From Bdellovibrionota bacterium (lineage in GTDB: Bacteria > Bdellovibrionota_C > UBA2361 > OMII01), in contig JBILEW010000011.1 in the NCBI GenBank assembly GCA_044351885.1, forward strand, positions 2,180 through 66,179: DNA of 64,000 nucleotides, given 5' to 3'. The position numbers and the translations under genes are program-made. How positions within the stretch are numbered: the first letter of the stretch is position 1; each line of letters opens with the position of its first letter. Shown here one piece after another: positions 1 to 64,000 of this stretch. The notes beneath the pieces were generated by a model that saw only the letters and a list, made by a program, of their open reading frames with translations, searched no databases and was not told the DNA's origin.

Positions 1-266
1 GAAAGACCGCTCGAGAGATTATCGGCGAGGCGCGCTTCGTGGAGGTACACGTAACGGCTCCGCTGGCAGTCTGCGAAGGCCGCGATCCGCACGGACTCTA
101 CCAGAAAGCTCGTCGCGGGGAGCTTACGAATTTTACCGGCGTGTCGGACCCTTACGAGCCACCGAAGTCACCGGCTTTGACTGTCGACACAAGCGCCCTG
201 TCACTCGAGGAGTGCGTAGGAGCGGTGGTCAACCTGAGCCTATCCCGCAGCTCGACACGGACCTAA
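1..266 (+). CDS. cysC: adenylylsulfate (APS) kinase, C-terminal fragment (5' end lies outside window)
   Basis: The open frame from the window edge reads ...[46 protein letters not shown]... This matches the conserved C-terminal half of APS kinases (RDPKGLYKKAR-GE---FTG---PYE-P). Confidence 0.8.
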
Positions 267-404
267 TCGGACGTCTTTCGCATCTTAAGCTCAGGCTAGA
301 AGTAAGAGATAAGAGCATAAAGCTCGAGAAATCAACACCTTAGCCTTCCACTTGGGTAGCTGCACGAGGCGAATGAGTGTCTGCATCATGCACGAGCGAG
401 GTCT

Positions 405-3400
405 ATGCATATGACGAAATATCCGCCCCCCCTCGCCTTGGGAGCGCTCTTTGATGCCGACTTCTACCTATCCCAGTGTGGCAGTGATCCAGATGCGCTC
501 AAAGATCCACTCGAGCACTTCACTACGAAGGGCTGGTTAGAGGGATTCGATCCTCACCCTCTCTTTTCCGTGCGTTACTACCTCTATCAGAGACAAGATG
601 TCTTGAGAGCTCGGGTCAATCCACTCCTCCATTACATGGCGCACGCCACATCTCAAGATATCGATCCGCACCCGCTCTTCGACACGAAATACTACAAGGC
701 ATACAATCCTGGCATCGAGGAGATTCCACTCCTGCATTACGTGGCAGGAGGCCACAAGACAGCCTCGCCTCACCCTCTGTTCGATCAAGCGTTCTATCGC
801 GAGCAGGTGTTGATGACAGGTGAAACGGGCCTCGACGATCAGACGCCCCCTCTAATTCACTATGTGCTGCATGGAGTAAAGAAAAACCTCAGCCCTCATC
901 CCTTGTTCTGCGCCCTCTTCTATAGTTCGGAACGCCCCGATGTGGTCGAGAAATCGATGAACCCACTCGTACACTACGTGCAATTCGGATGCCTCGAGAA
1001 CGCCAAGCCCCATCCCTTGTTCGACACCGCCTACTTTGCGCGTCAGTCAGGGATCGACCTAGCCAGGTTTCCAAACCCGCTCGTAGCGTTTCTGAACCTC
1101 GGCGCACACGAGAGCTCTCCTCACAAGCTCTTCGACATTATGTACTATCGAACTCAACTCAAAGCCCGAGGGATCCCCGAGTTGAATGAGCATCCGATTG
1201 TGCACTATCTACGCGAAGGACACACGAAGGGCTTAAATCCCCATACGCTTTTCGACTCCGCTTTCTACGTGACCAACAACCCGTATCTCCTGCAGTATCA
1301 CGTGGAGCCCCTAACTCACTACGTCGCATGGGGTGTGTCCGAGGCTCGAAATCCCCACCCGTTTTTCGACACTGAGTGGTACCGATTGAGCTATCCCGAG
1401 AAACAGCGGCCAGGCATCACTCCCCTCGAAGCGTACATCGACGATTGGGAGTCTGGCGGCGAGTCTGACCCGTGTTGGGCCCTGAGTACCAGGCACTATC
1501 TGCAGCAACGACCCGCGTGTAGGACAGCGAACGTCACTCCGCCATTCCACTATTACTCGTATTGCAGACTTGCGCTTACGGTCCAAGATGAGAGCCTCGC
1601 CTTTCCGAGCACCGCCTTCGCAGAGCTTTATGGGCAACTGAATTCACGTGTGGGCGTCAAACGGACCGCTGCACCTGTTCGGGTCATCGTCACATCTCAC
1701 GACGCTAGTCGCACCGGAGCACCACTGATCGCTCTCAACATCGCGCGCGGATTGAAGGAGAAGTACGATGTGGAATGTATCGTCATTCTCGCTCGAGGGG
1801 GCCCCCTCGAAGAGGATTTCGCAAAGGTCGGTACCGTCATCAACATCGACAAATTGCAGAAAGAGCAAGGAATAAACAACTTTGCTCCGCACATCGTAGC
1901 GCTCATCAAACCTTCTCGTACGATGGCGCTCGTTAATTCGATTGAGTGTGCCGATATTCTACGTTTGCTCGCGAGTATGGGCGTCCCGTGCTACTCGCTG
2001 GTCCACGAATTCACCGAACGGTACAACGAGTTCAACGTAAAGAGCGTGCTCGAAAACTCGCGTCTGGTTGCTTTTCCGAGCGAGATCGTCAAGCGCGATG
2101 CGATCGTACACCACTCCAGGATCACCGACAAAGCCCCTAATACCCTCGTTATTCCCCAAGGCTTGAACGATCCATCGTTCCTAGAAGGATGCCGCGAAAA
2201 GGACCGCGCGGAGGTGTGCAAGGAGCTCGGCATTCCTGAGGATTGCACGCTAATCCTCGGAGTAGGCTACATCCAAAGCAGAAAGGGATCGGATCTCTTC
2301 GTTGTGGCGGCTCAGCAGTTTATCCGCAGAAATCCCGACCGAAAGGTTGCCTTCGTATGGATAGGAGATTCCAACAAGTCAGGCGTGTTGTACGAGGACT
2401 GGGTGCACAGCGATATCTATCGCGCTGGCTTGACTGACAAGGTGTTCTTCGTCGGCCCCCGCGAGGATACTCGTCGTTACTTTTATGCCTCCGATATCTA
2501 CCTCCATCTGGCGCGACTCGATCCCTTCCCGTGTGTGGTCCTAGAAGCGATGGCAGCTCGACTCCCCGTAATCCTCTTCGACGAGGTGATCGGCTCCATC
2601 GAGGCTGTAGGCGATGATGCGGGCATAGCCGTACCGTTCCTCGATATGCTTGGTGTCCATGAAGCGTTGACAAAACTGATCGACGATCCCGAGGCCAGAG
2701 CCAGCATGGGCCAGTGCGGTCGTGAGCGTATCGAGCGTTCGTTCTCGTTCTCTGAGTACATCGATATCTTGCTCCGGCATGTGTGTGAGGACAGGGGATG
2801 GCGTCAAATAGGTCGTTTCCGGCATTCGTCCTCCAACGTTCGATGCTCCCCGACCTCCCTGCCTCCCGTGTACTTCGGAGCTTCGTCGTGGAACATCCGC
2901 GGGACGAACGTTCTGTGGCGGCACGTCGTCAACGGACTTCGTGATCTTGGATGGGATGCGCGGGTACTCTTTACCGATCGCCTCGCAATGGGCGAGCAGT
3001 TCAACGAACCACAGATCGCTCACTCACGTGTCTTGCACGCTCTGAGAAACAACATTCAAGAGCGCTGGAGCGCTTTGCAGAACTTCTTGATGCAGCAAGA
3101 TCGTTCCATCTTCGTCGCAGGAGACGACAGCACCACGAATTGCATCGTTCCCGCGCTTCCTTCGCACATCGGGGTGGTAGGAACCCTACTGGGGGGAACG
3201 GGCGAGGACTACGAGCAGAGCTATCGGTTGGGGCTGTACTGCAACAAGATCGTCAGCCTGAACGAAGATCTCACGACGACGATGTGTAAGTACAACCCTG
3301 GACTCCTTGATCGCATGCGCACTATACCTTCCCATGGTGTCGATCGCACCAGTCCGCTTGCTTGGAGAGCTGGCAGACGGCCTGGGGCGCCTCTGCAGAT

Positions 3401-4052
3401 TCTATTTGTCGCGGGTCCGACCTCACACGAGCAGTATGTTACTCACTGTAGAGATCTCCTCTCTCAGTTGGATCTCAGCGGGTTTCCTTACGGTATCTCA
3501 CTGCTGGCAGATGAATCCACGACGAGTCTCTGCAAGCGGCTCGGTAAGTCGTTCGAGGACAAGGTACGGCGAGGCATCGCACGCGTTCTGTCTCATGGCG
3601 ACCCTAGTCAGCTCACGAAACTGCTCGAGGAGCACGACACCTTGGTTGTTACCCCCGATTTCGGAGCCTCAGCTCCCACCCTTACCACCAGCCTCGCTCA
3701 CGGATGCGTACCCGTAGTCGTCCGCCCTGTGTGTGACGTGTCTCACATAGTGCGCTCGGGTGAAAACGGGATAGTGATCGAGGATTGCGACTGGACGAAG
3801 GTGGCGAAAGCGCTCCATGAGATCTATAGCGACATGCCGATGGCGATCCGACTTCAACAGATGGCACTTGAGACCCGACACAACGCGTATACTGTTGCCG
3901 ACATGATCGCCGAGTACGACAAGGTACTGCGCGAGGTAAGTGGGGAGATAGCGAACGGTTCGTGGGAACGTCCGCAGCCCTTCGTGTGGAGCCCTCACTT
4001 CGGGGACGCCCTTCCTCCGCAAAACATAATATATCCACATGAGGCCCTGTAA
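405..4052 (+). CDS. 1215-aa repeat-containing protein with two GT-B (GT4/group-1-like) glycosyltransferase domains
   Basis: aa 14-386 carry about 10 tandem ~38-aa repeats. aa ~425-800 start VRVIVTSHDASRTGAPLIALNIARGL and contain the EX7E region PFPCVVLEAMAARLPVI, typical of GT4. aa ~830-1190 form a second GT-B-like half (TLVVTPDFGASAPTLTTSLAHGCVPVVV...GENGIVIE). Confidence 0.8.
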   Translation: MHMTKYPPPLALGALFDADFYLSQCGSDPDALKDPLEHFTTKGWLEGFDPHPLFSVRYYLYQRQDVLRARVNPLLHYMAHATSQDIDPHPLFDTKYYKAYNPGIEEIPLLHYVAGGHKTASPHPLFDQAFYREQVLMTGETGLDDQTPPLIHYVLHGVKKNLSPHPLFCALFYSSERPDVVEKSMNPLVHYVQFGCLENAKPHPLFDTAYFARQSGIDLARFPNPLVAFLNLGAHESSPHKLFDIMYYRTQLKARGIPELNEHPIVHYLREGHTKGLNPHTLFDSAFYVTNNPYLLQYHVEPLTHYVAWGVSEARNPHPFFDTEWYRLSYPEKQRPGITPLEAYIDDWESGGESDPCWALSTRHYLQQRPACRTANVTPPFHYYSYCRLALTVQDESLAFPSTAFAELYGQLNSRVGVKRTAAPVRVIVTSHDASRTGAPLIALNIARGLKEKYDVECIVILARGGPLEEDFAKVGTVINIDKLQKEQGINNFAPHIVALIKPSRTMALVNSIECADILRLLASMGVPCYSLVHEFTERYNEFNVKSVLENSRLVAFPSEIVKRDAIVHHSRITDKAPNTLVIPQGLNDPSFLEGCREKDRAEVCKELGIPEDCTLILGVGYIQSRKGSDLFVVAAQQFIRRNPDRKVAFVWIGDSNKSGVLYEDWVHSDIYRAGLTDKVFFVGPREDTRRYFYASDIYLHLARLDPFPCVVLEAMAARLPVILFDEVIGSIEAVGDDAGIAVPFLDMLGVHEALTKLIDDPEARASMGQCGRERIERSFSFSEYIDILLRHVCEDRGWRQIGRFRHSSSNVRCSPTSLPPVYFGASSWNIRGTNVLWRHVVNGLRDLGWDARVLFTDRLAMGEQFNEPQIAHSRVLHALRNNIQERWSALQNFLMQQDRSIFVAGDDSTTNCIVPALPSHIGVVGTLLGGTGEDYEQSYRLGLYCNKIVSLNEDLTTTMCKYNPGLLDRMRTIPSHGVDRTSPLAWRAGRRPGAPLQILFVAGPTSHEQYVTHCRDLLSQLDLSGFPYGISLLADESTTSLCKRLGKSFEDKVRRGIARVLSHGDPSQLTKLLEEHDTLVVTPDFGASAPTLTTSLAHGCVPVVVRPVCDVSHIVRSGENGIVIEDCDWTKVAKALHEIYSDMPMAIRLQQMALETRHNAYTVADMIAEYDKVLREVSGEIANGSWERPQPFVWSPHFGDALPPQNIIYPHEAL
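444..1562 (+). repeat. about 10 tandem degenerate ~38-aa (about 115-nt) coding repeats, consensus NPLxHYxxxGxxEGxxPHPLFDxxxYxxxxxD
   Basis: Successive units are seen in translation: DPLEHFTTKGWLEGFDPHPLFSVRYY, NPLLHYMAHATSQDIDPHPLFDTKYY, IPLLHYVAGGHKTASPHPLFDQAFY, PPLIHYVLHGVKKNLSPHPLFCALFY, NPLVHYVQFGCLENAKPHPLFDTAYF, NPLVAFLNLGAHESSPHKLFDIMYY, HPIVHYLREGHTKGLNPHTLFDSAFY, EPLTHYVAWGVSEARNPHPFFDTEWY. Confidence 0.85.
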
Positions 4053-4148
4053 TTCACCAGCTCAAGGGCCTTAGATTCTGGTCTCGGACTGAATCTTCGC
4101 TTAGCAACCGAAGCCATTTTTGCTGACCGAGACAAATACCTTGCTACC

Positions 4149-7100
4149 CTAATCCACTATCTCCTCCTCGCCCTCGTTACGACTGTAAGGTGTGGTGCTT
4201 ATCACTGCCTCAGGAATTAAAAGCTCAGCCTGCACCTCCCCGGAACTTACCTCAACTCGAAAAACCCCTGCACGTTTAGTGACCTTCACCGAGAGCGCCT
4301 CAACCTTTGAGCCGCACTGAAGGCCGAGACTTCTTAGCTCCTCCCCTAGCGCTCGTGCCGCTAGCTCCCTATCTGGCTCCAATGTTAGCCGCTCTAGGAG
4401 AGCAAACGTGGAGAGAAAGGGACTACATCCAGCGGTTTGGTAATCAAATTGGTGCTTCTCCCGAATACGTACGTGTGCTCCGCAGGCATAGCTCATAAGA
4501 AGAGAGGTAAGATCATCCAGTAAGTGCCCCGTCTTAGAGTTAAGAACCTCCGCCACACACCGACACACCGCTTCGATGTGTCGGGCAGCGACGATCAGGG
4601 CCGGCATATCATGGATCTGTAGCGTCTGATGTAACTGAGTACCTGCAAGCCGAAGCAGTATTCGATCAAGCTCTCGCCTATCATTACCTGCGGCTTCGAG
4701 AAGTGCGGCGGCTTCTCCCTGCTCCCTTCCGCACAGGGCGTTTTTTAGGAGCATCCCTTGCTGCGGCATCCGCCAGGATACTACCATCTCAAAGAGCTCC
4801 GGGGTCATGTATCCGTTAGTGTCGAGACTGATGATGTCTATCGGGATATCGCGCTGGATAATCGGGAAGATCTCCTCAATTCGCGAGGAGAAGAATCGCG
4901 CACCAAACCGCTGCACCTGCTTGGCACAATGCTCTCGCACCACTACGTCTGGGTGCGCTTCGAAAGCACATATGCGTGACGGCGAGATCCCGCGTTCGCA
5001 GTACACAGGTATCTCAAGCGCTTCGGGACCTGGGAGGAGCGCAACGGCGAGCTCGGTTGGATCCTTTCTAAAAATACGCAGTGCTCTCTCAACGAAATCA
5101 GCGAGCGCTTTGCGCCACGCCTCCTTCTCTGAGCTTCGATACCGGATAAAGAGCTCTTCGAGTCGCGCATCTGAGAGCTCATGAAACTGCTCTCGCTTTT
5201 TAGAGAGCACTTCCAGATCCTTGGACAACACCGTAATCACCTCAGAAACGGTCGTGTCCTCCGCGAGCTTAATCTTCGTCGGATGTGACGTTAGCTCAGA
5301 ATACTCACGCGCCTGCGCAACCATCCTATCCATGGCTCTCTCGTACACCGAACCCTGCCGCAAAACATCGCGGTGAGCCTGCGATGGTACGAGACCCACA
5401 ACATCCTCGTCTAACTGCGCTCGGAGATACCAGACATATACATCGGAGCGCGCGAGCGAAAGGGTCTCCTTCGTCACTAATCGTCGGTGTCGACTCATCC
5501 CTTGGAGGAGATCCGAGACCACTCGTGGTGGCTCGATAAAGATAACGTGCTCAACGCCGAGGCAGTCATGACCCGTACCGAGCACTCGGATCTGTCCTAC
5601 TGCACACATAAGCGAGGGATCCCGGCTCAAGCGCTGTACCGTTGCACTGCGCTCCTCCGCCGACAAGCTCCCGGTAACGAGTGCCGCTCCAAAGCGCTGC
5701 ATCTCCGGATCGCGCGCGATAAATTCAAGCGGATCGAGATGCTCGCCGAGGACAATCACCTTCTCCCCACGCCTCATCGCCGGTATCGCCACCTCCTTGA
5801 CGGCCTGGAGCATCGCATGACCCGGTTCGGCGCCGAGCTTGGTAGGGCTTGCCAGCAACCTCCTTAGCTTTGCGAATCGGCGTAAATGAGCCGAACGAAT
5901 ATGGCTTGGATCGTCCCCCAATTCGCCGACTGCTATGTTGATGTAGCGTCGTGAGTGGTCGGCAGAAAGGGAGAAGTCCTTGTAGCGCTCGTGTACCCTC
6001 GGTACGCAGGGGAGCCCTCGGGATAGCTGCTCCTCAGCGGGCATCTCGGAGAAAGGCTTGAAGGTCCTCGCGATCTCATCTATCCCAATGATCGTTGCGT
6101 GTTGATGAAACATCGCAAGCGCTACGGTCTTATCATGCTTCAGCGCTCGCCGCAGCGCATCTACGTTTGGGTAGTGGCCCGGAAGCGTGGTATGTAAGAG
6201 AGTCGCGATGTTTTCGCGCCGGTGCTGTACAGGGGTCCCCGACAATACGGCGACCTTCTCTGCTCCAAGCGCCCTAACCGCCTGTGAACGCAGGCTTCGA
6301 GCATTATCAAGTAAGTGACCCTCATCAGCTATCACGAGCCCTGATGGATGCCCATCCTCCTGAAACCCTCCGTGCAGCCATTCCTTAAGAACCGCAAAGT
6401 GCTCCGGTCGTCTCGCCCACACGGCTGCGTTTGATGAGTACGTAAAGGAGATAAGCGAAAACTCCTGTAGTAACACCCTTAGACTATCTGGACTCCGTTT
6501 GAGTAGCTCCGGCGTGAGCTGAAGGATTGGCGTCGAGATGCGTTTGGCTATGCGTGAGGATGTGCCTGAAATGTTCGATGGTGCAGTGATCCATAGTACA
6601 CGTCTGGGAGGCCTCTTTCGCGGAACCTCGTCATCGGCACGTTTGGCCAACTCCTCGTTCTTGCCCTCAAGATAAGAGGCAGCAAGGAGCACCCCCATCT
6701 CAGTCTTTCCGCTGCCCGGCGCACCAACAAGGAGCGGATATTCCCCACTTTGCGCCGCACTTACCCATGCGCGTTGATACCCGAAGGGCTCAAACAGGAT
6801 AGAGCCTGGCACCTCAAAGTCCTTCTCACGCCGAAGCTGCTGAAGAAGAAGCGGAACGACATCACGCAAGATATCGGTTGCGAGTTGGCGATCGAGTTGC
6901 AATTCTTGGTCAGCGTCGTTTCTCACCCTCTCAAGCTCTGCGATAACTCTACTCACATCTCCTGAAAAGCTCCGGTAACAGAGCTGATACAGGAGATTTG
7001 CAAGCCGCATTCGCCCTAGAGTGGAGAGGTCTACCTTGTTTGCTGCTGCCTCACTCGTTTCGATCAGCTCCGAGAACATTTCAATAGGGGAGGACGGAGG

Positions 7101-10100
7101 CGTCTGATCCTTTCTGGAATTTGCGGGGCCGCTCTCTGCTGATTGGCTCGACTCAACGCTCGGTAGAAGCGCCCCCTTAAAGGCCCTATAGCCGCTCACC
7201 GATTCTGCTGCATCCCCTAGCGCGCACGATGCCAGAAAGAGTGTGCCGAGCGGCACCTCCCGGTTTCGAAACATCTCGAGGTAGAGGGAGCTCCTGCGTT
7301 GGGCGCGAGTTGCCTTAACCTCTCGCTTTGAAAGTTTCTCCTTCGGACTTGTGGATGCTGTGTCTGCAGCTGTGTAAGCTTTTTTAGTACGGGTGAGCGC
7401 TCTTAGAAGATCCTTCCCGAGCACCCCATACGTGCGCGAGGGATCGCAAAATGCAAGATCCGCACACAATTCGTGGAAAGCAGAAAACCAGTGCGGAGCT
7501 CCATAAAGCTGTGCGGCTGCCTCATTGAGTAGCGCAAGTGCTTCGGACCAGCGTAGCTCGTTGTGCCGTATACCCTTCTTAATCCTTCGATCACCCAGGC
7601 CAGCGAGGGTTACCGCTGGGTACTCGCCCGAGCGGAGGATAAAGGGCTTCGGAGGCTCCACATATCGCACGTGGATTTGAAGAATGGCGTGGAATCCTTC
7701 GTCAGCAAGGGCGAGGATAGAGTCATCGGGGTCTAGGCCAGCTCTTAATCTTTTCGCGACGATCTCCTCACGGTCCATGCAGAAGCGATGCAGATCGTGC
7801 GCCATGGTGAGCAGGTGGCCGAAGTTTTCAGCTATAACGAATCCTGATTGATCTACAAACACCACCCCGTTCAGATTAGCCGGAGTCGTACTCCAATTCT
7901 CGGGTGAGATCCCTCCGCGATCGATCCCTTCATCCATAAGGTCATCGAGTATACTTAGTGACTCCCTTTGAAAAACGGAGTAATCCTCTATGAAAGCACT
8001 TTTCGCCTCATAATTGGCCCACCGTTTCTTTGTTCTACGACCCTTTTCTGCGCTCCACCGAGCCTCGGCTCTTTCGGGGGCTGCGCGCAATCCTTGGATG
8101 AAGCCCCCCCAGTTGATATGCGACACGATCGCCACCTCCTCTGCCTGCCGCTTGCGGGGATAGAAAAGCGCCGAGAGCGATGGATACGATCTGCACATCG
8201 ATTTACCAAACGCCTCCGCAACAGCGACGAGTTCCGGCCGTAACTCTCGCCCTTGGGTTAGGTCGTATGCTATCGAACGTGACTCGAGAGGATCCTCCTT
8301 TGCGACCACTCGCACCGTAGCCTTCGAGAGTGCCCCTTCAATCTCGCGCCTGTGACTAACGGCGGCAGGAGCAGGTTCAGACGCTTCCGGTTTGTCACCC
8401 CGTGCATATCGAATCAACTCACTCCCGAGACACTGAAACCTCATCTGTTTACTGCTAAAGACTTGGTCTGTGATCCAGGGGTCGTAGATTCTTGAATATG
8501 CGGGAGCACCAAACATCTGCTGTGCAACCTCGTCGAGTACCTTGCACGCATCGAGGACCGACATCTCTCCTTCGCAAAGCGCCTTTTGGAGCTTCGGGTG
8601 AGAGAGGGTCTCTAGCGTTGCGCGGACACCGATACTCGCATCCCAACTCGCAGGCTCTTTACCTTTCGTGGGGCGAAGTGCCTCAGCGAAGTATCCATAA
8701 ACCCCGGCCTGACTTTCAAGGGATTCCTCGTCGATCGGTACGCCCTGGTACGCCGCTATGGTGAGCCCTGCATCGATACATACCCTCGCAAGAGCGAGAT
8801 GAATCGACACGAAGTGCCCAACATTTTCAGCCACTACCCTGCCTGAGTCATCGACGAAGTGCTTACCCATAAACGCGCGAGGAGTAGTGCCCCATTCCTC
8901 GTCCATCTCGCGGATAGTGCTCCTAAGATCGTCAAAGCCACAGCTCTGGAGAATCCCTCTTGCAATGGAGAGAAGCCGTTCGACGTAAGCCTTTATCTCC
9001 CGTTGCCCCTCGCCTTGGGTGTACCCGGAAGCCTTCGGATCAGACAGTAACCCTGCGTCGAGAACATTGTTGGGGGATAGCATAAGGAGGGAAGCGAGCT
9101 GCGGTGGAAGATTAGAGCTTACAGAGAGTGGAACGGCATCACCGTGAGTAGACCGGCGTGGGAAGTATAACGACCATAACGCCGGATACCTACTGCACAG
9201 CGCCGCTGCGTCTCGTTCAAGTTTACGCGGAAGTTCGGCTCTCAGTTCATAGGGTGCGATCAGGGCGGTAGTTTTCGGAACACCCGCTGCAGATAGGCTA
9301 CCATCAAGGTGCTTCTGTCTTAGTCCTAGCTCATCACACTGTGCCTCGTCGATAAAATTGGCCAGACGGAGCTCGTTACGATACCATTCCTGGTTTGAGT
9401 CCGAAGAGGTTCGCGCACGCCAGCGGTCCTCCTGATTACCACTTGCTTCCATCACGCAAAGAATCTGCCGTTTGATCCACTCATCAGCTCTGCGCCGGTA
9501 GTGAAAGAAGTCGTCAAGGCTACGGAATAAGACAGTTCCGTCGGAAGTTGCGATATGCAACTCCTCGTGCTCATCGAACGGTATGAGAGATCCACGTGCG
9601 GATACTATTTTCATCAATGCATCGGTAAGCTCACCCAGAGGTTTCATACCGCGCTCTTTAAGGAGACCGATGTTTAGCCTACCCTTATCAACCATCGTCG
9701 CCACATCAAAGGAGCCCCCTGTGAGCAGATAGTCAGCTTCTGATAAACGCAAAATGTAACTTGAGTCTCTATTTTCCCGTGAACCACACCGCTCAAGGAG
9801 GCGCTCCTTCGGATCAATCTGTCCTGCACTTTCGACAAGTTTTCTCACGTCGCACGCAAGTTTGCTCTTCAGCGGTATCGGATGTCCCACCTCTGCAGCT
9901 GACACACGCAGAGACCTCACACCTGCCTTGCCCTCACGCTGGGCGATGTTTCGAAGCGCATCTTCGAGGGATGGCCACAACTCACGGCCAAGAAAATCCT
10001 GCACTGATATCTGTTTATCAGTAACGGCCAGGGCCGGTTCTAAACGAACTAATTGCTTCAAGCCCGTCCCGGCTTCTTGTAGGCCACGGGACGAAACACT

Positions 10101-18526: not shown

Positions 18527-20275
18527 CTACACTCCCTTATGAGTCGACATGAATCCCTTCAAACGGAGGTCTGAGGCAGCTCCCTCCACGCGTCCGGTGA
18601 GACCGAGGACCGGCAACTGAGGAGAAAGCTCTTCAACCAGGCCTTGTATCCTCTCCCGCGCCTCGCTCTCTGGATCCTGAGAACCTTGGTCAGATGTCCC
18701 GTTGGAAGATTCTGAGCCATTCTCTCCATTGGTGGCACCACCTAACGCAAACATCTCGTGCAGCCACACCGAGGTATTGAACACGAGCGACACCTGTTGG
18801 TCTTCCAGGGTTCCCTCTTTGATCCCACGCAGATCTCGAATGGACAGTGACTGCTTCTCACAAGAGGCTCGCATGCGGCCCAGGAGCGCATCCGAGGAGG
18901 CCGCAATCCAGACAGCACCACCTGCGCACGTGGTCGAAACACCTTTGCTCGAAACGAAGTCACCAGGACGAACAGCCACGTCTGGACCAGCAGGAGCAAC
19001 GACGGCTAGACCGACATCGAAACGCCTGTCCTTTCCAGAAACGTCCCACACCAATCCCAAGCCCGAAGCGTCGGTAGCGTGGGCTGTCTGAACACTCCAC
19101 TCGGCAACCGGTTTCTCGAGCGGAAGATGCGCGCTGAGAGCTACCGTCGCCATGGCGTCGTGCGGAAGCGCCGCAAGAACCCCACTCGCAGTATGCGGAG
19201 CCAAGGCGTCGAAGATTCGTGCTCGTGGTACGGTTGCTCCAGATAGCTCGCTTGCCGTTGCCGAAAGCTCGAAAGATATCGAGAGCGGCCACTCGGGAGC
19301 CCCCACACTCGAAACCAGAAGTTTATCCATGAAGCTTTCGGGACGCAGCACTGCGACGACACTCCCCTGCTCGCGTGGTGCTGCGAAGGCGTTCTGCGCC
19401 ATCACGTTGAGCAAGCCCTCTAAACTCGAGCCAACCACCACAATATTTCCTTTTTGGGTCAGGAAAAGAGGGCGTCCGTAGAGGCGGATCTCGATCAGAG
19501 GCTGTTCGTACCCTACAGTGGTGTACGCCGTCGCAGCCAATCCGCGAATCAGGATCGGGAGAGCTTTGTCCACCAGGTGTGCTTTCGTACGATCGAATGC
19601 GAAGACAAGACCTCCCGCACCATGCACAAGATCGTAGTGAAACGAAGCGTCTGCAGTGACCGCATCACGTATCAAAGGCTGAAGAAACTCGCCCTTCCAA
19701 TCATCGAGCTGAAGCTCATCGGCCCGCACCTTCAAAACATCGGCGAACTGTTTTACCATCCCCTTCCACAGAGCAGATTGACGGAAGGCTGTCACTTTCG
19801 GGTTCGACTCATACCACGCGAGTGCGTCCGCCCCACGAACTAAGAAAACCGAGGCTGCGACAGGATTTCGAAATACGCGCCACGTTGCAACCAGTGGGCA
19901 AGGCACCGGTGTTGGCTCCCAAGGGTAAGGCTTTCGTTTCGGAGGAGTGACCCCGAGATCTCCACCGACAACATCCTGGCACTGGCTCGGAGCCGCGGTC
20001 GCCGAGCCGCTGGCAGTTTCACTTAGCGGAGTGGCGGTGGCGCTACTCGGGACCTCACTACTAATTGACGATCTCTTCGGGGCCGTCGTATCCAAAAACG
20101 CCACGTGCAACTCGAGGACGGGAACATCCGGCGACAAGGCATCGCGTAGCGAGTATCCCCTCAGAAAACGCCCCATCGCCATGACTGCACAGGTCACGAG
20201 GAACGCCACTAGGGCAAGTATGACTACGATACGAACGGCGCGGGGCTTACCCCCTTCGGCCTGAATCTCTTCCAC
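18527..20275 (-). CDS. membrane-anchored hypothetical protein (582 aa) of the A2M operon, YfaA/DUF2138-like by size and position only
   Basis: An N-terminal TM anchor (KPRAVRIVVILALVAFLVTCAVMAM) is followed by a low-complexity S/T/A linker. The stop is 2 nt before the A2M start. No motif was recognised by eye. Confidence 0.6.
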   Translation of the reverse strand: MEEIQAEGGKPRAVRIVVILALVAFLVTCAVMAMGRFLRGYSLRDALSPDVPVLELHVAFLDTTAPKRSSISSEVPSSATATPLSETASGSATAAPSQCQDVVGGDLGVTPPKRKPYPWEPTPVPCPLVATWRVFRNPVAASVFLVRGADALAWYESNPKVTAFRQSALWKGMVKQFADVLKVRADELQLDDWKGEFLQPLIRDAVTADASFHYDLVHGAGGLVFAFDRTKAHLVDKALPILIRGLAATAYTTVGYEQPLIEIRLYGRPLFLTQKGNIVVVGSSLEGLLNVMAQNAFAAPREQGSVVAVLRPESFMDKLLVSSVGAPEWPLSISFELSATASELSGATVPRARIFDALAPHTASGVLAALPHDAMATVALSAHLPLEKPVAEWSVQTAHATDASGLGLVWDVSGKDRRFDVGLAVVAPAGPDVAVRPGDFVSSKGVSTTCAGGAVWIAASSDALLGRMRASCEKQSLSIRDLRGIKEGTLEDQQVSLVFNTSVWLHEMFALGGATNGENGSESSNGTSDQGSQDPESEARERIQGLVEELSPQLPVLGLTGRVEGAASDLRLKGFMSTHKGV

Positions 20276-21834
20276 TCGAACACTCCAAGAAAATGCGGAT
20301 TACTTGCTACTGGCATCCAAATCGGATCTGGTGAGGTCGAAAGCTCCGAAAGACGCACGACCCTTACAGCTGGCGGAACCGGTTTCGGCACGACCCCGAC
20401 CCTTCTGGGAATCACCTCCGGCTCACTTCCGGTGTGGTACACCACAACCCCTCGCCGAACATCTGGGCCGCCGAAGATCATCAAATGATACGGACTCTCT
20501 CCATCGAGATCTTTTCTGAAAGCGAGGATGTCACCGCTTTCGGCCTGCGATACATCCCGTCCCTTGAGTCGAAAGTTGTACCCGATCAAGGTCTCCGCAT
20601 CAGCGAAAAAGTCAAAGCGCGGAGAGCCGTCGCTGCTGAACCCGGTGTGCCACAAGCTCGGATACATCGGCAGGAGAAGCTTGGTCGGATATCGGAGCGC
20701 CGGAAAGGCTACGGGCCTATAGAATATCTCCTTTACCTGCTCCGAGGTTCGCGGACTCACAGACTCCTTGTACGCAAAGCGCACGAGCCCCGCACAATCC
20801 CTCTGCTCTCGCTGCCACCGCACACTAGACCGCTGCGCCTGCGCCAACGCTACGAGAGCCACATTGTCACGCACTACACGCTCCTCATCGCGCGGCAGGA
20901 ACGCCACCTCTCCTCCACCGTCACCGGAGGAACCTTCCCTCAACTTCGGTTCGATCTCGCGCTGATACCTCGCAACTTCTTCGGGCTTGTCCTTCGGATC
21001 ATCCTGACCTGGGGCGAACACCTTGACGGGCAATCCATTCGGCTGCACGACGACGTACGCCAAGGTCTGCGTCTCTCCCGGGCGCGCCAGCGGCCTACGC
21101 ACACGCCTGCGCGCCTCCGATGGGAGACCTTCGTTCGTAATGATATCGAGATTAGCCAACGTATGCTGAACCGCCCCACCCGGCCAATAATTCGTATCGA
21201 TGCGAAAAACTCCCACACCTGGGGCGGGGTGTACGTAGAGATACGGTCCGTAACCCGGCTGGTCGAAGGAGTCGCCCTGCTCATTCAGGAAGAACATCCC
21301 ACCAGTGGGGGAATTGGTACTCGCCCAGTACACGTGCGTACCGTCGGGCTCGTACAGATGCAGGTCCGTGTAGACCCCATCAGTATCGCTCGTGAGCACT
21401 ACCTTGAACGGTAGCGGCGGCATGACACCCGTAATCGTTCTCGATACCGTCGCCGTGCCACCCTTGTTCACGCACTCCACGGTGACGTTGTTCTCTCCTC
21501 TAGCAGCAGGGAACTTACGGGAGAACACTCCGCCGTTCGGGCGTAGGTAATACCGCACGCCGTTGATCGACACGACGATCGGATCTGCCGTAGCATCCGA
21601 GCACTGCCCCTTCACCTCGAGCATATAGCTAGAGGTCCATCCACCCGTCGGCTGTTCGAGCGTGAGGGTCGGAGCGGTCGTACCCGTTCCTCCGATAATC
21701 TTCCCACGTCTACTCAACACATCAGGCACCGTCGACGGGGTTGCCCGAGCGACTGAAACACAAGATAGGAGAGTTGCAGCACAGAGCAACACACGGAAAC
21801 AACTGTGACCTTTGACCATCATTTGGATCGGCAC
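20224..21834 (-). CDS. secreted fusion protein (536 aa): DUF2135-like (YfaP-type) domain plus DUF1175/NlpC-P60-like (YfaT-type) domain
   Basis: Signal peptide: MVKGHSCFRVLLCAATLLSCVSVARA. The middle segment TDLHLYEPDGTHVYWASTNSPTGGMFFLNEQGDSFDQPGYGPYLYV resembles DUF2135 (DLDLhv-EP-G--vyy...GG-ls-D-t-GYGPE). The C-terminus has DCAGLVRFAYKESV ... GDILAFRKD...PYHLMIFGG...VVYHTG, the Cys/His pattern of DUF1175 and NlpC/P60. Confidence 0.65.
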   Translation of the reverse strand: MPIQMMVKGHSCFRVLLCAATLLSCVSVARATPSTVPDVLSRRGKIIGGTGTTAPTLTLEQPTGGWTSSYMLEVKGQCSDATADPIVVSINGVRYYLRPNGGVFSRKFPAARGENNVTVECVNKGGTATVSRTITGVMPPLPFKVVLTSDTDGVYTDLHLYEPDGTHVYWASTNSPTGGMFFLNEQGDSFDQPGYGPYLYVHPAPGVGVFRIDTNYWPGGAVQHTLANLDIITNEGLPSEARRRVRRPLARPGETQTLAYVVVQPNGLPVKVFAPGQDDPKDKPEEVARYQREIEPKLREGSSGDGGGEVAFLPRDEERVVRDNVALVALAQAQRSSVRWQREQRDCAGLVRFAYKESVSPRTSEQVKEIFYRPVAFPALRYPTKLLLPMYPSLWHTGFSSDGSPRFDFFADAETLIGYNFRLKGRDVSQAESGDILAFRKDLDGESPYHLMIFGGPDVRRGVVVYHTGSEPEVIPRRVGVVPKPVPPAVRVVRLSELSTSPDPIWMPVASNPHFLGVFEWKRFRPKGVSPAPFVS

Positions 21835-22048
21835 CTTATCGAGGGGGCTCTATTTCGCTGAGCCCCAGAATGTTTCGCACTATTCCACCCTTTTGGGTAT
21901 AGGGATTGTACCGCCTGGGGTCGAGCTAAAGGGCGGGGCCCAGGAAGGGGATACGCCTCCCACGAACAGATCCTTGTGAGGGTTACTGATATCGAAATCC
22001 TATCGCCCTACACCCCTGAACGTATGAATATTCCATCTTCTCCCCCAG

Positions 22049-22222
22049 GGGAGCGAGGCAAAACCTGACACTCTCCCACGTGAACGTGCTCGTGCACCTG
22101 AACGTAAACGTACCCGGAACAAAAACATCAAGTTGTTCGGGCACGTGCACGTTTACGAGCACGAGCAACGTGCACGTGGTATGTCGAAAAGTGAGACCAC
22201 AGATAAGTTCTGCCTCGCTTCC
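22049..22222. repeat. palindromic MITE-like element, B-type copy (B1)
   Basis: About 90% identical to 35421-35600. Outer IR: ggagcgaggcaaaac ... gttctgcctcgcttcc. Hexamer-periodic arms: cacgtgaacgtgctcgtgcacctgaacgtaaacgtacccgg / cgggcacgtgcacgtttacgagcacgagcaacgtgcacgtgg. These flank the loop aacaaaaacatcaagttgtt. Confidence 0.8.
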
Positions 22223-22231
22223 TTAGCTACG

Positions 22232-22249
22232 AAAAAAAAGGGGGGGGGG
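22232..22249 (+). repeat. homopolymer junction A8G10
   Basis: Read directly: g aaaaaaaa gggggggggg c. It is intergenic, 10 nt downstream of element B1 and 189 nt upstream of the ATG at 22438. Confidence 0.9.
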
Positions 22250-22437
22250 CGAATGTCTCGAGTGTGGGCGCAAAAAACTGCCAGAGTGCAACGACCCTCT
22301 GACCGAGCCTCCGATGGACGAGGTCGTACCCTAGACTCGGCTTAACTCCTAGCCTCGCGTCTCTTGCCATTGTTCCTTGCACGTGTCTTCTTCCTCATGC
22401 AATCCTTTGGGAGCTGCGTGAAGAAGGTGGAGGCTCG

Positions 22438-24906
22438 ATGGCTCTCGGTAAACATTTCATAGTTGGTCTCAAAGCGACTCGTCTGACCGAGAGCGAGCGC
22501 GTATTTCTCCGTCGTTACCAACCAGCCGGGGTGATGCTCTTTAGAAAGAACTTCAACTGGGCGGTCGGTTACAAGGAGTGGCTGCGTGAGTTCAAGGACC
22601 TCGTCGATGAGACGCGGGAGTGCATCGGAAGGCCTGACGTCATTATAGCCACCGATTTCGAGGGGGGTCGAGTCAGTCACTTTCCGCCGCCGGTCAACGA
22701 TTTTCCCTTCGCCATGAAGTTTTGCTCGCTCTCTGGAGATGTCGCTCACGCGCAGGCTGAGATCTTGAAAGCTCACGGCTTCAACTTCACCTTCGCTCCA
22801 GTGGTCGACATACACTCCAATCCAGCCAACCCCGTGATCGGACCGCGCGCGTTCGGATGCTCTGCTCGCGAGGTCATAGAGTATGCCCTCCCCTACGCCA
22901 CCGCCATGCTTGCAGAGGGTGTTGTGCCGTGCCCCAAGCACTTTCCTGGCCATGGCGATACAAAGACAGACTCCCACATCCAACTACCGACCCTGGAGCA
23001 CCCGCTGGAGTTCCTACGGACGCGCGAGCTCGTGCCGTTCAAAGCGATGATCGACGCCGGATTTCCGGCCATCATGACCTCTCACGTGGTGTTCAAAGCC
23101 ATTCAGGACGGGCTCCCTGCAACGATGTCGAGCGTCATTTTGCGGGACATCCTGCGAGGCGAGCTAGGCTTCAAGGGCGCAATCTTGAGCGATTGCGTTG
23201 GAGGCATGCGCGCTATTTACGAGAATTTCTCTATCGCTACGCTTACTGAGAAGTTCTTCACAGCCGGCGGCGACATCTTGATCATGTGGGAACGCCCGTA
23301 TCTGAATCATCAGGAGTATTTCGATACCCTCGACTCCCTAGCTCAATCAAATTCTACCGTCGCACAGGCGCTCGAGGCGTCGGAGAAGAGGGTCTCGGAG
23401 CTTCTTGGCAGTCTACGACGTTACGACGTTGTCGGACTCCAACAGGAGGATTTCGACCGGTATCAGGCTCTCATTACGAAGGTGAATACGAAGAGCGCTC
23501 CACTCTTTTTTCAGGAAGCCCCCTACGTTGAGACAGCCCCACCAGCAGAAGAGCCGCTCGTACGAGTAGGAGTCGTACTGCCTGAGGACGAGATCGCTCA
23601 AGAGTTCATCACCTTTCCGTCAGATGGCGAGATCGTCGGAGTGGACGGCGAATGCATCCAGGTGAGCGCCGGTTCCAAGATCGAGATCAACGCTACGCTC
23701 AGTGGGCTCGATCTCTTCGCGTGGAGACCTGAACGCCAGAGGCTCCTGACGATCCCGAACAAGGTCATTTTAAGGACACGTGAGCCTCTAACCTTCGAAC
23801 CGGCTCGCGGTTTCCTGGTTGAACGCGTGGTAGCAGGCAGGATCTTTCACTGGCGCAAGGAGATACCTCAATACCTATCGGGCAAGCTCGAAGTGTACAG
23901 TCAGCGCGGCAAGCTATTAATCGTCAACGAATTACCGTTCGAAGACTATCTAAGTGGTGTCGCTACCGCGGAGATGAGCCCTGATTGTCCGGTAGACACG
24001 CTCAAGGCCCAGGTCATGGTAGCGCGGTCGTACACACTGGCATACATGCATGGCAAGCACCGAGGGGAGCCGTACTCCGTGTGCAACGACGACGATTGCC
24101 AGAGATACCAAGGCACGACGCACGTGTATCCGCACATCCACAAAGCTATTCAAGAGACTCGCGGAGAGGTGATCGTCAGTCAAAACCTCGTCGTGCGCGC
24201 TCACTACAGCAAATGTTGCGGCGGATTCTCGGACTGGCCTGAGGATACATGGGAGGTCTCGGTGCCAGGAATGTCGGGCGACGTCTTCGATGGATCGGGC
24301 TCGGAGATCGCCGCGATGGATCTCTCAGATGAAGCGCAATACAGAGCGTTCCTCGACCTTCCGGCCGATGCGATGAAGGCGGTCTATTGCGCAGTTGACA
24401 ACGTGCCTCCCAGCGAACTCAAGAAGTATCTCGGTTCGGTTGACGAGCAGGGAGAGTATCTTCGTTGGACCTGCGAGGTAAGCGCCGAGCGCCTCTTGAA
24501 GAATCTCCACGAGCGATTAGCAGTTCCGGACGCCGTCGAGGTGTGCGAGATCCGACCGGTTCCGAGTCAGAAGACGGGCAGGATACGCACCCGCTCAGGG
24601 CGAGTGACCGCCATCGACATTGATTACAAGGATCAAACCGGAACTCTCAAGACGATTCACGTACCGCGTGAGTACAATATTCGACGCGCCCTCCACGAGA
24701 GCTTCCTCTTTAGCTCAGCCTTCGTTGCGGAGCACAAGCGCGACGGCAACGGTAAGCTCTCTGGTGTGGCGTTTAGGGGATCGGGTTGGGGCCATGGAGC
24801 CGGGTATTGCCAGATCGGGGCGCTCGGGATGGGCCTTAAAGGGATCCACTACAAGGAGATTATCAGACACTACTTTCCTGGGTGTGAGATTAAGAAGTGC
24901 TATTGA
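22438..24906 (+). CDS. fusion protein (822 aa): N-terminal GH3 beta-N-acetylhexosaminidase (NagZ-like) plus C-terminal SpoIID/LytB domain
   Basis: GH3 motifs: GVMLFRKNF, IATDFEGGRVSHF, KHFPGHGDTKTDSHIQLP. SpoIID motifs: YLSGVATAEM, TLKAQVMVARSYTLAY, VCNDDDCQRYQGT, AHYSKCCGGFS, GSGWGHGAGYCQIGALGMG. A strong SD (ggtggagg) precedes the ATG. Confidence 0.85.
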   Translation: MALGKHFIVGLKATRLTESERVFLRRYQPAGVMLFRKNFNWAVGYKEWLREFKDLVDETRECIGRPDVIIATDFEGGRVSHFPPPVNDFPFAMKFCSLSGDVAHAQAEILKAHGFNFTFAPVVDIHSNPANPVIGPRAFGCSAREVIEYALPYATAMLAEGVVPCPKHFPGHGDTKTDSHIQLPTLEHPLEFLRTRELVPFKAMIDAGFPAIMTSHVVFKAIQDGLPATMSSVILRDILRGELGFKGAILSDCVGGMRAIYENFSIATLTEKFFTAGGDILIMWERPYLNHQEYFDTLDSLAQSNSTVAQALEASEKRVSELLGSLRRYDVVGLQQEDFDRYQALITKVNTKSAPLFFQEAPYVETAPPAEEPLVRVGVVLPEDEIAQEFITFPSDGEIVGVDGECIQVSAGSKIEINATLSGLDLFAWRPERQRLLTIPNKVILRTREPLTFEPARGFLVERVVAGRIFHWRKEIPQYLSGKLEVYSQRGKLLIVNELPFEDYLSGVATAEMSPDCPVDTLKAQVMVARSYTLAYMHGKHRGEPYSVCNDDDCQRYQGTTHVYPHIHKAIQETRGEVIVSQNLVVRAHYSKCCGGFSDWPEDTWEVSVPGMSGDVFDGSGSEIAAMDLSDEAQYRAFLDLPADAMKAVYCAVDNVPPSELKKYLGSVDEQGEYLRWTCEVSAERLLKNLHERLAVPDAVEVCEIRPVPSQKTGRIRTRSGRVTAIDIDYKDQTGTLKTIHVPREYNIRRALHESFLFSSAFVAEHKRDGNGKLSGVAFRGSGWGHGAGYCQIGALGMGLKGIHYKEIIRHYFPGCEIKKCY

Positions 24907-25132
24907 CGAGCGAACGTCGGTTTTGACCCGTCTGTGCGTTCCCCCATTTTCTATCCCGGTGAGACCGTAATCTTGACGGTGGGCACAGACGTGACACAGC
25001 GACGTAGAAGCAGGGCGAAAGCTTCTTGAGGCGAGTTATGCACAATGTCCGTATTTCTTTGAACGAGACAGAAGGCGATGATATTCTATCACTGCTAGGA
25101 GATTATTTTCTCCCGATACTAGGATCTAAAAG

Positions 25133-25882
25133 ATGTCTCTGACTCTCATACTGATAGTCCTCTTGGGGATCGCGCTGATGATCCTCGAGCGCATATTCCC
25201 CGACCAAACGCTCGAGCCAGTTCCGGGGTGGTGGATGCGGGTCATTATCATCAACGTGCTCCAACTAGGGGTCGTTATTCTAGGCGGATACACCTGGAAC
25301 ACCTGGTTTGCCGAGTTTTCCGTGCTCCACACAGACAAGTATCTCTCGCTGCCGCTCCAGGCTATCTGCGGCTATATCGTTATCACCTTTGTCTACTATT
25401 GGTGGCATCGCATTCGGCACGAAAACATGTTTTTGTGGAACACCTGTCACCAGCTCCATCACAGCCCGAGCAGGATTGAGACCATCACCTCGTTCTACAA
25501 GCACCCCCTGGAGCTGATCGTGAACGGCATCTTGATCTCGTCTATCATCTATGGACTGCTCGGGGTCACCACAGAAGCGGGTGCATGGATAACGTTCATT
25601 ACCGCTGCTGCCGAATACTTCTACCACATGAACATAAAGACCCCCCATTGGATCGGCTATGTACTCCAACGCCCCGAGATGCATCGTATTCATCATGAGC
25701 GTGGCAAGCATTACAGCAACTTCTCCGATCTACCGGTTTGGGATATGCTCTTTGGAACGTATCAAAATCCGCCGACGGTAAATACGCCGTGCGGATTCGT
25801 CACAGAGCGGGAGTTACTGCTAACCGACATGCTCCTGTGTAAGAATGTAAACAAGCGACCCCGTGACCATGCACCTCGCTAA
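25133..25882 (+). CDS. fatty acid hydroxylase / sterol desaturase superfamily membrane protein (249 aa)
   Basis: His boxes WWHRIRHE, CHQLHHSP and HRIHHERGKHYSNF, followed by FSDLPVWDMLFGTY. Confidence 0.8.
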   Translation: MSLTLILIVLLGIALMILERIFPDQTLEPVPGWWMRVIIINVLQLGVVILGGYTWNTWFAEFSVLHTDKYLSLPLQAICGYIVITFVYYWWHRIRHENMFLWNTCHQLHHSPSRIETITSFYKHPLELIVNGILISSIIYGLLGVTTEAGAWITFITAAAEYFYHMNIKTPHWIGYVLQRPEMHRIHHERGKHYSNFSDLPVWDMLFGTYQNPPTVNTPCGFVTERELLLTDMLLCKNVNKRPRDHAPR

Positions 25883-26354
25883 ACACCTCTCACGGCTCTT
25901 CGCGTATTGCGTCGTCGGTGTCGGTGCATTGCAGAGCGTTGCCTATCTGCTCGACATACCGGTGTTGCGAGGCTTCGCTCAAGCTACCGCCGCTTCACCC
26001 CTACCGTTGGTTTTCTCTCATTACCGCGGGCTCGAGACGTTCTCTCCTCGTTTCTCGATCCTCAGAAAAGCGCCGGATGGAATTACCGAGGAGCTGCCTA
26101 TCTCGCCGCAGCTCTATGCAACCCTGCCGGGGCCCTACAATCGGCGGAATGTATACGGAGCTGCTTTCGCCTACGGCGCGGTTCAACGAACTCCCGAAGA
26201 GCGTGCGCTCGTAAACAGAGTGCTGTCCTACGCCATGTGTCCTGGAGGCCCTATACGTTCTTTGATGAAAGGGTCACCCGACGACACGTTGAGTGTGATT
26301 GTCGTTCCAAAGGGTGCATCTGATCGTCTGGAGATACCGGTGGAGTGCAGATGA
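25863..26354 (+). CDS. hypothetical protein with N-terminal TM/signal anchor (163 aa)
   Basis: The ORF overlaps both neighbours (by 20 nt and 10 nt) on the same strand, suggesting operon membership. No motif recognised. Confidence 0.5.
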   Translation: MTMHLAKHLSRLFAYCVVGVGALQSVAYLLDIPVLRGFAQATAASPLPLVFSHYRGLETFSPRFSILRKAPDGITEELPISPQLYATLPGPYNRRNVYGAAFAYGAVQRTPEERALVNRVLSYAMCPGGPIRSLMKGSPDDTLSVIVVPKGASDRLEIPVECR

Positions 26355-27556
26355 CCTATCGTTTATTTCCACGATGTGCTCGCTGGGTCCTCGCAACGTA
26401 CCTGATCATCCATTTCGGCATGCTCGTTCCGTATGCGACGGAGCTGTTCTCTCGGGAAGGTGTCATAAAAAATATCGAGCTGTTGCCAAGCTACGGAAAG
26501 GTTCCAAATCTCCTCTTTTTCAAGGATTCTCCGGGTTTCGTCTTAGCCAGCTTGATTGCGTTGATCGCTCTTTCAGCAGCGCTCTATGCAGACCGCTTGG
26601 TCCGGCCCGCGGCTTTTCTTGTGTGGATCGGCTGGGCCTCGCTGCTCGGAAGGAATCCATTCATAAGTAATCCGAGCATACCCTATATCGGATTCATCCT
26701 CTTGGCACTTGCAGCTACGCCCCGAGGTGATCGCTCCATCCAGAGCCTGATGCATCGCACGTTGTGGATACTTCTAGCCGTTGGTTACTCCGTCAGCGGC
26801 CTTCACAAGCTCGGCAGCCCGAGCTGGGTTGACGGAAGCGCCTTGAACGAGTTGCTCCACAATCCGCTCTCGAGGGTCTCGCCCTTAACCGATATCCTTC
26901 GCGAGTCGCCTCAGGTGCTCCTTAAGGCCGCCACTTGGTTGGCCCTGTGTGTCGAGATTCTCTTCGCGCCCTTTGCGCTGTTTGCAAAGAGTCGTCCGTG
27001 GATATGGCTTACCGCCGTAGCTATGCATCTCGGCATCCTGCTTGTCGTGGATTTCGCGGATCTCACCGCCGCGATGCTTATCACGCATCTCTTCGTATTT
27101 AATCCGAGCTGGCTACAGGTTCGCGCTGCTCGTGCAGGCGAGAGCGTGGAGAAGTCACTAACACCAGCCGGTCCTGTGGTGTTCTACGACGGCGCGTGCG
27201 GACTGTGTAACCGCTTCGTGCAGTGGCTGCTTGCCCAAGACACCCAGCAGCAGTTCTCTTTCGCCGCTCTGCAGGGGGAGTATGCAGCAAAGATACTACC
27301 ACCTGAACTATCCCAATCTCTCTCGACCGTAGTGGTGCGCACCTACGAGGGCAAGCTCCTGAGCCGCTCGTCCGCCGTAATTTACATCTGCCGAGTATTA
27401 GGAGACGTGTGGGCGCTTGCAGCGCTTGGCCTCCTGATTCCCCGCTTCTTGCGAGACCGCGCGTATGCGCTCGTTGCTCGTTATCGCCACCGCCTCTTTC
27501 CACCGCCCGAGGCGTGTCAGCTACCGAGCGCGCAGGAGAGAGCAAGGTTCCTTTAG
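26345..27556 (+). CDS. fusion (403 aa): polytopic HTTM/SdpB-like membrane domain plus C-terminal DCC1-like thiol-disulfide oxidoreductase (DUF393)
   Basis: The C-terminal segment PVVFYDGACGLCNRFVQWLLAQD...FSFAALQGEYA is the DUF393/YuxK CxxC signature. The N-terminal ~270 aa are multi-TM, with WVDGSALNELL and HLGILLVVDF segments reminiscent of HTTM-like domains. The HTTM assignment is the less certain of the two. Confidence 0.65.
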   Translation: MQMTYRLFPRCARWVLATYLIIHFGMLVPYATELFSREGVIKNIELLPSYGKVPNLLFFKDSPGFVLASLIALIALSAALYADRLVRPAAFLVWIGWASLLGRNPFISNPSIPYIGFILLALAATPRGDRSIQSLMHRTLWILLAVGYSVSGLHKLGSPSWVDGSALNELLHNPLSRVSPLTDILRESPQVLLKAATWLALCVEILFAPFALFAKSRPWIWLTAVAMHLGILLVVDFADLTAAMLITHLFVFNPSWLQVRAARAGESVEKSLTPAGPVVFYDGACGLCNRFVQWLLAQDTQQQFSFAALQGEYAAKILPPELSQSLSTVVVRTYEGKLLSRSSAVIYICRVLGDVWALAALGLLIPRFLRDRAYALVARYRHRLFPPPEACQLPSAQERARFL

Positions 27557-27647
27557 TACGCTCTAAGGAGGCGAGCCCGCTTGAGTCGAAAGCGGATCTT
27601 GGATTGTTCGTCTTGACCCATATCGCACAGCCTTCTAGCCTCAGACT

Positions 27648-28199
27648 ATGAAATTCAGTCAACTCCTTGCGATTCTCGTACTGTCGTTACCGCTGGACGC
27701 TCGCTCAGACGGAGAGTGCATCCCCGCCGAGCAAGCGCAGATGCAAGCCGTTGATGACTTATACGTTCCGAACAGCGCCTTCTCACTCGGTATCTGTTAT
27801 CTTGCAGAACCGCCCGCAAAAGACGGAATCTTCGCACAGTACCACCGCGACCTCGTCGTTTTGAAGGAAGGCGCCCATCGCGTTGCAAGTCACGCAACTG
27901 AAATGCCTATTACCGTAGGACGGATATCCGACCTCGTTCTCGAAAAAAACACCGACAGATTTGTCGCGATCTCCTACGGAGCCGGCGAGTTTTGCAATGG
28001 TATCGTTATTTTCGACACAAACAAGAGGATACCTGCAGCGTCTCTGGCGTGCGTGAGCGATTCTGACATCTGTCACGTTACCGAGATCGATGACCGGGCG
28101 TGTATAGCTCTAGTGGAGTGCCGCGATATGGGAGCAGAGGGCGAGCCGCCCACTCGAAACGAGCCCGTCACCAAGCGCCTCTCTCTTTGTGAGAAGTGA
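27648..28199 (+). CDS. secreted Cys-containing hypothetical protein (183 aa)
   Basis: Signal peptide MKFSQLLAILVLSLPLDARSDG. No known motif. Confidence 0.5.
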   Translation: MKFSQLLAILVLSLPLDARSDGECIPAEQAQMQAVDDLYVPNSAFSLGICYLAEPPAKDGIFAQYHRDLVVLKEGAHRVASHATEMPITVGRISDLVLEKNTDRFVAISYGAGEFCNGIVIFDTNKRIPAASLACVSDSDICHVTEIDDRACIALVECRDMGAEGEPPTRNEPVTKRLSLCEK

Positions 28200-28277
28200 G
28201 ATACGACGGGCTCAAAGGAGCGCAAGACGGAAGCTGAGCTTGTCCGCTTACAGGTTGTTGAGTTATCTCCGATTGAA

Positions 28278-28732
28278 TTTTGGCTCATTGTAGAATCGCG
28301 TGGGTGGTAACGAGGAAAGGGATAACATAAATACTTGTTTCGGCGCATAAATAGCGCCTTTTCACGTGAACGTGCTCGTGCACGTAAACGTGAACGTACC
28401 CGAATGAGCAACATTATTCCCTCCCGCCCCAACTAGAGCAGTATGCTCGACTATGAAAAATTAGACGTCTATCGAGCAGCGCTATTTCTCAACGGCACGA
28501 GGATCAGTGATGGAGTGTGGCGCCCTCTTTGATCTGTTAAACGCTCTAAGCTATGTCTCTCCCGACGAGTCTCGCGCGGATAAGCGTTTGCTTACAAGGA
28601 CTGCAGCCATGCTTTCTAAGCTATGCCCTCAGCCCGCATGAGACCTGTTTCGGGTACGTTTACGTTCACGTTTACGTGCACGTTCACGTCGGCATAACAC
28701 CTAGTCTTACCCACTCGATTCCGCGAACACCC
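28278..28732 (+). mobile_element. palindromic MITE-like element, A-type copy with four-helix-bundle gene remnant (A2)
   Basis: Outer IR: ggctcattgtagaatcgcgtgggt ... acccactcgattccgcgaacaccc. Inner hexamer-periodic arms lie at 28363-28404 (cacgtgaacgtgctcgtgcacgtaaacgtgaacgtacccgaa) and 28649-28690 (ttcgggtacgtttacgttcacgtttacgtgcacgttcacgtc). It is collinear with 38538-38980. Confidence 0.75.
28443..28641 (+). pseudogene. internally deleted and frameshifted four-helix-bundle protein gene (23S rRNA intervening-sequence protein family) inside element A2
   Basis: An N-terminal piece, MLDYEKLDVYRAALFL, is followed by a frame break. The C-terminal piece is ECGALFDLLNALSYVSPDESRADKRLLTRTAAMLSKL. 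These match the conserved ends of the family (KLDVY-KA ... GS--E---L---A--LGY------L---L--I-KML--L), but the central ~60 aa are missing. Confidence 0.6.
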
Positions 28733-28767
28733 TTCATATGTAGAAATGAGCACGTGCCTCGATCCAA

Positions 28768-30810
28768 TCACACCTGAATCGGCTTCCCATCCATCTCCGC
28801 CGGAATCTCCAGACCGAAGCTCTTCAAGATACTCGGAGCCATGTCCCAGATCGCTGGAGTTCCGCGCCCCCAGTCCGTCTTGTTCGAGAGGATGATACCT
28901 GGGACCAGTCCAGGATCGAAGCAGTGATCAGCCGACCACTTGTTGGTTCGATCGCCTACCATCTCACGCGGGAACTTACCCAGCACCGCTTCATCTGATA
29001 CGCGATATCCCGAGTGGTAGCCCACCAAAACATCCGGAGCTAGGAAGAGGTGCGGCCCGGAGTAGATCTTGTGAGAATCGTAGGCGGCTCTTACGATCGG
29101 CTTGTTACGAAGTGGATCCACCGCAAGCACCAACCGAGCGATGATCTCGTCCTTGATGCGCTGCGCTTCCTGAGGGTCGACGATACCGTTTGGCTCACGA
29201 TCCTTCAGATTCACGTACACACCGTTGATTCCAAGCGCGTAGGCCCTCGTCTTTGACCAGTCGACACGGTCATACATATCGCCCGGCTCGTGCGACTCTG
29301 GATCCTTGAGCACCGTATACCCCTGCTCCACCAGCCACCGACTGATATGGAACTCACGCTCGAACGTGCCGAATCCGTGATCGGATATGACGAAGAAGGT
29401 TGTCGAGTCGTCGACCTTGCTCAGTACGAGCTTCAAGGCATCGTCCATACGCTGATACAACCTTCGAACAGAGGTCTTCAGCTCGGGACTGGCGTTTGGT
29501 CGATAGAGCGGATGACTCGGATCGCACAACCGCCACAACATGTGGCAATTCTGATCGATGCACGAGAAATAGTAAAAGAAGAATCCGTCGTCGTAACGTG
29601 ACAGCTGATAGTCGAGGATTTTTAAGTTTTCGTCGATGACGATGTTGGCCTGATGGAAATACTCATCATCGGAGATCGCACCAAGGGCGACAGCCTTCTG
29701 ATCCGCAGGAAACCCCTGCGTATAGAAACGCCCGACCGCCTGCGCGATCTCGCGTGAATAGCCGCTCGGAGATCCGATCGGAAGGGTCGGCTCCATTGGA
29801 TCGATGTTGATCGGCGACACGTACACCTTGAGCGTCGGATGCACCTGCTTTACGAAGAGCCGAACCATACCGCCGACGGTGGCGAACAGCGGGATGAACT
29901 CGAACGAGAGCGGTACCCACTCCGACCACTCCCCTTGCTTCAGAACGAGCGTCTCGCCACCTATGTCGATCTTTACTATCGGGTCCCACGGATCTCGCGA
30001 GATGACCACCGGTACAGATGCAGCCGTGCCGTCGTTTCGAAAGGAGTTGGTTGGCCCCTCAAGCACTGCACTGTAGACGTTATTTACAGGGCGCACCCGC
30101 ACCACCCGACCACCGCTCCAGTCGTTTGAATCCGGTACGTCAACTTCAGAGAAGAGCGTGAAGGTGCCGTACGTTCCGAGCAGATCGGGTGTTCCCATGC
30201 CCGATAGCGCCTGAACGGAGCCCTCTTCTACGACCGGGAAGTTTGCGGGGAGTGCAAATATCGTCGAGGGGATGCCGCGCTCCTCGAGGAGGGACCAGAA
30301 TGGACGTCCCTTACGCATCAGATCCACGCGTCCCGATCCGAGAGGTAGGCACCACTCGCCGATCGACAGCTTTGAATCAGAAGAGTAGGAACGGGTAGTG
30401 GAAAGATACGGCAAGAGCGCATTCGGATCGCGGTGAACGAAATCGAAGATTCCGTGTCCGCCTGGATTCGTTCCGGTAATAAAGCTCGACCACGCCACCG
30501 GACTCTGCGGAGGCATCGTTGTCCCGAGTTCACCGAATCGCGACCGCTCCATGAAGGCCTTGAAGGTCGGCATGTAGCCTTGATCAACGAACTGCCTGAG
30601 AAGCTTCGGATCCATACCATCAATGCCCAGCACGATCGTCTTGGAGCCGACACGCTTATTCTTGAGGTACGGCGCCTTGCCACTCGCGAGAATATCGCCC
30701 ATCGAGAGGCCAACCGCACTGGCGGCCGCGCCCTTCAAGAAATCTCGCCTGCTGACCCGTGCGCCTTTCGTCACTTGATCCGTCCCTCGACAAAGAAAAC
30801 CTCGAAACAC
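28768..30810 (-). CDS. Tat-exported alkaline phosphatase superfamily protein, type I phosphodiesterase/nucleotide pyrophosphatase-like (680 aa; probable true start GTG at 30774, giving 668 aa)
   Basis: Twin-arginine signal: SRRDFLKGAAASAVGLS. Motifs: TIVLGIDGMDPKLLRQF, FFVISDHGF. The GTG at 30774 overlaps the upstream stop as GTGA (4-nt coupling). Confidence 0.8.
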   Translation of the reverse strand: MFRGFLCRGTDQVTKGARVSRRDFLKGAAASAVGLSMGDILASGKAPYLKNKRVGSKTIVLGIDGMDPKLLRQFVDQGYMPTFKAFMERSRFGELGTTMPPQSPVAWSSFITGTNPGGHGIFDFVHRDPNALLPYLSTTRSYSSDSKLSIGEWCLPLGSGRVDLMRKGRPFWSLLEERGIPSTIFALPANFPVVEEGSVQALSGMGTPDLLGTYGTFTLFSEVDVPDSNDWSGGRVVRVRPVNNVYSAVLEGPTNSFRNDGTAASVPVVISRDPWDPIVKIDIGGETLVLKQGEWSEWVPLSFEFIPLFATVGGMVRLFVKQVHPTLKVYVSPINIDPMEPTLPIGSPSGYSREIAQAVGRFYTQGFPADQKAVALGAISDDEYFHQANIVIDENLKILDYQLSRYDDGFFFYYFSCIDQNCHMLWRLCDPSHPLYRPNASPELKTSVRRLYQRMDDALKLVLSKVDDSTTFFVISDHGFGTFEREFHISRWLVEQGYTVLKDPESHEPGDMYDRVDWSKTRAYALGINGVYVNLKDREPNGIVDPQEAQRIKDEIIARLVLAVDPLRNKPIVRAAYDSHKIYSGPHLFLAPDVLVGYHSGYRVSDEAVLGKFPREMVGDRTNKWSADHCFDPGLVPGIILSNKTDWGRGTPAIWDMAPSILKSFGLEIPAEMDGKPIQV

Positions 30811-31616
30811 TTCTCGTGCATGATCGGACCGTGGCCGAAATACCCATCCTCTCCGAACAGCTCGCCGTGATCTGACATAACCATAATGTGGGTGTTGCGT
30901 GGCACGACTTCGTAGAGCTTCTCGAAAAGAGCATCGAGGTACTCGACGTTTTTGCGCTGCTTGTCGTGCAACATCTTCATCTGGTCCATGTCGAAGAAGC
31001 GCTCCTCTTTCGGCGCACCTGACGGGTTGCCCCCTTGCAGCACCAAGTCGTCCATGTGCTTGAAGACACCGTGTACACCAGAGATACGCGGCAGGTCATC
31101 GGCCGACTCACCCGGAACGATGTACGGGTAGTGCGTCTCGCCGATGTTGAGAAGATAAAACGAAGGCTTGTCCGGCTCGAAGATCAAATTATCGATGATC
31201 GCATTGAAGTCGTGGTGGCACTTCATGAGCTGATAGCGGTCGAAGTGTGTGTTGAGAATGGTAGTCTGATTGAGGACCGGCATACTCACGAGGGCGTTGG
31301 TCTTGTATCCCTGCTCCTTCAAGAAGGCTGGCAGCGAAAGTCGTGGAACGAACCCTTTGAAGGAGATGTCTGGAATGTTCAGACGATCGCCCCAATTAAC
31401 GAAGTCCTTCTTGTAAACCTCGGACGCGAACACCCCCTTGGGGCTCTTATGAGGACTGCATCCCAACAGGTACACGGTGTGAGAAGGAACCGTCCAACTC
31501 GCATACGAGTAGCGCCGCTCGACCTCTCCCAGTTTGCTGATGAAGGGGGTCTTCGCCGCAGCGAACGAGTCGAACCGGCAACTATCGAAGACGATCATCA
31601 GAAGGTTGTTCTTCAT
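30771..31616 (-). CDS. alkaline phosphatase superfamily (sulfatase-like) protein (281 aa)
   Basis: MKNNLLMIVFDSCRFDSF at the N-terminus and HIMVMSDHGELFGEDGYFGHG near the C-terminus. Confidence 0.65.
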   Translation of the reverse strand: MKNNLLMIVFDSCRFDSFAAAKTPFISKLGEVERRYSYASWTVPSHTVYLLGCSPHKSPKGVFASEVYKKDFVNWGDRLNIPDISFKGFVPRLSLPAFLKEQGYKTNALVSMPVLNQTTILNTHFDRYQLMKCHHDFNAIIDNLIFEPDKPSFYLLNIGETHYPYIVPGESADDLPRISGVHGVFKHMDDLVLQGGNPSGAPKEERFFDMDQMKMLHDKQRKNVEYLDALFEKLYEVVPRNTHIMVMSDHGELFGEDGYFGHGPIMHEKCFEVFFVEGRIK

Positions 31617-31642
31617 GGCACTACCCTACCGTAATTCCGCTA

Positions 31643-32485
31643 CTACACAGATATTCCAAACAAGCGGCTTCCGACAAAGCCCGCAAGGATGGATACGACG
31701 AGAAATATCGATACCCACGAGAGCTCTATCCCCCCAAAGAGATAGAACCGCTCGGGATACGAGAGCTCGACCCGCTCGATCGGCCCAGACGGCAACGAGA
31801 AGCCCCCTCCTCCGTTCGGAAAAAGAAGCGGCTCCAGAACGTCGTGACGGGAAAGATAAACCCCAAGCGGTCGAGAGGCTTCAGGACCACTCTCTACGAA
31901 CTGCTGGAGCACTTCCCCCTGGCCGGGGACGGAGATCTTGACGGAGTGCTGTCCGTCGCTACTCGGACGCACTCGCCAGTAGACTGAACGGGTCTTGGGA
32001 ACCCGCACGGGTCCGACTACTTCGAGGCCGGAGTCCGTTTGCAGCGCGACGCTACGTACGTCTGTGTCCTTGGCTACATTAACAGAGAGAACGGTCGTCT
32101 CGTTATGCGTTAGCGGACGCGCTCCAAAGCGCAGATTGAGGTGTCCGAGCACGAGCGCGAACGGCACGGCCAAAATAAGCACCGGACCCATGGCGAGAAA
32201 AAAGTACCGACAGCCTGCCAGAAAGAGCGCCCCCTGCGCCTTCAGAGTCTGCAGCATGTCGCGACGAAAGAGGAACACCTCCATCAAGGATGCCGAGATA
32301 TCGGTCTTGACGCGCTTTATCGCTCCCTGATTGGAGACCTTTCCGAAAACGACGACCATCACCAGACCGAACACCACAGCAACAATCAAGAGCTGCACAC
32401 TAGGGGTCGCCCACGAAAGCGTGGACCACGCAACCCCTACGAGCCATGCCAGACCCTGGTGAAGGTAGGCAACGATACTATTCAA
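31643..32485 (-). CDS. polytopic membrane protein, hypothetical (280 aa)
   Basis: Several hydrophobic helices. It overlaps the upstream small ORF by 8 nt and belongs to the same-strand operon with the two AP-superfamily genes. Confidence 0.55.
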   Translation of the reverse strand: MNSIVAYLHQGLAWLVGVAWSTLSWATPSVQLLIVAVVFGLVMVVVFGKVSNQGAIKRVKTDISASLMEVFLFRRDMLQTLKAQGALFLAGCRYFFLAMGPVLILAVPFALVLGHLNLRFGARPLTHNETTVLSVNVAKDTDVRSVALQTDSGLEVVGPVRVPKTRSVYWRVRPSSDGQHSVKISVPGQGEVLQQFVESGPEASRPLGVYLSRHDVLEPLLFPNGGGGFSLPSGPIERVELSYPERFYLFGGIELSWVSIFLVVSILAGFVGSRLFGISV

Positions 32486-32735
32486 GGTATCCGAGCCCTT
32501 TGAGCTGATTGGCGATCTCCTCGACCTCCGCAGCCGAAGGCTCTTTGTTTGACGTGGACGCCATCACCTTCTCGGCCTCGCTCTCCAGAGCACGCTCGAT
32601 GAACTCGTCCACTGAGCACCCGATAATACCGGCTGCTACCTTGACCTTCTGCAGAACAGAATCGCTGACCTTGACCTTGTTGCCACCACCGAACATAAAG
32701 AAATCCCCAGGGGTTATAACCCTCCTGAAACCCAC
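32478..32735 (-). CDS. small protein, possible ribbon-helix-helix fold (start more likely the ATG at 32696)
   Basis: KVKVSDSVLQKVKVAAGIIGCSVDEFIERALESEAEKV follows a beta-strand/helix/helix pattern typical of CopG/Arc-type RHH proteins. This is a weak call. Confidence 0.4.
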   Translation of the reverse strand: MGFRRVITPGDFFMFGGGNKVKVSDSVLQKVKVAAGIIGCSVDEFIERALESEAEKVMASTSNKEPSAAEVEEIANQLKGLGYLE

Positions 32736-32898
32736 GGCCCAAAAGGGGGTTAATCGGCCACCAGTATATACCTAACTCTAGCTTTTCAGAAGGGTTACAG
32801 TGCATTTTGCAGCATCAGCGCGCGCTCCTTCTGGAGCACTTACCGCAGCGGCGTAAAATACGAAATATACGCCCAATCAGCGCTTTACGACCCTTATG

Positions 32899-33297
32899 CT
32901 ATCCTCCAGCGCGCTTACTGCGAATCCCTCGCTTGGAGAGGGCCCCGATCACCGTATCGCAGTGGTCTCCCTGAATCTCTAAAATCCCTTCCTTCTCCGT
33001 ACCCCCAGTACCGCAGACCCGTTTGAGGTCCTTCAACAACGTACCGAGCTCGTCCTTCGTAAGGGCCAATCCCGAGATCGTCGTGACCGTCTTACCACCA
33101 CGGCCCTTGGTTTCTCGACGCACCTTCACATTGCCGTCACCGGCAATCGCACGTCGTTTCTCCTCCGCACACGAGCACGACTTGCGGGGCTTCGCACATG
33201 CGGGACAGATCTCGCCCTGGTCGGTCGAATACACCAATCGGAACTCGGAATCCTTACCTCGTGTCATCGTTACTCCACACAGTGACAGACTTACCAA
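32899..33297 (-). CDS. yciH: SUI1/eIF1-family translation factor YciH (likely start ATG at 33267, 122 aa)
   Basis: VYSTDQGEICPACAKPRKSCSC...VKVRRETKGRGGKTVTTISGL...LLKDLKRVCGTGGTEKEGILEIQGDH. An SD (ggag) lies 5 nt before the ATG at 33267. Confidence 0.85.
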   Translation of the reverse strand: MVSLSLCGVTMTRGKDSEFRLVYSTDQGEICPACAKPRKSCSCAEEKRRAIAGDGNVKVRRETKGRGGKTVTTISGLALTKDELGTLLKDLKRVCGTGGTEKEGILEIQGDHCDTVIGALSKRGIRSKRAGG

Positions 33298-33926
33298 CGA
33301 ACCCCTTTCAGGTTCACCCCCACTAGCTGAGATTCAAAGAGACGTCGATCTACCCTACGGAGAGTGCGCTCTTGTGCCACGCCCACAATGTCATAGTGTC
33401 GAGTCTCTCCCAAACGCTCCACAAGCAGGTCCCCTACCGCATCGTCGCACTCCCAATCGAGTCGCCGAGGATCGGGTAGCCGCAGTGGGCGCGAGAAGCT
33501 GCGCAGGGACTTCTCTCCCTTCATGTTGAAATAGAACTCGAAGTAAGAGACGACCAGCTCTCGTACATTCCGAAAGATAGGCTCGCGCAAGCGGAGCCCT
33601 GGAAAGTTCGACTTGGCAACCGCCCCCCAACGCCCTCGGTGTTGGTAGGCGCAGATCATGTGGTCGTCGTCACGCACGGCACACAGGTCGACCAAAAACG
33701 GAGTGAATCCGTGCCTTCGCAGCGCTGCGGCCGCCAGTAGCGAGCCGTCGAAACAGTGCGCGCGACCGTCCCTCAACGCCGCCCGGGCGGAGAGGTGCCC
33801 GTCTTCACAACGGTAGGGCAGTTTGTCCAGATAATCCTGCACAGCTGCGGGTGTCCGCATCTTGGCCAGCACACCGAGCTCTCGCTTTGTCCATGCAACT
33901 TCGAATGATCTCATATCCCACTTCAA
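33291..33926 (-). CDS. transglutaminase-like (papain-fold Cys/His) protein, hypothetical (211 aa)
   Basis: GRAHCFDGSLLAAAALRRHGFTPFLVDL...DDDHMICAYQHRGRWGAV fits the G-C--fa---a-lR--GiP-R ... H-w-e-----W transglutaminase-core pattern. Confidence 0.5.
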   Translation of the reverse strand: MKWDMRSFEVAWTKRELGVLAKMRTPAAVQDYLDKLPYRCEDGHLSARAALRDGRAHCFDGSLLAAAALRRHGFTPFLVDLCAVRDDDHMICAYQHRGRWGAVAKSNFPGLRLREPIFRNVRELVVSYFEFYFNMKGEKSLRSFSRPLRLPDPRRLDWECDDAVGDLLVERLGETRHYDIVGVAQERTLRRVDRRLFESQLVGVNLKGVRW

Positions 33927-33975
33927 CTCTTCTCGTGAAATGTCACACTAATAGCGCTCCATAACAAGAACCCCT

Positions 33976-34647
33976 ATGTTCACGTGCTTCAACGGTGATT
34001 ACAATCTTCACGTGAGGTCTCTATTCCTTCTTTTAGTTCTTTCTATAACCGTATCCCGACCGGCGTCGGCAAATCCCGTGAGCTTCAAGGGCGGCTACGG
34101 AGTCATGCCCGCGTACAACGACGACTGGTCGGACCTGCAAGTGAATTATTCTGTTACTAATCGCTACTCACTTGGAATCTCAAGTTTTTATCGAGAGGGC
34201 AAAGACAGTACCGCTACCTTCGGGCTAGGGCAGTTCAATTATCTCTTGAAACGCTGGAATGAATTAGATTCTCAAGCCAACGTCAATCTATCACTGGGGC
34301 TCGGAGGTAGACACGATTCACGCGACGATGGAGCCCTGGCTGGCTACGGTGCGCTCGAGGCAGACTATGAGACACGGCGATTGTATACTCAGCTATCGGC
34401 GGAGACGCTCCAATCGGAGGGGTCGGTGCAGTTCAACCGTATCAGAGGGCGTATCGGATTCACTCCGTACGTTGCGCCCTTCGATGCCCTCCAAACGTGG
34501 GTAGTATTGCAGGTGGACGAGATGCCCGAGATGGACGAGAGTTCTCGCGTGACACCCCTTTTACGCTTCTTCTACAACAACTTCGTACTCGAAGTCGGCG
34601 CGAGTTTAGAAGGTACGCCGTTTTTAGCTGGAGCTGCTCATTTTTAG
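33976..34647 (+). CDS. outer-membrane beta-barrel protein, hypothetical (223 aa; signal peptide probably starts at GTG 34012)
   Basis: Signal peptide RSLFLLLVLSITVSRPASA|NP, alternating amphipathic strands, and a C-terminal ...AGAAHF ending in Phe. Confidence 0.6.
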   Translation: MFTCFNGDYNLHVRSLFLLLVLSITVSRPASANPVSFKGGYGVMPAYNDDWSDLQVNYSVTNRYSLGISSFYREGKDSTATFGLGQFNYLLKRWNELDSQANVNLSLGLGGRHDSRDDGALAGYGALEADYETRRLYTQLSAETLQSEGSVQFNRIRGRIGFTPYVAPFDALQTWVVLQVDEMPEMDESSRVTPLLRFFYNNFVLEVGASLEGTPFLAGAAHF

Positions 34648-34657
34648 AGGTGACTGT

Positions 34658-34978
34658 ATGAAACAAATGCTCGTTCTCGCGACTACTGCGCTGTCGCTAT
34701 TAACAACCTTCCCCTTACCGGTACAGGCGGAACGCATATCGGTCTCCGTAAAAGGGATGGTGTGCTCCTTTTGCGCCCAGGGGATCAAAAAAACCTTTGG
34801 ACGCAAGGAGAGCGTCAAAGATGTTGCTGTAGATCTCGACACCAAGGTGGTGACGATCACCACCAAAGATGATGCCTCACTTCCCGACACTGAGATTCGA
34901 GAAAGTATAGTCGACGCCGGCTACGAGGTCGTGAAGATAGAGCGTACATCTGAACATGTGACGCACGTAGCTCAATGA
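34658..34978 (+). CDS. periplasmic heavy-metal-associated (HMA) domain protein, MerP/CopZ-like (106 aa)
   Basis: A signal peptide is followed by ISVSVKGMVCSFCAQGIKKTF (GMxCxxC metal-binding loop) and ...IVDAGYEV. Confidence 0.75.
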   Translation: MKQMLVLATTALSLLTTFPLPVQAERISVSVKGMVCSFCAQGIKKTFGRKESVKDVAVDLDTKVVTITTKDDASLPDTEIRESIVDAGYEVVKIERTSEHVTHVAQ

Positions 34979-35049
34979 TCCTCGTGTGCGCCTCCCTACA
35001 TACTCAACAGTCCTCGCTTTCGGAAGGCACCGTACTGAAGATATAGACG

Positions 35050-35415
35050 ATGCGGATCAAGCAGATACTCCCTTTCACAGCTCTCTTTTTCTCGTTGAGC
35101 ACCCTCGTGTGCTGCGCCCTCCCCGCACTTTTCGTTACCCTCGGCGCCGGGGCAACCTTCGTATCGCTGCTGGGCGTTTTTCCGCAATTGATCTGGTTCT
35201 CGGAACACAAAATAGCGGTCTTCTCCGTAGCTGCGATCCTCCTTGCGCTCAATTTCCTGCATCGGCGCCTGACTCCTCAGGAATGCCCAACCGATCCACT
35301 GCTCGCTCTTCAGTGCACCCGAGCGCGCAGAATCTCAGGAGTCGTTTCCGGGCTCTCGGTCTTCTTTCTCGTCGTGGGTGCTTTCTTCGCCTTCGTCGCG
35401 CCGTTGCTATGGTAG
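35050..35415 (+). CDS. MerT-like metal transport membrane protein (121 aa)
   Basis: TM1 has the vicinal Cys pair LSTLVCCALPALFVTLGAG (compare MerT ACCLGPLVLIALG). A second Cys pair lies in the loop after TM2 (LHRRLTPQECPTDPLLALQC). There are three TM helices and the size is the same as MerT. Confidence 0.6.
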   Translation: MRIKQILPFTALFFSLSTLVCCALPALFVTLGAGATFVSLLGVFPQLIWFSEHKIAVFSVAAILLALNFLHRRLTPQECPTDPLLALQCTRARRISGVVSGLSVFFLVVGAFFAFVAPLLW

Positions 35416-35420
35416 AGGGC

Positions 35421-35600
35421 TAGGGAAGCGAGGCAAAACCCTACACTCTACCACGTGAACGTGCTCGTGCACCTGAACGTAAACGTACCCGGAACAAAAA
35501 CATCAAGATGTTCGAGCACGTGCACGTTTACGAGCACGAGCACGTTCACGTGGTATGTTCGAAAGTGGGACCACAGGTAAGTTTTGCCTCGCTTCCCTAG
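35421..35600. repeat. palindromic MITE-like element, B-type copy (B2)
   Basis: Perfect 20-nt terminal IR: ctagggaagcgaggcaaaac ... gttttgcctcgcttccctag. Hexamer-periodic arms: ccacgtgaacgtgctcgtgcacctgaacgtaaacgtacccgg / gagcacgtgcacgtttacgagcacgagcacgttcacgtgg. Paralog of 22049-22222. Confidence 0.85.
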
Positions 35601-35611
35601 GGGAGGAGAGG

Positions 35612-35637
35612 CGAAACCACGCGAACGCGTGGTTTCG
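35612..35637. terminator. GC-rich palindrome/hairpin between convergent genes (no U-tract)
   Basis: cgaaaccacgcg aa cgcgtggtttcg has perfectly complementary 12-nt halves. It lies between the merT-like 3' end (with B2) and the 3' end of the minus-strand REC-kinase gene. Confidence 0.35.
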
Positions 35638-35655
35638 TTGAGCAGTTGGGCGCAA

Positions 35656-36855
35656 CTATTGAGTATGAACCTTCGGTAGGAAAAACTTGAACGAGGTTCC
35701 CGCGCCCGCCTTCGACTCGATGTGCAACCAACCTCCGTGAGCTTGCGTAACGCCGTGGGCCACGGCTAGTGCGAGTCCCAAGGCGTGCGTGTCACCATCC
35801 GTGAGATCGGCCGGTCGGTGCGCGTCCCGGATCTCTTCGTCCGTCATTTCACGACCACTCCCATGAATATCTATTACTACGAACGAGTCCGGGACAGCGC
35901 GGGGGTTCTGCAGATTCGATGCCTTGATGTATTCACTCTCCGCATCTATCGTGATGGTGCCCTGACCATCGATCAGTCGCTGCGCATACAGAAGAACTCC
36001 CACAACGGCATTCCGGAGAGCTTCTTCGTCGACGAATACGGCCATATCCTCCCTGATTGAGCGAACATCGAAGGAAACACCGGGCTTCTTGAGCTTCGAA
36101 AGGCCCTCCACTGCTCGAGCGATGACATCGGAGATTCGTTCCACCCCCAACTCCCGTGGCCCCTGTTGCGATGCCCACAACAGCTTCTGAACGAACAGCT
36201 TCTGCTCGTAACACCCCTCTAGTGCGAGTTTGACGTAACGATCTTCCAACGCTTGAAGAGTACCGCAATGCGCCAGCCAATCGAGATAACCCATAACTCC
36301 AGCAAGTGAGTTGTTGATGTGGTGCGCGATGCTACCGATAACGCCGCTGAGATCCTCCATCCCTGCCGTCGGCGATGGTGGGTGCTCCGACGGCGGACGC
36401 GGTTGTTCCTCCTCACCTCCCACACCCAAACGTGTGAGCATGGACGAGTACGCATCGAGCTCCTCGCGCAGATCTTCTTCGACCTGGTGCTGCGCCATCC
36501 CAAATTCGATGGCGAGTTCGAGCTCCTGATCGTCGATCGGCTTCACCAGATATGCCAGGGGATGCGCAAGTCGCGCTTGATTAATCGTCTCGTGATCGGC
36601 AAATGCCGTCAGAAAGATCGAAGGTATGTGGAAGCTTCTCTGTAGTACGTCAGCGACTCGCGTACCCGGTACGCCCCCGGAAAGCTTGATGTCCATGAGC
36701 ACCAGATCGGGCGCGAGGTTCTTCGCCATCGCTACGGCCTCGCCGCCCGAGCCAGCAGTCCCCACTACGCGATGTCCCATGCGCTCCAAGCGTTCCTTCA
36801 ACTCGAGAGCAAAGAGCCGCTCGTCCTCACATACTAATATCTTCAAAGGCTCCAT
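35656..36855 (-). CDS. hybrid response regulator receiver + histidine kinase protein (399 aa)
   Basis: REC: KILVCEDERLFALELKERL...DLVLMDIKL. HisKA-like H-box: IAHHINNSLAGVMGYL. HATPase end: GGWLHIESKAGAGTSFKFFLPK. Confidence 0.85.
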   Translation of the reverse strand: MEPLKILVCEDERLFALELKERLERMGHRVVGTAGSGGEAVAMAKNLAPDLVLMDIKLSGGVPGTRVADVLQRSFHIPSIFLTAFADHETINQARLAHPLAYLVKPIDDQELELAIEFGMAQHQVEEDLREELDAYSSMLTRLGVGGEEEQPRPPSEHPPSPTAGMEDLSGVIGSIAHHINNSLAGVMGYLDWLAHCGTLQALEDRYVKLALEGCYEQKLFVQKLLWASQQGPRELGVERISDVIARAVEGLSKLKKPGVSFDVRSIREDMAVFVDEEALRNAVVGVLLYAQRLIDGQGTITIDAESEYIKASNLQNPRAVPDSFVVIDIHGSGREMTDEEIRDAHRPADLTDGDTHALGLALAVAHGVTQAHGGWLHIESKAGAGTSFKFFLPKVHTQ

Positions 36856-36862
36856 AGCACGC

Positions 36863-38410
36863 CTATGCTATCGCTTCAGTCGGATCTACAGTATGTTCTC
36901 GCGTTGCCCCCGGCTTCTCGAATGGGAATTCGAACCGGAATACCGCTCCCCCTTCATTTACTACGGTGAGTTTAGCGTTCAACTGCTTACAGAGGGTCGC
37001 AACCACTCGCAGACCAAGGGTTGTAGGATTCTCGACATCGACCTCTTTCGGTATACCAGAGCCTTTATCAGACACCGTCAGCTCGGCCGTGTTTGCTTTC
37101 TTACGAAGCGTCAGAGAGAGAGAGAGAGCTCCGTCTGCTCCGAGTCCGTACTCGATCGAATTGGCAATGAGCTCATTGAGTATGAGACCACTCGGAACCG
37201 CCTTGTCGATAGAGAGATCCATTGCATCGAGATTCATCTCCAGTTTGACCTTTCGCGGATCCGATATGTGAGAGCGCACCAACTGCTTCGTAAGCTCGGA
37301 GACATAACCGTCGAAGCTGATACGAGAGAGGCTCTCCGAGCGGTACAGCTTTTCGTGTACCAGCGCCATGCATTTTACGCGATCCTCACTGCTTCTAAAC
37401 ATAGCCCGAGCGGGCCCCTCAGGCACATAACCGGACTGGAGACGTAAAAGGCTACAGATAATCTGTAGATTATTTTTTACTCGATGATGGACCTCTTTGA
37501 GCAACAGCTCCTTGTCTGCAAGAGATTGCGTGAGCCTCTCCTGAGCCTGTTTCTTTTCGCTCATATCACGCGCGATTATCGACAGACCTGGCTTACCATC
37601 CGAGAGCTCCGTGACTGGCGAGATGAACAACCACACCGGCACCTCAGTCCCGTTCTTGCGTGTGCACTGCACCTCGAACTGAGCACACTCGTAGGGCGAA
37701 GCCATAGATTGCGAGATTCGGTCGACCACATCTGAGCCGTTCGTGGAGAGTAGCGAGCCTATCGAGTGGCCGAGCGCTTCTGCCTCTGTAAAACCGAAGA
37801 GTCTCTCGGCAGAAGGATTCCACTCCCAAACCTCACCACTCGACTCGATACCGATGATAGCATCCTGGGAGTTGTCTACGATCGATGCCAGTCGCGAAAC
37901 CTTGAGCTTCGCCTCCGATATCTCCGATGCATGACGTGTCACCGTCTCTTGGAACAAAGCACGGCTCTTGCTGACCTCCTCCTCGGACACTCTCCGTTTT
38001 TCGATCTCCTCTTGGAGCGAACGCCTGGATGGCAACTTTACCAGCGTAGCAACAAGACCCCATGCCAGATACGCAGCGGTGATCGAGCCAACTAGTGTAA
38101 CTGATGTCAACCAGCCGATCTGGCTGTATGCCCCCTGCCACATCGACCATATCTCAACGAGATGTGAAGCGCCCGTCAACAGGAGAGCACATGCAGCGGC
38201 AGGTACTCGCCAATCACCGCGGAGCTCGGTACGTCGGCGTGCCAGGGTCAGCAACCCCAGCGCCAACGCGAAAAATGTACCGGTCGTGAGGATATCACCC
38301 ACGACCGAAAACACCATCAAGGTCGGGTGCTCAGAAGCACAACTGCTCGCTGTTAAGGCACTTTCAGTTACCATGAGGGAGCAGTATAACGAAGGCTCGG
38401 GATATCCCAT
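36863..38410 (-). CDS. membrane sensor histidine kinase with PAS domain and HisKA_2-type H-box (515 aa)
   Basis: N-terminal TM helices. PAS: IVDNSQDAIIGIESSGEVWEWNPSAERLFGFTEAEALGHSI. H-box: EVHHRVKNNLQIICSLLRLQ. ATPase: LNELIANSIEYG...DKGSGIP. Confidence 0.85.
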   Translation of the reverse strand: MGYPEPSLYCSLMVTESALTASSCASEHPTLMVFSVVGDILTTGTFFALALGLLTLARRRTELRGDWRVPAAACALLLTGASHLVEIWSMWQGAYSQIGWLTSVTLVGSITAAYLAWGLVATLVKLPSRRSLQEEIEKRRVSEEEVSKSRALFQETVTRHASEISEAKLKVSRLASIVDNSQDAIIGIESSGEVWEWNPSAERLFGFTEAEALGHSIGSLLSTNGSDVVDRISQSMASPYECAQFEVQCTRKNGTEVPVWLFISPVTELSDGKPGLSIIARDMSEKKQAQERLTQSLADKELLLKEVHHRVKNNLQIICSLLRLQSGYVPEGPARAMFRSSEDRVKCMALVHEKLYRSESLSRISFDGYVSELTKQLVRSHISDPRKVKLEMNLDAMDLSIDKAVPSGLILNELIANSIEYGLGADGALSLSLTLRKKANTAELTVSDKGSGIPKEVDVENPTTLGLRVVATLCKQLNAKLTVVNEGGAVFRFEFPFEKPGATREHTVDPTEAIA

Positions 38411-38537
38411 ACCCCAAACTCTTTCAAAAGCGCGAAAGAGCGTATCCGTTCAATCGAGAAATGACCAGGATCATACCTGCACCCGAAGATCCGCTATCGC
38501 CGCGGATCTGTATCGCTTTGAGTGCGCCGGTGTTGTA

Positions 38538-38980
38538 TTTTTGGCTCATCACGTTTTCGAGTGGGTCATAGCGAGCACAGAGATAGCGCAAGCTCTTGTT
38601 TTGACCTATAAATCGCGCCTTTCCACGTGAACGTGCTCGTGAACGTAAACGTGAACGTACCCGAACGAGCAACCTTACCTCTGCGCTCCGGAAATAGAGC
38701 AGCATTCTCGACTATAAAAAACTGGACGTCTATCGTACAGCGCCATTTTCTCAATAGCTTGGGGATCCGTCATGGAGTGTGGTGCCCTCTTTGATCTGTT
38801 AGACGCTCTAACCTATGTCTCTGACGGCCAGTATTGCGCTGGGAAGCGGTTGCTTACAAGGATTGCAGCCATGCTTTCCAATCTATGCCGTCAGCCCGCA
38901 TGACGCCTGTTTCGGGTACGTTCACGTTTACGTGCACGAGCACGTTCACGTGGACTACCCACTCGATTCCGCGATGACCC
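38538..38980 (+). mobile_element. palindromic MITE-like element, A-type copy with four-helix-bundle gene remnant (A3)
   Basis: Outer IR: ggctcatcacgttttcgagtgggt ... acccactcgattccgcgatgaccc. The inner arms at 38624-38665 and 38911-38952 are complementary over 42 nt with 1 mismatch. It is collinear with 28278-28732. Confidence 0.75.
38704..38903 (+). pseudogene. decayed four-helix-bundle protein gene remnant inside element A3 (start codon ATG changed to ATT, premature stop, same internal deletion as A2)
   Basis: ILDYKKLDVYRTAPFSQ* is followed by MECGALFDLLDALTYVSDGQYCAGKRLLTRIAAMLSNL. Roughly 80% nt identity to 28443-28641 by eye. Confidence 0.6.
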
Positions 38981-39017
38981 GTATTTTTCACGGGGCGTTC
39001 GCTCGCCCAACGGAGGT

Positions 39018-39530
39018 CTAGAGCGCCCTAGGAATCTGCCCCTGAATGACAAGCTGGGCCCCCTCGCTGACACCGACTTTTCTCATCGTTCCGCCGGCGA
39101 ATTCAAGCACGTAAAGACTTGGAGAATCCACATAACGAGAATCTTCGGTAAGGGGCGGAACGTTCTCGAGGATCCCAACGACCTTCATCTCTTTCGAGAC
39201 AAACACCATATCGAGCGGAATGAGAGTATTCTTCATCCAAAACGATTGGAGCTTTTCCTCCGGAAAGATGAACAGCATTCCGCTTCGTGCGCCCATTTCA
39301 CGTCGAAACATCAAGCCTCGCGCGCGCGTTGATGGTGTAGAGACCACTTCGACCTCGAACGAACGGATGCTCTGCCCGTCAGGTGCTACAAACTCTATCT
39401 CCACTGTCGGATGTTCGGGCTTCGGAGTACATCCTGCTACCGCGTACGCAACCGAGAAAAGGCAGAGCAGGAGACCGAGAAAGTCCCTCGAAACACGCAT
39501 CACGCGCCCTTCACCCGCTCCAGAGATCAC
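39018..39530 (-). CDS. DUF192 domain protein, secreted/lipoprotein-like (170 aa)
   Basis: RGLMFRREMGARSGMLFIFPEEKLQSFWMKNTLIPLDMVFV is the DUF192 signature. There is a 4-nt ATGA overlap with etfA. Confidence 0.75.
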   Translation of the reverse strand: MISGAGEGRVMRVSRDFLGLLLCLFSVAYAVAGCTPKPEHPTVEIEFVAPDGQSIRSFEVEVVSTPSTRARGLMFRREMGARSGMLFIFPEEKLQSFWMKNTLIPLDMVFVSKEMKVVGILENVPPLTEDSRYVDSPSLYVLEFAGGTMRKVGVSEGAQLVIQGQIPRAL

Positions 39531-40519
39531 GACGCTGCCTTGGCACTCTTACATGCATCGATCAGCTCGGGCACCGCCTGGAAGAGATCGGCAACCAATC
39601 CGTAATCGGCGACCTCGAAGATCGGTGCATCGGGATCCTTGTTGATAGCGACTATCACCTTCGAATCCTTCATACCAGCGAGATGCTGTATGGCTCCCGA
39701 GATCCCTACCGCTATGTAGAGCTTAGGAGCCACCACCTTACCGGTTTGGCCGACCTGCCAATCGTTGGGAGCGTAGCCCGAATCTACAGCGGCTCGAGAA
39801 GCGCCAACCGCTGCTCCGAGAGCGTCTGCTAGGGGGAAAACGACCTTCTCGAAGTTTTCGGCCGACCCCAGAGCACGACCACCACTCACTACGATCTCGG
39901 CATCTGAAAGCTCGGGGCGGTCAGCCTTGGACTGTTCATAGCCCACGACCTCACCGAAGCGCGGTTGCTCCTTCAGCTCCGGATCTCCCGATAGCGCCTG
40001 CTCAGACACCTGTCCTGCCGCCCCGTCCTTGATGGCTGGTCCGAAGGCCGTTCCCCGGACGGAAACGACTCGCGCCGTCGACAAGAGCTCCACGTCCGCA
40101 ATGATGTTCCCAGCATACATCGGTCGCTTCAGAGACCCATCGCTGTTGACAGCTATGATATCTGATGCCTGCCCTGCATCGAGCAGAACCGCCACACGAG
40201 GCAGCATATCCTTGCCCGAGCTACTAGCCAGCCCAACGACGACGTCACAGTTAAGCTCCTTGGCCGCAAGGGCTACCGCCCGAGCATACGGCTCGGCTCG
40301 AAACTTATCGAAGAGGGCATCTTCCGAGTAGCGCACACTCTCCACTCCGTACTGGGCCGCTTCCTGTGCTGCTGCTGCGGCACCTCGACCCAACACAACC
40401 GCGCATACCCCATCCTTGCCCCAACACTGTCGCAACTCCTTGGCTGCGGTCAGAGCACACAGCGACCCTTTGGCTATCTTACCACCGTCATGTTGCACGA
40501 ATACGAGAACCTTACTCAT
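39527..40519 (-). CDS. etfA: electron transfer flavoprotein alpha subunit
   Basis: [80 protein letters not shown]. Confidence 0.95.
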
Positions 40520-40531
40520 ATGCTGGAACTC

Positions 40532-41281
40532 CTACAGAACCTTGGCTTCTTGCTGCAAAGCGGCTACCAACTCAGTAACACTCGCCACCTTCTTGCCTGC
40601 CTTCCTACCGGTCGGCAGCGACATTCCTCGGACCCGTACCTTCACGTCCGCAGAAACACCGAGGGCCTCGAGCGAAAGCTCCTCGAACGGTTTCTTTTTA
40701 GCCTTCATCAGATTCGGCAATGCCGCATAGCGGGGCTCATTGAGGCGCAAATCTGTAGAGACGACACAGGGGAGCGGGACCTTGAGAGTCTCTAACCCTC
40801 CATCTATCTCGCGAGTAACGACTGCCGCGCCACCTTCCACGAGCACCTTCGAGGCGAAGCACGCCTGCGGGAGATTGAGGCGCCCGGCCAAGAGCTGTGC
40901 AGTCTGATTGGAATCCGAGTCGATGGCCTGCTTCCCCATGAGCACCATCGAATACTCTCCGCGCTTGAACACCTCTGCAACGACCCGCGAGGCGAGGTCA
41001 GAATCGACGGGACCATCGTGTTTGACGAGTATCGCCGAGTCAGCGCCCATCGCCAGAGCGTATTCGAGCCTAGCGCGCACATCTGCCGGGCCGATGCTTA
41101 CTAACACGATCTCCGAAGCGACCCCCTTCTCCTTCAATCGGATCGCCTCTTCGACCGCTATCTCATCGAAGGTGTTTAGGATCCACTTGATACCGTCGGT
41201 TTGGATACCGGATCCATCGGCCTGAAGTTTAAGCTTAATCTGCCAATCGGGAACTTTCTTTACTGGTACTAGAATCTTCAT
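40532..41281 (-). CDS. etfB: electron transfer flavoprotein beta subunit
   Basis: MKILVPVKKVPD...NTFDEIAVEEAIRLKEKG...VSIGP...ALAMGADSAILV...LMGKQAIDSDSNQTAQLLA. It sits immediately upstream of etfA. Confidence 0.95.
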   Translation of the reverse strand: MKILVPVKKVPDWQIKLKLQADGSGIQTDGIKWILNTFDEIAVEEAIRLKEKGVASEIVLVSIGPADVRARLEYALAMGADSAILVKHDGPVDSDLASRVVAEVFKRGEYSMVLMGKQAIDSDSNQTAQLLAGRLNLPQACFASKVLVEGGAAVVTREIDGGLETLKVPLPCVVSTDLRLNEPRYAALPNLMKAKKKPFEELSLEALGVSADVKVRVRGMSLPTGRKAGKKVASVTELVAALQQEAKVL

Positions 41282-41394
41282 GGCTAAATGTTACTCCAAG
41301 CCGAGGAGACTCTGCCAGGGCAATATTCCAACCGCTAGTTTTACTTAACGGCACCCGGGGACACTAGAAAACGGTTGTTGGATAAGCAGCACGA

Positions 41395-42810
41395 TCAATC
41401 CAGCGGGACCAAAGACTCCGAGAATGGCGGCCTGAGCAAGCGACTCCTTCCCACCTTAGCCGATTGAGCCAAGATCGGATGGGTCTTCTCTAGACGTGTG
41501 AGCTGATTGAGGTGATCAGCCGTCTGACTTACGAGGCGGGCGACGTCTCCGTCTGCTACACCAGAGAGCCTCAACAATCCCGAGAACTCCGCCCACGTCT
41601 CCGAATCCATCCATGTGATGACGGTGAGCGCCGCATCTGGAAGAACCTCGACCTCCGCCTTTCCCGGCCCATTGTACGAGTCCTTGATGCGCTGGACTAC
41701 CTCACGCATAGCATCGAAGAGCGCCGGCTTAATCGGATTCTGCTTGAGTTTGAAGTACGGTCGATGTGGGTCGCCTGCGATACTCGCAACGAGTCCGACG
41801 AGTTCGAAGAGCGCGCAATCGTCAAAGAGCTTTGAGTCGATGCATTCCCCCAGTTCGAGCACTAAACTCGTGCACAGTTCGGCGGCCCAAGAGCCCTTCT
41901 CCGTGAGCCCACCCCCTTCGACGTACCCGAGTGTCCTCAATCCATCGAGGGAGAGGTGCAAAGAGGTCTCCTGCTTCCGGTCCAATTCGTCCGCCTCTTT
42001 GAGAGTACGCCGCACTCTCTTCTCAGCCTTCTTTCGCTTCTCCCCCTTGAGCGACCCATCGGCTTCGATGCGCTGCTGTTCCTCTATCGCCTGCTCACGC
42101 AAACCGCTCGCGTTCTTGCGGTCGAGAAACGCCGCCAAACTGCGCTCGACCGTGTATTCGAGGTCGTCTACGTTGCGATACTTGAGGAGATTCAGCACAG
42201 TCGAGGGAGCTGCAAAGTATGCAGAACGGAGCGGCTCCGGCGGTCGCTTGGAGACCTCCAGCAGTACGCGTGCGTCCGAGAACTTGCTTGGCGTGATGAC
42301 ACACACCCCGACGGCATCCTTTCCTCGTCGTCCCGCACGTCCTGCCATCTGCTGGAACTCGGCTGCCGAGAGCACACTGAAACCTTCCGAACCTCGCTTG
42401 CTGTGCGCAGTTATCACCACGGTACGCGCGGGAAAATCCACTCCTGCTGCGACCGTTCCTGTCGCTATCATCATCCGCAACATGCCGCGGGACATGAGTT
42501 CCTCGAGCAGCAACCTCCAGATCAGAAGTTGCCCTGCATGGTGAGCTCCCACCCCAGTCGAGATCAACGCCTGGTATTGCGGATAGGTGGTGATGAACTC
42601 AGGCTCAAATTTGTACTTGTCTATGATCGCTTGAATCTCGCTCTGCAACCGCTGCTGTTGTGCTGCGGAGAGTATAGCGTTCTTGTTGCGCGCCACGCTC
42701 TCGACATCGGCATCGCACTGTTTACGCGCAGTGCGAAAGAGGATCGCCGGAAGGAGCTCGTCACGCTCAAGCTCTCGAAGAATGACGGAAACGGGGAATT
42801 CGACCTGCAT
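41395..42810 (-). CDS. Ski2/HelY-like DEVH helicase, C-terminal part (RecA2 lobe + helical/DSHCT-like region); the ORF track extends it to 42888, but the ATG at 42810 with an SD is the likely start
   Basis: LLPAILFRTARKQCD, GVGAHHAGQLLIWRLLLEELMSRGMLRMMIATGTVAAGVDFPARTVVI, FQQMAGRAGRRGKD. C-terminal segment: GDVARLVSQTADHLNQLTRL. Confidence 0.8.
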   Translation of the reverse strand: MQVEFPVSVILRELERDELLPAILFRTARKQCDADVESVARNKNAILSAAQQQRLQSEIQAIIDKYKFEPEFITTYPQYQALISTGVGAHHAGQLLIWRLLLEELMSRGMLRMMIATGTVAAGVDFPARTVVITAHSKRGSEGFSVLSAAEFQQMAGRAGRRGKDAVGVCVITPSKFSDARVLLEVSKRPPEPLRSAYFAAPSTVLNLLKYRNVDDLEYTVERSLAAFLDRKNASGLREQAIEEQQRIEADGSLKGEKRKKAEKRVRRTLKEADELDRKQETSLHLSLDGLRTLGYVEGGGLTEKGSWAAELCTSLVLELGECIDSKLFDDCALFELVGLVASIAGDPHRPYFKLKQNPIKPALFDAMREVVQRIKDSYNGPGKAEVEVLPDAALTVITWMDSETWAEFSGLLRLSGVADGDVARLVSQTADHLNQLTRLEKTHPILAQSAKVGRSRLLRPPFSESLVPLD

Positions 42811-42811
42811 C

Positions 42812-43654
42812 TTATCGCCTCCTCCGACCACCACCTGAGCGCGAGCGACGACCACCGCCAGATCTTCCGCCACGCTCGCGACGCTCACCTCGCTCCTCGC
42901 GGCCCGCGCGGTAATTCTTTACTCGCGTTCCAGATTCGTCGAGAGGCATACTCCCGTAGTAGTGCGCGACCTCGGGAGAGAGATGGCCCTTCTCGTCACT
43001 CAACGGAATGACACCAAATCGTGGATGCATGAAACCGAACCGAAGCTCCACAGGACGCTCCGTCTTCATGACCACTCGGCACTCCTTGTTGCGAACCTCC
43101 TCTATCCATGCGGCTATCTCCTGCGCATTCGAGATCGAGGCCGACAACATGAGCAGTGTCGAAGAGCTCGGAGTCAGGATGATGCTCTCCTCCCAGACGG
43201 CGCCGCGTTGAGGATCCGCGATATAGTGCACCTCATCGAGAATGACCAAGGAGTAACGCCCGGACCCCCGGTAGAGGTCGTTGCGGTATATCTCAGTCGT
43301 AGCTATCACAACATCAGAATCCCCCTCGATCTTCCGGTCTCCGGTCAGCAAGCCCACCGAGTGCTTGGGGCCGAAGGTATGTTGGAATTCGGTATATTTG
43401 GTGTTGGAGAGGGCTTTGAGCGGGGTGGTGTAAATAGAATGGTGCCCCCCCTCGAGCAGATTCCGTATCGCCTGAACCGCGATATAGGTCTTGCCCGATC
43501 CGGTAGGCGCCACCACCAGCGTATCGATACCGGCCTTTAGGTTTGAGATCGCCTCTTGCTGGAAGTCGTCAGCAACGAAGTCCGTTTTCTCTGGAACTCC
43601 GAGCCCCGATAGGAACTTCTCTCGCGATTCGTGGATCGCCTTGAATTTCATCAT
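42812..43654 (-). CDS. Ski2/HelY-like DEVH helicase, N-terminal part (RecA1 lobe) ending in an Arg/Gly-rich tail
   Basis: FQQEAISNL...LVVAPTGSGKTYIA, TPLKALSNTKYTEF, LTGD, VIATTEIYRN, LVILDEVHYIADPQRGAVWEE, MLSASI. The tail is RGERRERGGRSGGGRRSRSGGGRRRR*. Confidence 0.8.
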   Translation of the reverse strand: MMKFKAIHESREKFLSGLGVPEKTDFVADDFQQEAISNLKAGIDTLVVAPTGSGKTYIAVQAIRNLLEGGHHSIYTTPLKALSNTKYTEFQHTFGPKHSVGLLTGDRKIEGDSDVVIATTEIYRNDLYRGSGRYSLVILDEVHYIADPQRGAVWEESIILTPSSSTLLMLSASISNAQEIAAWIEEVRNKECRVVMKTERPVELRFGFMHPRFGVIPLSDEKGHLSPEVAHYYGSMPLDESGTRVKNYRAGREERGERRERGGRSGGGRRSRSGGGRRRR

Positions 43655-43667
43655 ATATATTAAACCT

Positions 43668-44549
43668 TCAAACCGGCACGTTCGAAACTGACGTGTCGGG
43701 ATTCATCTCGTATCGGCAGGCGAGGAAACTGCGAACGAATGCCGGAGAACCGTGCAGCAATTGATCAACCGTTCCGTCGAACGCTATGATCCCGTCAAAG
43801 AGAGCCAGCACCCGATCTACCACCGGGATGAGCCGTCTCAGGTCGTGACTCACCATCACGGTGGTAGGGTTGTACTCCTTGTGCAGCTCGACTATCAACT
43901 CCATGATTACACTACTTGCAACCGGATCGAGACCACTGGTCGGATCGTCCAACAAAAGGATACGAGGCCTCCCGACGAGCGCGCGCGCTAGAGACACACG
44001 ACGTCGCATGCCTCCACTGAGCTGCCCCGGCATCTTGAAAGCCGCCTTCGAAAGCCCGACTCGTGCCAAGATATCGCTGACTTTTTCACACACCTCGCGC
44101 CGTTGGGCCCGGGGGAGAGACGCTGTCGGAACCTTGCCTCCCACAAGAGGAAAGGCGACGTTCTCGTAAACCGACATCGAATCGAACAACGCCCCTTCCT
44201 GAAACATCAATCCCACATCGCGGTGGGAGCATCCGCCCTCGAAACAGATCTCCCCGGACTCTTCCTTGCAGGTGTGTGCGATGAGTTTGAGGAGAACGCT
44301 CTTACCACCACCGCTAGGACCGATAAGGCCATTGATCGAGGCTGGAGCAAGGGCGAAATTGACACCTCGAAGCACGTGTTTGTCTCCGAAGTGTCTGTGT
44401 AAATTCTTGACCGTCAGCACTCGTTCCCCTGTAGGTAGTTGTTCATGACCTTGCGGCGACCTGCTTCTGATATCGCCGCAAGTCGAGCGGTAATAGCAAG
44501 CTCGCTTCCTCTCATTATACCGACGAGAAGGAATTGCACGAGAGTTCAC
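43668..44549 (-). CDS. ABC transporter ATP-binding protein, MlaF-like (probable true start GTG at 44420)
   Basis: GLIGPSGGGKSVLLK (Walker A), LSGGMRRRVSLARAL (signature), ILLLDDPTSGLDP (Walker B). The annotated N-terminal 43 aa overlap dus and look non-coding. Confidence 0.85.
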   Translation of the reverse strand: MNSRAIPSRRYNERKRACYYRSTCGDIRSRSPQGHEQLPTGERVLTVKNLHRHFGDKHVLRGVNFALAPASINGLIGPSGGGKSVLLKLIAHTCKEESGEICFEGGCSHRDVGLMFQEGALFDSMSVYENVAFPLVGGKVPTASLPRAQRREVCEKVSDILARVGLSKAAFKMPGQLSGGMRRRVSLARALVGRPRILLLDDPTSGLDPVASSVIMELIVELHKEYNPTTVMVSHDLRRLIPVVDRVLALFDGIIAFDGTVDQLLHGSPAFVRSFLACRYEMNPDTSVSNVPV

Positions 44550-45561
44550 TAGGCGAAATCTCTTCCGGGTCGGGCTCTAAGCGCGTGACAACAGGCGGAG
44601 CCCACTCCCCAGCACGTACCCGCTCGAGGAACTGTACCTGTTCCTGCAAGGAGTTGATAGTCAAGAGTGTCTTGCGCCACAATGCTCCACGGCACATCTG
44701 CGAAGCGAGCTGTTTGACCTTGCCAACACAGGTCGAGTCCGAAAAGTCCTCCTTGAGGAGCTCGATGTAGCGAAAAAGAAGCCCCAACATTAATCCGGGG
44801 TTCTCACGCAACCTCGAAGGCTCGCCAGTCATGATCTCCGAGAACACATAGGGATTCCACATACTCGCACGCCCTATGAAGAGCCCTGCGACCTTACCCT
44901 TCAGACGTTGTTCTGCAGAATGCCTGTCGACTACATCTCCGCTACCGAGCACTGGAATCGAGAGTCTGTCGGCGACCCGCTCTACGACGTCCCAGTCCGC
45001 CTCGCCTCGGTACAATTGAGACCTCGTCCGACCATGAATGGCGATCGCCTCGACCCCCTCACCTTCGGCCATGAGGGCGACATCCATCGCGTTACGAGAG
45101 CCTTCATCCCAACCACTGCGAATCTTGATCGTCAGAGGGATACGGACTGCTCGACGCACCTCGCGGACGATCTGCCGAAGATGTTCGGGTTGGCGCATGA
45201 GCTCGCACCCTCCCCCACGTTTGACGACCTTGGGAGCTGGACAACCACAGTTGATATCCACAATATCAGCACCGATATCCTGCACCATCATCGCCGCATC
45301 ACGCATACGATCGATATCATAGCCGAAGATCTGCACGCAGTAGGGACGCTCGTCGGCTGAGTAGCGCATCATCTCCATCGTGCGCCGAGAGCCGCGAGTC
45401 ATACCCTCGACCGAGACGAATTCACTAACGACCAAGCCGACTCCTTTAGGATTGGACTCCTTGATCAATCTACGAAACGCACGGGTGGTAACGCCGCTCA
45501 TTGGCGAAAGCACCAACCCGGGACTGATGACGATATCACGGACCTTGTACTGCTTAATCAC
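44515..45561 (-). CDS. dus: tRNA-dihydrouridine synthase (Dus family)
   Basis: LVLSPMSGVTTRAFRRL, CVQIFG, DINCGCPAPKVVKRGGGCELMRQP, AIAIHGRT. Confidence 0.9.
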   Translation of the reverse strand: MIKQYKVRDIVISPGLVLSPMSGVTTRAFRRLIKESNPKGVGLVVSEFVSVEGMTRGSRRTMEMMRYSADERPYCVQIFGYDIDRMRDAAMMVQDIGADIVDINCGCPAPKVVKRGGGCELMRQPEHLRQIVREVRRAVRIPLTIKIRSGWDEGSRNAMDVALMAEGEGVEAIAIHGRTRSQLYRGEADWDVVERVADRLSIPVLGSGDVVDRHSAEQRLKGKVAGLFIGRASMWNPYVFSEIMTGEPSRLRENPGLMLGLLFRYIELLKEDFSDSTCVGKVKQLASQMCRGALWRKTLLTINSLQEQVQFLERVRAGEWAPPVVTRLEPDPEEISPSELSCNSFSSV

Positions 45562-47017
45562 GGAAACATCCTCGTACCTTCCTGGAGAGCACCTCTATCG
45601 AGAAAGGCTTCTGAATGAAGTCTCGCCCTCCGTTTGCCAGTATCCGAGTTACCACCAGCTCCGAACTAAATCCACTGACGATGAGCACCCGCAGGTCCGG
45701 ACGTAGCCGTCTGAGTCGGTTAAAGACCTCTTCTCCCGAGAGTCCCGGCATCAAGAGATCCAGAATCACGAGGTCATAGCGCCCCTCCGCCTCCGCGAAC
45801 TTGTCAAGCGCGTCGAGTCCCGAGGCAGCTGTCTCGACCTTGTACCCCAGGTGGGTCAGGCTGAGCCCGAGAACGTTTCTTACCGCATACTCGTCATCGA
45901 CCACCAGAATCCGCTCGCCCCGTCCGGGCACCGGCCCCTCCTCCGATTCGACCTCGGGCGCATCCTTTGCCGTGCTCTCCTCGACGACAGGTAGAACGAT
46001 TCGAAACTCCGTTCCCACACCCTTCTCGGAGTTAACCTCGATGGCACCTCCCAAACTCTTCACGATCGAGAAAACCGTCGTGAGTCCGAGTCCTGTTCCC
46101 CCCTGTTTTTTGGTGGTGAAGTATGGCTCGAACAAACGGGTCTTCACCTCATCGTCCATCCCCTCTCCCGAGTCACGCACCACGAGCGCTCCGTACGCGG
46201 GAGCCGCCGGCTCCGTCCCAAAGAGGCGCGACACCTCCTCAGATGAGCAGGCGCGTTCGATCTCGACCTCTATCCTTCCACCCTTCTTGATCGCATCTCG
46301 CGCGTTGACGATCAGGTTGATGATGACCTGCAAGATGTAGGCCTCCGATGCCAGCACCGAAACCGATCGAGCTGGCGGAGAGAACTGCAACGAGACCTCC
46401 GATGGTATCGTGCCCTTCACCAGCAAGCAGACCCTCGACACCATCTCACCCAAATCTACCCGCGCGGATGGCTCGCTCTGCTCGAGACGAGAGAATTTCA
46501 GGATCTGCTGTGTGATCCCCGAGCCCCGTAAAGCTCCCTCCTCGATCGCAGAGAGCGACTCTACGTGAGGGCCTTCGGCCGGAAGCACGTTCTGAAGATA
46601 CGCCAGATGCCCCAAAATGCCGGTGAGGATGTTGTTGAAGTCATGTGCGACCCCTCCAGCCAACAAACCGAGCGTCTCCATGCGCTGCGCATGAAAAACC
46701 TTGGTAGTTTGATCCTGAGAGAAGCTTGCAAGAACTCGTACCAGGAGAGCGTCTCCGGCAAACAAGGCAACCTTCACCACGAGGGGATCGCCATGTGCAC
46801 TTCGTAGCTCTGCCGGACATTCACGAGTTTCCCATCGCTGCCGCTCGACCTCCGGCCAAAAGCGCACTGCCGGCGCGCCCCTAAGCTGCTCCACCTGAAA
46901 GCCAACAAGGCGTGCGAACGCGGCGTTGAGCGCAATACAGGTGCAATCCCTGGACAAGACGCAGAGCGGTTCGGGCAAGCTTTCCAGAATTGAGGTCGCC
47001 AGATCGGCTGGATTCAT
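45554..47017 (-). CDS. hybrid sensor histidine kinase (PAS + HisKA + HATPase + C-terminal receiver), 487 aa
   Basis: H-box: AGGVAHDFNNILTGILGHLAYL. ATPase: DSGEGMDDEV...GGTGLGLTTV. REC: RILVVDDEYAVRNVL...DLVILDLLMPGLSG. Confidence 0.9.
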   Translation of the reverse strand: MNPADLATSILESLPEPLCVLSRDCTCIALNAAFARLVGFQVEQLRGAPAVRFWPEVERQRWETRECPAELRSAHGDPLVVKVALFAGDALLVRVLASFSQDQTTKVFHAQRMETLGLLAGGVAHDFNNILTGILGHLAYLQNVLPAEGPHVESLSAIEEGALRGSGITQQILKFSRLEQSEPSARVDLGEMVSRVCLLVKGTIPSEVSLQFSPPARSVSVLASEAYILQVIINLIVNARDAIKKGGRIEVEIERACSSEEVSRLFGTEPAAPAYGALVVRDSGEGMDDEVKTRLFEPYFTTKKQGGTGLGLTTVFSIVKSLGGAIEVNSEKGVGTEFRIVLPVVEESTAKDAPEVESEEGPVPGRGERILVVDDEYAVRNVLGLSLTHLGYKVETAASGLDALDKFAEAEGRYDLVILDLLMPGLSGEEVFNRLRRLRPDLRVLIVSGFSSELVVTRILANGGRDFIQKPFSIEVLSRKVRGCFRD

Positions 47018-47387
47018 GAGTACCTATCAAGAAGAACTACGTCTTTATAGGCGCGCTGTCCCCCCACACTTCGAGAGCCAAGTTCTCACTGCGCAACGCC
47101 TTTTTGGAGGCCTCGAGGCCCCTTACGGGGAACTATACCTGCTAGATCAGTGACTTATCAATGTACTGTCTTTAGCCTGCTAAAACGGTCGGTTCCTGGA
47201 GTTTCGGCATGTCTCCTATCCTGACGATACCGCATGGGACCCCCGAAAAATGTGGATCCCTTCACTCTCCGTCTGAATCTCAACTCCTAGGAACGAGATG
47301 ATGTCAGCTCGTATCCAGTATTGTAACGTAAAGTAGATGTGGTAGGTTTTATTTACCGTGAGTGTTTTTAACGGGGAGTCCGTAGTT

Positions 47388-47702
47388 ATGTCAGAGTCTG
47401 ATTCCAGTACACTGAAGGGAGTCGTAAAGTGGTTCAATGATGCCAAAGGATTTGGGTTCATCGAACACTCCAGTGGACGAGATGTTTTCGTTCATTACTC
47501 GGTTATCGCCGCCGATGGGTTCAAGACCCTCAAGGATGGTGAGACAGTCGAGTACGAACTCAAGGAAGGACCAAAGGGTCTTCAAGCTGCGAAGGTAACT
47601 CGCACCAAGAAGGACGACGAAGGCTCGGACGCTATGGCGTCAGATGATTCGTCTTCTTCCGACGACGTTTCCTCAGCAGAGGGCGCCGAGATCAGCGAGT
47701 AA
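47388..47702 (+). CDS. cold-shock domain protein (CspA family) with ~37-aa acidic/Ser-rich C-terminal extension
   Basis: [30 protein letters not shown] (RNP1/RNP2). An SD (ggggag) lies 9 nt before the ATG at 47388. The tail is [31 protein letters not shown]. The long upstream untranslated region is typical of csp genes. Confidence 0.9.
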
Positions 47703-47722
47703 CGGTTCGCGTTTCGCTTCCT

Positions 47723-47759
47723 CGAACCTCAGTGAGCAAGGATGTCTCACTGGGGTTCG
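47723..47759 (+). terminator. stem-loop downstream of the cold-shock gene (no clear U-tract)
   Basis: cgaacctcagtgag (47723-47736) pairs with ctcactggggttcg (47746-47759): 14 bp with one G-U/mismatch. It starts 21 nt after the stop codon. Confidence 0.4.
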
Positions 47760-47917
47760 AGCAGATTCCTTCTCCTTACCGTAGCGCGCAGTCTGCGCTA
47801 TCCTTTCGATTCTCTCCGTCAAACTCACGTCAGTCTCCTCGTCGCCGGCCTGCTCTCGCCGTTCTGTCTGTTACCGCATAACGCTTACTAGTGCAGCTCG
47901 GCATTCGGCACGCTCGC

Positions 47918-48967
47918 TCAGAACAATGCATCGAACTGCCGCCCAACGGAATCCCTGATCCACTCGCCGAACTGCTCTACTGACGAAATATCTTCCATAG
48001 CTATGCAGCATCGGGCCAACTCTTCGAAGGCCACCTCGGTCAACTCGAGAGCAGTCGCAGAGTGCGGACGGATACAGCCTCCTTCCACGAACGATACTCC
48101 CGGGTTGGTCAGAGGAAACCGCGCAAGATCCCAACCGGCTGGGAGCTGGCTTACCACCTCGAAGTACCGCGACATGCGTGCCTGCAACAAGCTACGCGGC
48201 GTAAAGACACCTGCGCTCCCTAAGCCGTGATCGAGCGCTGCTCGCACCTTCGTCGCATCACGAAGGTATGCGAGGTAGTCCTTCACGAAGCTGAGTACGC
48301 TTATCGAGAAGAGGCTGTCAGCGTCGAAGTGGTGTCGAGCCTGGAGCGACATCTCCTGATAGCGCCCTACGAAAGGATAATCGTGGGTCTCGACTACCTG
48401 TAAGAAAACTTCCGGAGCGTCGATCGGATTGGCAGCTTCTAGAGCAGAGATATCGACCATCTTCTCGAGCTCCGTGTCTACGATTCCAAACAGCACCCCC
48501 CCCGCATAGCGTCGAGAGAGTCGAGCATGGGCGATACGAGTATCTCCACCTTCCCAATGAGCACCCTCACGCATGAGGTACTCCGCTCCCGCCAACTCTG
48601 GGAATCTTCCCAGAAGGGCGTACCCACGATCGTGAATCAGCGCTGCGGTCGTGAGCCACTGCGGTAGCAGATCGCTACGCCCAGCAGCCGTGCGCGCTTT
48701 ATTTTCGCGTTCGAGTATCAAGGCCATGCAGCGTGTCACGTAGATGTCGTGAGGGTCCCTCCACCAGTCCCTCTCGTTGTAAGGGATCTCGCGCTGGCGC
48801 TCGAATACAGCTCGGTCGAAATCCGAGAGACTTTCGCAAAAGTCCCGACGTACGCGCTGCTCCTGAAGAGCCGCAACCGCAGCGATGACCGACAATACCT
48901 CCTCTGCCATCGCGGGACTGACTGCACACGAGACGGCTAGCGAATGAGGCGAAGGATCTCCAGACAC
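47918..48967 (-). CDS. hypothetical protein with HD-domain-like metal-binding residues (349 aa)
   Basis: The ordered pattern DPHDIY ... TAALIHDRGY ... IAHARLS ... VETHDYP ... FDADSL resembles the H..HD..H..H..D layout of HD phosphohydrolases. Eye match only. Confidence 0.45.
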   Translation of the reverse strand: MSGDPSPHSLAVSCAVSPAMAEEVLSVIAAVAALQEQRVRRDFCESLSDFDRAVFERQREIPYNERDWWRDPHDIYVTRCMALILERENKARTAAGRSDLLPQWLTTAALIHDRGYALLGRFPELAGAEYLMREGAHWEGGDTRIAHARLSRRYAGGVLFGIVDTELEKMVDISALEAANPIDAPEVFLQVVETHDYPFVGRYQEMSLQARHHFDADSLFSISVLSFVKDYLAYLRDATKVRAALDHGLGSAGVFTPRSLLQARMSRYFEVVSQLPAGWDLARFPLTNPGVSFVEGGCIRPHSATALELTEVAFEELARCCIAMEDISSVEQFGEWIRDSVGRQFDALF

Positions 48968-49093
48968 GCCCTACGTTCTCCCTACGGAATCGTTAAACGA
49001 CAGTGTACCACACATACGCCCACCTTGGGCCCATAACAAGGGAGTACCCGAGACGATACGAAGGGGTAGTTTCAACTTTCTGGTGTTCGAGCT

Positions 49094-50194
49094 GTGTCGT
49101 ACCGACGAGCGACAAAATTTCATCGATCTTATTCCGAAGACATTAGCACGTCGGACTCCTACGAGAACTTCCTAGATACCCTGTACGGACTTCCTCTGGG
49201 TAGCTCCGATGCCGCAACTTTTCGAGCGCGTCCCTTTGTAGTACGCCGCAACAGAGACGGAACGCTGGAGGTCTGCAGCACCGATGTCCAAGCACTGAGC
49301 TTCGAAAGCATGTGCAGCCTCCGCAACGACCCCGCCAATCGAGAGCTACGACACGACGACATTATGCGGGCGCTGCGTTCCCCATCAGGGTTCGCCGTGA
49401 GCAATGTCGGTGTCTCAGTGGCCTTGGAGATCACGATCCACAATCGTCGATTTGCAGTGCTTGTCGAGAGCACACCCGGCTCCGCGTACAAGCTCATCTC
49501 TGGGTACTGCGATATCGGAGGGGCGGCGAGCTACAACCCCCACCCCGCCGCAGAGTTCCTAGTCACCGCATGTCGGGAGCTCCTGGAAGAGCTGCTTGTA
49601 TGCCGACCCTCGAGGTCGCAGATCAGCGTAATCCCCCTACAGGTCCGTTCGACACATCCGCTCGATGAAATGCTCCCCTTGCCAGCCGGGATACCACCTC
49701 ACTACGTGCAGAATATCTCGATTGATTCGACGCACCCACCGATTCAAGTCACACGCGGCGCACGCCCGGCGTATCTTGCGGGCACCTTCGAACCCTCCAA
49801 GATTATCGTAGATGGCCAGTCATTGGAGGCCGCGTTCTACCTGGACCGTCGTTACCGTTCCAGCCAAGTAGTGTTCTCGTTCACGCTCGACCTATCCGGG
49901 TCTGAATACACCCTCTTACACGCCGAGGATTCATATTGCGCCGAAAATCGGCGACTCGAGACCGTCCTCCATCCGCATGGGTTGATATTGGCGGAATTGG
50001 CACCCAACGGCAGACTCCTCGGCGATTTTTTCCGGATGCACGAAGGCAAGCTTGTACAGAGAACGTGCCCCACGAAGATACAACTCTCCGAGATCTTCAC
50101 GACCTGCTCAGGCACCCCGGGGATCATCGAGCATGGTGCGGTCTCGATCTCCGAATATTTACTAAATCAGGGCAGGCTCGGCGGGTCACGCTGA
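49094..50194 (+). CDS. hypothetical protein (366 aa), possible degenerate Nudix box
   Basis: GGAASYNPHPAAEFLVTACRELLEELLV has the REx2EE core of a Nudix box, but the spacing before it is non-canonical. GTG start. Confidence 0.4.
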   Translation: MSYRRATKFHRSYSEDISTSDSYENFLDTLYGLPLGSSDAATFRARPFVVRRNRDGTLEVCSTDVQALSFESMCSLRNDPANRELRHDDIMRALRSPSGFAVSNVGVSVALEITIHNRRFAVLVESTPGSAYKLISGYCDIGGAASYNPHPAAEFLVTACRELLEELLVCRPSRSQISVIPLQVRSTHPLDEMLPLPAGIPPHYVQNISIDSTHPPIQVTRGARPAYLAGTFEPSKIIVDGQSLEAAFYLDRRYRSSQVVFSFTLDLSGSEYTLLHAEDSYCAENRRLETVLHPHGLILAELAPNGRLLGDFFRMHEGKLVQRTCPTKIQLSEIFTTCSGTPGIIEHGAVSISEYLLNQGRLGGSR

Positions 50195-50280
50195 TTAAGT
50201 CGTTAATGTTCACCTTATGAGAGCATGACTAATCACCGGCACCGTGGAGATGCCAAGTAACCGCGAATTGCTGCCGTTCG

Positions 50281-50628
50281 TCAAACGAGGTGCAAGGCGC
50301 TCGTTCGTCGGCGTAGTTCACGAGCCAACAAAACAGCCGCTTTTCCGTACGAGAGAAAGAGATCCGGGCTACTCAGGAGTACCGCGTTCATCTTGGATTG
50401 CAACTGGCCGATCAATGATTCGATCGCAACTGGGGACACCGATCTATTATTTGCTACGAACTTTGAGAGGAATACTTCACTCACCACCGTGCCACTGTCG
50501 ATATCGATTCGGATAGCGTCTACGATATCGTGCTCCGATAGCTGCTCGCCTCGAACACTACGCTCTTGAAGCGCTGCCAAAGCCGAGGGGATCTGAGGGG
50601 GAGTAACCAGGATGTGAGAAACAGCCAT
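50281..50628 (-). CDS. hypothetical protein (115 aa)
   Basis: ORF with a plausible SD (gagg, 5-nt spacer). No motif recognised. Confidence 0.4.
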   Translation of the reverse strand: MAVSHILVTPPQIPSALAALQERSVRGEQLSEHDIVDAIRIDIDSGTVVSEVFLSKFVANNRSVSPVAIESLIGQLQSKMNAVLLSSPDLFLSYGKAAVLLARELRRRTSALHLV

Positions 50629-50956
50629 ACGAACCTCTATCTACGAACGACAACCATCAATCAAAGTCCTCATCGAACTTTCCATGGTTATGCATCGATT
50701 CAACGTCGATGCAACATGATTGGGGGGTCTAAGACCCCAATATTTCATCCCTCTCCGCTCTCGCCGATCTCTTTAATTCCAGACTACTTGCACCTACTCC
50801 ACCCCCGGCGACCCGGTGTTTTTACGAAAGCCCCAAAGCAACCGATTAGAACCGATTCAACCAGGAGTATACCGAGGTCAGTCAGCCTTCCAGACTCTTC
50901 ATCTGAACTCCTTGAGCCCATTCTTGAGAGGGGTATAGTACGCCTCCACGAGCACT

Positions 50957-53431
50957 TTGCCACCGAAGGGGAATACACACGACATGACACCCGATCAGAA
51001 CCCTCACGATGATAGTTGTCGGGATTCGGAACGAGCGCTGCGCACTCCACCCAAAAATCACCAGTTCAACGACGTTCGGACCAAATGGGAGAGAGACCTG
51101 GCCAAGGCCTACCTTCCACCGAAGCCTCGAACCAGCGACGCCGAATCCGCGCCCGTCTCGAGCGAGCCCTCCTCGCCCCTGCCTCTCAAGTTCTCAGACC
51201 TCCCAGCTCGCAAGCGTAATCGAATCCTGGAATTACTCGACACACGCGCAGAGATCGAGGATCTCGCAACTACCCAGTCGCAGCGCACCCAGTACTACGA
51301 GTGGCTACTAGCAGAGGCCCAGCGAAGACCTCATCAAACGATCTCGGGCCGTGTCGATGATCCCCGTAGCCTTCCGCTCGTAGTGCCGGTTACTGTGGCC
51401 AGGAGAACCGCTCTCTACGAATTCAACGTTCCATCAGGGGTCGGATTACAACGCGGAGCCTCTGTCCGAGTCGCGATCGATGGGAACGTGTACCCGGCGA
51501 TGGTTCATTCGACCACTGACGAGCGTGCAACCCTCGCTCTTGCCGACGTCAATCGTCGTTCGATCACCGATGCCGCGCTCATGCACGATAACTCCATACA
51601 GCTCGGCGAGGGTGCGCGCATAACTAATCGATATCGGTATGTGTTCGCGATGCGAGACCCCGTCACGTTAGCACCGGACACAGTTGTCGAGTTTCGAGAG
51701 AAGGGCGCGGGAGTGCGCGGCCAGGTGGTAGGACTCTGGGGCAAGGCAGTCATTGTAGAAACGCACGACAAGCTCCCACTTCGCACCGAATCCGGCATAT
51801 TGCTCGAGGTTCGGTGTTGGGAAGACTACTACACTCGGATCCGAGAACTCCGCCATACGCGATTCGGACTCAAGTTCTCTCACACAACGATCGCCGAGCT
51901 GTGGGAGAGCTTCCCCGATTCTAAGGCAGGCAAGTTCATGCGCGCGGTCAGCCGACCGATGGACTACTCCTTTCCGCACCTCGATCCACAAGGGAAGCTG
52001 CCCGCTTTCTTTACCCGTACCTTTTTTGATCGCTGCTCGCTCCTGCCCTACCTCGTGAGCCCAGATCATCTCCCTAGTAAATTGCTGAGCGACCTCAAGC
52101 TCGTCGTGTGGCCACCAGAACGGTTGAGTGCACAACGAGTCCTCGAGATCAAAGCCGATCCTCAGGTGATCGATGGGTTCAAGATGATATTCGAGGCGGC
52201 GCGGTGGCTGCGCCCAGGAGAACGACGCATACTCGTTGTCGAACCTCCTCTTGAAGGCACACGCAGAAACTATCCTCGGGCCGCAGACATCGATCCCGCG
52301 ATTATGGGCTCTATCCTGTACCTGCGCGAAAAGGTACCCGGTGGTTTGCCAGAGGGGAAAAGAACCGAGTTCGAGCCTGAGCCGATCTCCATTCAGTTCT
52401 TTCCTACCGTCTACGAAGCCTATCGGCGTAATCCGCATGCCAACGAACAGTACGAGAAAGAGCTGTCGCAACAGATGGAGTTTCGCACCGAGGTTCAGGA
52501 CCTCAATCAGCGTATCACCCTCTACTGGAAAAGCGATCCAGAGACCAAGGACATGCTGACCGAGGAGCTCAGCAGCTTTGCGGAGCGTTGGGCCAACACA
52601 TTCGCGAGCGCAGAGCACCGCCTCAAACAAGAGCTGTGCGAACTCCTGCAGGACATAACTGAGCGTATACCGAACATCAAGCAGAGGATCGGGGCGATAC
52701 AGACCAAACTAGTTGCCTCGGGCAATCGCGCGACCCATCGTAGCGAGGAGCTCCCCGATATCGTCGGAACCATGGCAACCGACGAGGAGCTCTTGAAAGG
52801 GGTTATCAAACACGGCGAGAACCAGATAGCTTTGATTCGGAAACGAGTAGTAGATGCAGCTCCGATCTTCGAGCAATCTGAAGCGCTACTCTTCACTCCA
52901 GGACGATCCGAGTCCGCCCAGAAGGCAGTCGTGGAGAGCTTTCTAGCAAAAGCGCGCCTTAACCTCTCTGCTCTGAGCGGGATCCGTTGTCGCCCTTTTA
53001 CTGTGTTCGCCGACAAGCTCCGTGAGACCTTCGCTGACTTCCATCGCGCCCTCCTCGACGGCGACAAGGAATCTGCCAAGGATCATCTGATAAAGCTTCT
53101 CGTCATTACAAAAATGGCGCACACGAACTCGGTGTTCGAGGACCTCAAGTTTCGTGTCTCATTCGACGCAACCGTAACCTTCGCTCAATTGGTCGAAACC
53201 ACCACGAGCCTCGAGAGACTGCTCGCAGAGCGCACAGTCCTACCTATGCGCATGGTCGAATCGTTACGCATGGCATACGAGCAAACTGAGCGCGAGGTAT
53301 CTACGCTGACGAATGACCTAAGGCAGCACCTTGCAAGCGGTCTAGACTTGGAAGCCAGAAGGTTGAGGTACAGGAACACCGGAAGATTCTTGGACGAGAT
53401 CGATCTCGAGTCACGTATTCGCGAGCTTTAA
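50957..53431 (+). CDS. large hypothetical protein (824 aa; TTG at 50957, alternative ATG at 50984)
   Basis: Long uninterrupted ORF followed by a strong intrinsic terminator. The N-terminal ~100 aa are disordered and Pro/Ser-rich, and the C-terminal third is helical/coiled-coil-like. No known motif. Confidence 0.7.
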   Translation: MPPKGNTHDMTPDQNPHDDSCRDSERALRTPPKNHQFNDVRTKWERDLAKAYLPPKPRTSDAESAPVSSEPSSPLPLKFSDLPARKRNRILELLDTRAEIEDLATTQSQRTQYYEWLLAEAQRRPHQTISGRVDDPRSLPLVVPVTVARRTALYEFNVPSGVGLQRGASVRVAIDGNVYPAMVHSTTDERATLALADVNRRSITDAALMHDNSIQLGEGARITNRYRYVFAMRDPVTLAPDTVVEFREKGAGVRGQVVGLWGKAVIVETHDKLPLRTESGILLEVRCWEDYYTRIRELRHTRFGLKFSHTTIAELWESFPDSKAGKFMRAVSRPMDYSFPHLDPQGKLPAFFTRTFFDRCSLLPYLVSPDHLPSKLLSDLKLVVWPPERLSAQRVLEIKADPQVIDGFKMIFEAARWLRPGERRILVVEPPLEGTRRNYPRAADIDPAIMGSILYLREKVPGGLPEGKRTEFEPEPISIQFFPTVYEAYRRNPHANEQYEKELSQQMEFRTEVQDLNQRITLYWKSDPETKDMLTEELSSFAERWANTFASAEHRLKQELCELLQDITERIPNIKQRIGAIQTKLVASGNRATHRSEELPDIVGTMATDEELLKGVIKHGENQIALIRKRVVDAAPIFEQSEALLFTPGRSESAQKAVVESFLAKARLNLSALSGIRCRPFTVFADKLRETFADFHRALLDGDKESAKDHLIKLLVITKMAHTNSVFEDLKFRVSFDATVTFAQLVETTTSLERLLAERTVLPMRMVESLRMAYEQTEREVSTLTNDLRQHLASGLDLEARRLRYRNTGRFLDEIDLESRIREL

Positions 53432-53440
53432 CAGTATGAG

Positions 53441-53487
53441 GATGCCGCAGGGGAGTTACGTGAGAACGTCGTCCTGCGGCATTTTTT
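53441..53487 (+). terminator. rho-independent terminator of the 824-aa gene
   Basis: atgccgcagg (53441-53450) pairs with cctgcggcat (53472-53481), followed by a T run (tttttt). It starts 10 nt after the stop codon. Confidence 0.65.
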
Positions 53488-53542
53488 CATGACTAGACAT
53501 CGAAGTGCCCTCGCATCAGGTGATACAAGAATCCTTCGAGTT

Positions 53543-54007
53543 CTATGCCATGATGAACCCGAGAACGAAACCTACGGTGCAGAAAGCTGCCCCGAGCATG
53601 AATGCGATTGCAGCTGCGTAACGATCCCTCGTCAAAAAGAGAGTAGCGTAACACAGAGCACCGCAATCAATCGCCATGCAGAGCGCCACCTGCACACAGC
53701 CCCATACGAAACTGACATCGCCCGACGCATTGAATCGTCCCCCGATGTCGTAAGGCCACAGAGCGAATCCCCCGATAAGGGAAACCACCATGTTGGTTAT
53801 CGCCTCAGGTATGACCCATCGAACGAGTAGGCCGATGACCACACCGACAGCTACCAGGAGCGCAAACCCCCGTGCGAGTCCCATACTGTGACGGGCTAGC
53901 ATTCGTACGACGACTGCCACAACCACCAACGCAATTACCACGACACACAGTGTTGCCCCTACTCCAGCGTGAAGATGGGACGGCAGGACCTGCGTAGTCT
54001 CCGACAT
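53543..54007 (-). CDS. small 4-TM membrane protein (154 aa), last gene of the triad operon
   Basis: Four hydrophobic segments. There is an excellent SD (ggaaggagg), with a 6-nt spacer (tttgt a) before the ATG. Confidence 0.7.
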   Translation of the reverse strand: MSETTQVLPSHLHAGVGATLCVVVIALVVVAVVVRMLARHSMGLARGFALLVAVGVVIGLLVRWVIPEAITNMVVSLIGGFALWPYDIGGRFNASGDVSFVWGCVQVALCMAIDCGALCYATLFLTRDRYAAAIAFMLGAAFCTVGFVLGFIMA

Positions 54008-54180
54008 ACAAACCTCCTTCCGAGCTCGAAAGCTCTTCTATGAAAACCAAACGACTCCCCTAAACGGCCGACAGCGCGTACGGATTGTCCACACTCTCGG
54101 TCGTCTACGAGAATCGATCGTGGCCACAACAAACGAGTGTGTGGCCACTTCCGACCCCTCTTGCGACTGTTACTGTGCGG

Positions 54181-55068
54181 TTAGACGGAGCCGAGATCCC
54201 TTGCATGCTGCCATTCAGCGGCGTTGATCTGTTGAGGTTTGAAGCTGGCTATCCTGGCATTCATGGCGGCTACCTGCTCCGGTGTAAGAGGAGTCCCAAG
54301 ATACGGACGTAGCTCAGTCGGCATGAGCTGACCTTCGTAAATCATGGTCTTCATGCGCTCGCGCAAGTTCGATGTCGATATATGTCCGTTCCGAAAGTCA
54401 GCGGCGAGATAGCCACTGTCGAACACGCATTTTTCATCCATCACCGTTTCCCCAAGTTGCCCCATCAAGGCCGTTTTATCGCCGGACATTAGAACATTGC
54501 TCCACGTTCCTCCGCCAACCGCGAACGTCAGGTGACAGTTGGAGATGTTGACGTCGGTGAGATAGAGTGTGTCGCACTGCAGGGTGAGCGCCGCGTTCAG
54601 ATCTACCTTCTCCAGCGTCGTGCACGAAGCAAGCTTGAGCGAGAGCTTTGCATCCGATACGCTCGCATTCGAAATACTGCTTATCGTGTAGCCCTTCTCG
54701 ACGAGCGACTGGAGGAATTCGGTACTGAGCGGTTCCCGGGCACTGCCCGCTTTCGTGGACATGAAGTTCGTGAGAAGTTCAGCCTTGAAATCCCACGCGG
54801 AGCGATTCACAACTTCCGACGGTGGCACAAGGAGGCGAATACTGGTCGGTGCCGTTTTGTCGGGACGTACGCCGCCTTCGGAGGTCCATTCGACCTCAAC
54901 CGCGTTTATGTTCGCTGCATTTATCAACAGTTGCCCATCGGCAAACCTCTCTCCGCTTACGACCTTCCAGGACCTCGCCCTGTCGAAGAGGCACCCTGAA
55001 AGAGACTCCATCTCTTGTGCAACTTTTCCCGCGCTTTCTCGTGCAGCTCTTACCGCGCTCATCTCCAT
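54181..55068 (-). CDS. hypothetical protein (295 aa) with beta-helix/pentapeptide-like repeat region
   Basis: LSLKLASCTTLEKVDLNAALTLQCDTLYLTDVNISNCHLTFAVGGGTWSNVLMSGDKTALMGQLGETVMDEKCVF. This region is paralogous to a segment of the upstream 825-aa protein. An SD (ggaaagggag) is present. Confidence 0.7.
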   Translation of the reverse strand: MEMSAVRAARESAGKVAQEMESLSGCLFDRARSWKVVSGERFADGQLLINAANINAVEVEWTSEGGVRPDKTAPTSIRLLVPPSEVVNRSAWDFKAELLTNFMSTKAGSAREPLSTEFLQSLVEKGYTISSISNASVSDAKLSLKLASCTTLEKVDLNAALTLQCDTLYLTDVNISNCHLTFAVGGGTWSNVLMSGDKTALMGQLGETVMDEKCVFDSGYLAADFRNGHISTSNLRERMKTMIYEGQLMPTELRPYLGTPLTPEQVAAMNARIASFKPQQINAAEWQHARDLGSV

Positions 55069-55187
55069 AGCGTATCAGGCTCCCTTTCCTTTAGACCTAC
55101 AAACGTGACCTCTTCATCCACAGTCACGTTCAACACCATAGCAGCAGTCTCACCGCATCGACTCCTGCCGAGGATTCAGCTTTCCGT

Positions 55188-57665
55188 CTAGTCGACTCGG
55201 TACAGCTCAGACGTGGTTATCGGACCGCGACTGACAGGGGTGCCAACAACTGCCGGCAACCGCACGGCTCCTTCGTAATAGAAATCGAGCGCCCTCAACA
55301 ACACAGCCCTATCGTCCAGAGCATGTGCCTCCATGTTACCGAGATCGGCCGAAAACCGGGTCGGCTGCGACTCGCTCTGTACGATCGTGTCCAACAAAAC
55401 GCGGGGAGGGAGTCCCCTCACTCGATCCCCAAAGAGGATACATAGAGCATGCAGGGGACTACCGGACGGCACAGAGATCCGATCTCTAGACCGCCGAAGC
55501 GCCAGACCTCTATCGACATGCTGCCCTTCGCTCGCGGGCATTCCTCTGTAGAACGAGACCCTGGGGTCCAATGTCATCATGATGGAGACGATCTGTTTTC
55601 GGGAAAAGGCGTCGGCACGCTGCTGTTCGAATGCTTGCATGTCTGCAAGCGACAAGCGGCTGAGGGAGAGCTGACCCCGAGACGATGCTGGCAGCATTTC
55701 TGGGTTTACAACTAGACCAGAGAGACGACCCTGAAGATCATTCCCAACAAAGTCTGCTAATCGCATGTCGAGTTCAGAGGCCTCCCAAGGAACAACACAT
55801 GCGGAATCGAAGCTGCTTTCCCCCAAACTGCCGCTCATCTTTGTATGCGCACTAGCGTGACAATTTCTCCATGACGCACGCGAAAGCCTCAGATCGACCG
55901 ACAACTCCCCGAAGCGCACATTTTCGAAGTGTGCTGAGTTACCCCGAATTCGAACAAGCGTGGCGGGACCATCGAGATGCACATCGCGCACGACCGCACC
56001 TTCTGCCAGATTAAAGTTCAGAAACGCAGCCCCAGCAGCGCGAGCTGGCTGAAATCGGATATTGTCGATCGTGATGACTCGGCCAGAGGTGAGCAGACTA
56101 CGTATCAACTCCGAGTGCAGGGGATCGTCTGCTATCTGATCTTGTTGCGCCTGGTATGCGTTCAGTAGCTTGGCTGCATACTCAGCGAAGGCCTCGTCCC
56201 TGCTGATTTGACGAGATAGCTCGATTTCGAGGACGCTCAGTCGAGACCGATCAAGGCAGGCTGCGGAGCTCACCTGTCGAGCAATTCGCAGCACGTGGTT
56301 ACCATCGGACTGTGCGACTATGGTCGCCCCCTCCGACGGCGCTAGCATCTCGCTCCGATCGAATACAGCAACATTGCGACCTGGGCCTGCCCCGGACACT
56401 ATCTCCTCATCTGAGGACGGAGCGCTGTGGGACATCTTCCCTAGAGGTTCCGGCCTCTTTCGAATCAGGTGATGCTGCACGCCATCAGCTCTACCGATAT
56501 CGCGAATCAGCTCGAAGCCGGAAAAGCTGCGGAGGTAGCCACTCAACGAAGCCAGCGCGTCGATAGCAGTTTGAATCTCTGGATTCCCTACCTCTATTGT
56601 TGGCGTGTAGCGTTTCGGTAGAGGCACAGCTCGCTCCTCTGCGACCCACACCTTGACGGGAGCTAGCCGCATGGTGCTCTCGTCCTCGAGCTCCTGCCAC
56701 CCCATCTTCACGGAGGGCGCCTCAAGCTCTCCGAAATCGGCGGGATTCAAACCTCTCGGTGCTTCTTGCTCGAGAGAAGCAGTCTGAGAAATCTCCAACG
56801 GTTCGTAGGCTCCCTGCGATGCTGTATCCAGGTCGAGAGGTTTAAGCTCAGCTAGGGCAACACCATACTTCGACATGAGAGCAGCCATACGCTCCTTACG
56901 CGCTGATATCGGCTCGTCGGAGATGCGCTTCTCGTATCGCATCTTCCACCAGCGTTCGGTGTAGGCTGCCTGCTCCTCGGGCTTCACCCGCGCCAGTGCC
57001 TTCTCGGAGGCACGCTCGAGACGGAATGCGTGATTGACCCGCGCCACCTTATTCAGGTTGAATGACTGCGGATTGTCTACCTGGTTGCGATAGTCGACGC
57101 CGCTGCACGGCTCGAGCGGCTTGTACGGCTCTATCCCTCGCAGGCGGAAGCGAGCTTCGTATGCACCTGGGGAGAGCGCCATCAGTGCGCAACGGGCCAT
57201 CTCTCTCCGACTCGCCGAAAAACGGGGATTTCGGAGGTAGCTCTTCCAAACGAACACCTTTCGCTCGAGCATCTCGATATGCTCACTCAGGACGGGAGCG
57301 ATTCCAAGAATCGGATCTGGCGAATATCTCGATTGCTGGGGTATCCGAGTGAGCCATCCATCGTCCGCATACTCACCCTTCTTCAACAGCCCTATTTTTT
57401 GCGCGAATTGAAGCAGCTCCTTGAGGTATCCAGCCTCCTTCAGGACCCTTTGACGTGTCTCACGCTCCTCGAGCTGCAATTCTACTGCGACCCGTCCGTA
57501 CGCTGCGCCCTTCGAGGGGCTCAAACCCTCCGCCAGTAGCAAGGGCATTGCAAGCGCCGGGGTATCCAGAGCCAACGTAGTTGCCCGATGTAATATTTCA
57601 CTGCGCATTGTGCGGCTCCACGAGAGACGGTGAAAGATGCTGTGAGGATGGCGATTTAAAGACAA
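55188..57665 (-). CDS. large hypothetical protein (825 aa; ATG at 57608 with SD ggag is the more likely start) with C-terminal beta-helix/pentapeptide-like region
   Basis: ITIDNIRFQPARAAGAAFLNFNLAEGAVVRDVHLDGPATLVRIRGNSAHFENVRFGELSVDLRLSRASWRNCHASAHTKMSGSLGESSFDSACVV. The remainder has no recognisable motif. Confidence 0.7.
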   Translation of the reverse strand: MSLNRHPHSIFHRLSWSRTMRSEILHRATTLALDTPALAMPLLLAEGLSPSKGAAYGRVAVELQLEERETRQRVLKEAGYLKELLQFAQKIGLLKKGEYADDGWLTRIPQQSRYSPDPILGIAPVLSEHIEMLERKVFVWKSYLRNPRFSASRREMARCALMALSPGAYEARFRLRGIEPYKPLEPCSGVDYRNQVDNPQSFNLNKVARVNHAFRLERASEKALARVKPEEQAAYTERWWKMRYEKRISDEPISARKERMAALMSKYGVALAELKPLDLDTASQGAYEPLEISQTASLEQEAPRGLNPADFGELEAPSVKMGWQELEDESTMRLAPVKVWVAEERAVPLPKRYTPTIEVGNPEIQTAIDALASLSGYLRSFSGFELIRDIGRADGVQHHLIRKRPEPLGKMSHSAPSSDEEIVSGAGPGRNVAVFDRSEMLAPSEGATIVAQSDGNHVLRIARQVSSAACLDRSRLSVLEIELSRQISRDEAFAEYAAKLLNAYQAQQDQIADDPLHSELIRSLLTSGRVITIDNIRFQPARAAGAAFLNFNLAEGAVVRDVHLDGPATLVRIRGNSAHFENVRFGELSVDLRLSRASWRNCHASAHTKMSGSLGESSFDSACVVPWEASELDMRLADFVGNDLQGRLSGLVVNPEMLPASSRGQLSLSRLSLADMQAFEQQRADAFSRKQIVSIMMTLDPRVSFYRGMPASEGQHVDRGLALRRSRDRISVPSGSPLHALCILFGDRVRGLPPRVLLDTIVQSESQPTRFSADLGNMEAHALDDRAVLLRALDFYYEGAVRLPAVVGTPVSRGPITTSELYRVD

Positions 57666-57703
57666 ACCTCACAGCGTAAAACGACGAACCGGGAACGATT
57701 CGG

Positions 57704-58387
57704 TCACTTCAAAAGTCCACGAAGGGAGCTTCGAGAGTGATCATCAAAGGCTTTCAGCAGTGCGCTGCGGTCGAGCCCAGACTTGATGATGCACGTATCC
57801 TCTAGTCCCAACGAACGAAAGAATGAAGCTACCTTCTTCCCCCCGTCAGCTCCCATGGCGAGCGCATTCATCTGGAACCCGCGCGCGGTGAAATCCGCGA
57901 TGCGGGGCCGGATATGCTCGGCTCGGGAACAACTGACCGGGTAGGCAGTCGAGTCGATCTCAACTCCATCCAGACCATCGGTTGCGATCATGACCGCGCA
58001 CCGAATACGCACTCCTTCCTCTGTGGCATCAGCCACGAGCTCCTTGAAGGCATCGAACACCCCCCCCAGCATGTCGAGAACTGGAGAACTAGCACTCTGC
58101 GCGATGGCAGAGGGCTCGATCTCTGGCACGTCCTCGAGTGGCTGCCAACCTGGAGAGAGCACTCCATTGAAGCTGACCAAGAGCACCCAGGTTTTTTCCC
58201 CGAGCTTTCCGGCCTTCAATGCTTTCAAAGTGCGATTCGCCTCGCTGACTTGCAACGAGAAGAGCGATTCACCACCGATCTTGGTTTGCACCGTGCTCGG
58301 CGAATTGTCCAGAAATACGACCAAATACCGATAATCGGCACTCAGTTCGGGCTTTCGGACTAACTGACCATTTACTGAACTAGACAT
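57704..58387 (-). CDS. von Willebrand factor A (vWA) domain protein, TerY-like (227 aa)
   Basis: MIDAS motif YLVVFLDNSPST (DxSxS), followed later by VMIATDGLDG. Confidence 0.8.
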   Translation of the reverse strand: MSSSVNGQLVRKPELSADYRYLVVFLDNSPSTVQTKIGGESLFSLQVSEANRTLKALKAGKLGEKTWVLLVSFNGVLSPGWQPLEDVPEIEPSAIAQSASSPVLDMLGGVFDAFKELVADATEEGVRIRCAVMIATDGLDGVEIDSTAYPVSCSRAEHIRPRIADFTARGFQMNALAMGADGGKKVASFFRSLGLEDTCIIKSGLDRSALLKAFDDHSRSSLRGLLK

Positions 58388-58423
58388 GCTTGACCATCCT
58401 TCCTCACGAAATCGTGAAAAGAA

Positions 58424-59464
58424 CTAGGAACCCAGAGCTCTACCCAAACACGGGCAGAGCTGCGCTGACACTTCATTCTTGCACTTTGGACAACGAGTCC
58501 AATGTGCCTCTGCTAGCAAACCCGCAGGAAAAGCTCCTCGACGCCCGCCTTTGAACACCTCGTAGAGGTAGTTGTAGAGCGGCTCGCTAAGGGCCTCCAA
58601 CGGACGTCGCATACTCGACGATTTGACGTTGATATTCCGGTCAAAGATGCTGATACCAGACAACGCCCGGACTCTCAGCCGATCAAGTTCCGGTCTCTTC
58701 AGAGCCTCGCGATGAGCTCCGTCCCACGGCGCGCGCCCGACAAGAACATCGAGCACTACGCACGCGAATCCGAACCAGTCCGACTCCTTTGAATAGTCAC
58801 GCCGACGTAACCAGGCACGATGATCGTTCTCACGCATAGATAGTTCCTGCACGAGAAGCTTCGGATCGATGGTCTTTTCGCATATCGTCTCGCACGGATA
58901 TCCTGGGATATCGTATGCGAGGGTATCGAATGCTACGAACCCCGATGGTCCGAATCCTACGTTGGATGGATTGACCTCTCCCATCAGGACCTTGCGCCTA
59001 TGGCACTCGGTGATAAATGCGTGCAATTCGAGCAGAGCAGCAGTCGCCTGCTGAGCTGTCCAATTTTTCGCATCATCCTTGAAAGAGCGAAGATCTTCCA
59101 CGTAGTCCATCGTATGACCGACGACGTAGCTGGACCCATCAAGATAGATCGGAAGTTTTGGAGCGATCGCCTTGGCGGGCAAAAGCTTTTTAACGACCTT
59201 CACTTTCTTGACGAACCGCCTACGTGTAAACCACGACGCCTGCGTATCAATCAACTTACGCTCGAACCGGAGCACCGTGTCTCCTACTATTCGAACCCAC
59301 GCCTCTCCGCCGTTCTTGATCAGTCGGGCATCAAAAGACGGAGACGGATTAGCACCCATCTCCTCATCCTGCAGAAGCTGCGCCAAATCAGCGCGAGACA
59401 GCGGCAGATTGTCGGACCGACGCAGGAGAGCTCCCTTGTCGTTCCGTTCGAGACGAATCTCCAT
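58424..59464 (-). CDS. atypical Ser/Thr protein-kinase-like protein with C-terminal zinc ribbon (346 aa)
   Basis: Catalytic-loop-like CHRRKVLMGEVNPSNVGF (HRD-x-KPSN with Asp replaced by Glu), a DFG-like FVAFDTLAY, and C-terminal CPKCKNEVSAQLCPC. The SD (aggag) lies inside the end of the upstream gene. Confidence 0.7.
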   Translation of the reverse strand: MEIRLERNDKGALLRRSDNLPLSRADLAQLLQDEEMGANPSPSFDARLIKNGGEAWVRIVGDTVLRFERKLIDTQASWFTRRRFVKKVKVVKKLLPAKAIAPKLPIYLDGSSYVVGHTMDYVEDLRSFKDDAKNWTAQQATAALLELHAFITECHRRKVLMGEVNPSNVGFGPSGFVAFDTLAYDIPGYPCETICEKTIDPKLLVQELSMRENDHRAWLRRRDYSKESDWFGFACVVLDVLVGRAPWDGAHREALKRPELDRLRVRALSGISIFDRNINVKSSSMRRPLEALSEPLYNYLYEVFKGGRRGAFPAGLLAEAHWTRCPKCKNEVSAQLCPCLGRALGS

Positions 59465-59466
59465 GA

Positions 59467-60315
59467 TTATTCTCCTGTGGAAAATGCGCGATCGGCACCG
59501 CCGTCGCTAGGAATGCGCCACACCCCCACGAGTGTGGCATCGTCTTTCGGCAGAACTGAGTTGGACGACACTGCGAGCGAGCGGCTCATCAGCGATTCGA
59601 TCCAATCCGTAGCAAGCGGACTACCAGGAACTCCTCGCCTCGCCAGCGCTGGGAGCAGCTCCAGAACACCATCGGTCCCTACCATGAAGGAATCGATGTC
59701 AGCGGTTCGCCCGACGTAAATCAGGCGAATCTTTCCGAGCGGAAAACGCTCATCCGACTCGGGCGATGTATCTACGCCGTAGATCGGAAGATCAGGACAG
59801 TTGTCTTTCGGAGATACGATCGAAAAGACCTCTCCGTTGACAGCCATGGTCCCGTCTCCGCAGGCATAGCCTACGACCACATCCTCGGTGATTAGAGCGC
59901 CCACCAACGTCGCCGATAACGACGATGCTGCCGGTTCCCCTCCACCGAGATACGATTTTGCCTTGGTCAATTCTTTAGACACCTCACCATTGAGCCATGC
60001 CACGAACTGACCTGCGAACTGAGTCGGGCTCATCTTCCGTGCGAACTCGAGGAGCTGCTGCTCCACGTCCACTACGAGCCGATGAACAGCGCGCGTGAGA
60101 ACTATAGAACCGAGCCTCGAGTCTTTTGCACTACTCACACCATCTGAGACATTCAACAGCATCGAGTGCTGTCGAACCTCACACAGCCCTGAGTCCTGAC
60201 TTTCAAGGCCAGCAAGCCGATGGGCTTGTCCAGTCATCGAAAAGCGCCCAGATTTGAATTGAGCGAACATAAAAACCTCCCGGGTATGCACCCTTGAGAA
60301 CCTTAAAATCACCAT
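59467..60315 (-). CDS. PP2C-family Ser/Thr phosphatase (likely start ATG at 60270, 267 aa)
   Basis: RLAGLESQDS, LLNVSDGVSSA, SATLVGALITEDVVVGYACGDGTMAV, FMVGTDGVLE, KDDATLVGV. An SD (gggagg) lies 5 nt before the ATG at 60270. Confidence 0.8.
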   Translation of the reverse strand: MVILRFSRVHTREVFMFAQFKSGRFSMTGQAHRLAGLESQDSGLCEVRQHSMLLNVSDGVSSAKDSRLGSIVLTRAVHRLVVDVEQQLLEFARKMSPTQFAGQFVAWLNGEVSKELTKAKSYLGGGEPAASSLSATLVGALITEDVVVGYACGDGTMAVNGEVFSIVSPKDNCPDLPIYGVDTSPESDERFPLGKIRLIYVGRTADIDSFMVGTDGVLELLPALARRGVPGSPLATDWIESLMSRSLAVSSNSVLPKDDATLVGVWRIPSDGGADRAFSTGE

Positions 60316-60590
60316 CTCTCACAACGATGCAGAGCCGCGACTGGCGCATCGTCCGTCCGACTTACCATCGTTGCGAGAGCAGTATTCCCTCTACCCACTA
60401 TTCCTAATGTACGTTCGGGTATAGCTTGCTCTCCGGCTACCAGCCTTCCTCCTAGAATTCGGAAGACAACTCCGCAGATGCGCTGAATCCTTCTCGGAAC
60501 TCTCCGAGGGAGGAGAAGGACGCCAACTGCGCTACAAATGGCGCATGACACGGCCTGACACTTCTGTGAATCGAACCTGTAAGGAGGCGC

Positions 60591-61100
60591 ATGACTAGCC
60601 CATCGCTTGGTGAGCGCATGTCGCGTCGACACGACGAGCTGCGGCAGGAGCGCCTAGAATCGTCAATTCGACGAATCGGATCTCTGCCGCCCCCTGCCGA
60701 GTCGACTCTGGCGCACCTATCCGTGAACCCTCGACTCCGTGAAGCGGTTTTGTCGGACGATGCCGCCCTCTGGCCACTCAGAGTGCTTGCCCTTCCGAAG
60801 GTTCCGGAGTTCGACAAACTCGAAGCGCAGACCCTCGTCCTCCTGGATAGGATAAATGCAGGCGCAGAGAATGCCCCCGACGGTCCTCGAAAAGAAGCGG
60901 CGCAGACTGCGCGAGACCGACTTCGACTAGCCTATCTCTTCCTGCGTTGGCCGCAGAACCGAGAGCTTGCGGCAGAGGCTCTTGCGCGATTTTCCGGAGA
61001 GCGCCCCTCTTTCGAGACGATTCCACTACCCAGTGTGAAAGAGAGTCTTTTCGGATTGCTAGGGGCTGTCTTGAAGGACTCGGGCACTAAGCAAGATTGA
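60591..61100 (+). CDS. hypothetical protein (169 aa), divergent from the triad operon
   Basis: ORF only. It lies 23 nt upstream of the 819-aa gene on the same strand. Confidence 0.45.
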   Translation: MTSPSLGERMSRRHDELRQERLESSIRRIGSLPPPAESTLAHLSVNPRLREAVLSDDAALWPLRVLALPKVPEFDKLEAQTLVLLDRINAGAENAPDGPRKEAAQTARDRLRLAYLFLRWPQNRELAAEALARFSGERPSFETIPLPSVKESLFGLLGAVLKDSGTKQD

Positions 61101-61123
61101 ATCACTCCCCGTGGAAAAGATGA

Positions 61124-63583
61124 ATGATTATCAGACTCGATAAACAAGCATTACCCCCTCTCCCCTCCAGGGCAGAGATGCTCGCGCTCGCTAACGATTC
61201 CACCCTGGTTTTGGACTTCGCGCGCGAAATCTGTCGTTCTTCCCAGTTTCTCCTGACATCCGAATTCACGCAACGAGCCCTTCTCTATCTGGCGCCGCAT
61301 TCAAAGACACTCCAAAAGTGTTGCGATACGCAGTCACAGCTCGAGGCCACCAACAGGAAAGTCAGAGAGATCCAAGTCGGATTGAGTGAAAAGATGCTCG
61401 CGAGTAAGGACGCTACTGGCGAGGCTGCCTTGAGAGCCTATCGGGAGGAGACTCATAGAGCACTAAACTCGCTGAAGAATGGCAATGGTCTGAATTTGGG
61501 TTCCAACCCCACCGACATCCCAGACCTGAATGCACTGTGGCATGAGGCGGAGACCCTGCTCACTCGAAATCAAAATATCCTCGAGAAATTCTCCAAAGAG
61601 ATAGAATCAGCGGTGGCGCTCTTCACGCAAAACGCCGAGAACATGTTGGATCACGTTGCGGCAACCGACGCCATGGCCCTAGCAGCGGCGCAACTCTGCA
61701 CGCTTTCTTCCTATTATCCTCGAGGTTTGTCTCCCGAGGCTGAGGCCGCCCGAGCTGGTTTGCTTCAGGTCTCTGGGGACAGCGAGACCATGCAGCACGT
61801 ACTCAGCCTCTACGAACTGGCCGAGATGGCAGCAGCCGGCCAGAGCGCCCCCCAATTACCGACACAGGGCTACTTCGCTCAACTAGCAAAACTCAAGAAA
61901 CAGCTTTCGACATCTTCTCCGTCAGCAGACCTTCGAGTACTGACAGAATTGAGGGACCTGTACGTCAGTAGTGGGAGCACCGCTCTTGCGTTTTACGCTG
62001 CTCTAAACTGTATTGCGGCGGGAGACACCTCTCACCAGACACTCTTTCTCGCCTTCGAGAGCGCCGACCAGCTCGGAATCCTGTGCACGCTGGCCGAAAG
62101 TCTGCGAAAGGTGCCGGATCACGCCAACAAACGAGCTATTCTACTACAGCTGTACCGGATCGCCCTGCGCACCGGGGATTCGAGCGGACAACAGCCGCTT
62201 GCTGCACTCAAAACTAATCACCTCATGTCCGCCGAGAAGAGCTTCGCGGAGTCCCTAGAATGCGAGAGAGCTCAGCAATATGACAAAGCCAAAGAGAAGG
62301 CAGTCTCTGCATGGTCGCATGCAAAGAAGGACCTCGCAAACTTGTCTCATCTGGCGCTGCAGTCCATGAAGCTTGCACATCAAATCCATTTCAAGATGAA
62401 TCATACTGCGGAAGAGAATGTGAACTTTTCCGACACCGTAGTGATACAACTCCTCAAGCTCGATTCGGAGGATAGCCTGGCTTGGGAGATACTCTGTGGA
62501 GGCGTTCTCGATGAAAGCGCCCCTGGCAAGCAGCCCTGGGAAGCGCTCGACCAACTTCTTGCAACAGTACGGAGCTCCACAGGAGCCTATATTGCAGGAG
62601 CATACGCTCACCAGAGAGGCGACATCCCACGTATGGTCCATTATCTCTCGAAAACGGGCGATCATTCGCAGTCAGCGCTACTAGCAAAGATTGCATTAGC
62701 GGATCTTGCTCACACGCAAGGAGACCACAAGAAAGCTGACCAACTGATCGGGTACGTGAGCACGTGGGCACCTCATCATTCCCTGCTTCCGCGACTTGCT
62801 CTACCAGGTGCGTCGGTTCGCATACGCAAGCCGGGGATTATTCCGCCACAAGGGCTACCAGTCGGGGAATGGGAAAGTACTACTCGGCTCGCGATAGCGA
62901 ATGCCCTGGTCGCTGCACAAAGAGGAATGCCGCCTGCAGAGGCGCTATCCACAATACCGGAATACGCCAAGTTACGGAATCTTCTCGAACCTCACTCCCC
63001 TCTCTTCCAGAAGTGTCGCGACACTGCTCGCGAGCTGAAAGAGTACGTAGACACGTTAACCCCGTTCGTCGACCAGTCGAACCCGCTTACATGGGGCCAT
63101 CTGCTGTGGTCCTCGAATCAGATTCACTGGAGCAGCGCGGTACACATCCACGAGGCGCTCAATCCAGGAGGCCACACGTACACGCTGGGCCAGATGGTGA
63201 ACCTATTGGATGACCTCGAACGAGCTGTCGTGGTCCTCGATCCATGGATGCAACACTTTGCTCCTCTGCGCTTGCGCGACCGCATCTCACAGGCAGCGCA
63301 AAGTGCCAGGCGAGCCCATGGAAGATGTACCGAGCTTTTCACGACGTCGAAGGATGAGGCTGCCAAGGCCCAGAGCGTGGTTGAATTAATCTCCCAAATC
63401 ACGCAGGTGCGGGACCTACTTGTTTCCGAAGTCAGCAACAACCTCTTGAGAGGCAAAGACGCGCTCGCTGAATGGACCGACAAGCTGCTCTCGCTCCCTG
63501 CGGAAGGCCTGCTCGAAACCAGCTTCCATAAGAGGTCCCAGATACAATCCAATCGGAAAGTCCGACTCAAAGAGGGACCGTAA
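61124..63583 (+). CDS. large all-alpha, TPR-like helical-repeat hypothetical protein (819 aa)
   Basis: Long ORF. The sequence is helix-rich with TPR-like stretches (AGAYAHQRGDIPRMVHYLSKTGDHSQSALLAKIALADLAHTQGDHKKADQLIGYV). No catalytic motif was seen. Confidence 0.65.
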   Translation: MIIRLDKQALPPLPSRAEMLALANDSTLVLDFAREICRSSQFLLTSEFTQRALLYLAPHSKTLQKCCDTQSQLEATNRKVREIQVGLSEKMLASKDATGEAALRAYREETHRALNSLKNGNGLNLGSNPTDIPDLNALWHEAETLLTRNQNILEKFSKEIESAVALFTQNAENMLDHVAATDAMALAAAQLCTLSSYYPRGLSPEAEAARAGLLQVSGDSETMQHVLSLYELAEMAAAGQSAPQLPTQGYFAQLAKLKKQLSTSSPSADLRVLTELRDLYVSSGSTALAFYAALNCIAAGDTSHQTLFLAFESADQLGILCTLAESLRKVPDHANKRAILLQLYRIALRTGDSSGQQPLAALKTNHLMSAEKSFAESLECERAQQYDKAKEKAVSAWSHAKKDLANLSHLALQSMKLAHQIHFKMNHTAEENVNFSDTVVIQLLKLDSEDSLAWEILCGGVLDESAPGKQPWEALDQLLATVRSSTGAYIAGAYAHQRGDIPRMVHYLSKTGDHSQSALLAKIALADLAHTQGDHKKADQLIGYVSTWAPHHSLLPRLALPGASVRIRKPGIIPPQGLPVGEWESTTRLAIANALVAAQRGMPPAEALSTIPEYAKLRNLLEPHSPLFQKCRDTARELKEYVDTLTPFVDQSNPLTWGHLLWSSNQIHWSSAVHIHEALNPGGHTYTLGQMVNLLDDLERAVVVLDPWMQHFAPLRLRDRISQAAQSARRAHGRCTELFTTSKDEAAKAQSVVELISQITQVRDLLVSEVSNNLLRGKDALAEWTDKLLSLPAEGLLETSFHKRSQIQSNRKVRLKEGP

Positions 63584-64000
63584 GCACTCGTGGAGCGGTG
63601 AGGACCTCCGAGAATTATCCTGAGGCTCGAGACCGGCGTCCTCTCTATGCAACTAATCGAGCGATACGCCGGTAGGCATCCCCCCGAGTTCGATCTTTAC
63701 GAGGCGCCCCGTAGGTTTTTCTGGGACTACAATCAATAAAGCAGTACCTGGAGGAAATAGCCAGGGAATCACTATAGCTCCCCACTCCAGGTTCCCACCG
63801 ACAGCGCCCGTCAACCTACGCTCTCGTCGATCAATAAGTCTATAGTCGCCTCCGCCAATCGCGGGCGCAGCCCGCTGTAGTATGGAGGAAGCCCGGCAAG
63901 ATACGTGGAACTTAGTGACTCTACTCAGTGAATCGGCGACGGTTACACAGACCCTGCAAGCAATTTACATCGGCAGGCGCCTCGCTCGCCGTTTCACCGC

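Follow-up and report, generated by a model that had tools for sequence, protein, structure and literature searches.

An ISL3-type MITE shell as probable carrier of a hairpin-flanked four-helix-bundle gene cassette in intergenic DNA of a Bdellovibrionota bacterium

Two nested palindromic elements, A and B, are present in a 64,000-nucleotide stretch of DNA from a Bdellovibrionota bacterium (contig JBILEW010000011.1), indicated below as the window. With a probability of roughly 80%, they are two dead copies of a non-autonomous element of about 600 bp, here called T1, composed of an ISL3-type MITE shell and of an IVS-like four-helix-bundle (4HB) gene cassette carried as cargo. The complete cargo would consist of two 42-nt inverted arms, made of ACGT hexamers, enclosing a short leader and a 115-aa gene of the PF05635/TIGR02436 family. 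The main value of the locus lies in this cassette architecture, conserved and apparently undescribed, for a large family of unknown function. Thousands of PF05635 proteins, also called "IVS proteins", are known: some are encoded in rRNA insertions, others between cas genes, and in DGRs the family is represented by Avd; to our knowledge, neither their function outside DGRs nor the manner in which IVSs spread has been established. The window provides a concrete DNA-level vehicle for such a cassette, an ISL3-type MITE with target duplications, and shows the cassette living outside rRNA. An earlier, sequence-only reading of the same DNA is largely upheld, with three changes: the transposon shell is now defined, the argument drawn from a shared deletion is weaker, and no link to rRNA is found.

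The features of the window are reported in Table 1. Common to A and B are outer inverted repeats of 24 nt, inner arms of 42–44 nt and a core of about 245 nt; the two-copy nested architecture, already claimed in the sequence-only reading, is thus confirmed, with the borders given in the table. The arms are 88% complementary in A and 98% in B, and RNA folding predicts a nested structure for both elements (z = -5.8 for A, -12.0 for B). In the window, an 18-nt word from the arms has 9 occurrences where 0.06 would be expected, and the outer repeat has 4 where 0.02 would be: both counts are so far above expectation that chance is excluded. In one frame per strand the arms read as (Arg-X)n; since this frame is not that of the gene, and stops are found in between, the arms are treated as non-coding.

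Table 1. Positions of the five related elements, and of the parts of A and B, within the window.
Feature	Position	Strand	Description
Element C	11941–12120	+	164-nt T1 derivative (11949–12112) with perfect 8-bp duplication TTTATTTT
Element D	22049–22222	+	T2 MITE; terminal repeat GGAAGCGAGGCAAAAC; gene-less ACGT-hexamer hairpin at the centre
Element A	28282–28732	+	Probable decayed T1: ISL3-type MITE shell and arm-flanked 4HB cassette
A, left terminal inverted repeat	28282–28305	+	GGCTCATTGTAGAATCGCGTGGGT
A, 5' arm	28363–28404	+	Seven hexamers: CACGTG AACGTG CTCGTG CACGTA AACGTG AACGTA CCCGAA
A, leader	28405–28442	+	GCAAC retained at 28408–28412; second box of the promoter-like motif degenerate
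A, N-terminal gene remnant	28443–28483	+	MLDYEKLDVYRAAL; ATG at 28443; at its end, CAGCGCT microhomology (28477–28483), the deletion junction
A, C-terminal gene remnant	28484–28641	+	Shifted frame; YFSTARGSVMECGALFDLL...LSKLCPQPA; stop at 28639–28641
A, 3' arm	28649–28690	+	Complementary to the 5' arm of A
A, right terminal inverted repeat	28709–28732	+	Reverse complement GGGTGTTCGCGGAATCGAGTGGGT
Element E	35420–35600	+	T2 MITE (35424–35596); CTAG duplication on both sides; same ACGT-hexamer hairpin as D
Element B	38535–38988	+	T1 proper at 38543–38980; perfect 8-bp target duplication GTATTTTT (38535–38542, 38981–38988)
B, 5' arm	38622–38665	+	44 nt
B, gene remnant	38704–38903	+	Start ATT (38704–38706); junction CAGCGCC (38738–38744); stop at 38901–38903
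B, 3' arm	38911–38954	+	44 nt

Within the elements, the mean column identity between A and B is 85%; the sequences outside do not align, and around A no recognisable target duplication is left (flanks TGAATTTT and TTCATATG). These unrelated flanks already refute a segmental duplication, which the short distance of just 10 kb between A and B might have suggested. Spread by a RAYT transposase, as for REP/REPIN-type hairpins, would fit the intergenic location and the size of the short hairpin forms described below; REPINs, however, make no target duplications, while B and C each feature their own, different one of 8 bp. No RAYT-like gene adjoins any of the copies, and the arms enclose a PF05635 gene, not one for a HUH transposase. 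Both explanations are highly improbable.

Three of the related elements, C, D and E, had been missed by the sequence-only reading. With A and B they make up the window total of five, three of which (A, B, C) are T1 copies, none of full length. In C, the 5' arm and the gene are gone; inside the shell, what is left is a remnant of the leader, CCCTAAATAGA, and, of the 3' arm, its final 14 nt. C had been considered as a possible "empty" T1 site, a reading ruled out by these two remnants, which mark it as a further deletion derivative.

All five elements are intergenic and surrounded by ordinary chromosomal protein genes (coding for a phosphodiesterase, a PAS histidine kinase, a DUF192 protein and similar), in agreement with what had been noticed earlier. 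A, C and E are found between convergent genes, D between divergent ones and B beside a gene start. Neither Rfam at gathering thresholds nor a tRNA scan gave a match in the window, and no rRNA was thus detected.

The insertions are polymorphic among related genomes. Locus L044 is syntenic with positions 33442–41551 of the window, at about 80% identity: B and E are absent at the orthologous sites, and a T2 element of the D/E type is present where the window has none. Such differences in presence weigh against the idea of a domestication by the host, which would keep the elements as structural or regulatory hairpins (for instance bidirectional terminators or mRNA-processing sites), with the gene remnant as mere filler. 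This idea draws on the intergenic position of all five elements, on the convergent genes around A, C and E, on the great stability of the stems and on the high conservation of the arms. It is made improbable also by the location of D and B, by the lack of a U-tract, by a scan for sigma-70 promoters and terminators around A, which detected no such site, and by the target duplications and star-like decay, which are transposon traits.

The shell of T1 is defined by its ends. All ends, when aligned, give the 24-bp consensus GG(C/G)TC(A/T)TCG(T/C)GGAATCGAGTGGGT, with AT-rich DNA outside. Among 11 complete T1 copies, 8 feature flanks matching at 7–8 of 8 bp (9 of 9 in L085), whereas among mismatched pairings of flanks just 2.7% do so. 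In published ISL3 elements, the inverted repeats are 24 bp long and start GGCTCTTCG, and the duplications generated are of 8 bp (PMC6305408; PMC11448079); the terminus of ISArsp7, a member of the family, is GGCTCTTCGCGGTTGGTGGTGAAT (PMC6305408), and in Microcystis the ISL3 elements start GGCTCTTCG, as does an ISL3-derived MITE of Microcystis aeruginosa with the same features (PMC11448079). Since the ends of T1 and its 8-bp AT-rich duplications are the hallmarks of ISL3, the shell is read as an ISL3-type MITE. The MITE-like behaviour proposed in the sequence-only reading thus finds support in terminal repeats and target duplications alike.

T1 elements range from 147 to 600 bp, occur in many copies at unrelated sites (three in the window, dozens in related assemblies) and contain PF05635 as their only ORF. 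With ISL3-derived MITEs and ISArsp7 they share the 24-bp GGCTC(T/A)TCG ends and the 8-bp AT-rich duplications, and with the former also the absence of a transposase gene and the many copies, deletion variants included. What sets them apart is the conserved cargo, namely a PF05635 gene flanked by a hairpin and provided with a promoter-like motif of its own; the arms of this cargo show a better conservation than the ends of the transposon. For its movement, T1 would most likely depend on an ISL3-type transposase acting in trans. In a crude regex motif scan, a weak test, neither the window nor about 0.6 Mb of related loci yielded an ISL3-family transposase whose ends match.

D and E belong to a second shell, T2. 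Its 4-bp duplications are exact in 9 of 12 copies, including the non-palindromic pairs CTAA/CTAA and TTAG/TTAG; in D, the flanks CCAG and TTAG represent a degenerate YTAR duplication. YTAR is the target motif of IS5 (PMC5009759), and D and E are therefore read as IS5-type MITEs. Like these, they have a terminal repeat beginning with GGAAG and a direct 4-bp YTAR duplication (CTAA, TTAG, CTAG). Unlike them, they feature at the centre the ACGT-hexamer hairpin that in T1 flanks the 4HB gene, and one T2 copy is inserted in that very gene, at TTCC-TAGA-GGAA (L054, L072).

The core of A and B had been described as a decayed four-helix-bundle gene, and profile searches, TIGR02436 included, bear this out. 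The C-terminal frame of both copies (ARGSVMECGALFDLL...LLTR.AAML) matches PF05635 (E 1e-4 to 4e-4) and TIGR02436 (E 6e-4 to 9e-4) only, covering about profile positions 57–106. The scores stay below the curated cut-offs (17.6–20.1 bits against 24 for TIGR02436; 19.8–22.9 against 33.8 for PF05635), because half of the protein is missing. A reconstruction obtained from the fragments is 73–82% identical to intact 115-aa family members, all of them PF05635; intact relatives reach 64–81 bits on TIGR02436.

Relative to the intact element, both copies lack about 149 nt, at the same junction, as the sequence-only reading had seen. The loss shifts the frame and removes approximately residues 15–64, which comprise the last part of helix 1, helix 2 in full and the beginning of helix 3. 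As these residues are missing, the window copies cannot form the bundle, and their gene sequences are pseudogenes, encoding nothing functional now. A residual ORF of 43 codons, from an ATG at 28510, is left in the C-terminal remnant of A. In B, the reported change of the start codon from ATG to ATT is correct; the stop said to have been gained is met only in the N-terminal frame past the junction, where A also soon stops, and adds little.

In contrast to these remnants, the intact protein is, by its profile score, predicted fold and dN/dS, taken to be a functional family member. The structure predicted for the intact relative P0003 (pLDDT 92.8) consists of four helices (residues 4–26, 32–54, 58–84 and 90–112), with TM scores of 0.88 to 2GSC, 0.87 to 2RLD and about 0.8 to Avd. 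For intact genes dN/dS is 0.06–0.12, with synonymous sites near saturation, and by this measure they are under purifying selection. Searches with the intact proteins in PADLOC, for defence systems, and in PHROGs, for phage proteins, gave no match.

Further copies, and an intact master, had been expected in related genomes, and both were found. With the arm word as query, at least 79 loci were identified in species-representative genomes; among those listed, most come from Bdellovibrionota metagenome-assembled genomes, and many are at contig ends. The arms break metagenome assemblies at many sites, which is a practical concern. The metagenome contig L085 contains, at positions 2340–2939, a complete T1 of 600 bp: termini and arms are present on both sides, the duplication is TTCAATAAT and the gene (P0008) encodes the full 115 aa; L086 is similar. 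L073, considered as a full ISL3 element, was discarded, since it consists of two T1 relics, distinct from each other, with an ordinary kinase-like gene in between. In viral contigs, the arm word gave two matches, both by chance within coding sequence, with no element present.

At least five different internal deletions are found in the T1 family. Besides the window junction of A and B, they are EFVITTIE/MECGAL (L071), EFVIT/RARGS (P0062), AEGAGK/LLLTR, located at an AGKL-codon repeat (P0044, L054, L079), and the collapse of the hairpin, which leaves forms of 147–164 nt. Some variants occupy several loci: a T1::T2 composite is present in L054, L072 and L079, and one leader deletion in L033 and L021. 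The short 147–164-nt forms, in turn, bear perfect duplications. Taken together, multi-locus variants and perfectly duplicated short forms indicate that deleted derivatives do transpose.

From the deletion shared by A and B, the sequence-only reading had concluded that an already deleted form was copied to a second site. The deletion is indeed shared; the other substitutions do not add to the argument. A and B have in common only 3 derived substitutions, with 23 private to A and 17 to B, and they share no more of them with each other than either does with L071, which bears a different deletion. The deletion is therefore the sole evidence for descent from one deleted source, and the star-like pattern points to copies that decayed each on its own, from a source near the family consensus. 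The same segment may also have been lost twice, by slippage or recombination between CAGCGCT repeats in copies inserted at full length, with no deleted source copied at all. In favour of two separate losses, the deletion appears to be flanked by 7-bp direct repeats CAGCGCT, as deduced from L054 and the window sequence, so that the junction falls within a repeat; moreover, deletions recur in the family, one of them at another repeat, and shared substitutions are not in excess. Such a double loss is nevertheless rather unlikely: other deleted variants, in L054/L072/L079 and in L033/L021, are clearly multi-copy, a single event is more parsimonious than two identical ones within the same 10 kb, and the window has no full-length T1 copy.

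The copying of a deleted source, as the simpler reading, is thus probably correct. About 149 nt between two CAGCGCT repeats would have been lost, with the resulting frameshift; the deleted form would then probably have been copied to the second site, B still keeping its perfect target duplication, and each copy would have gathered 5–7% private substitutions. The stem of 42–44 bp that remains would, if transcribed, be a typical RNase III substrate, by analogy with rRNA IVSs.

When T1 copies of different genomes are compared by segment, identity is 86–98% in the arms, 76–87% in the gene, 67–92% in the termini, 50–79% in the leader and 46–75% in the spacers. The arms are thus the best conserved segment and, on these figures, are constrained more strongly than the gene. 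Their hexamer vocabulary (CACGTG, AACGTG, CTCGTG, AACGTA) is kept in homologues just 49–57% identical, which had been retrieved by protein rather than by arm sequence. The same arms are present not only in T1, but also in T2, in a third shell (L075) and, without a shell, in L087–L089, where the cassette begins 16 nt after one gene and ends 24 nt before the next. Because the same arms occur in such different settings, the cassette may have a mobility of its own, which the T1 model does not explain. The flanks of L080 show a weak resemblance to a degenerate T2 shell.

It is conceivable, although less probable than not by a good margin, that the mobile unit is the arm-flanked cassette itself, with the hexamer arms as its termini, and that the T1 and T2 shells are landing places or later vehicles. 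The sharing of arms by ISL3-type, IS5-type and third shells, the shell-less loci and the conservation of the arms speak for it, as does the end of homology, at the outer arm ends, between unrelated metagenome loci (see below). Against it, no shell-less cassette gave a target duplication or a matched pair of filled and empty sites, and the sole ORF of T1 encodes the 115-aa helical bundle, which has no known nuclease or recombinase motif. In the window, moreover, the duplications are located outside the T1 termini and not at the arms. Finally, all short T1 forms retain arm remnants, indicating that the cassette was present in the T1 ancestor, rather than inserted repeatedly. For A and B, a T1 shell carrying the cassette as cargo is accordingly preferred.

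The layout of T1 recalls the intervening sequences (IVSs) of 23S rRNA, to which the sequence-only reading had compared it. IVSs of this kind are located in helix 9, 25 or 45, and are transcribed within the rRNA precursor. Their definition comprises a location within an rRNA helix, a stem at the borders and excision by RNase III, and some carry a gene of the PF05635 family, of unknown function (PMC4990558). With the ORF-bearing ones, such as those of Leptospira and Coxiella, the elements share the stem-plus-gene layout, an ORF prone to reductive decay, as reported for Coxiella, and the features of an element viewed as selfish (PMC4990558). A bordering stem is present, in the form of the long complementary arms and of their stable folds. 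The insertion in rRNA, in contrast, is lacking: the window elements are placed between protein genes, the T1 cassette lies within the shell of a DNA transposon, and rRNA is found next to none of about 170 related loci, so that the link to rRNA is not sustained. A further difference from rRNA IVS stems may lie in the arms, which in the cassette are built of phased hexamers.

PF05635 proteins have been noted in rRNA insertions of CPR bacteria and between cmr genes. Three solved examples, XCC0516 (2GSC), BT_0352 (2RLD) and the DGR protein Avd (4DWL, 8UB7), have five chains per entry, and XCC0516 is described as a homopentameric toroid (PMC4990558). The intact relatives are predicted to share the fold of all three. 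Avd is part of an RNA–protein complex; its sequence identity is just 9–10%, and the window copies, in addition, are without helix 2. A DGR was considered and rejected, as no reverse transcriptase is found nearby and no direct repeat of the TR/VR type is present in the window.

The behaviour of the cassette outside T1 was evaluated by a protein-based scan of metagenome contigs, which yielded 80 loci, at 46–99% identity, 70 of them with usable flanks. A significant inverted repeat brackets the gene in 50 of the 70. Period-6 NNCGNN arrays are present on both flanks in 47 and on at least one in 65, and their density is 7.96 per kb in the flanks, compared with 0.94 per kb in the remainder of these loci. 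The hexamers vary from locus to locus (for instance TCGTCC, CGTGCG, GACGGC, CGTGAG); within each locus, the two arms are complementary. Homology between unrelated loci stops about 80–115 nt upstream of the start and 45–100 nt past the stop, positions that correspond to the outer arm ends. A strict search revealed no ISL3-like termini around the 80 cassettes, and the T1 shell is therefore regarded as specific to this lineage.

Between the 5' arm and the start codon, a motif VAAC-N15-YCGAHA-N7-8-start is present in 27 of 51 unique upstream regions, against 0.02 in shuffled sequences. It is promoter-like, resembling promoters of the sigma-28/ECF type. Of this motif, the window copies retain GCAAC, their second box being degenerate. 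A Shine-Dalgarno-like sequence is rare, being found in only 6 of the 51 regions, which suggests that the cassette mRNA may be leaderless. The position of the putative promoter is such that the mRNA would have no leader.

Members of this clade of 4HB genes thus appear to be usually bracketed by inverted, CG-phased hexamer arrays, an architecture that is conserved, widespread and apparently undescribed: neither MITE-borne copies nor hexamer-phased arms were found to be described in the searchable literature. Together with the promoter-like motif, the arrays amount to a general rule for the clade, which raises testable questions: whether a pentamer binds the hexamer arrays, whether RNase III cuts the arms and whether the arms bound a mobile unit.

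Only tentatively, and by analogy, the inner cassette may be seen as a previously undescribed module, a free-living counterpart of ORF-bearing rRNA IVSs, composed of a PF05635 gene, an internal sigma-28/ECF-like promoter and inverted hexamer arrays with CG(T) in fixed phase. The ring-shaped product of the gene, or a partner, would recognise the arrays specifically, each subunit reading one hexamer, in a way that recalls the spaced triplets read by TRAP; the module itself would move alone or within MITE shells of at least two transposase families. Solved PF05635 relatives form pentamers. Finally, when the proteins were grouped by single-linkage clustering, for comparison with the hexamer vocabulary, nearly all of them were merged.

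In the T2 family, target duplications of 4 bp, of the form YTAR, are found at the insertion sites; the same duplication is produced by IS5. The centre of T2 is occupied by a hairpin of ACGT hexamers, the very one that, in T1, flanks the four-helix-bundle (4HB) gene. The same hairpin was also observed at L075, a related locus, within a third type of outer inverted repeat, which suggests that the hairpin is found in at least three different shells.

Coordinates and sequence features of the described elements and loci
Locus	Positions	Feature	Sequence
Window, element D	22049-22222	T2 MITE copy	terminal repeats GGAAGCGAGGCAAAAC
Window, element E	35424-35596	T2 MITE copy	terminal repeats GGAAGCGAGGCAAAAC
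L075	3930-4110	hairpin in third shell	outer repeat ATCGGAGACTGTA / TACAGTCTCGGGTAT
L054	1-640	T2 nested in T1	TTCC-TAGA-GGAA
L072	3802-4100	T2 nested in T1	TTCC-TAGA-GGAA
L079	763-1203	derived form of the composite
L085	2463-2500	motif upstream of 4HB gene	GCAAC-N14/15-(G)CCGATA
L119	230-950	extended palindrome
L146	2780-3560	extended hexamer arrays	CGTGCT, CGTACA; breaks CGTTAAA
L091	1960-2175	P0048 (distant 4HB homologue)	downstream hairpin CCCTTCCCCTTACCC / GGGTAAGGG

The two families also occur nested: at two loci a T2 element lies inside the 4HB gene of T1, inserted at its LPRG codons, and this composite is present at several loci within one assembly. L079 contains a derived form, in which the part between the two 5' arms is deleted; this deletion arose by recombination between those arms.

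Upstream of the 4HB start codons, a bipartite motif, GCAAC-N14/15-(G)CCGATA, is conserved among the metagenome loci found through the 4HB protein (L095-L174), as well as in L085, a contig with an intact T1. It stops 7-8 nt short of the start codon; in the same loci a Shine-Dalgarno sequence is usually absent. The motif resembles a sigma-28 promoter (TAAA-N15-GCCGATAA) or, alternatively, ECF-type promoters; leaderless expression of the gene is the prediction suggested here.

At L119, the palindrome that surrounds the gene continues past the hexamer arms for more than 150 nt in either direction, which puts the gene in the middle of a very long inverted repeat; L129 is similar. At L146, from an AT-rich host, the hexamer arrays exceed 200 nt on each side, and are far longer than needed for a simple stem. 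P0048, a more distant homologue, has no bracketing arms; a long hairpin, made of a different short repeat, is found downstream of it.

The 115-aa gene, together with its hairpins, occurs as a tandem series of seven or more identical copies, one every 700 bp, in a single assembly (L082 and L083; ENA contig NODE_906, 70 kb). The series may be real, or the palindromic repeats may have produced it during assembly. A JGI contig from a similar genome (L084) carries one copy of the gene, and the contig ends just past it.

A Bdellovibrionota assembly from Lake Mendota (L044, JBIIOE010000047) is syntenic with window positions 33442-41551, with about 80% nucleotide identity; a related species of Bdellovibrionota is therefore the probable source of the window. 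Homopolymer runs were observed near element ends: A8 followed by G10 at 22232-22249, a few bases past element D, and a C9 run adjoining a T1 end at L019.

Follow-up and report, generated by a model that had tools for sequence, protein, structure and literature searches.

Correia or NEMIS elements of Neisseria are palindromic MITEs with 26-bp terminal inverted repeats (TIRs) and a TA target-site duplication, and we know of no parent insertion sequence (IS) for the Correia elements. They form hairpins of 100-200 bp in intergenic regions, often at gene ends, and may affect mRNA processing. The MITEs derived from IS of the IS5 family, for which IS5 of E. coli serves as the reference, are short, non-coding and present in high copy numbers, have the 16-bp TIRs of an IS5-family IS and may carry several cargos in one pair of ends. 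The IS5 target is the tetramer Py-T-A-Pu, of which CTAG is the commonest, followed by CTAA and TTAG (PMC5493358). Hairpins have also been described in the intervening sequences of the 23S rRNA genes of Coxiella burnetii and Leptospira, where an ORF for an S23p (PF05635) protein is enclosed in a long stem that is cut by RNase III (PMC4990558).

Here, we examined a family of hairpin elements, called B, of which 2 copies, B2 and B1, are located in a window of 64,000 nucleotides from a Bdellovibrionota bacterium. The genome assembly to which the window belongs, here called G000, consists of 173 contigs with a total size of 4.0 Mb and a G+C content of 55%. B2 and B1 are very probably copies of a non-autonomous element (MITE) with the ends of an IS5-family (IS5-group) IS and a hairpin as cargo. 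The family resembles the Correia and NEMIS elements in its size, its hairpin and its intergenic location, often at gene ends, but its target duplication is 4 bp long and its parent can be assigned to the IS5 family. It shares with the IS5-derived MITEs the small size, the high copy number, the lack of coding capacity, the 16-bp TIRs and the variety of cargos, whereas its interior is foreign to the parent IS and consists of a long hexamer hairpin borrowed from a four-helix-bundle cassette. The B family belongs to a well-known kind of selfish DNA, to which the shared, recombining hairpin cargo is a modest addition.

The preliminary description placed B2 at positions 35421 to 35600, with a perfect 20-nt terminal inverted repeat. 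The repeat is indeed perfect (ctagggaagcgaggcaaaac / gttttgcctcgcttccctag, at 35420-35439 and 35581-35600) and the right end is correct, but the left end had been set one base too late, and B2 with the CTAG tetramers at both ends covers 35420-35600, or 181 nt. The element itself, between the left (35420-35423) and the right (35597-35600) CTAG, is 173 nt long. Read on the forward strand, it starts with the left TIR, GGAAGCGAGGCAAAAC (35424-35439), and a short spacer (35440-35448), followed by the left arm (35449-35491), which is built from hexamers of the type NNCGTR (CACGTG AACGTG CTCGTG CACCTG AACGTA AACGTA), a 21-nt loop (35492-35512) and the right hexamer-repeat arm (35513-35555). A second spacer of about 25 nt that ends in TTCGAAAGTGGGACCACAGGTAA (35556-35580), recognized in the alignments, is the source of the asymmetry of the element and is followed by the right TIR, GTTTTGCCTCGCTTCC (35581-35596), which is in the reverse orientation. 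Both arms were identified in a repeat search, in which they were 84% complementary and located 21 nt apart, and because of the hexamer build an arm looks much like its complementary strand. A single ORF with a minimum length of 50 amino acids overlaps with B2, namely a reverse-strand frame of 50 codons that runs out into the flanking sequence; as in other MITEs derived from the IS5 family, the element is small and has no gene for a transposase.

The second copy, B1, had been described as a paralog with about 90% identity and a slightly degenerate terminus, and was found on the forward strand at exactly the positions previously given, 22049-22222, with 91.7% identity to B2 over 180 nt. It represents an older copy of the same MITE, with the TIRs GGGAGCGAGGCAAAAC (22049-22064) and GTTCTGCCTCGCTTCC (22207-22222), as read from the sequence, and a left arm at 22076-22116 according to the repeat search. 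In the sequence and in the alignment, its flanking tetramers were degenerate, with CCAG on the left side (22045-22048) and TTAG on the right side (22223-22226).

A census of the 4.0-Mb assembly yielded 85 BLAST hits to full-length B elements, 45 on the forward and 40 on the reverse strand, of which 84 were non-overlapping and the median identity to B2 was 89%. In total, 211 merged loci in the same assembly contained any match to B. The copies are dispersed and have unrelated flanks, in line with the initial impression of a repeated, mobile-looking element, and the family is clearly neither restricted to the 2 sites in the window nor free of polymorphism. Homologs were identified in 20 of the 25 genomes first sampled from the same genus, with copy numbers that varied from none to hundreds per genome, and in none of the 16 other families of the order that were sampled. 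The B family is confined to the genus.

To define the ends, the 84 copies were aligned with 50 nt of flanking sequence. The limits of conservation were exact, with CTAG followed by GGAAGCGAGGCAAAAC on the left side and GTTTTGCCTCGCTTCC followed by CTAG on the right side, and the sequences beyond were unrelated. Since CTAG is a palindrome, it could belong to the inverted repeat or represent a target-site duplication, as already considered in the preliminary description, and it is the copies that deviate from CTAG that decide. The flanks were CTAG/CTAG in 22 of 83 copies; among the other 61 pairs, 10 were identical in direct orientation (TTAG in 4 copies, CTAA in 3 copies, and TTGG, ATAG and AGAG) as compared to 2 that were identical in inverted orientation. 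Furthermore, CTAA/CTAA and CGAG/CGAG flanks were observed around B copies from congeneric genomes. The direct identity of these non-palindromic pairs identifies the tetramer as a direct duplication of 4 bp with the consensus sequence YTAR. The B elements have thus been inserted at Py-T-A-Pu tetramers, mostly CTAG, that are duplicated on both sides. The pattern is as in IS5 of E. coli, which has the same 4-bp duplication, and CTAG is likewise the most frequent tetramer in the B family, followed by TTAG and CTAA.

The flanking tetramers also bear on the type of enzyme that has moved the elements. CTAG is a preferred target of IS630 as well, and hairpin-rich elements are typical of HUH transposases. 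It might thus be argued that B was mobilized by an IS630/Tc1-type transposase, with only the TA inside CTAG being duplicated, or by a Y1/HUH enzyme of the REP-RAYT or IS200/IS605-like type that recognizes the hairpin. However, a TA-only duplication, as in IS630-like and Correia-like elements, predicts combinations such as TTAG on the left side with CTAG on the right side, and was ruled out by the matched, non-palindromic pairs TTAG/TTAG, CTAA/CTAA, CGAG/CGAG and ATAG/ATAG, which require that 4 bp are duplicated. The elements moved by HUH enzymes have neither target duplications nor TIRs and are inserted beside a fixed tetranucleotide under guidance of the hairpin, whereas the left and right 4-bp duplications of B co-vary and TIRs of 16 bp are present, which is at odds with both the REP/BIME-RAYT and the IS200/IS605 systems. 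Given that the termini also match an IS of the IS5 family exactly, we consider it exceedingly improbable that one of these other enzymes was the mover.

Since CTAG is a palindrome, the evidence for the duplication comes from the minority of copies with other pairs and from a single empty site within the genome. This site was found in a tandem repeat of about 130 nt on contig C85, where one unit contains the element (...GCCG CTAA-B-CTAG CCTACGTGG) and the adjacent unit has a single CTAG without the element (...CCCCCTAGCCTACGTGG). The intergenic spacer that is orthologous to the B2 site also lacks the element in 3 congeneric genomes: it is about 50 nt long in G016 and G022 and consists of an unrelated sequence of 182 nt in G009. 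With only 72% to 81% identity between the flanking genes, these loci are too diverged to provide the exact sequence prior to insertion, and the comparison demonstrates absence only.

The parent of the TIRs was recognized in a search of metagenome contigs with a transposase fragment from the congeneric genome G012 as the query. One of the contigs, L104 (1,218 bp), is made up of an IS of 1,210 bp with a CTAG on either side. The right end of this IS agrees with the B TIR at all 16 positions (GGAAGCGAGGCAAAAC) and the left end at 13 of 16. It contains an intact ORF of 334 codons, the product of which matches the IS5 family transposase model NF033581 with 286 bits (cut-off, 140) and also PF05598 (DUF772) and PF01609 (DDE_Tnp_1). 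The TIRs of B consequently correspond to those of an autonomous IS of the IS5 family. The nearest named relatives of the transposase are found in Pseudomonas and Xanthomonas, at 44% to 49% protein sequence identity.

The L104 IS is an element of the same genus as the B family. A nearly identical internal fragment of it, with about 835 nt aligned and 97% protein sequence identity over residues 1 to 176, was identified in the congener G045, and fragments of IS of this type were present in 12 of 35 genomes from the genus. A decayed element of 580 bp in G012, with B-type TIRs and TTAG/TTAG flanks, encodes an N-terminal fragment that matches positions 1 to 54 of NF033581 (E = 3.9e-12) and, in another frame, a C-terminal KVRYRG... 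motif, close to the C-terminus encoded by L104 (...KVRYRGILKN...). Another decayed element, in G022, is 340 bp long and flanked by CTAG/CTAG, and remnants with B-type ends, 4-bp duplications and IS5-type transposase fragments were also present in G004 and G009. The elements in these 4 genomes are true deletion derivatives of the IS and separate from the B family.

The B elements have nothing in common with either end of the L104 IS beyond the terminal 16 nt, and no subterminal IS sequence was detected in them. B is thus not a simple internal deletion derivative but a chimeric MITE with foreign cargo, which we infer is mobilized in trans by the cognate transposase. The G000 assembly contains no intact transposase gene with B ends, and a scan of 35 genomes from the genus with PF01609, PF05598, NF033581 and the L104 protein recovered only fragments of the parent IS. 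These genomes are fragmented MAGs, from which multi-copy IS often drop out, and the intact IS was itself found on a stand-alone contig of 1.2 kb.

Several candidates for an autonomous partner were rejected. In one congeneric genome (locus L018, on G011:C374), exact B TIRs were located 1,501 bp apart, on either side of a gene for a transposase of 397 amino acids. This gene belongs to an IS of the IS4 family (NF033592) that has different ends, CACTACTGTCCAATAGG, is flanked by a duplication of 8 bp, GCACGAGC, and is nested within the right arm of a B copy. The sole PF01609 locus in the G000 genome, on contig C60, represents a frameshifted element of the IS4 family with unrelated ends. Pairs of TIRs separated by 1 to 2.5 kb in this genome enclosed ordinary genes and no transposases.

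The patterns of divergence indicate that the family has been active recently. In an ML tree, 82 of the 83 copies from G000 clustered in one well-supported clade and 17 of the 18 copies sampled from G009 in another. The mean identity was 86.8% within G000, 81.5% between the 2 genomes and 95.7% within G009, where the sample was drawn from the best BLAST hits and may represent a single subfamily only. The presence of genome-specific clades indicates that the elements were amplified independently after the species had diverged, and very recently in G009. It was also noted that 2 copies in G000 with different flanks, at C67:67474 (CTAG) and C72:22408 (TTAG), were identical from TIR to TIR, a sign that elements have recently moved in G000 as well.

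The ends of B are not limited to elements with a hairpin. The end sequence GGAAGCGAGGCAAAAC occurred 291 times in the genome when up to 2 mismatches were accepted, and was followed by hexamer arms in about half of the cases. The remaining ends belonged to other elements with YTAR flanks, many of which were located at contig ends. An armless family of about 182 bp was abundant inside B-type ends (for example at C6:20796-20977), and a minimal form of only 57 bp (C94:43306-43362) and several rarer forms were also present. A total of 114 paired ends were located at a distance of 40 to 700 bp from each other and covered about 0.5% of the assembly. A single pair of IS5 ends thus carries several unrelated cargos.

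An additional end of the same IS family was observed next to B2, at 35602-35635 on the forward strand. It is TIR-like with 3 mismatches, and 28 of its 34 nt are identical to the left end of the L104 IS. It is an older solo end that adjoins B2 and shares the right CTAG with it. Likewise, 8 of the 84 B copies were located next to the end of another element, an arrangement that is to be expected if the preferred target is regenerated at each insertion.

The window also contains 2 elements of another type, the A elements (28278-28740 and 38539-38975), and it had been proposed that their arms and the inner arms of B form one sequence family. This was confirmed: the B arms match the A arms at 28363-28404 and 28646-28692, and at 38622-38665 and 38908-38954, with 87% to 91% identity, and recombinants between the 2 types of elements were found. 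The 2 types occur in the same genome and genus, but the ends of the A elements are 24 to 30 nt long, GGCTC(A/T)TCGTGGAATCGAGTGGGT, and unrelated to those of B, and a remnant of about 245 nt from a four-helix-bundle gene with internal deletions is located between their arms. Rather than 2 subfamilies of one element, as suggested in the preliminary description, A and B are therefore distinct transposon shells that enclose a homologous hairpin module. The A elements are also less numerous in this genome, with about 15 long copies versus about 85 copies of B.

In B2, the 21-nt loop is found in the place of the four-helix-bundle gene of the A-type cassettes, and the edges of the loop (CCCGGAAC... 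and ...GATGTTCG) are similar to those edges of the A arms that face the gene (CCCGAACGAGCAAC... and ...CCTGTTTCGGG). Intermediate forms were identified on 2 contigs. On contig C73, a B shell surrounds arms and a remnant of the gene, and contig C88 contains a recombinant between B and A, in which the arms enclose an intact gene for a protein of 115 amino acids that matches PF05635 (E = 4.5e-23) and TIGR02436. The B hairpin is homologous to the stems around the PF05635 genes of G000, which have a gene-in-a-stem layout like that of the 23S rRNA intervening sequences. Unlike these, which are located in helix 25 or 45 of the 23S rRNA, B has no PF05635 ORF within the stem and no other ORF, has transposon ends with target duplications, and is located between protein-coding genes at both sites in the window, in which no rRNA match was obtained. 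The hairpin looks like an exchangeable cargo that is swapped by recombination through the arms, as in the recombinant forms, and not like a core that defines the element.

The occurrence of the same arm family inside 2 unrelated shells and in chimeras would also be compatible with another interpretation, namely that selection and mobility concern the hexamer-repeat hairpin itself, either alone or together with the four-helix-bundle gene, and that the IS5-type and A-type ends are vehicles that it has colonized. The arms would then be a functional array, such as a binding site for an Avd-like protein or a stem for RNase III, as in the 23S rRNA intervening sequences. Conservation within the B family could be taken to support this, since it reaches its maximum in the left arm, at 0.956 mean column conservation versus 0.90 to 0.91 for the TIRs and 0.82 to 0.87 for the spacers, with the minimum of 0.82 in the short left spacer. 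However, almost all hairpins without a gene were located in the B shell, and no clear population of naked hairpins was evident among the approximately 160 arm pairs in the genome, 70 of which had both B ends and another 42 of which had one recognizable end. Furthermore, the B ends also amplify armless cargos, so that it is the ends, and not the hairpin, that explain the spread in this genome. Taken together with the absence of compensatory changes described below, we regard the colonization of the shells by a selected hairpin as rather unlikely. The plain MITE model does not explain the high conservation of the left arm, which may have several causes: the source copies could be under constraint, the approximately 300 arms could undergo gene conversion, or the alignment itself could produce the difference.

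As had been recommended, we also calculated the folding energy of the hairpin, which is very stable on both strands. Folded as RNA, the 180 nt of B2 gave -100.6 kcal/mol for the forward and -108.4 kcal/mol for the reverse strand, compared to about -47 and -53 for shuffled sequences (z = -12.9 and -12.1, respectively), and none of 200 shuffles was equally stable. Such a stem could be taken as a sign that the B copies are genes for structured small RNAs, or regulatory RNA hairpins with a host function, for example as terminators or mRNA stabilizers of the REP/BIME type. It may be added that convergent spacers, such as the one that contains B2, are mildly over-represented, with 19 of 65 intergenic copies as compared to about 20% genome-wide. 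The context is nevertheless mixed, since 18 copies are located between divergent and 28 between tandem genes and 14 overlap with ORFs in a crude prediction, and there is no orientation bias. The target duplications and the IS5 termini also show that the copies originated by transposition.

Searches for RNA features pointed in the same direction. No match was obtained in the window against Rfam 15 at the gathering thresholds, and the hits below the thresholds were chance matches to miRNA hairpins (E = 0.03-0.08, 23 bits versus cut-offs of 85 to 160). No promoter-like or terminator-like site was found in association with B2, and there is no T-run after the stem. Covariation was absent from the consensus fold, which contains 67 pairs: the fraction of paired positions was 0.908 (90.8%) with the true partners and 0.907 (90.7%) with shuffled partners, and 20 double changes were observed in the stem pairs versus 14.9 expected. 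These counts refer to the minimum-energy fold of the consensus sequence, as RNAalifold gave a fragmentary structure for the 83 copies. Fold pairs, Rfam, promoter and terminator searches and gene context thus provided no support for a host function of the hairpin at its sites, and we consider it highly improbable that the B family consists of RNA genes or regulatory hairpins. Instead, the sequences suggest that the B copies decay neutrally from a hairpin-forming source. If transcribed as part of a 3' UTR, as might be the case for B2, the very stable stem could, speculatively, act as a barrier to exonucleases or serve as a substrate for RNase III.

The B2 element is inserted between 2 convergent genes. 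The upstream gene (35050-35415, forward strand), located downstream of a gene for an HMA-domain protein, encodes a small protein without a Pfam match. The genuine stop codon of this gene is the TAG at 35413-35415, which precedes the B2 duplication by 4 nt and has the same position in G009 and G022. Homology to these 2 genomes also showed that a predicted ORF of 145 amino acids at 34986-35423, which ends in the CTAG of B2, is spurious. The downstream gene (35656-36855, reverse strand) encodes a protein with a response-regulator receiver domain and a HATPase_c domain, as identified by Pfam. B1, on the other hand, is flanked by 2 divergently oriented genes, one for a DUF1175 protein and one for a GH3/SpoIID protein.

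The ends of the adjacent genes were examined for all copies. For 21 of the 83 copies, or a quarter, the duplication provided a neighboring ORF with its stop codon, TAG or TAA. A total of 23 gene ends were located at offset 0, whereas every other offset from -40 to +10 was represented only once or twice, and several of the ORFs that share their stop codon with the element are long, 400 to 880 amino acids. Random insertion into non-genic YTAR sites is expected to yield about 12% to 13%, and the observed value, which is inflated by the crude ORF caller, as illustrated by the spurious ORF at B2, is about twofold higher. The enrichment is suggestive. A likely cause is that YTAR contains TAG and TAA and that the duplication restores the stop codon, which makes such insertions harmless. 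Stop codon regeneration would be a simple reason for why elements of this kind are packed against gene ends.

The preferred model is hence a MITE with two 16-bp TIRs of the sequence GGAAGCGAGGCAAAAC, to which a DDE transposase of the IS5 family supplied in trans would bind. Only the 16-bp ends are derived from the IS, and the interior is a hairpin of NNCGTR hexamers with arms of 43 bp, homologous to the stem around the genes for PF05635 (23S-rRNA-IVS-protein / Avd-like) proteins in the A elements. Judging from the intermediates, the most likely scenario is that the IS5 shell took up a complete gene cassette, or that the hairpin was acquired through recombination between arms. The gene would then have been lost and replaced by the 21-nt loop, and it is this short hairpin form that appears to have been amplified, by independent events in different species of the genus. 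The elements have moved very recently, and the copies probably decay neutrally thereafter.

These results provide an explanation for the hairpin in the window as a high-copy MITE for which the parent IS family, the target rule and the recent activity have been identified. They should also be of help for the annotation of MAGs from this uncultured genus, in which the B repeats break contigs and create false ORFs, such as the one at 34986-35423. As a more tentative suggestion, to which we assign a low probability, the NNCGTR hairpin may be the cis half of a self-recognizing module of which the Avd-like protein is the trans half, or a stem that is processed by RNase III. If so, capture by unrelated shells would be a route whereby cassettes of the intervening-sequence type are moved between loci, including into rRNA genes. 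In a broader perspective, the sharing of one stem by 2 unrelated shells indicates that the poorly understood four-helix-bundle cassettes of the 23S intervening-sequence type can hitch-hike on transposons.

Two copies of B, the hairpin MITE with IS5-family ends, provided evidence of very recent transposition in the genome studied here. The copies, at C67:67474-67653 and C72:22408-22587, were identical from one terminal inverted repeat to the other, yet were differently flanked and carried different 4-bp duplications (CTAG and TTAG, respectively). Another B copy was inserted in one unit of a tandem array of ~130-nt units (C85:1-700 and C144:85900-86086), and this insertion was the source of the empty-site comparison. 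The array adjoined a sequence (...GGTTCAAATCCCACC...) that appeared to be the 3' terminus of a tRNA gene. In the congeneric genome G011, a B copy was itself the target of an insertion: an IS4-family IS, located at positions 1186-2710 of locus L018 on contig C374, interrupted its right hexamer arm. This IS had the ends CACTACTGTCCAATAGG and an 8-bp duplication, GCACGAGC, and encoded a transposase of 397 amino acids with DUF4372 and DDE_Tnp_1 domains; a frameshifted IS of the same type was identified in the studied genome at C60:15564-16756.

The B-type ends were not confined to elements with hexamer arms. The genome studied here also contained another abundant MITE family (~182 bp) and a minimal form of 57 bp, both of which had GGAAGCGAGGCAAAAC ends and YTAR flanks, as in B, without the arms. 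Examples outside the window were found at C6:20796-20977, C9:1714-1897, C20:12393-12574, and C94:43306-43362. Since many of these arm-less elements were located at contig ends, the assembly probably breaks at them. In crude genome-wide ORF calls, TAG was the most common stop codon (1205 TAG, 1168 TGA, and 876 TAA). Such a preference is unusual among bacteria, and it may have arisen artificially from the ORF caller and from TAG codons supplied by the MITEs.

Within the window, the B2 copy adjoined a solo IS-end remnant (35602-35635), with the right CTAG common to both. The remnant was identical at 28 of 34 nucleotides to the left end of L104, an intact IS5-family element from a metagenome contig, and the spacer at B2 is therefore mostly transposon debris. 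The remnant also contained a palindrome (ACCACGCG-AAC-GCGTGGT), which looks like a small terminator. Directly past the right flank of the B1 copy, and upstream of a GH3/SpoIID gene, a run of A8 was followed by a run of G10 (22230-22249; cgaaaaaaaagggggggggg); this tract may be prone to slippage, or it may have been introduced by the assembly.

The A1 copy (11945-12117) retained both A-type ends, GGCTCATCGTGGAATCGAGTGGGT ... ACCCACTTGATTTCACGAAGAGCC, and had lost the hairpin and the gene almost entirely, with ACATGTGAACGTTCACGTCGG as the sole residue. Judging from this copy, gene-less derivatives arise from the A shell also.

Chimeric elements were identified elsewhere in this genome, outside the window. 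In the element at C88:43100-43850, a single B-type end was followed by hexamer arms that enclosed an intact gene for a four-helix-bundle protein of 115 amino acids (matching PF05635 and TIGR02436), and then by an A-type end and further B sequence. At C73:5150-5550, B-type ends enclosed the arms and a gene remnant. On the basis of these arrangements, the hexamer arms appear to be recombination points between element families.

Follow-up and report, generated by a model that had tools for sequence, protein, structure and literature searches.

Triads of a protein kinase, a PP2C phosphatase and a vWA protein are widespread in bacteria, and to our knowledge their mechanism is unsolved; for the E. 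coli set we know only of autophosphorylation and its reversal. The kinase of that set, YegI, has activity although its loop is atypical (VGDxxQxS, DSD), depends on K39 and D141 (the D141N variant is dead) and is dephosphorylated by the phosphatase PphC (bioRxiv 10.1101/819920, 10.1101/303594). In the TerY-P triad, introduced by Anantharaman, Iyer and Aravind (2012) and described in PMC11090510 and PMC4978471, a vWA protein and a PP2C go together with a Ser/Thr kinase that has a C-terminal zinc ribbon, and published triads of this type are regulators inside larger, variable clusters (PMC11090510, PMC4978471, PMC7159879). TerY-P-like modules have also been reported to act by themselves against phages (Gao et al., 2020), and in the modules tested heterologously the kinase carries a C-terminal OB fold and no zinc ribbon, according to PMC11090510. 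Here we describe a locus in a freshwater Bdellovibrionota genome that is a divergent, shortened version of the YegL/PphC/YegI (TerY-P-type) triad, a domain combination that is in itself already known.

A compact PP2C, kinase-fold and vWA operon

The three genes are consecutive on the minus strand of the window (i.e., the whole 64,000-nucleotide stretch of DNA analysed) and were first called as open reading frames at 59467-60315 (282 aa), 58424-59464 (346 aa) and 57704-58387 (227 aa). An initial annotation of the DNA letters had described gaps of 2 and 36 nt, with each Shine-Dalgarno sequence embedded in or just after the preceding gene, and both the open reading frames and a reading of the junctions bear this out: the PP2C gene ends in TAA, followed by 2 nt and the ATG of the kinase-fold gene, with an AGGAG within the PP2C gene 8 nt 5' of this ATG, and the kinase-fold gene ends in TAG, followed by 36 nt and the vWA ATG, before which GAGGAAGGA is found. 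Relatives are also tightly packed (2-nt gaps, 4-nt ATGA overlaps and one 28-nt overlap), and the three genes form one operon. For its first gene, encoding a PP2C-type Ser/Thr phosphatase (59467..60270, minus strand), the ATG at 60270 (267 aa) is a more likely start than the alternative at 60315 (282 aa); a GGAGG lies 5 nt upstream of it, and gene calls on a near-identical contig and on a relative at 84% identity use the same start.

All motif strings quoted in the initial annotation are present in the translations, and its PP2C assignment is strong when judged by HMM (Pfam PP2C_2, E = 8.1e-15; 55 bits, where the cut-off is 24). The metal-binding motifs QD, DG, GDG, TDG and DD are invariant in an alignment with six homologues (A4), and because every metal-binding residue is kept, the protein probably has Mn/Mg phosphatase activity.

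The 227-aa protein (57704..58387, minus strand) matches no model in Pfam, NCBIfam, PADLOC or PHROGs, and a search of PDB sequences with the vWA profile returned nothing relevant; its annotation as a vWA/MIDAS protein nevertheless holds by predicted structure and profile-profile comparison. With the AF2 model (pLDDT 81, pTM 0.82) as query, Foldseek places a vWA domain at each of the top 50 ranks in the PDB (E = 2e-6 to 3e-4), and hhalign aligns the family to a Pfam-VWA protein with E = 2.9e-5. The MIDAS is complete (D27-x-S29-x-S31, S101-P102 and D137 in an ATDG motif), and its residues (DxSxS, S/T-P, TDG) are near-invariant among 26 representatives. Since the full MIDAS is kept, the protein is probably able to bind a metal ion and, through the metal, an acidic or phosphorylated partner peptide. 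With P0026, a ~260-aa vWA relative that is not the window protein, tblastn found a haloarchaeal vWA protein as its sole match in a plasmid collection and nothing in a phage collection.

Each of the three proteins is a profile-level homologue of its E. coli counterpart (hhalign probability 93% and E = 2.6e-7 for YegL, 95% and E = 1.7e-8 for PphC, 96% and E = 4.8e-9 for YegI, with negative controls at 0.1%), and we therefore regard the set as a TerY-P-type triad by architecture. Like E. coli yegL-pphC(yegK)-yegI, it has a cytoplasmic, stand-alone vWA protein, an atypical kinase loop of the form G-[D/E]-x-N-x-x-[N/S] and, past the kinase domain, a Cys motif, whereas the gene order differs (PP2C-kinase-vWA here, vWA-PP2C-(yegJ)-kinase in E. 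coli) and the neighbouring genes are wholly unlike those of the E. coli set. With the TerY-P triad it shares the vWA protein, the PP2C and a kinase fold fused C-terminally to a zinc ribbon, a presumed role as a switch within a bigger, variable accessory cluster, and internal deletions in some lineages (compare H. pylori). Measured against the definition in PMC11090510, the vWA protein with its MIDAS, the PP2C, the adjacency of the genes and their co-occurrence are all found here, as are the kinase fold and its CxxC...CPC ribbon, but a Glu occupies the catalytic Asp position in the whole subfamily and the identity of the beta-3 Lys is uncertain. Restriction, McrBC, helicase or nuclease partners, as in TerY-P clusters, are also lacking. 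The locus is likewise set apart from the Ter stress system: the absence of Ter genes, noted initially for the window, extends to TerD in the whole genome (Pfam TerD; control genomes were positive). PADLOC-DB 2.0.0 gave no TerY-P match to the triad, only weak generic kinase matches; because E. coli YegL/PphC/YegI also go unrecognised by this database, its negative is uninformative and we rejected it as a test of membership.

The kinase-fold protein

The YegI-like 346-aa protein (58424..59464, minus strand) begins with a small domain and has, near its C-terminus, a Cys4 zinc ribbon (C325-x2-C328 ... C337-P-C339); it ends 7 residues past the ribbon, in contrast to the 648-aa YegI with its long C-terminal region. 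Its annotation as a kinase falls short in Pfam, where Pkinase reaches 20.6 bits and stays under the gathering score, but a kinase fold holds at the level of profiles and structure: in addition to the hhalign match to YegI, the family profile (A2) finds kinases in the PDB, among them AtMLKL3 (E = 2e-5) and StkP (E = 7e-5, with an alignment that spans both lobes), and Foldseek returns kinases only among the matches to an AF2 model whose low confidence (pLDDT 57) restricts it to an assignment of fold class. The initial annotation had remarked on an odd catalytic loop and missed its meaning. The loop reads MGEVNPSN, and alignments place Glu163 at the position of the catalytic Asp (the essential D141 of YegI), a replacement present in all five lineages of this short type. 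The position of the beta-3 Lys, K39 in YegI, is ambiguous and depends on the aligner (R66 with MAFFT, K70 with hhalign and HMMER); Arg66 is invariant, the Lys is either replaced by Arg66 or displaced, and K70 varies between lineages (Arg in L010, Ser in L018, Asp in L022). N168 and D180 are conserved, and the alphaC Glu is missing from the window protein. Taken at the level of these residues, the protein may be a pseudokinase, although Glu163 could still be compatible with catalysis.

Two comparisons bear on this loop. Outside the short family, the relatives closest in sequence (25% identity in the kinase; vWA profile E = 1e-9 to 3e-5) are long-type operons (L011, L019, L020) that encode a PP2C, a kinase of 600-700 aa, a ~330-650-aa protein and a vWA protein. 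They keep the order PP2C, kinase, vWA but, unlike the short type, retain the beta-3 Lys and the catalytic Asp (VGD/IGD), have a large C-terminal beta-rich domain on the kinase and carry the extra gene between kinase and vWA; we compare them with the sets of zinc-ribbon kinase with beta-rich domain, PP2C and vWA that have been linked to GAP1-N2 GTPase systems (PMC7159879). The best PDB match of the kinase profile, plant AtMLKL3 (PDB: 6KA4), has the loop HGELNPSN where the window protein has MGEVNPSN, and its authors view the plant MLKL kinase-like domain, with its GE(L/V)NPSN loop, as a likely catalytically inactive pseudokinase. Plant MLKL, unlike the 346-aa protein, executes cell death in a eukaryote and carries a HeLo domain, and the likeness probably arose because both lost the same residues by convergence, and not through common ancestry.

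A conserved cluster around the triad

The triad had been thought to stand alone; it is instead the core of a conserved ~10-gene cluster, which recurs in five diverged lineages with the 819-, 806- and 295-aa proteins and the AAA+ ATPase among its products, and it is never alone in its closer relatives. The order PP2C-kinase-vWA, whose conservation the initial annotation had proposed as a check, is the same in every intact related locus, with seven intact loci counted. It is kept in the window, contigs at 84-86% identity, L005 (50%), L009/L010 (43%), L018 (39%) and L022 (28%). In the more distant L022 the genes upstream of the triad differ, and the partnership is therefore limited to the closer lineages.

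Behind the triad and co-oriented with it lies an 806-aa orphan gene (55188..57608, minus strand; ATG at 57608, or 825 aa from a TTG at 57665), which has homologues at the equivalent position in L005, L009/L010, L018 and L007, a dN/dS of 0.21 and a product that matches nothing in Pfam, PADLOC, PHROGs or the PDB. It is followed by a 295-aa orphan (54181..55068, minus strand), a conserved partner by tblastn synteny that is duplicated in one genome (G096) and has no family or PDB match. A gene for a 154-aa protein, multi-pass membrane by hydropathy scan (53543..54007, minus strand), comes next in close relatives only (the 84%-identity contig and a 248-kb contig) and was not detected in L005, L010 or L018. 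Divergent from the triad are two further conserved partners on the plus strand, a 169-aa orphan (60591..61100; synteny in L005, L009/L010, L018 and L002) and an all-helical, weakly TPR-like 819-aa protein (61124..63583; synteny), whose family profile gives weak TPR matches in the PDB (E = 0.0035). The window encodes three ~820-aa proteins, which on comparison are not paralogues of one another.

Past the window, as shown by the end overlap of contigs C13 and C102 and by the 248-kb contig from the same organism, the cluster extends onto C102. There the gene for a CDC48-like AAA+ ATPase of 405 aa sits between genes for two coiled-coil proteins, one of ~230 aa and the other, a charged protein, of 202 aa. 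The ATPase matches Pfam AAA and AAA_lid_3 and the p97 D2 domain (E = 1.5e-60); it belongs to the classical AAA clade, whereas MoxR-vWA ternary conflict systems need a MoxR-clade AAA+ protein (PMC7159879). The 202-aa protein has no similarity to the L010 protein at the same position, and the 211/230-aa protein is marginally similar to its counterpart (E = 0.001). We also considered the two charged proteins and the AAA+ protein as an ESCRT-III/Vps4-like set and dropped the idea, which had no Pfam support. No recognisable enzymatic or effector domain was found in the orphan partners with Pfam, PADLOC, PHROGs or PDB profiles, and all proteins of the module are cytoplasmic.

The triad operon and the 169/819-aa operon point away from each other, and the intergenic region that separates them (60271..60590, as read from the sequence) is presumed to be a shared control region for both. 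No sigma-70-like consensus was found there, and promoter and terminator scans gave signals no higher than shuffled expectation; in the G009 lineage the equivalent region is deleted together with both flanking gene starts. The genes lie in an ORFan-rich block (47.9-64 kb of the window) that is flanked by chromosomal housekeeping genes and agrees in GC content with the remainder of the window. Neither a recognisable integrase, transposase or phage gene in the block nor a convincing defence-model match in the block or among the first C102 genes was found.

The family is rare, with 27 representatives among 1.84 billion proteins; the module occurs in 4 of 124 genomes of the phylum and in two of the 25 in a first genus-level sample, and so far the ~10-gene cluster is known only from MAGs of the Bdellovibrionota type and from metagenome contigs related to them. 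For the genes of the vWA and kinase-like proteins, dN/dS is 0.09-0.21 against relatives at 72-86% identity. The genes are real and selected and not chance open reading frames. The triad family is under purifying selection, and the cluster is decaying by deletion in a sister species (G009).

Possible roles of the triad

The explanation that we favor, with reasonable though far from full confidence, is that the locus is one operon encoding a divergent, shortened YegL/PphC/YegI-type triad that would act as a regulatory switch for a larger intracellular assembly. In such a scheme the kinase-fold protein would be a kinase of slow or atypical activity or else a sensor that binds nucleotides or nucleic acids, the PP2C would reset the phospho-state, the vWA MIDAS would couple this state to the binding of one large partner, and the AAA+ unfoldase would remodel or dismantle the complex. 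An accessory function in stress or conflict is the most likely role of the cluster, a guess prompted by its patchy distribution. A rather unlikely elaboration makes the cluster an undescribed intracellular conflict or stress machine, in which a YegI-type kinase turned into a dead or re-purposed pseudokinase that senses nucleotides or nucleic acids, the MIDAS adaptor and a live PP2C would gate an assembly on orphan scaffolds that is remodelled by the CDC48-like unfoldase (compare MLKL executioner complexes).

How far the switch would depend on catalysis turns on the 346-aa protein. If it were a fully active atypical kinase, Glu163 would be the catalytic base and K70 the ATP-anchoring Lys, and autophosphorylation would be reversed by the PP2C as in YegI/PphC. 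That YegI is active with its own atypical loop, that N168 and D180 are conserved, that hhalign and HMMER agree in aligning K70 to the beta-3 Lys and that an intact PP2C partner implies phospho-substrates all make this a serious possibility, yet K70 is not kept across lineages, the window protein lacks the alphaC Glu, the same loop occurs in the likely pseudokinase plant MLKL and the D141N change kills YegI, and on balance we lean against full activity.

Two other readings compete with that of a switch for a larger assembly. A self-sufficient TerY-P anti-phage system as in Gao et al. (2020), whose three genes sense infection and abort it, would agree with the three-domain composition of vWA, PP2C and kinase, with the stand-alone defence modules described in PMC11090510, with the patchy presence in the phylum and genus samples and with the decay of the cluster in the sister species; we nonetheless think it quite improbable, as the tested modules carry an OB fold after the kinase where this locus has a zinc ribbon, seven additional genes are conserved together with the triad among the closer lineages, the kinase-fold protein has another residue in place of the catalytic Asp, and neither the neighbours nor the block yielded the defence-model matches or mobile-element genes noted above (nor did PADLOC match the triad, though it misses the E. 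coli set as well). It is also unlikely that the locus is a Ser/Thr signalling module with a lineage-specific task in the housekeeping or development of predatory Bdellovibrionota, for example in a step of the life cycle: the chromosomal housekeeping flanks and matching GC content, the strong purifying selection and the cytoplasmic location of all components are in favor of this reading, but the module is missing from 120 of the 124 phylum genomes and from nearly all of the genus and is broken by deletions in G009, a pattern that fits a dispensable accessory function.

For the class of kinase/PP2C/vWA triads, the short-type subfamily amounts to a natural experiment. Phosphatase and MIDAS are kept in full, whereas the kinase has Glu for its catalytic Asp across deep divergence and is trimmed to a kinase fold and a zinc ribbon. 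If the kinase-fold protein is inactive, the triad can function without kinase activity of its own, and the interpretation of the class would change. With its fixed orphan partners and CDC48-like ATPase, the cluster offers a small, defined system in which to learn what such triads control.

Composition and homology class of the triad

The six-frame ORF list places three genes side by side on the minus strand of the window: a PP2C ORF (59467-60315, 282 aa), a kinase-like ORF (58424-59464, 346 aa) and a vWA ORF (57704-58387, 227 aa). Read from the sequence, the PP2C stop codon TAA is followed after 2 bases by the kinase ATG, with an AGGAG 8 nt upstream of this ATG, within the PP2C gene, and the kinase stop codon TAG is separated from the vWA ATG by 36 nt containing GAGGAAGGA. 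The ORF list and the junctions thus agree with the initial annotation, which had described consecutive minus-strand genes with gaps of 2 nt and 36 nt, and all the motif strings that it quoted are found in the translations. The PP2C gene more probably starts at ATG 60270 than at 60315, because a GGAGG lies 5 nt upstream of the former and the resulting length of 267 aa agrees with the gene calls of a near-identical contig and an 84%-identity relative. Relative to homologues with 72-86% protein identity, the vWA and kinase-like genes have a dN/dS of 0.09-0.21, on which basis the triad genes are judged to be real; for the next gene downstream it is 0.21.

The PP2C assignment is confirmed by a match to Pfam PP2C_2 (E 8e-15), and the QD, DG, GDG, TDG and DD metal-binding motifs are invariant among six aligned homologues (down to 25% identity), suggesting that the phosphatase is probably active. 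The 227-aa protein has no match in Pfam, NCBIfam, PADLOC or PHROGs, so its annotation as a vWA protein with a MIDAS site finds no HMM library match but is supported by predicted structure, profile comparison and the MIDAS residues themselves. Its AlphaFold model is good (pLDDT 81, pTM 0.82), and the best 50 Foldseek matches in the PDB are all vWA domains (E 2e-6 to 3e-4), including Rpn10, SpaC, TFIIH p44/p34, Ku80, integrin I domains and CMG2. The MIDAS is near-invariant in 26 representatives (D27, S29, S31, S/T-P at 101-102, D137-G138), and the vWA profile aligns to the Pfam-VWA protein of the operon encoding the distant kinase homologue P0012 (E 2.9e-5), with DxSxS and TDG in register. That operon (L011, MAG GCA_964384765.1, 5270-10499; PP2C_2, 606-aa kinase with zinc ribbon, 321-aa protein, Pfam VWA) encodes a kinase with 25% identity to the kinase-like protein, and is followed by a NUDIX/NrtR-type regulator gene.

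Comparison by hhalign with the E. coli K-12 yegL-pphC-yegJ-yegI set gave matches of the vWA profile to YegL (probability 93%, E 2.6e-7), of the PP2C profile to PphC (95%, E 1.7e-8) and of the kinase profile to YegI (96%, E 4.8e-9), against 0.1% for unrelated window proteins used as negative controls; on these profile matches the triad as a unit is assigned to the YegL/PphC/YegI class. By its published definition, a TerY-P triad groups a vWA protein and a PP2C with a Ser/Thr kinase that carries a zinc ribbon at its C-terminus (PMC11090510; PMC4978471), and the window trio agrees in composition, including the zinc ribbon after the kinase fold. It differs from Ter systems in having no link to TerD, which is absent from the whole 4.0-Mb MAG (control genomes were positive).

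A second, different triad-like set is present in the same genome (contig C138, 5486-12083, minus strand). It comprises a 941-aa protein with a metallophosphatase-like GDxxDR...GNHE motif (read by eye), a 318-aa vWA protein with DNSGS, GGTPL and TDG, and an 806-aa kinase that retains Lys and VGDLKFQN; an N-terminal domain is common to the 941-aa and 806-aa proteins.

The kinase-like protein and its substituted active site

The kinase claim stands as regards the fold, by profile and Foldseek, but the Pkinase score of the 346-aa protein (20.6 bits) is below the gathering score of 31.7, and PADLOC kinase models match only weakly. Among solved structures, the family profile matches AtMLKL3 best (E 2e-5) and StkP over both lobes (E 7e-5); the AlphaFold model is poor (pLDDT 57, pTM 0.62), and with it Foldseek returned protein kinases only. 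In the alignments, N168 occupies the Mg-binding Asn position and D180 that of the DFG Asp, alphaF has an invariant SDW motif, and the basic protein (net charge +10) ends in an invariant CxxC...CPC zinc ribbon.

The catalytic loop reads MGEVNPSN, and both hhalign and HMMER align Glu163 with the catalytic Asp. Glu is found there in all five short-type lineages (the window, L005, L010, L018 and L022, down to 28% vWA identity); Asp is kept in YegI and in the long-type loci L011, L019 and L020, whose kinases have a large C-terminal region. The beta-3 Lys is uncertain, as MAFFT aligns an invariant Arg66 (VLRF) and HMM methods align K70, a variable residue (Arg in L010, Ser in L018, Asp in L022), and the alphaC Glu is absent from the window protein. 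In YegI, whose loop is VGDxxQxS, autophosphorylation strictly requires K39 and D141 (10.1101/819920). The GE(L/V)NPSN loop is shared with the plant MLKL kinase-like domain, which lacks canonical phosphoryl-transfer residues and was suggested by its authors to be a catalytically inactive pseudokinase (10.1101/681015). Given Glu163, the uncertain beta-3 Lys, the absent alphaC Glu and the MLKL-like loop, we somewhat favour a pseudokinase or a kinase that works very slowly; alternatively, Glu163 could itself serve as the catalytic base.

A conserved cluster, its distribution and its decay

Gene order is conserved in related loci, as seen by tblastn of the window neighbours and in agreement with metagenome contig gene tables. 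The 169-aa and 819-aa partners are transcribed divergently from the triad, the 806-aa and 295-aa partners lie downstream, and an AAA+ ATPase lies on the far side of the cluster, together with proteins of ~230 aa and ~200 aa. This order is kept in L005 (vWA 50% identity), L009/L010 (43%), L018 of genome G096 (39%; from another family within the order) and contigs of 84-86% identity. The TerY-P-like reading is therefore upheld by architecture and homology class but not in its "stand-alone" part, the same partners adjoining the triad in all these loci. Conservation of triad order, which the initial annotation had proposed to check, extends to the most distant short-type locus, L022, where the upstream genes differ; the triad is thus the portable core.

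The window ends short of the ATPase gene. The last ~110 bases of its contig C13 (window 63900-64000 and beyond) are ~90% identical to the first bases of contig C102, the break probably arising from strain variation, and the start of C102 (L014, 1-2732) completes the cluster (211+ aa, AAA+ 405 aa, 202 aa). A 248-kb contig of the same organism carries the whole array contiguously: trypsin-like, 202, AAA 405, 230 | 819, 169 | PP2C, 346, 227, 806, 295, 154. The ATPase (L014 901-2118, minus strand) is a single-module protein of the classical AAA clade (p97 D2, E 1.5e-60) with an N-terminal TPR-like stretch, and is also matched by the PADLOC IetA and TRIP13 models. The highly charged coiled-coil proteins of ~200 aa on either side (L014 3-635 and 2124-2732) evolve very fast, and the trypsin-like lipoprotein gene after the ATPase side is found in the window's genome only. 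The orphan partners have no recognisable domain, the single signal being weak TPR similarity in the 819-aa family, and no signal peptides or membrane segments are found in the cluster proteins except the 154-aa protein. Residues 76-190 of the 819-aa protein (61124-63583, plus strand) weakly match a PHROGs small terminase subunit family (E 3e-5), a match set aside as coiled-coil bias.

When 1.84 billion representative proteins were searched in full by HMMER with the vWA profile, only 27 matched at E <= 1e-3, nine of them at E <= 1e-30. Matches occur in 4 of 124 species genomes of the phylum, and in a first genus-level sample in 2 of 25, the window's own genome included. A decayed copy of the cluster is found in the sister species, a lake Bdellovibrionota MAG (G009, JBIIOE010000220.1; L002/L013), and in a 12.6-kb JGI contig. 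In G009, one deletion has joined the 169-aa gene at codon 89 to the kinase gene at codon 41, taking out the PP2C gene and the presumed shared control region; also missing are the 806-aa gene and the ATPase side, and the kinase remnant and the vWA gene are still open. A pattern like this is expected of a dispensable accessory system, and a similar erosion is seen in the TerY-P clusters of H. pylori (PMC4978471).

Genomic context and a possible mechanism

Among the neighbours in the ORFan block and the first genes of C102, no convincing defence-model match and no integrase, transposase or phage gene was recognised. PADLOC did not recognise the triad, which is uninformative because it also misses E. 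coli YegL/PphC/YegI. In the 43%-identity lineage (L009/L010), CHASE2 sensor genes lie upstream of the cluster and, ~6 kb downstream of it (about 17000-18800), an excisionase-like HTH_17 protein and a ParA-like ATPase are followed by an AAA_22/TPR STAND-like protein; these neighbours may reflect a mobile or island setting in this lineage. Elsewhere in the window, a Ski2/HelY-like helicase is split into two adjacent minus-strand ORFs (41395-43654), with DEAD/ResIII in 42812-43654 and Helicase_C and DSHCT in 41395-42888.

In the operon, a PP2C and a MIDAS adaptor, both intact, are encoded together with a kinase-fold/zinc-ribbon protein whose active site is substituted, and large cytoplasmic partners and a CDC48-like unfoldase adjoin the three (in L022 the upstream genes differ). 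By analogy with YegI/PphC and published views of vWA and TerY-P modules, the kinase-fold protein would sense, or slowly write, a phospho-signal that the PP2C would erase; the vWA MIDAS site would bind a partner through an acidic or phosphorylated segment, and the AAA+ ATPase would remodel the resulting assembly. The output may be anti-phage defence, another conflict function or stress handling. Triads of this class are common; this is a rare, shortened one, probably with a degenerate kinase, in a conserved orphan cluster, and what distinguishes it is the conserved Asp-to-Glu state together with a fixed set of partners.
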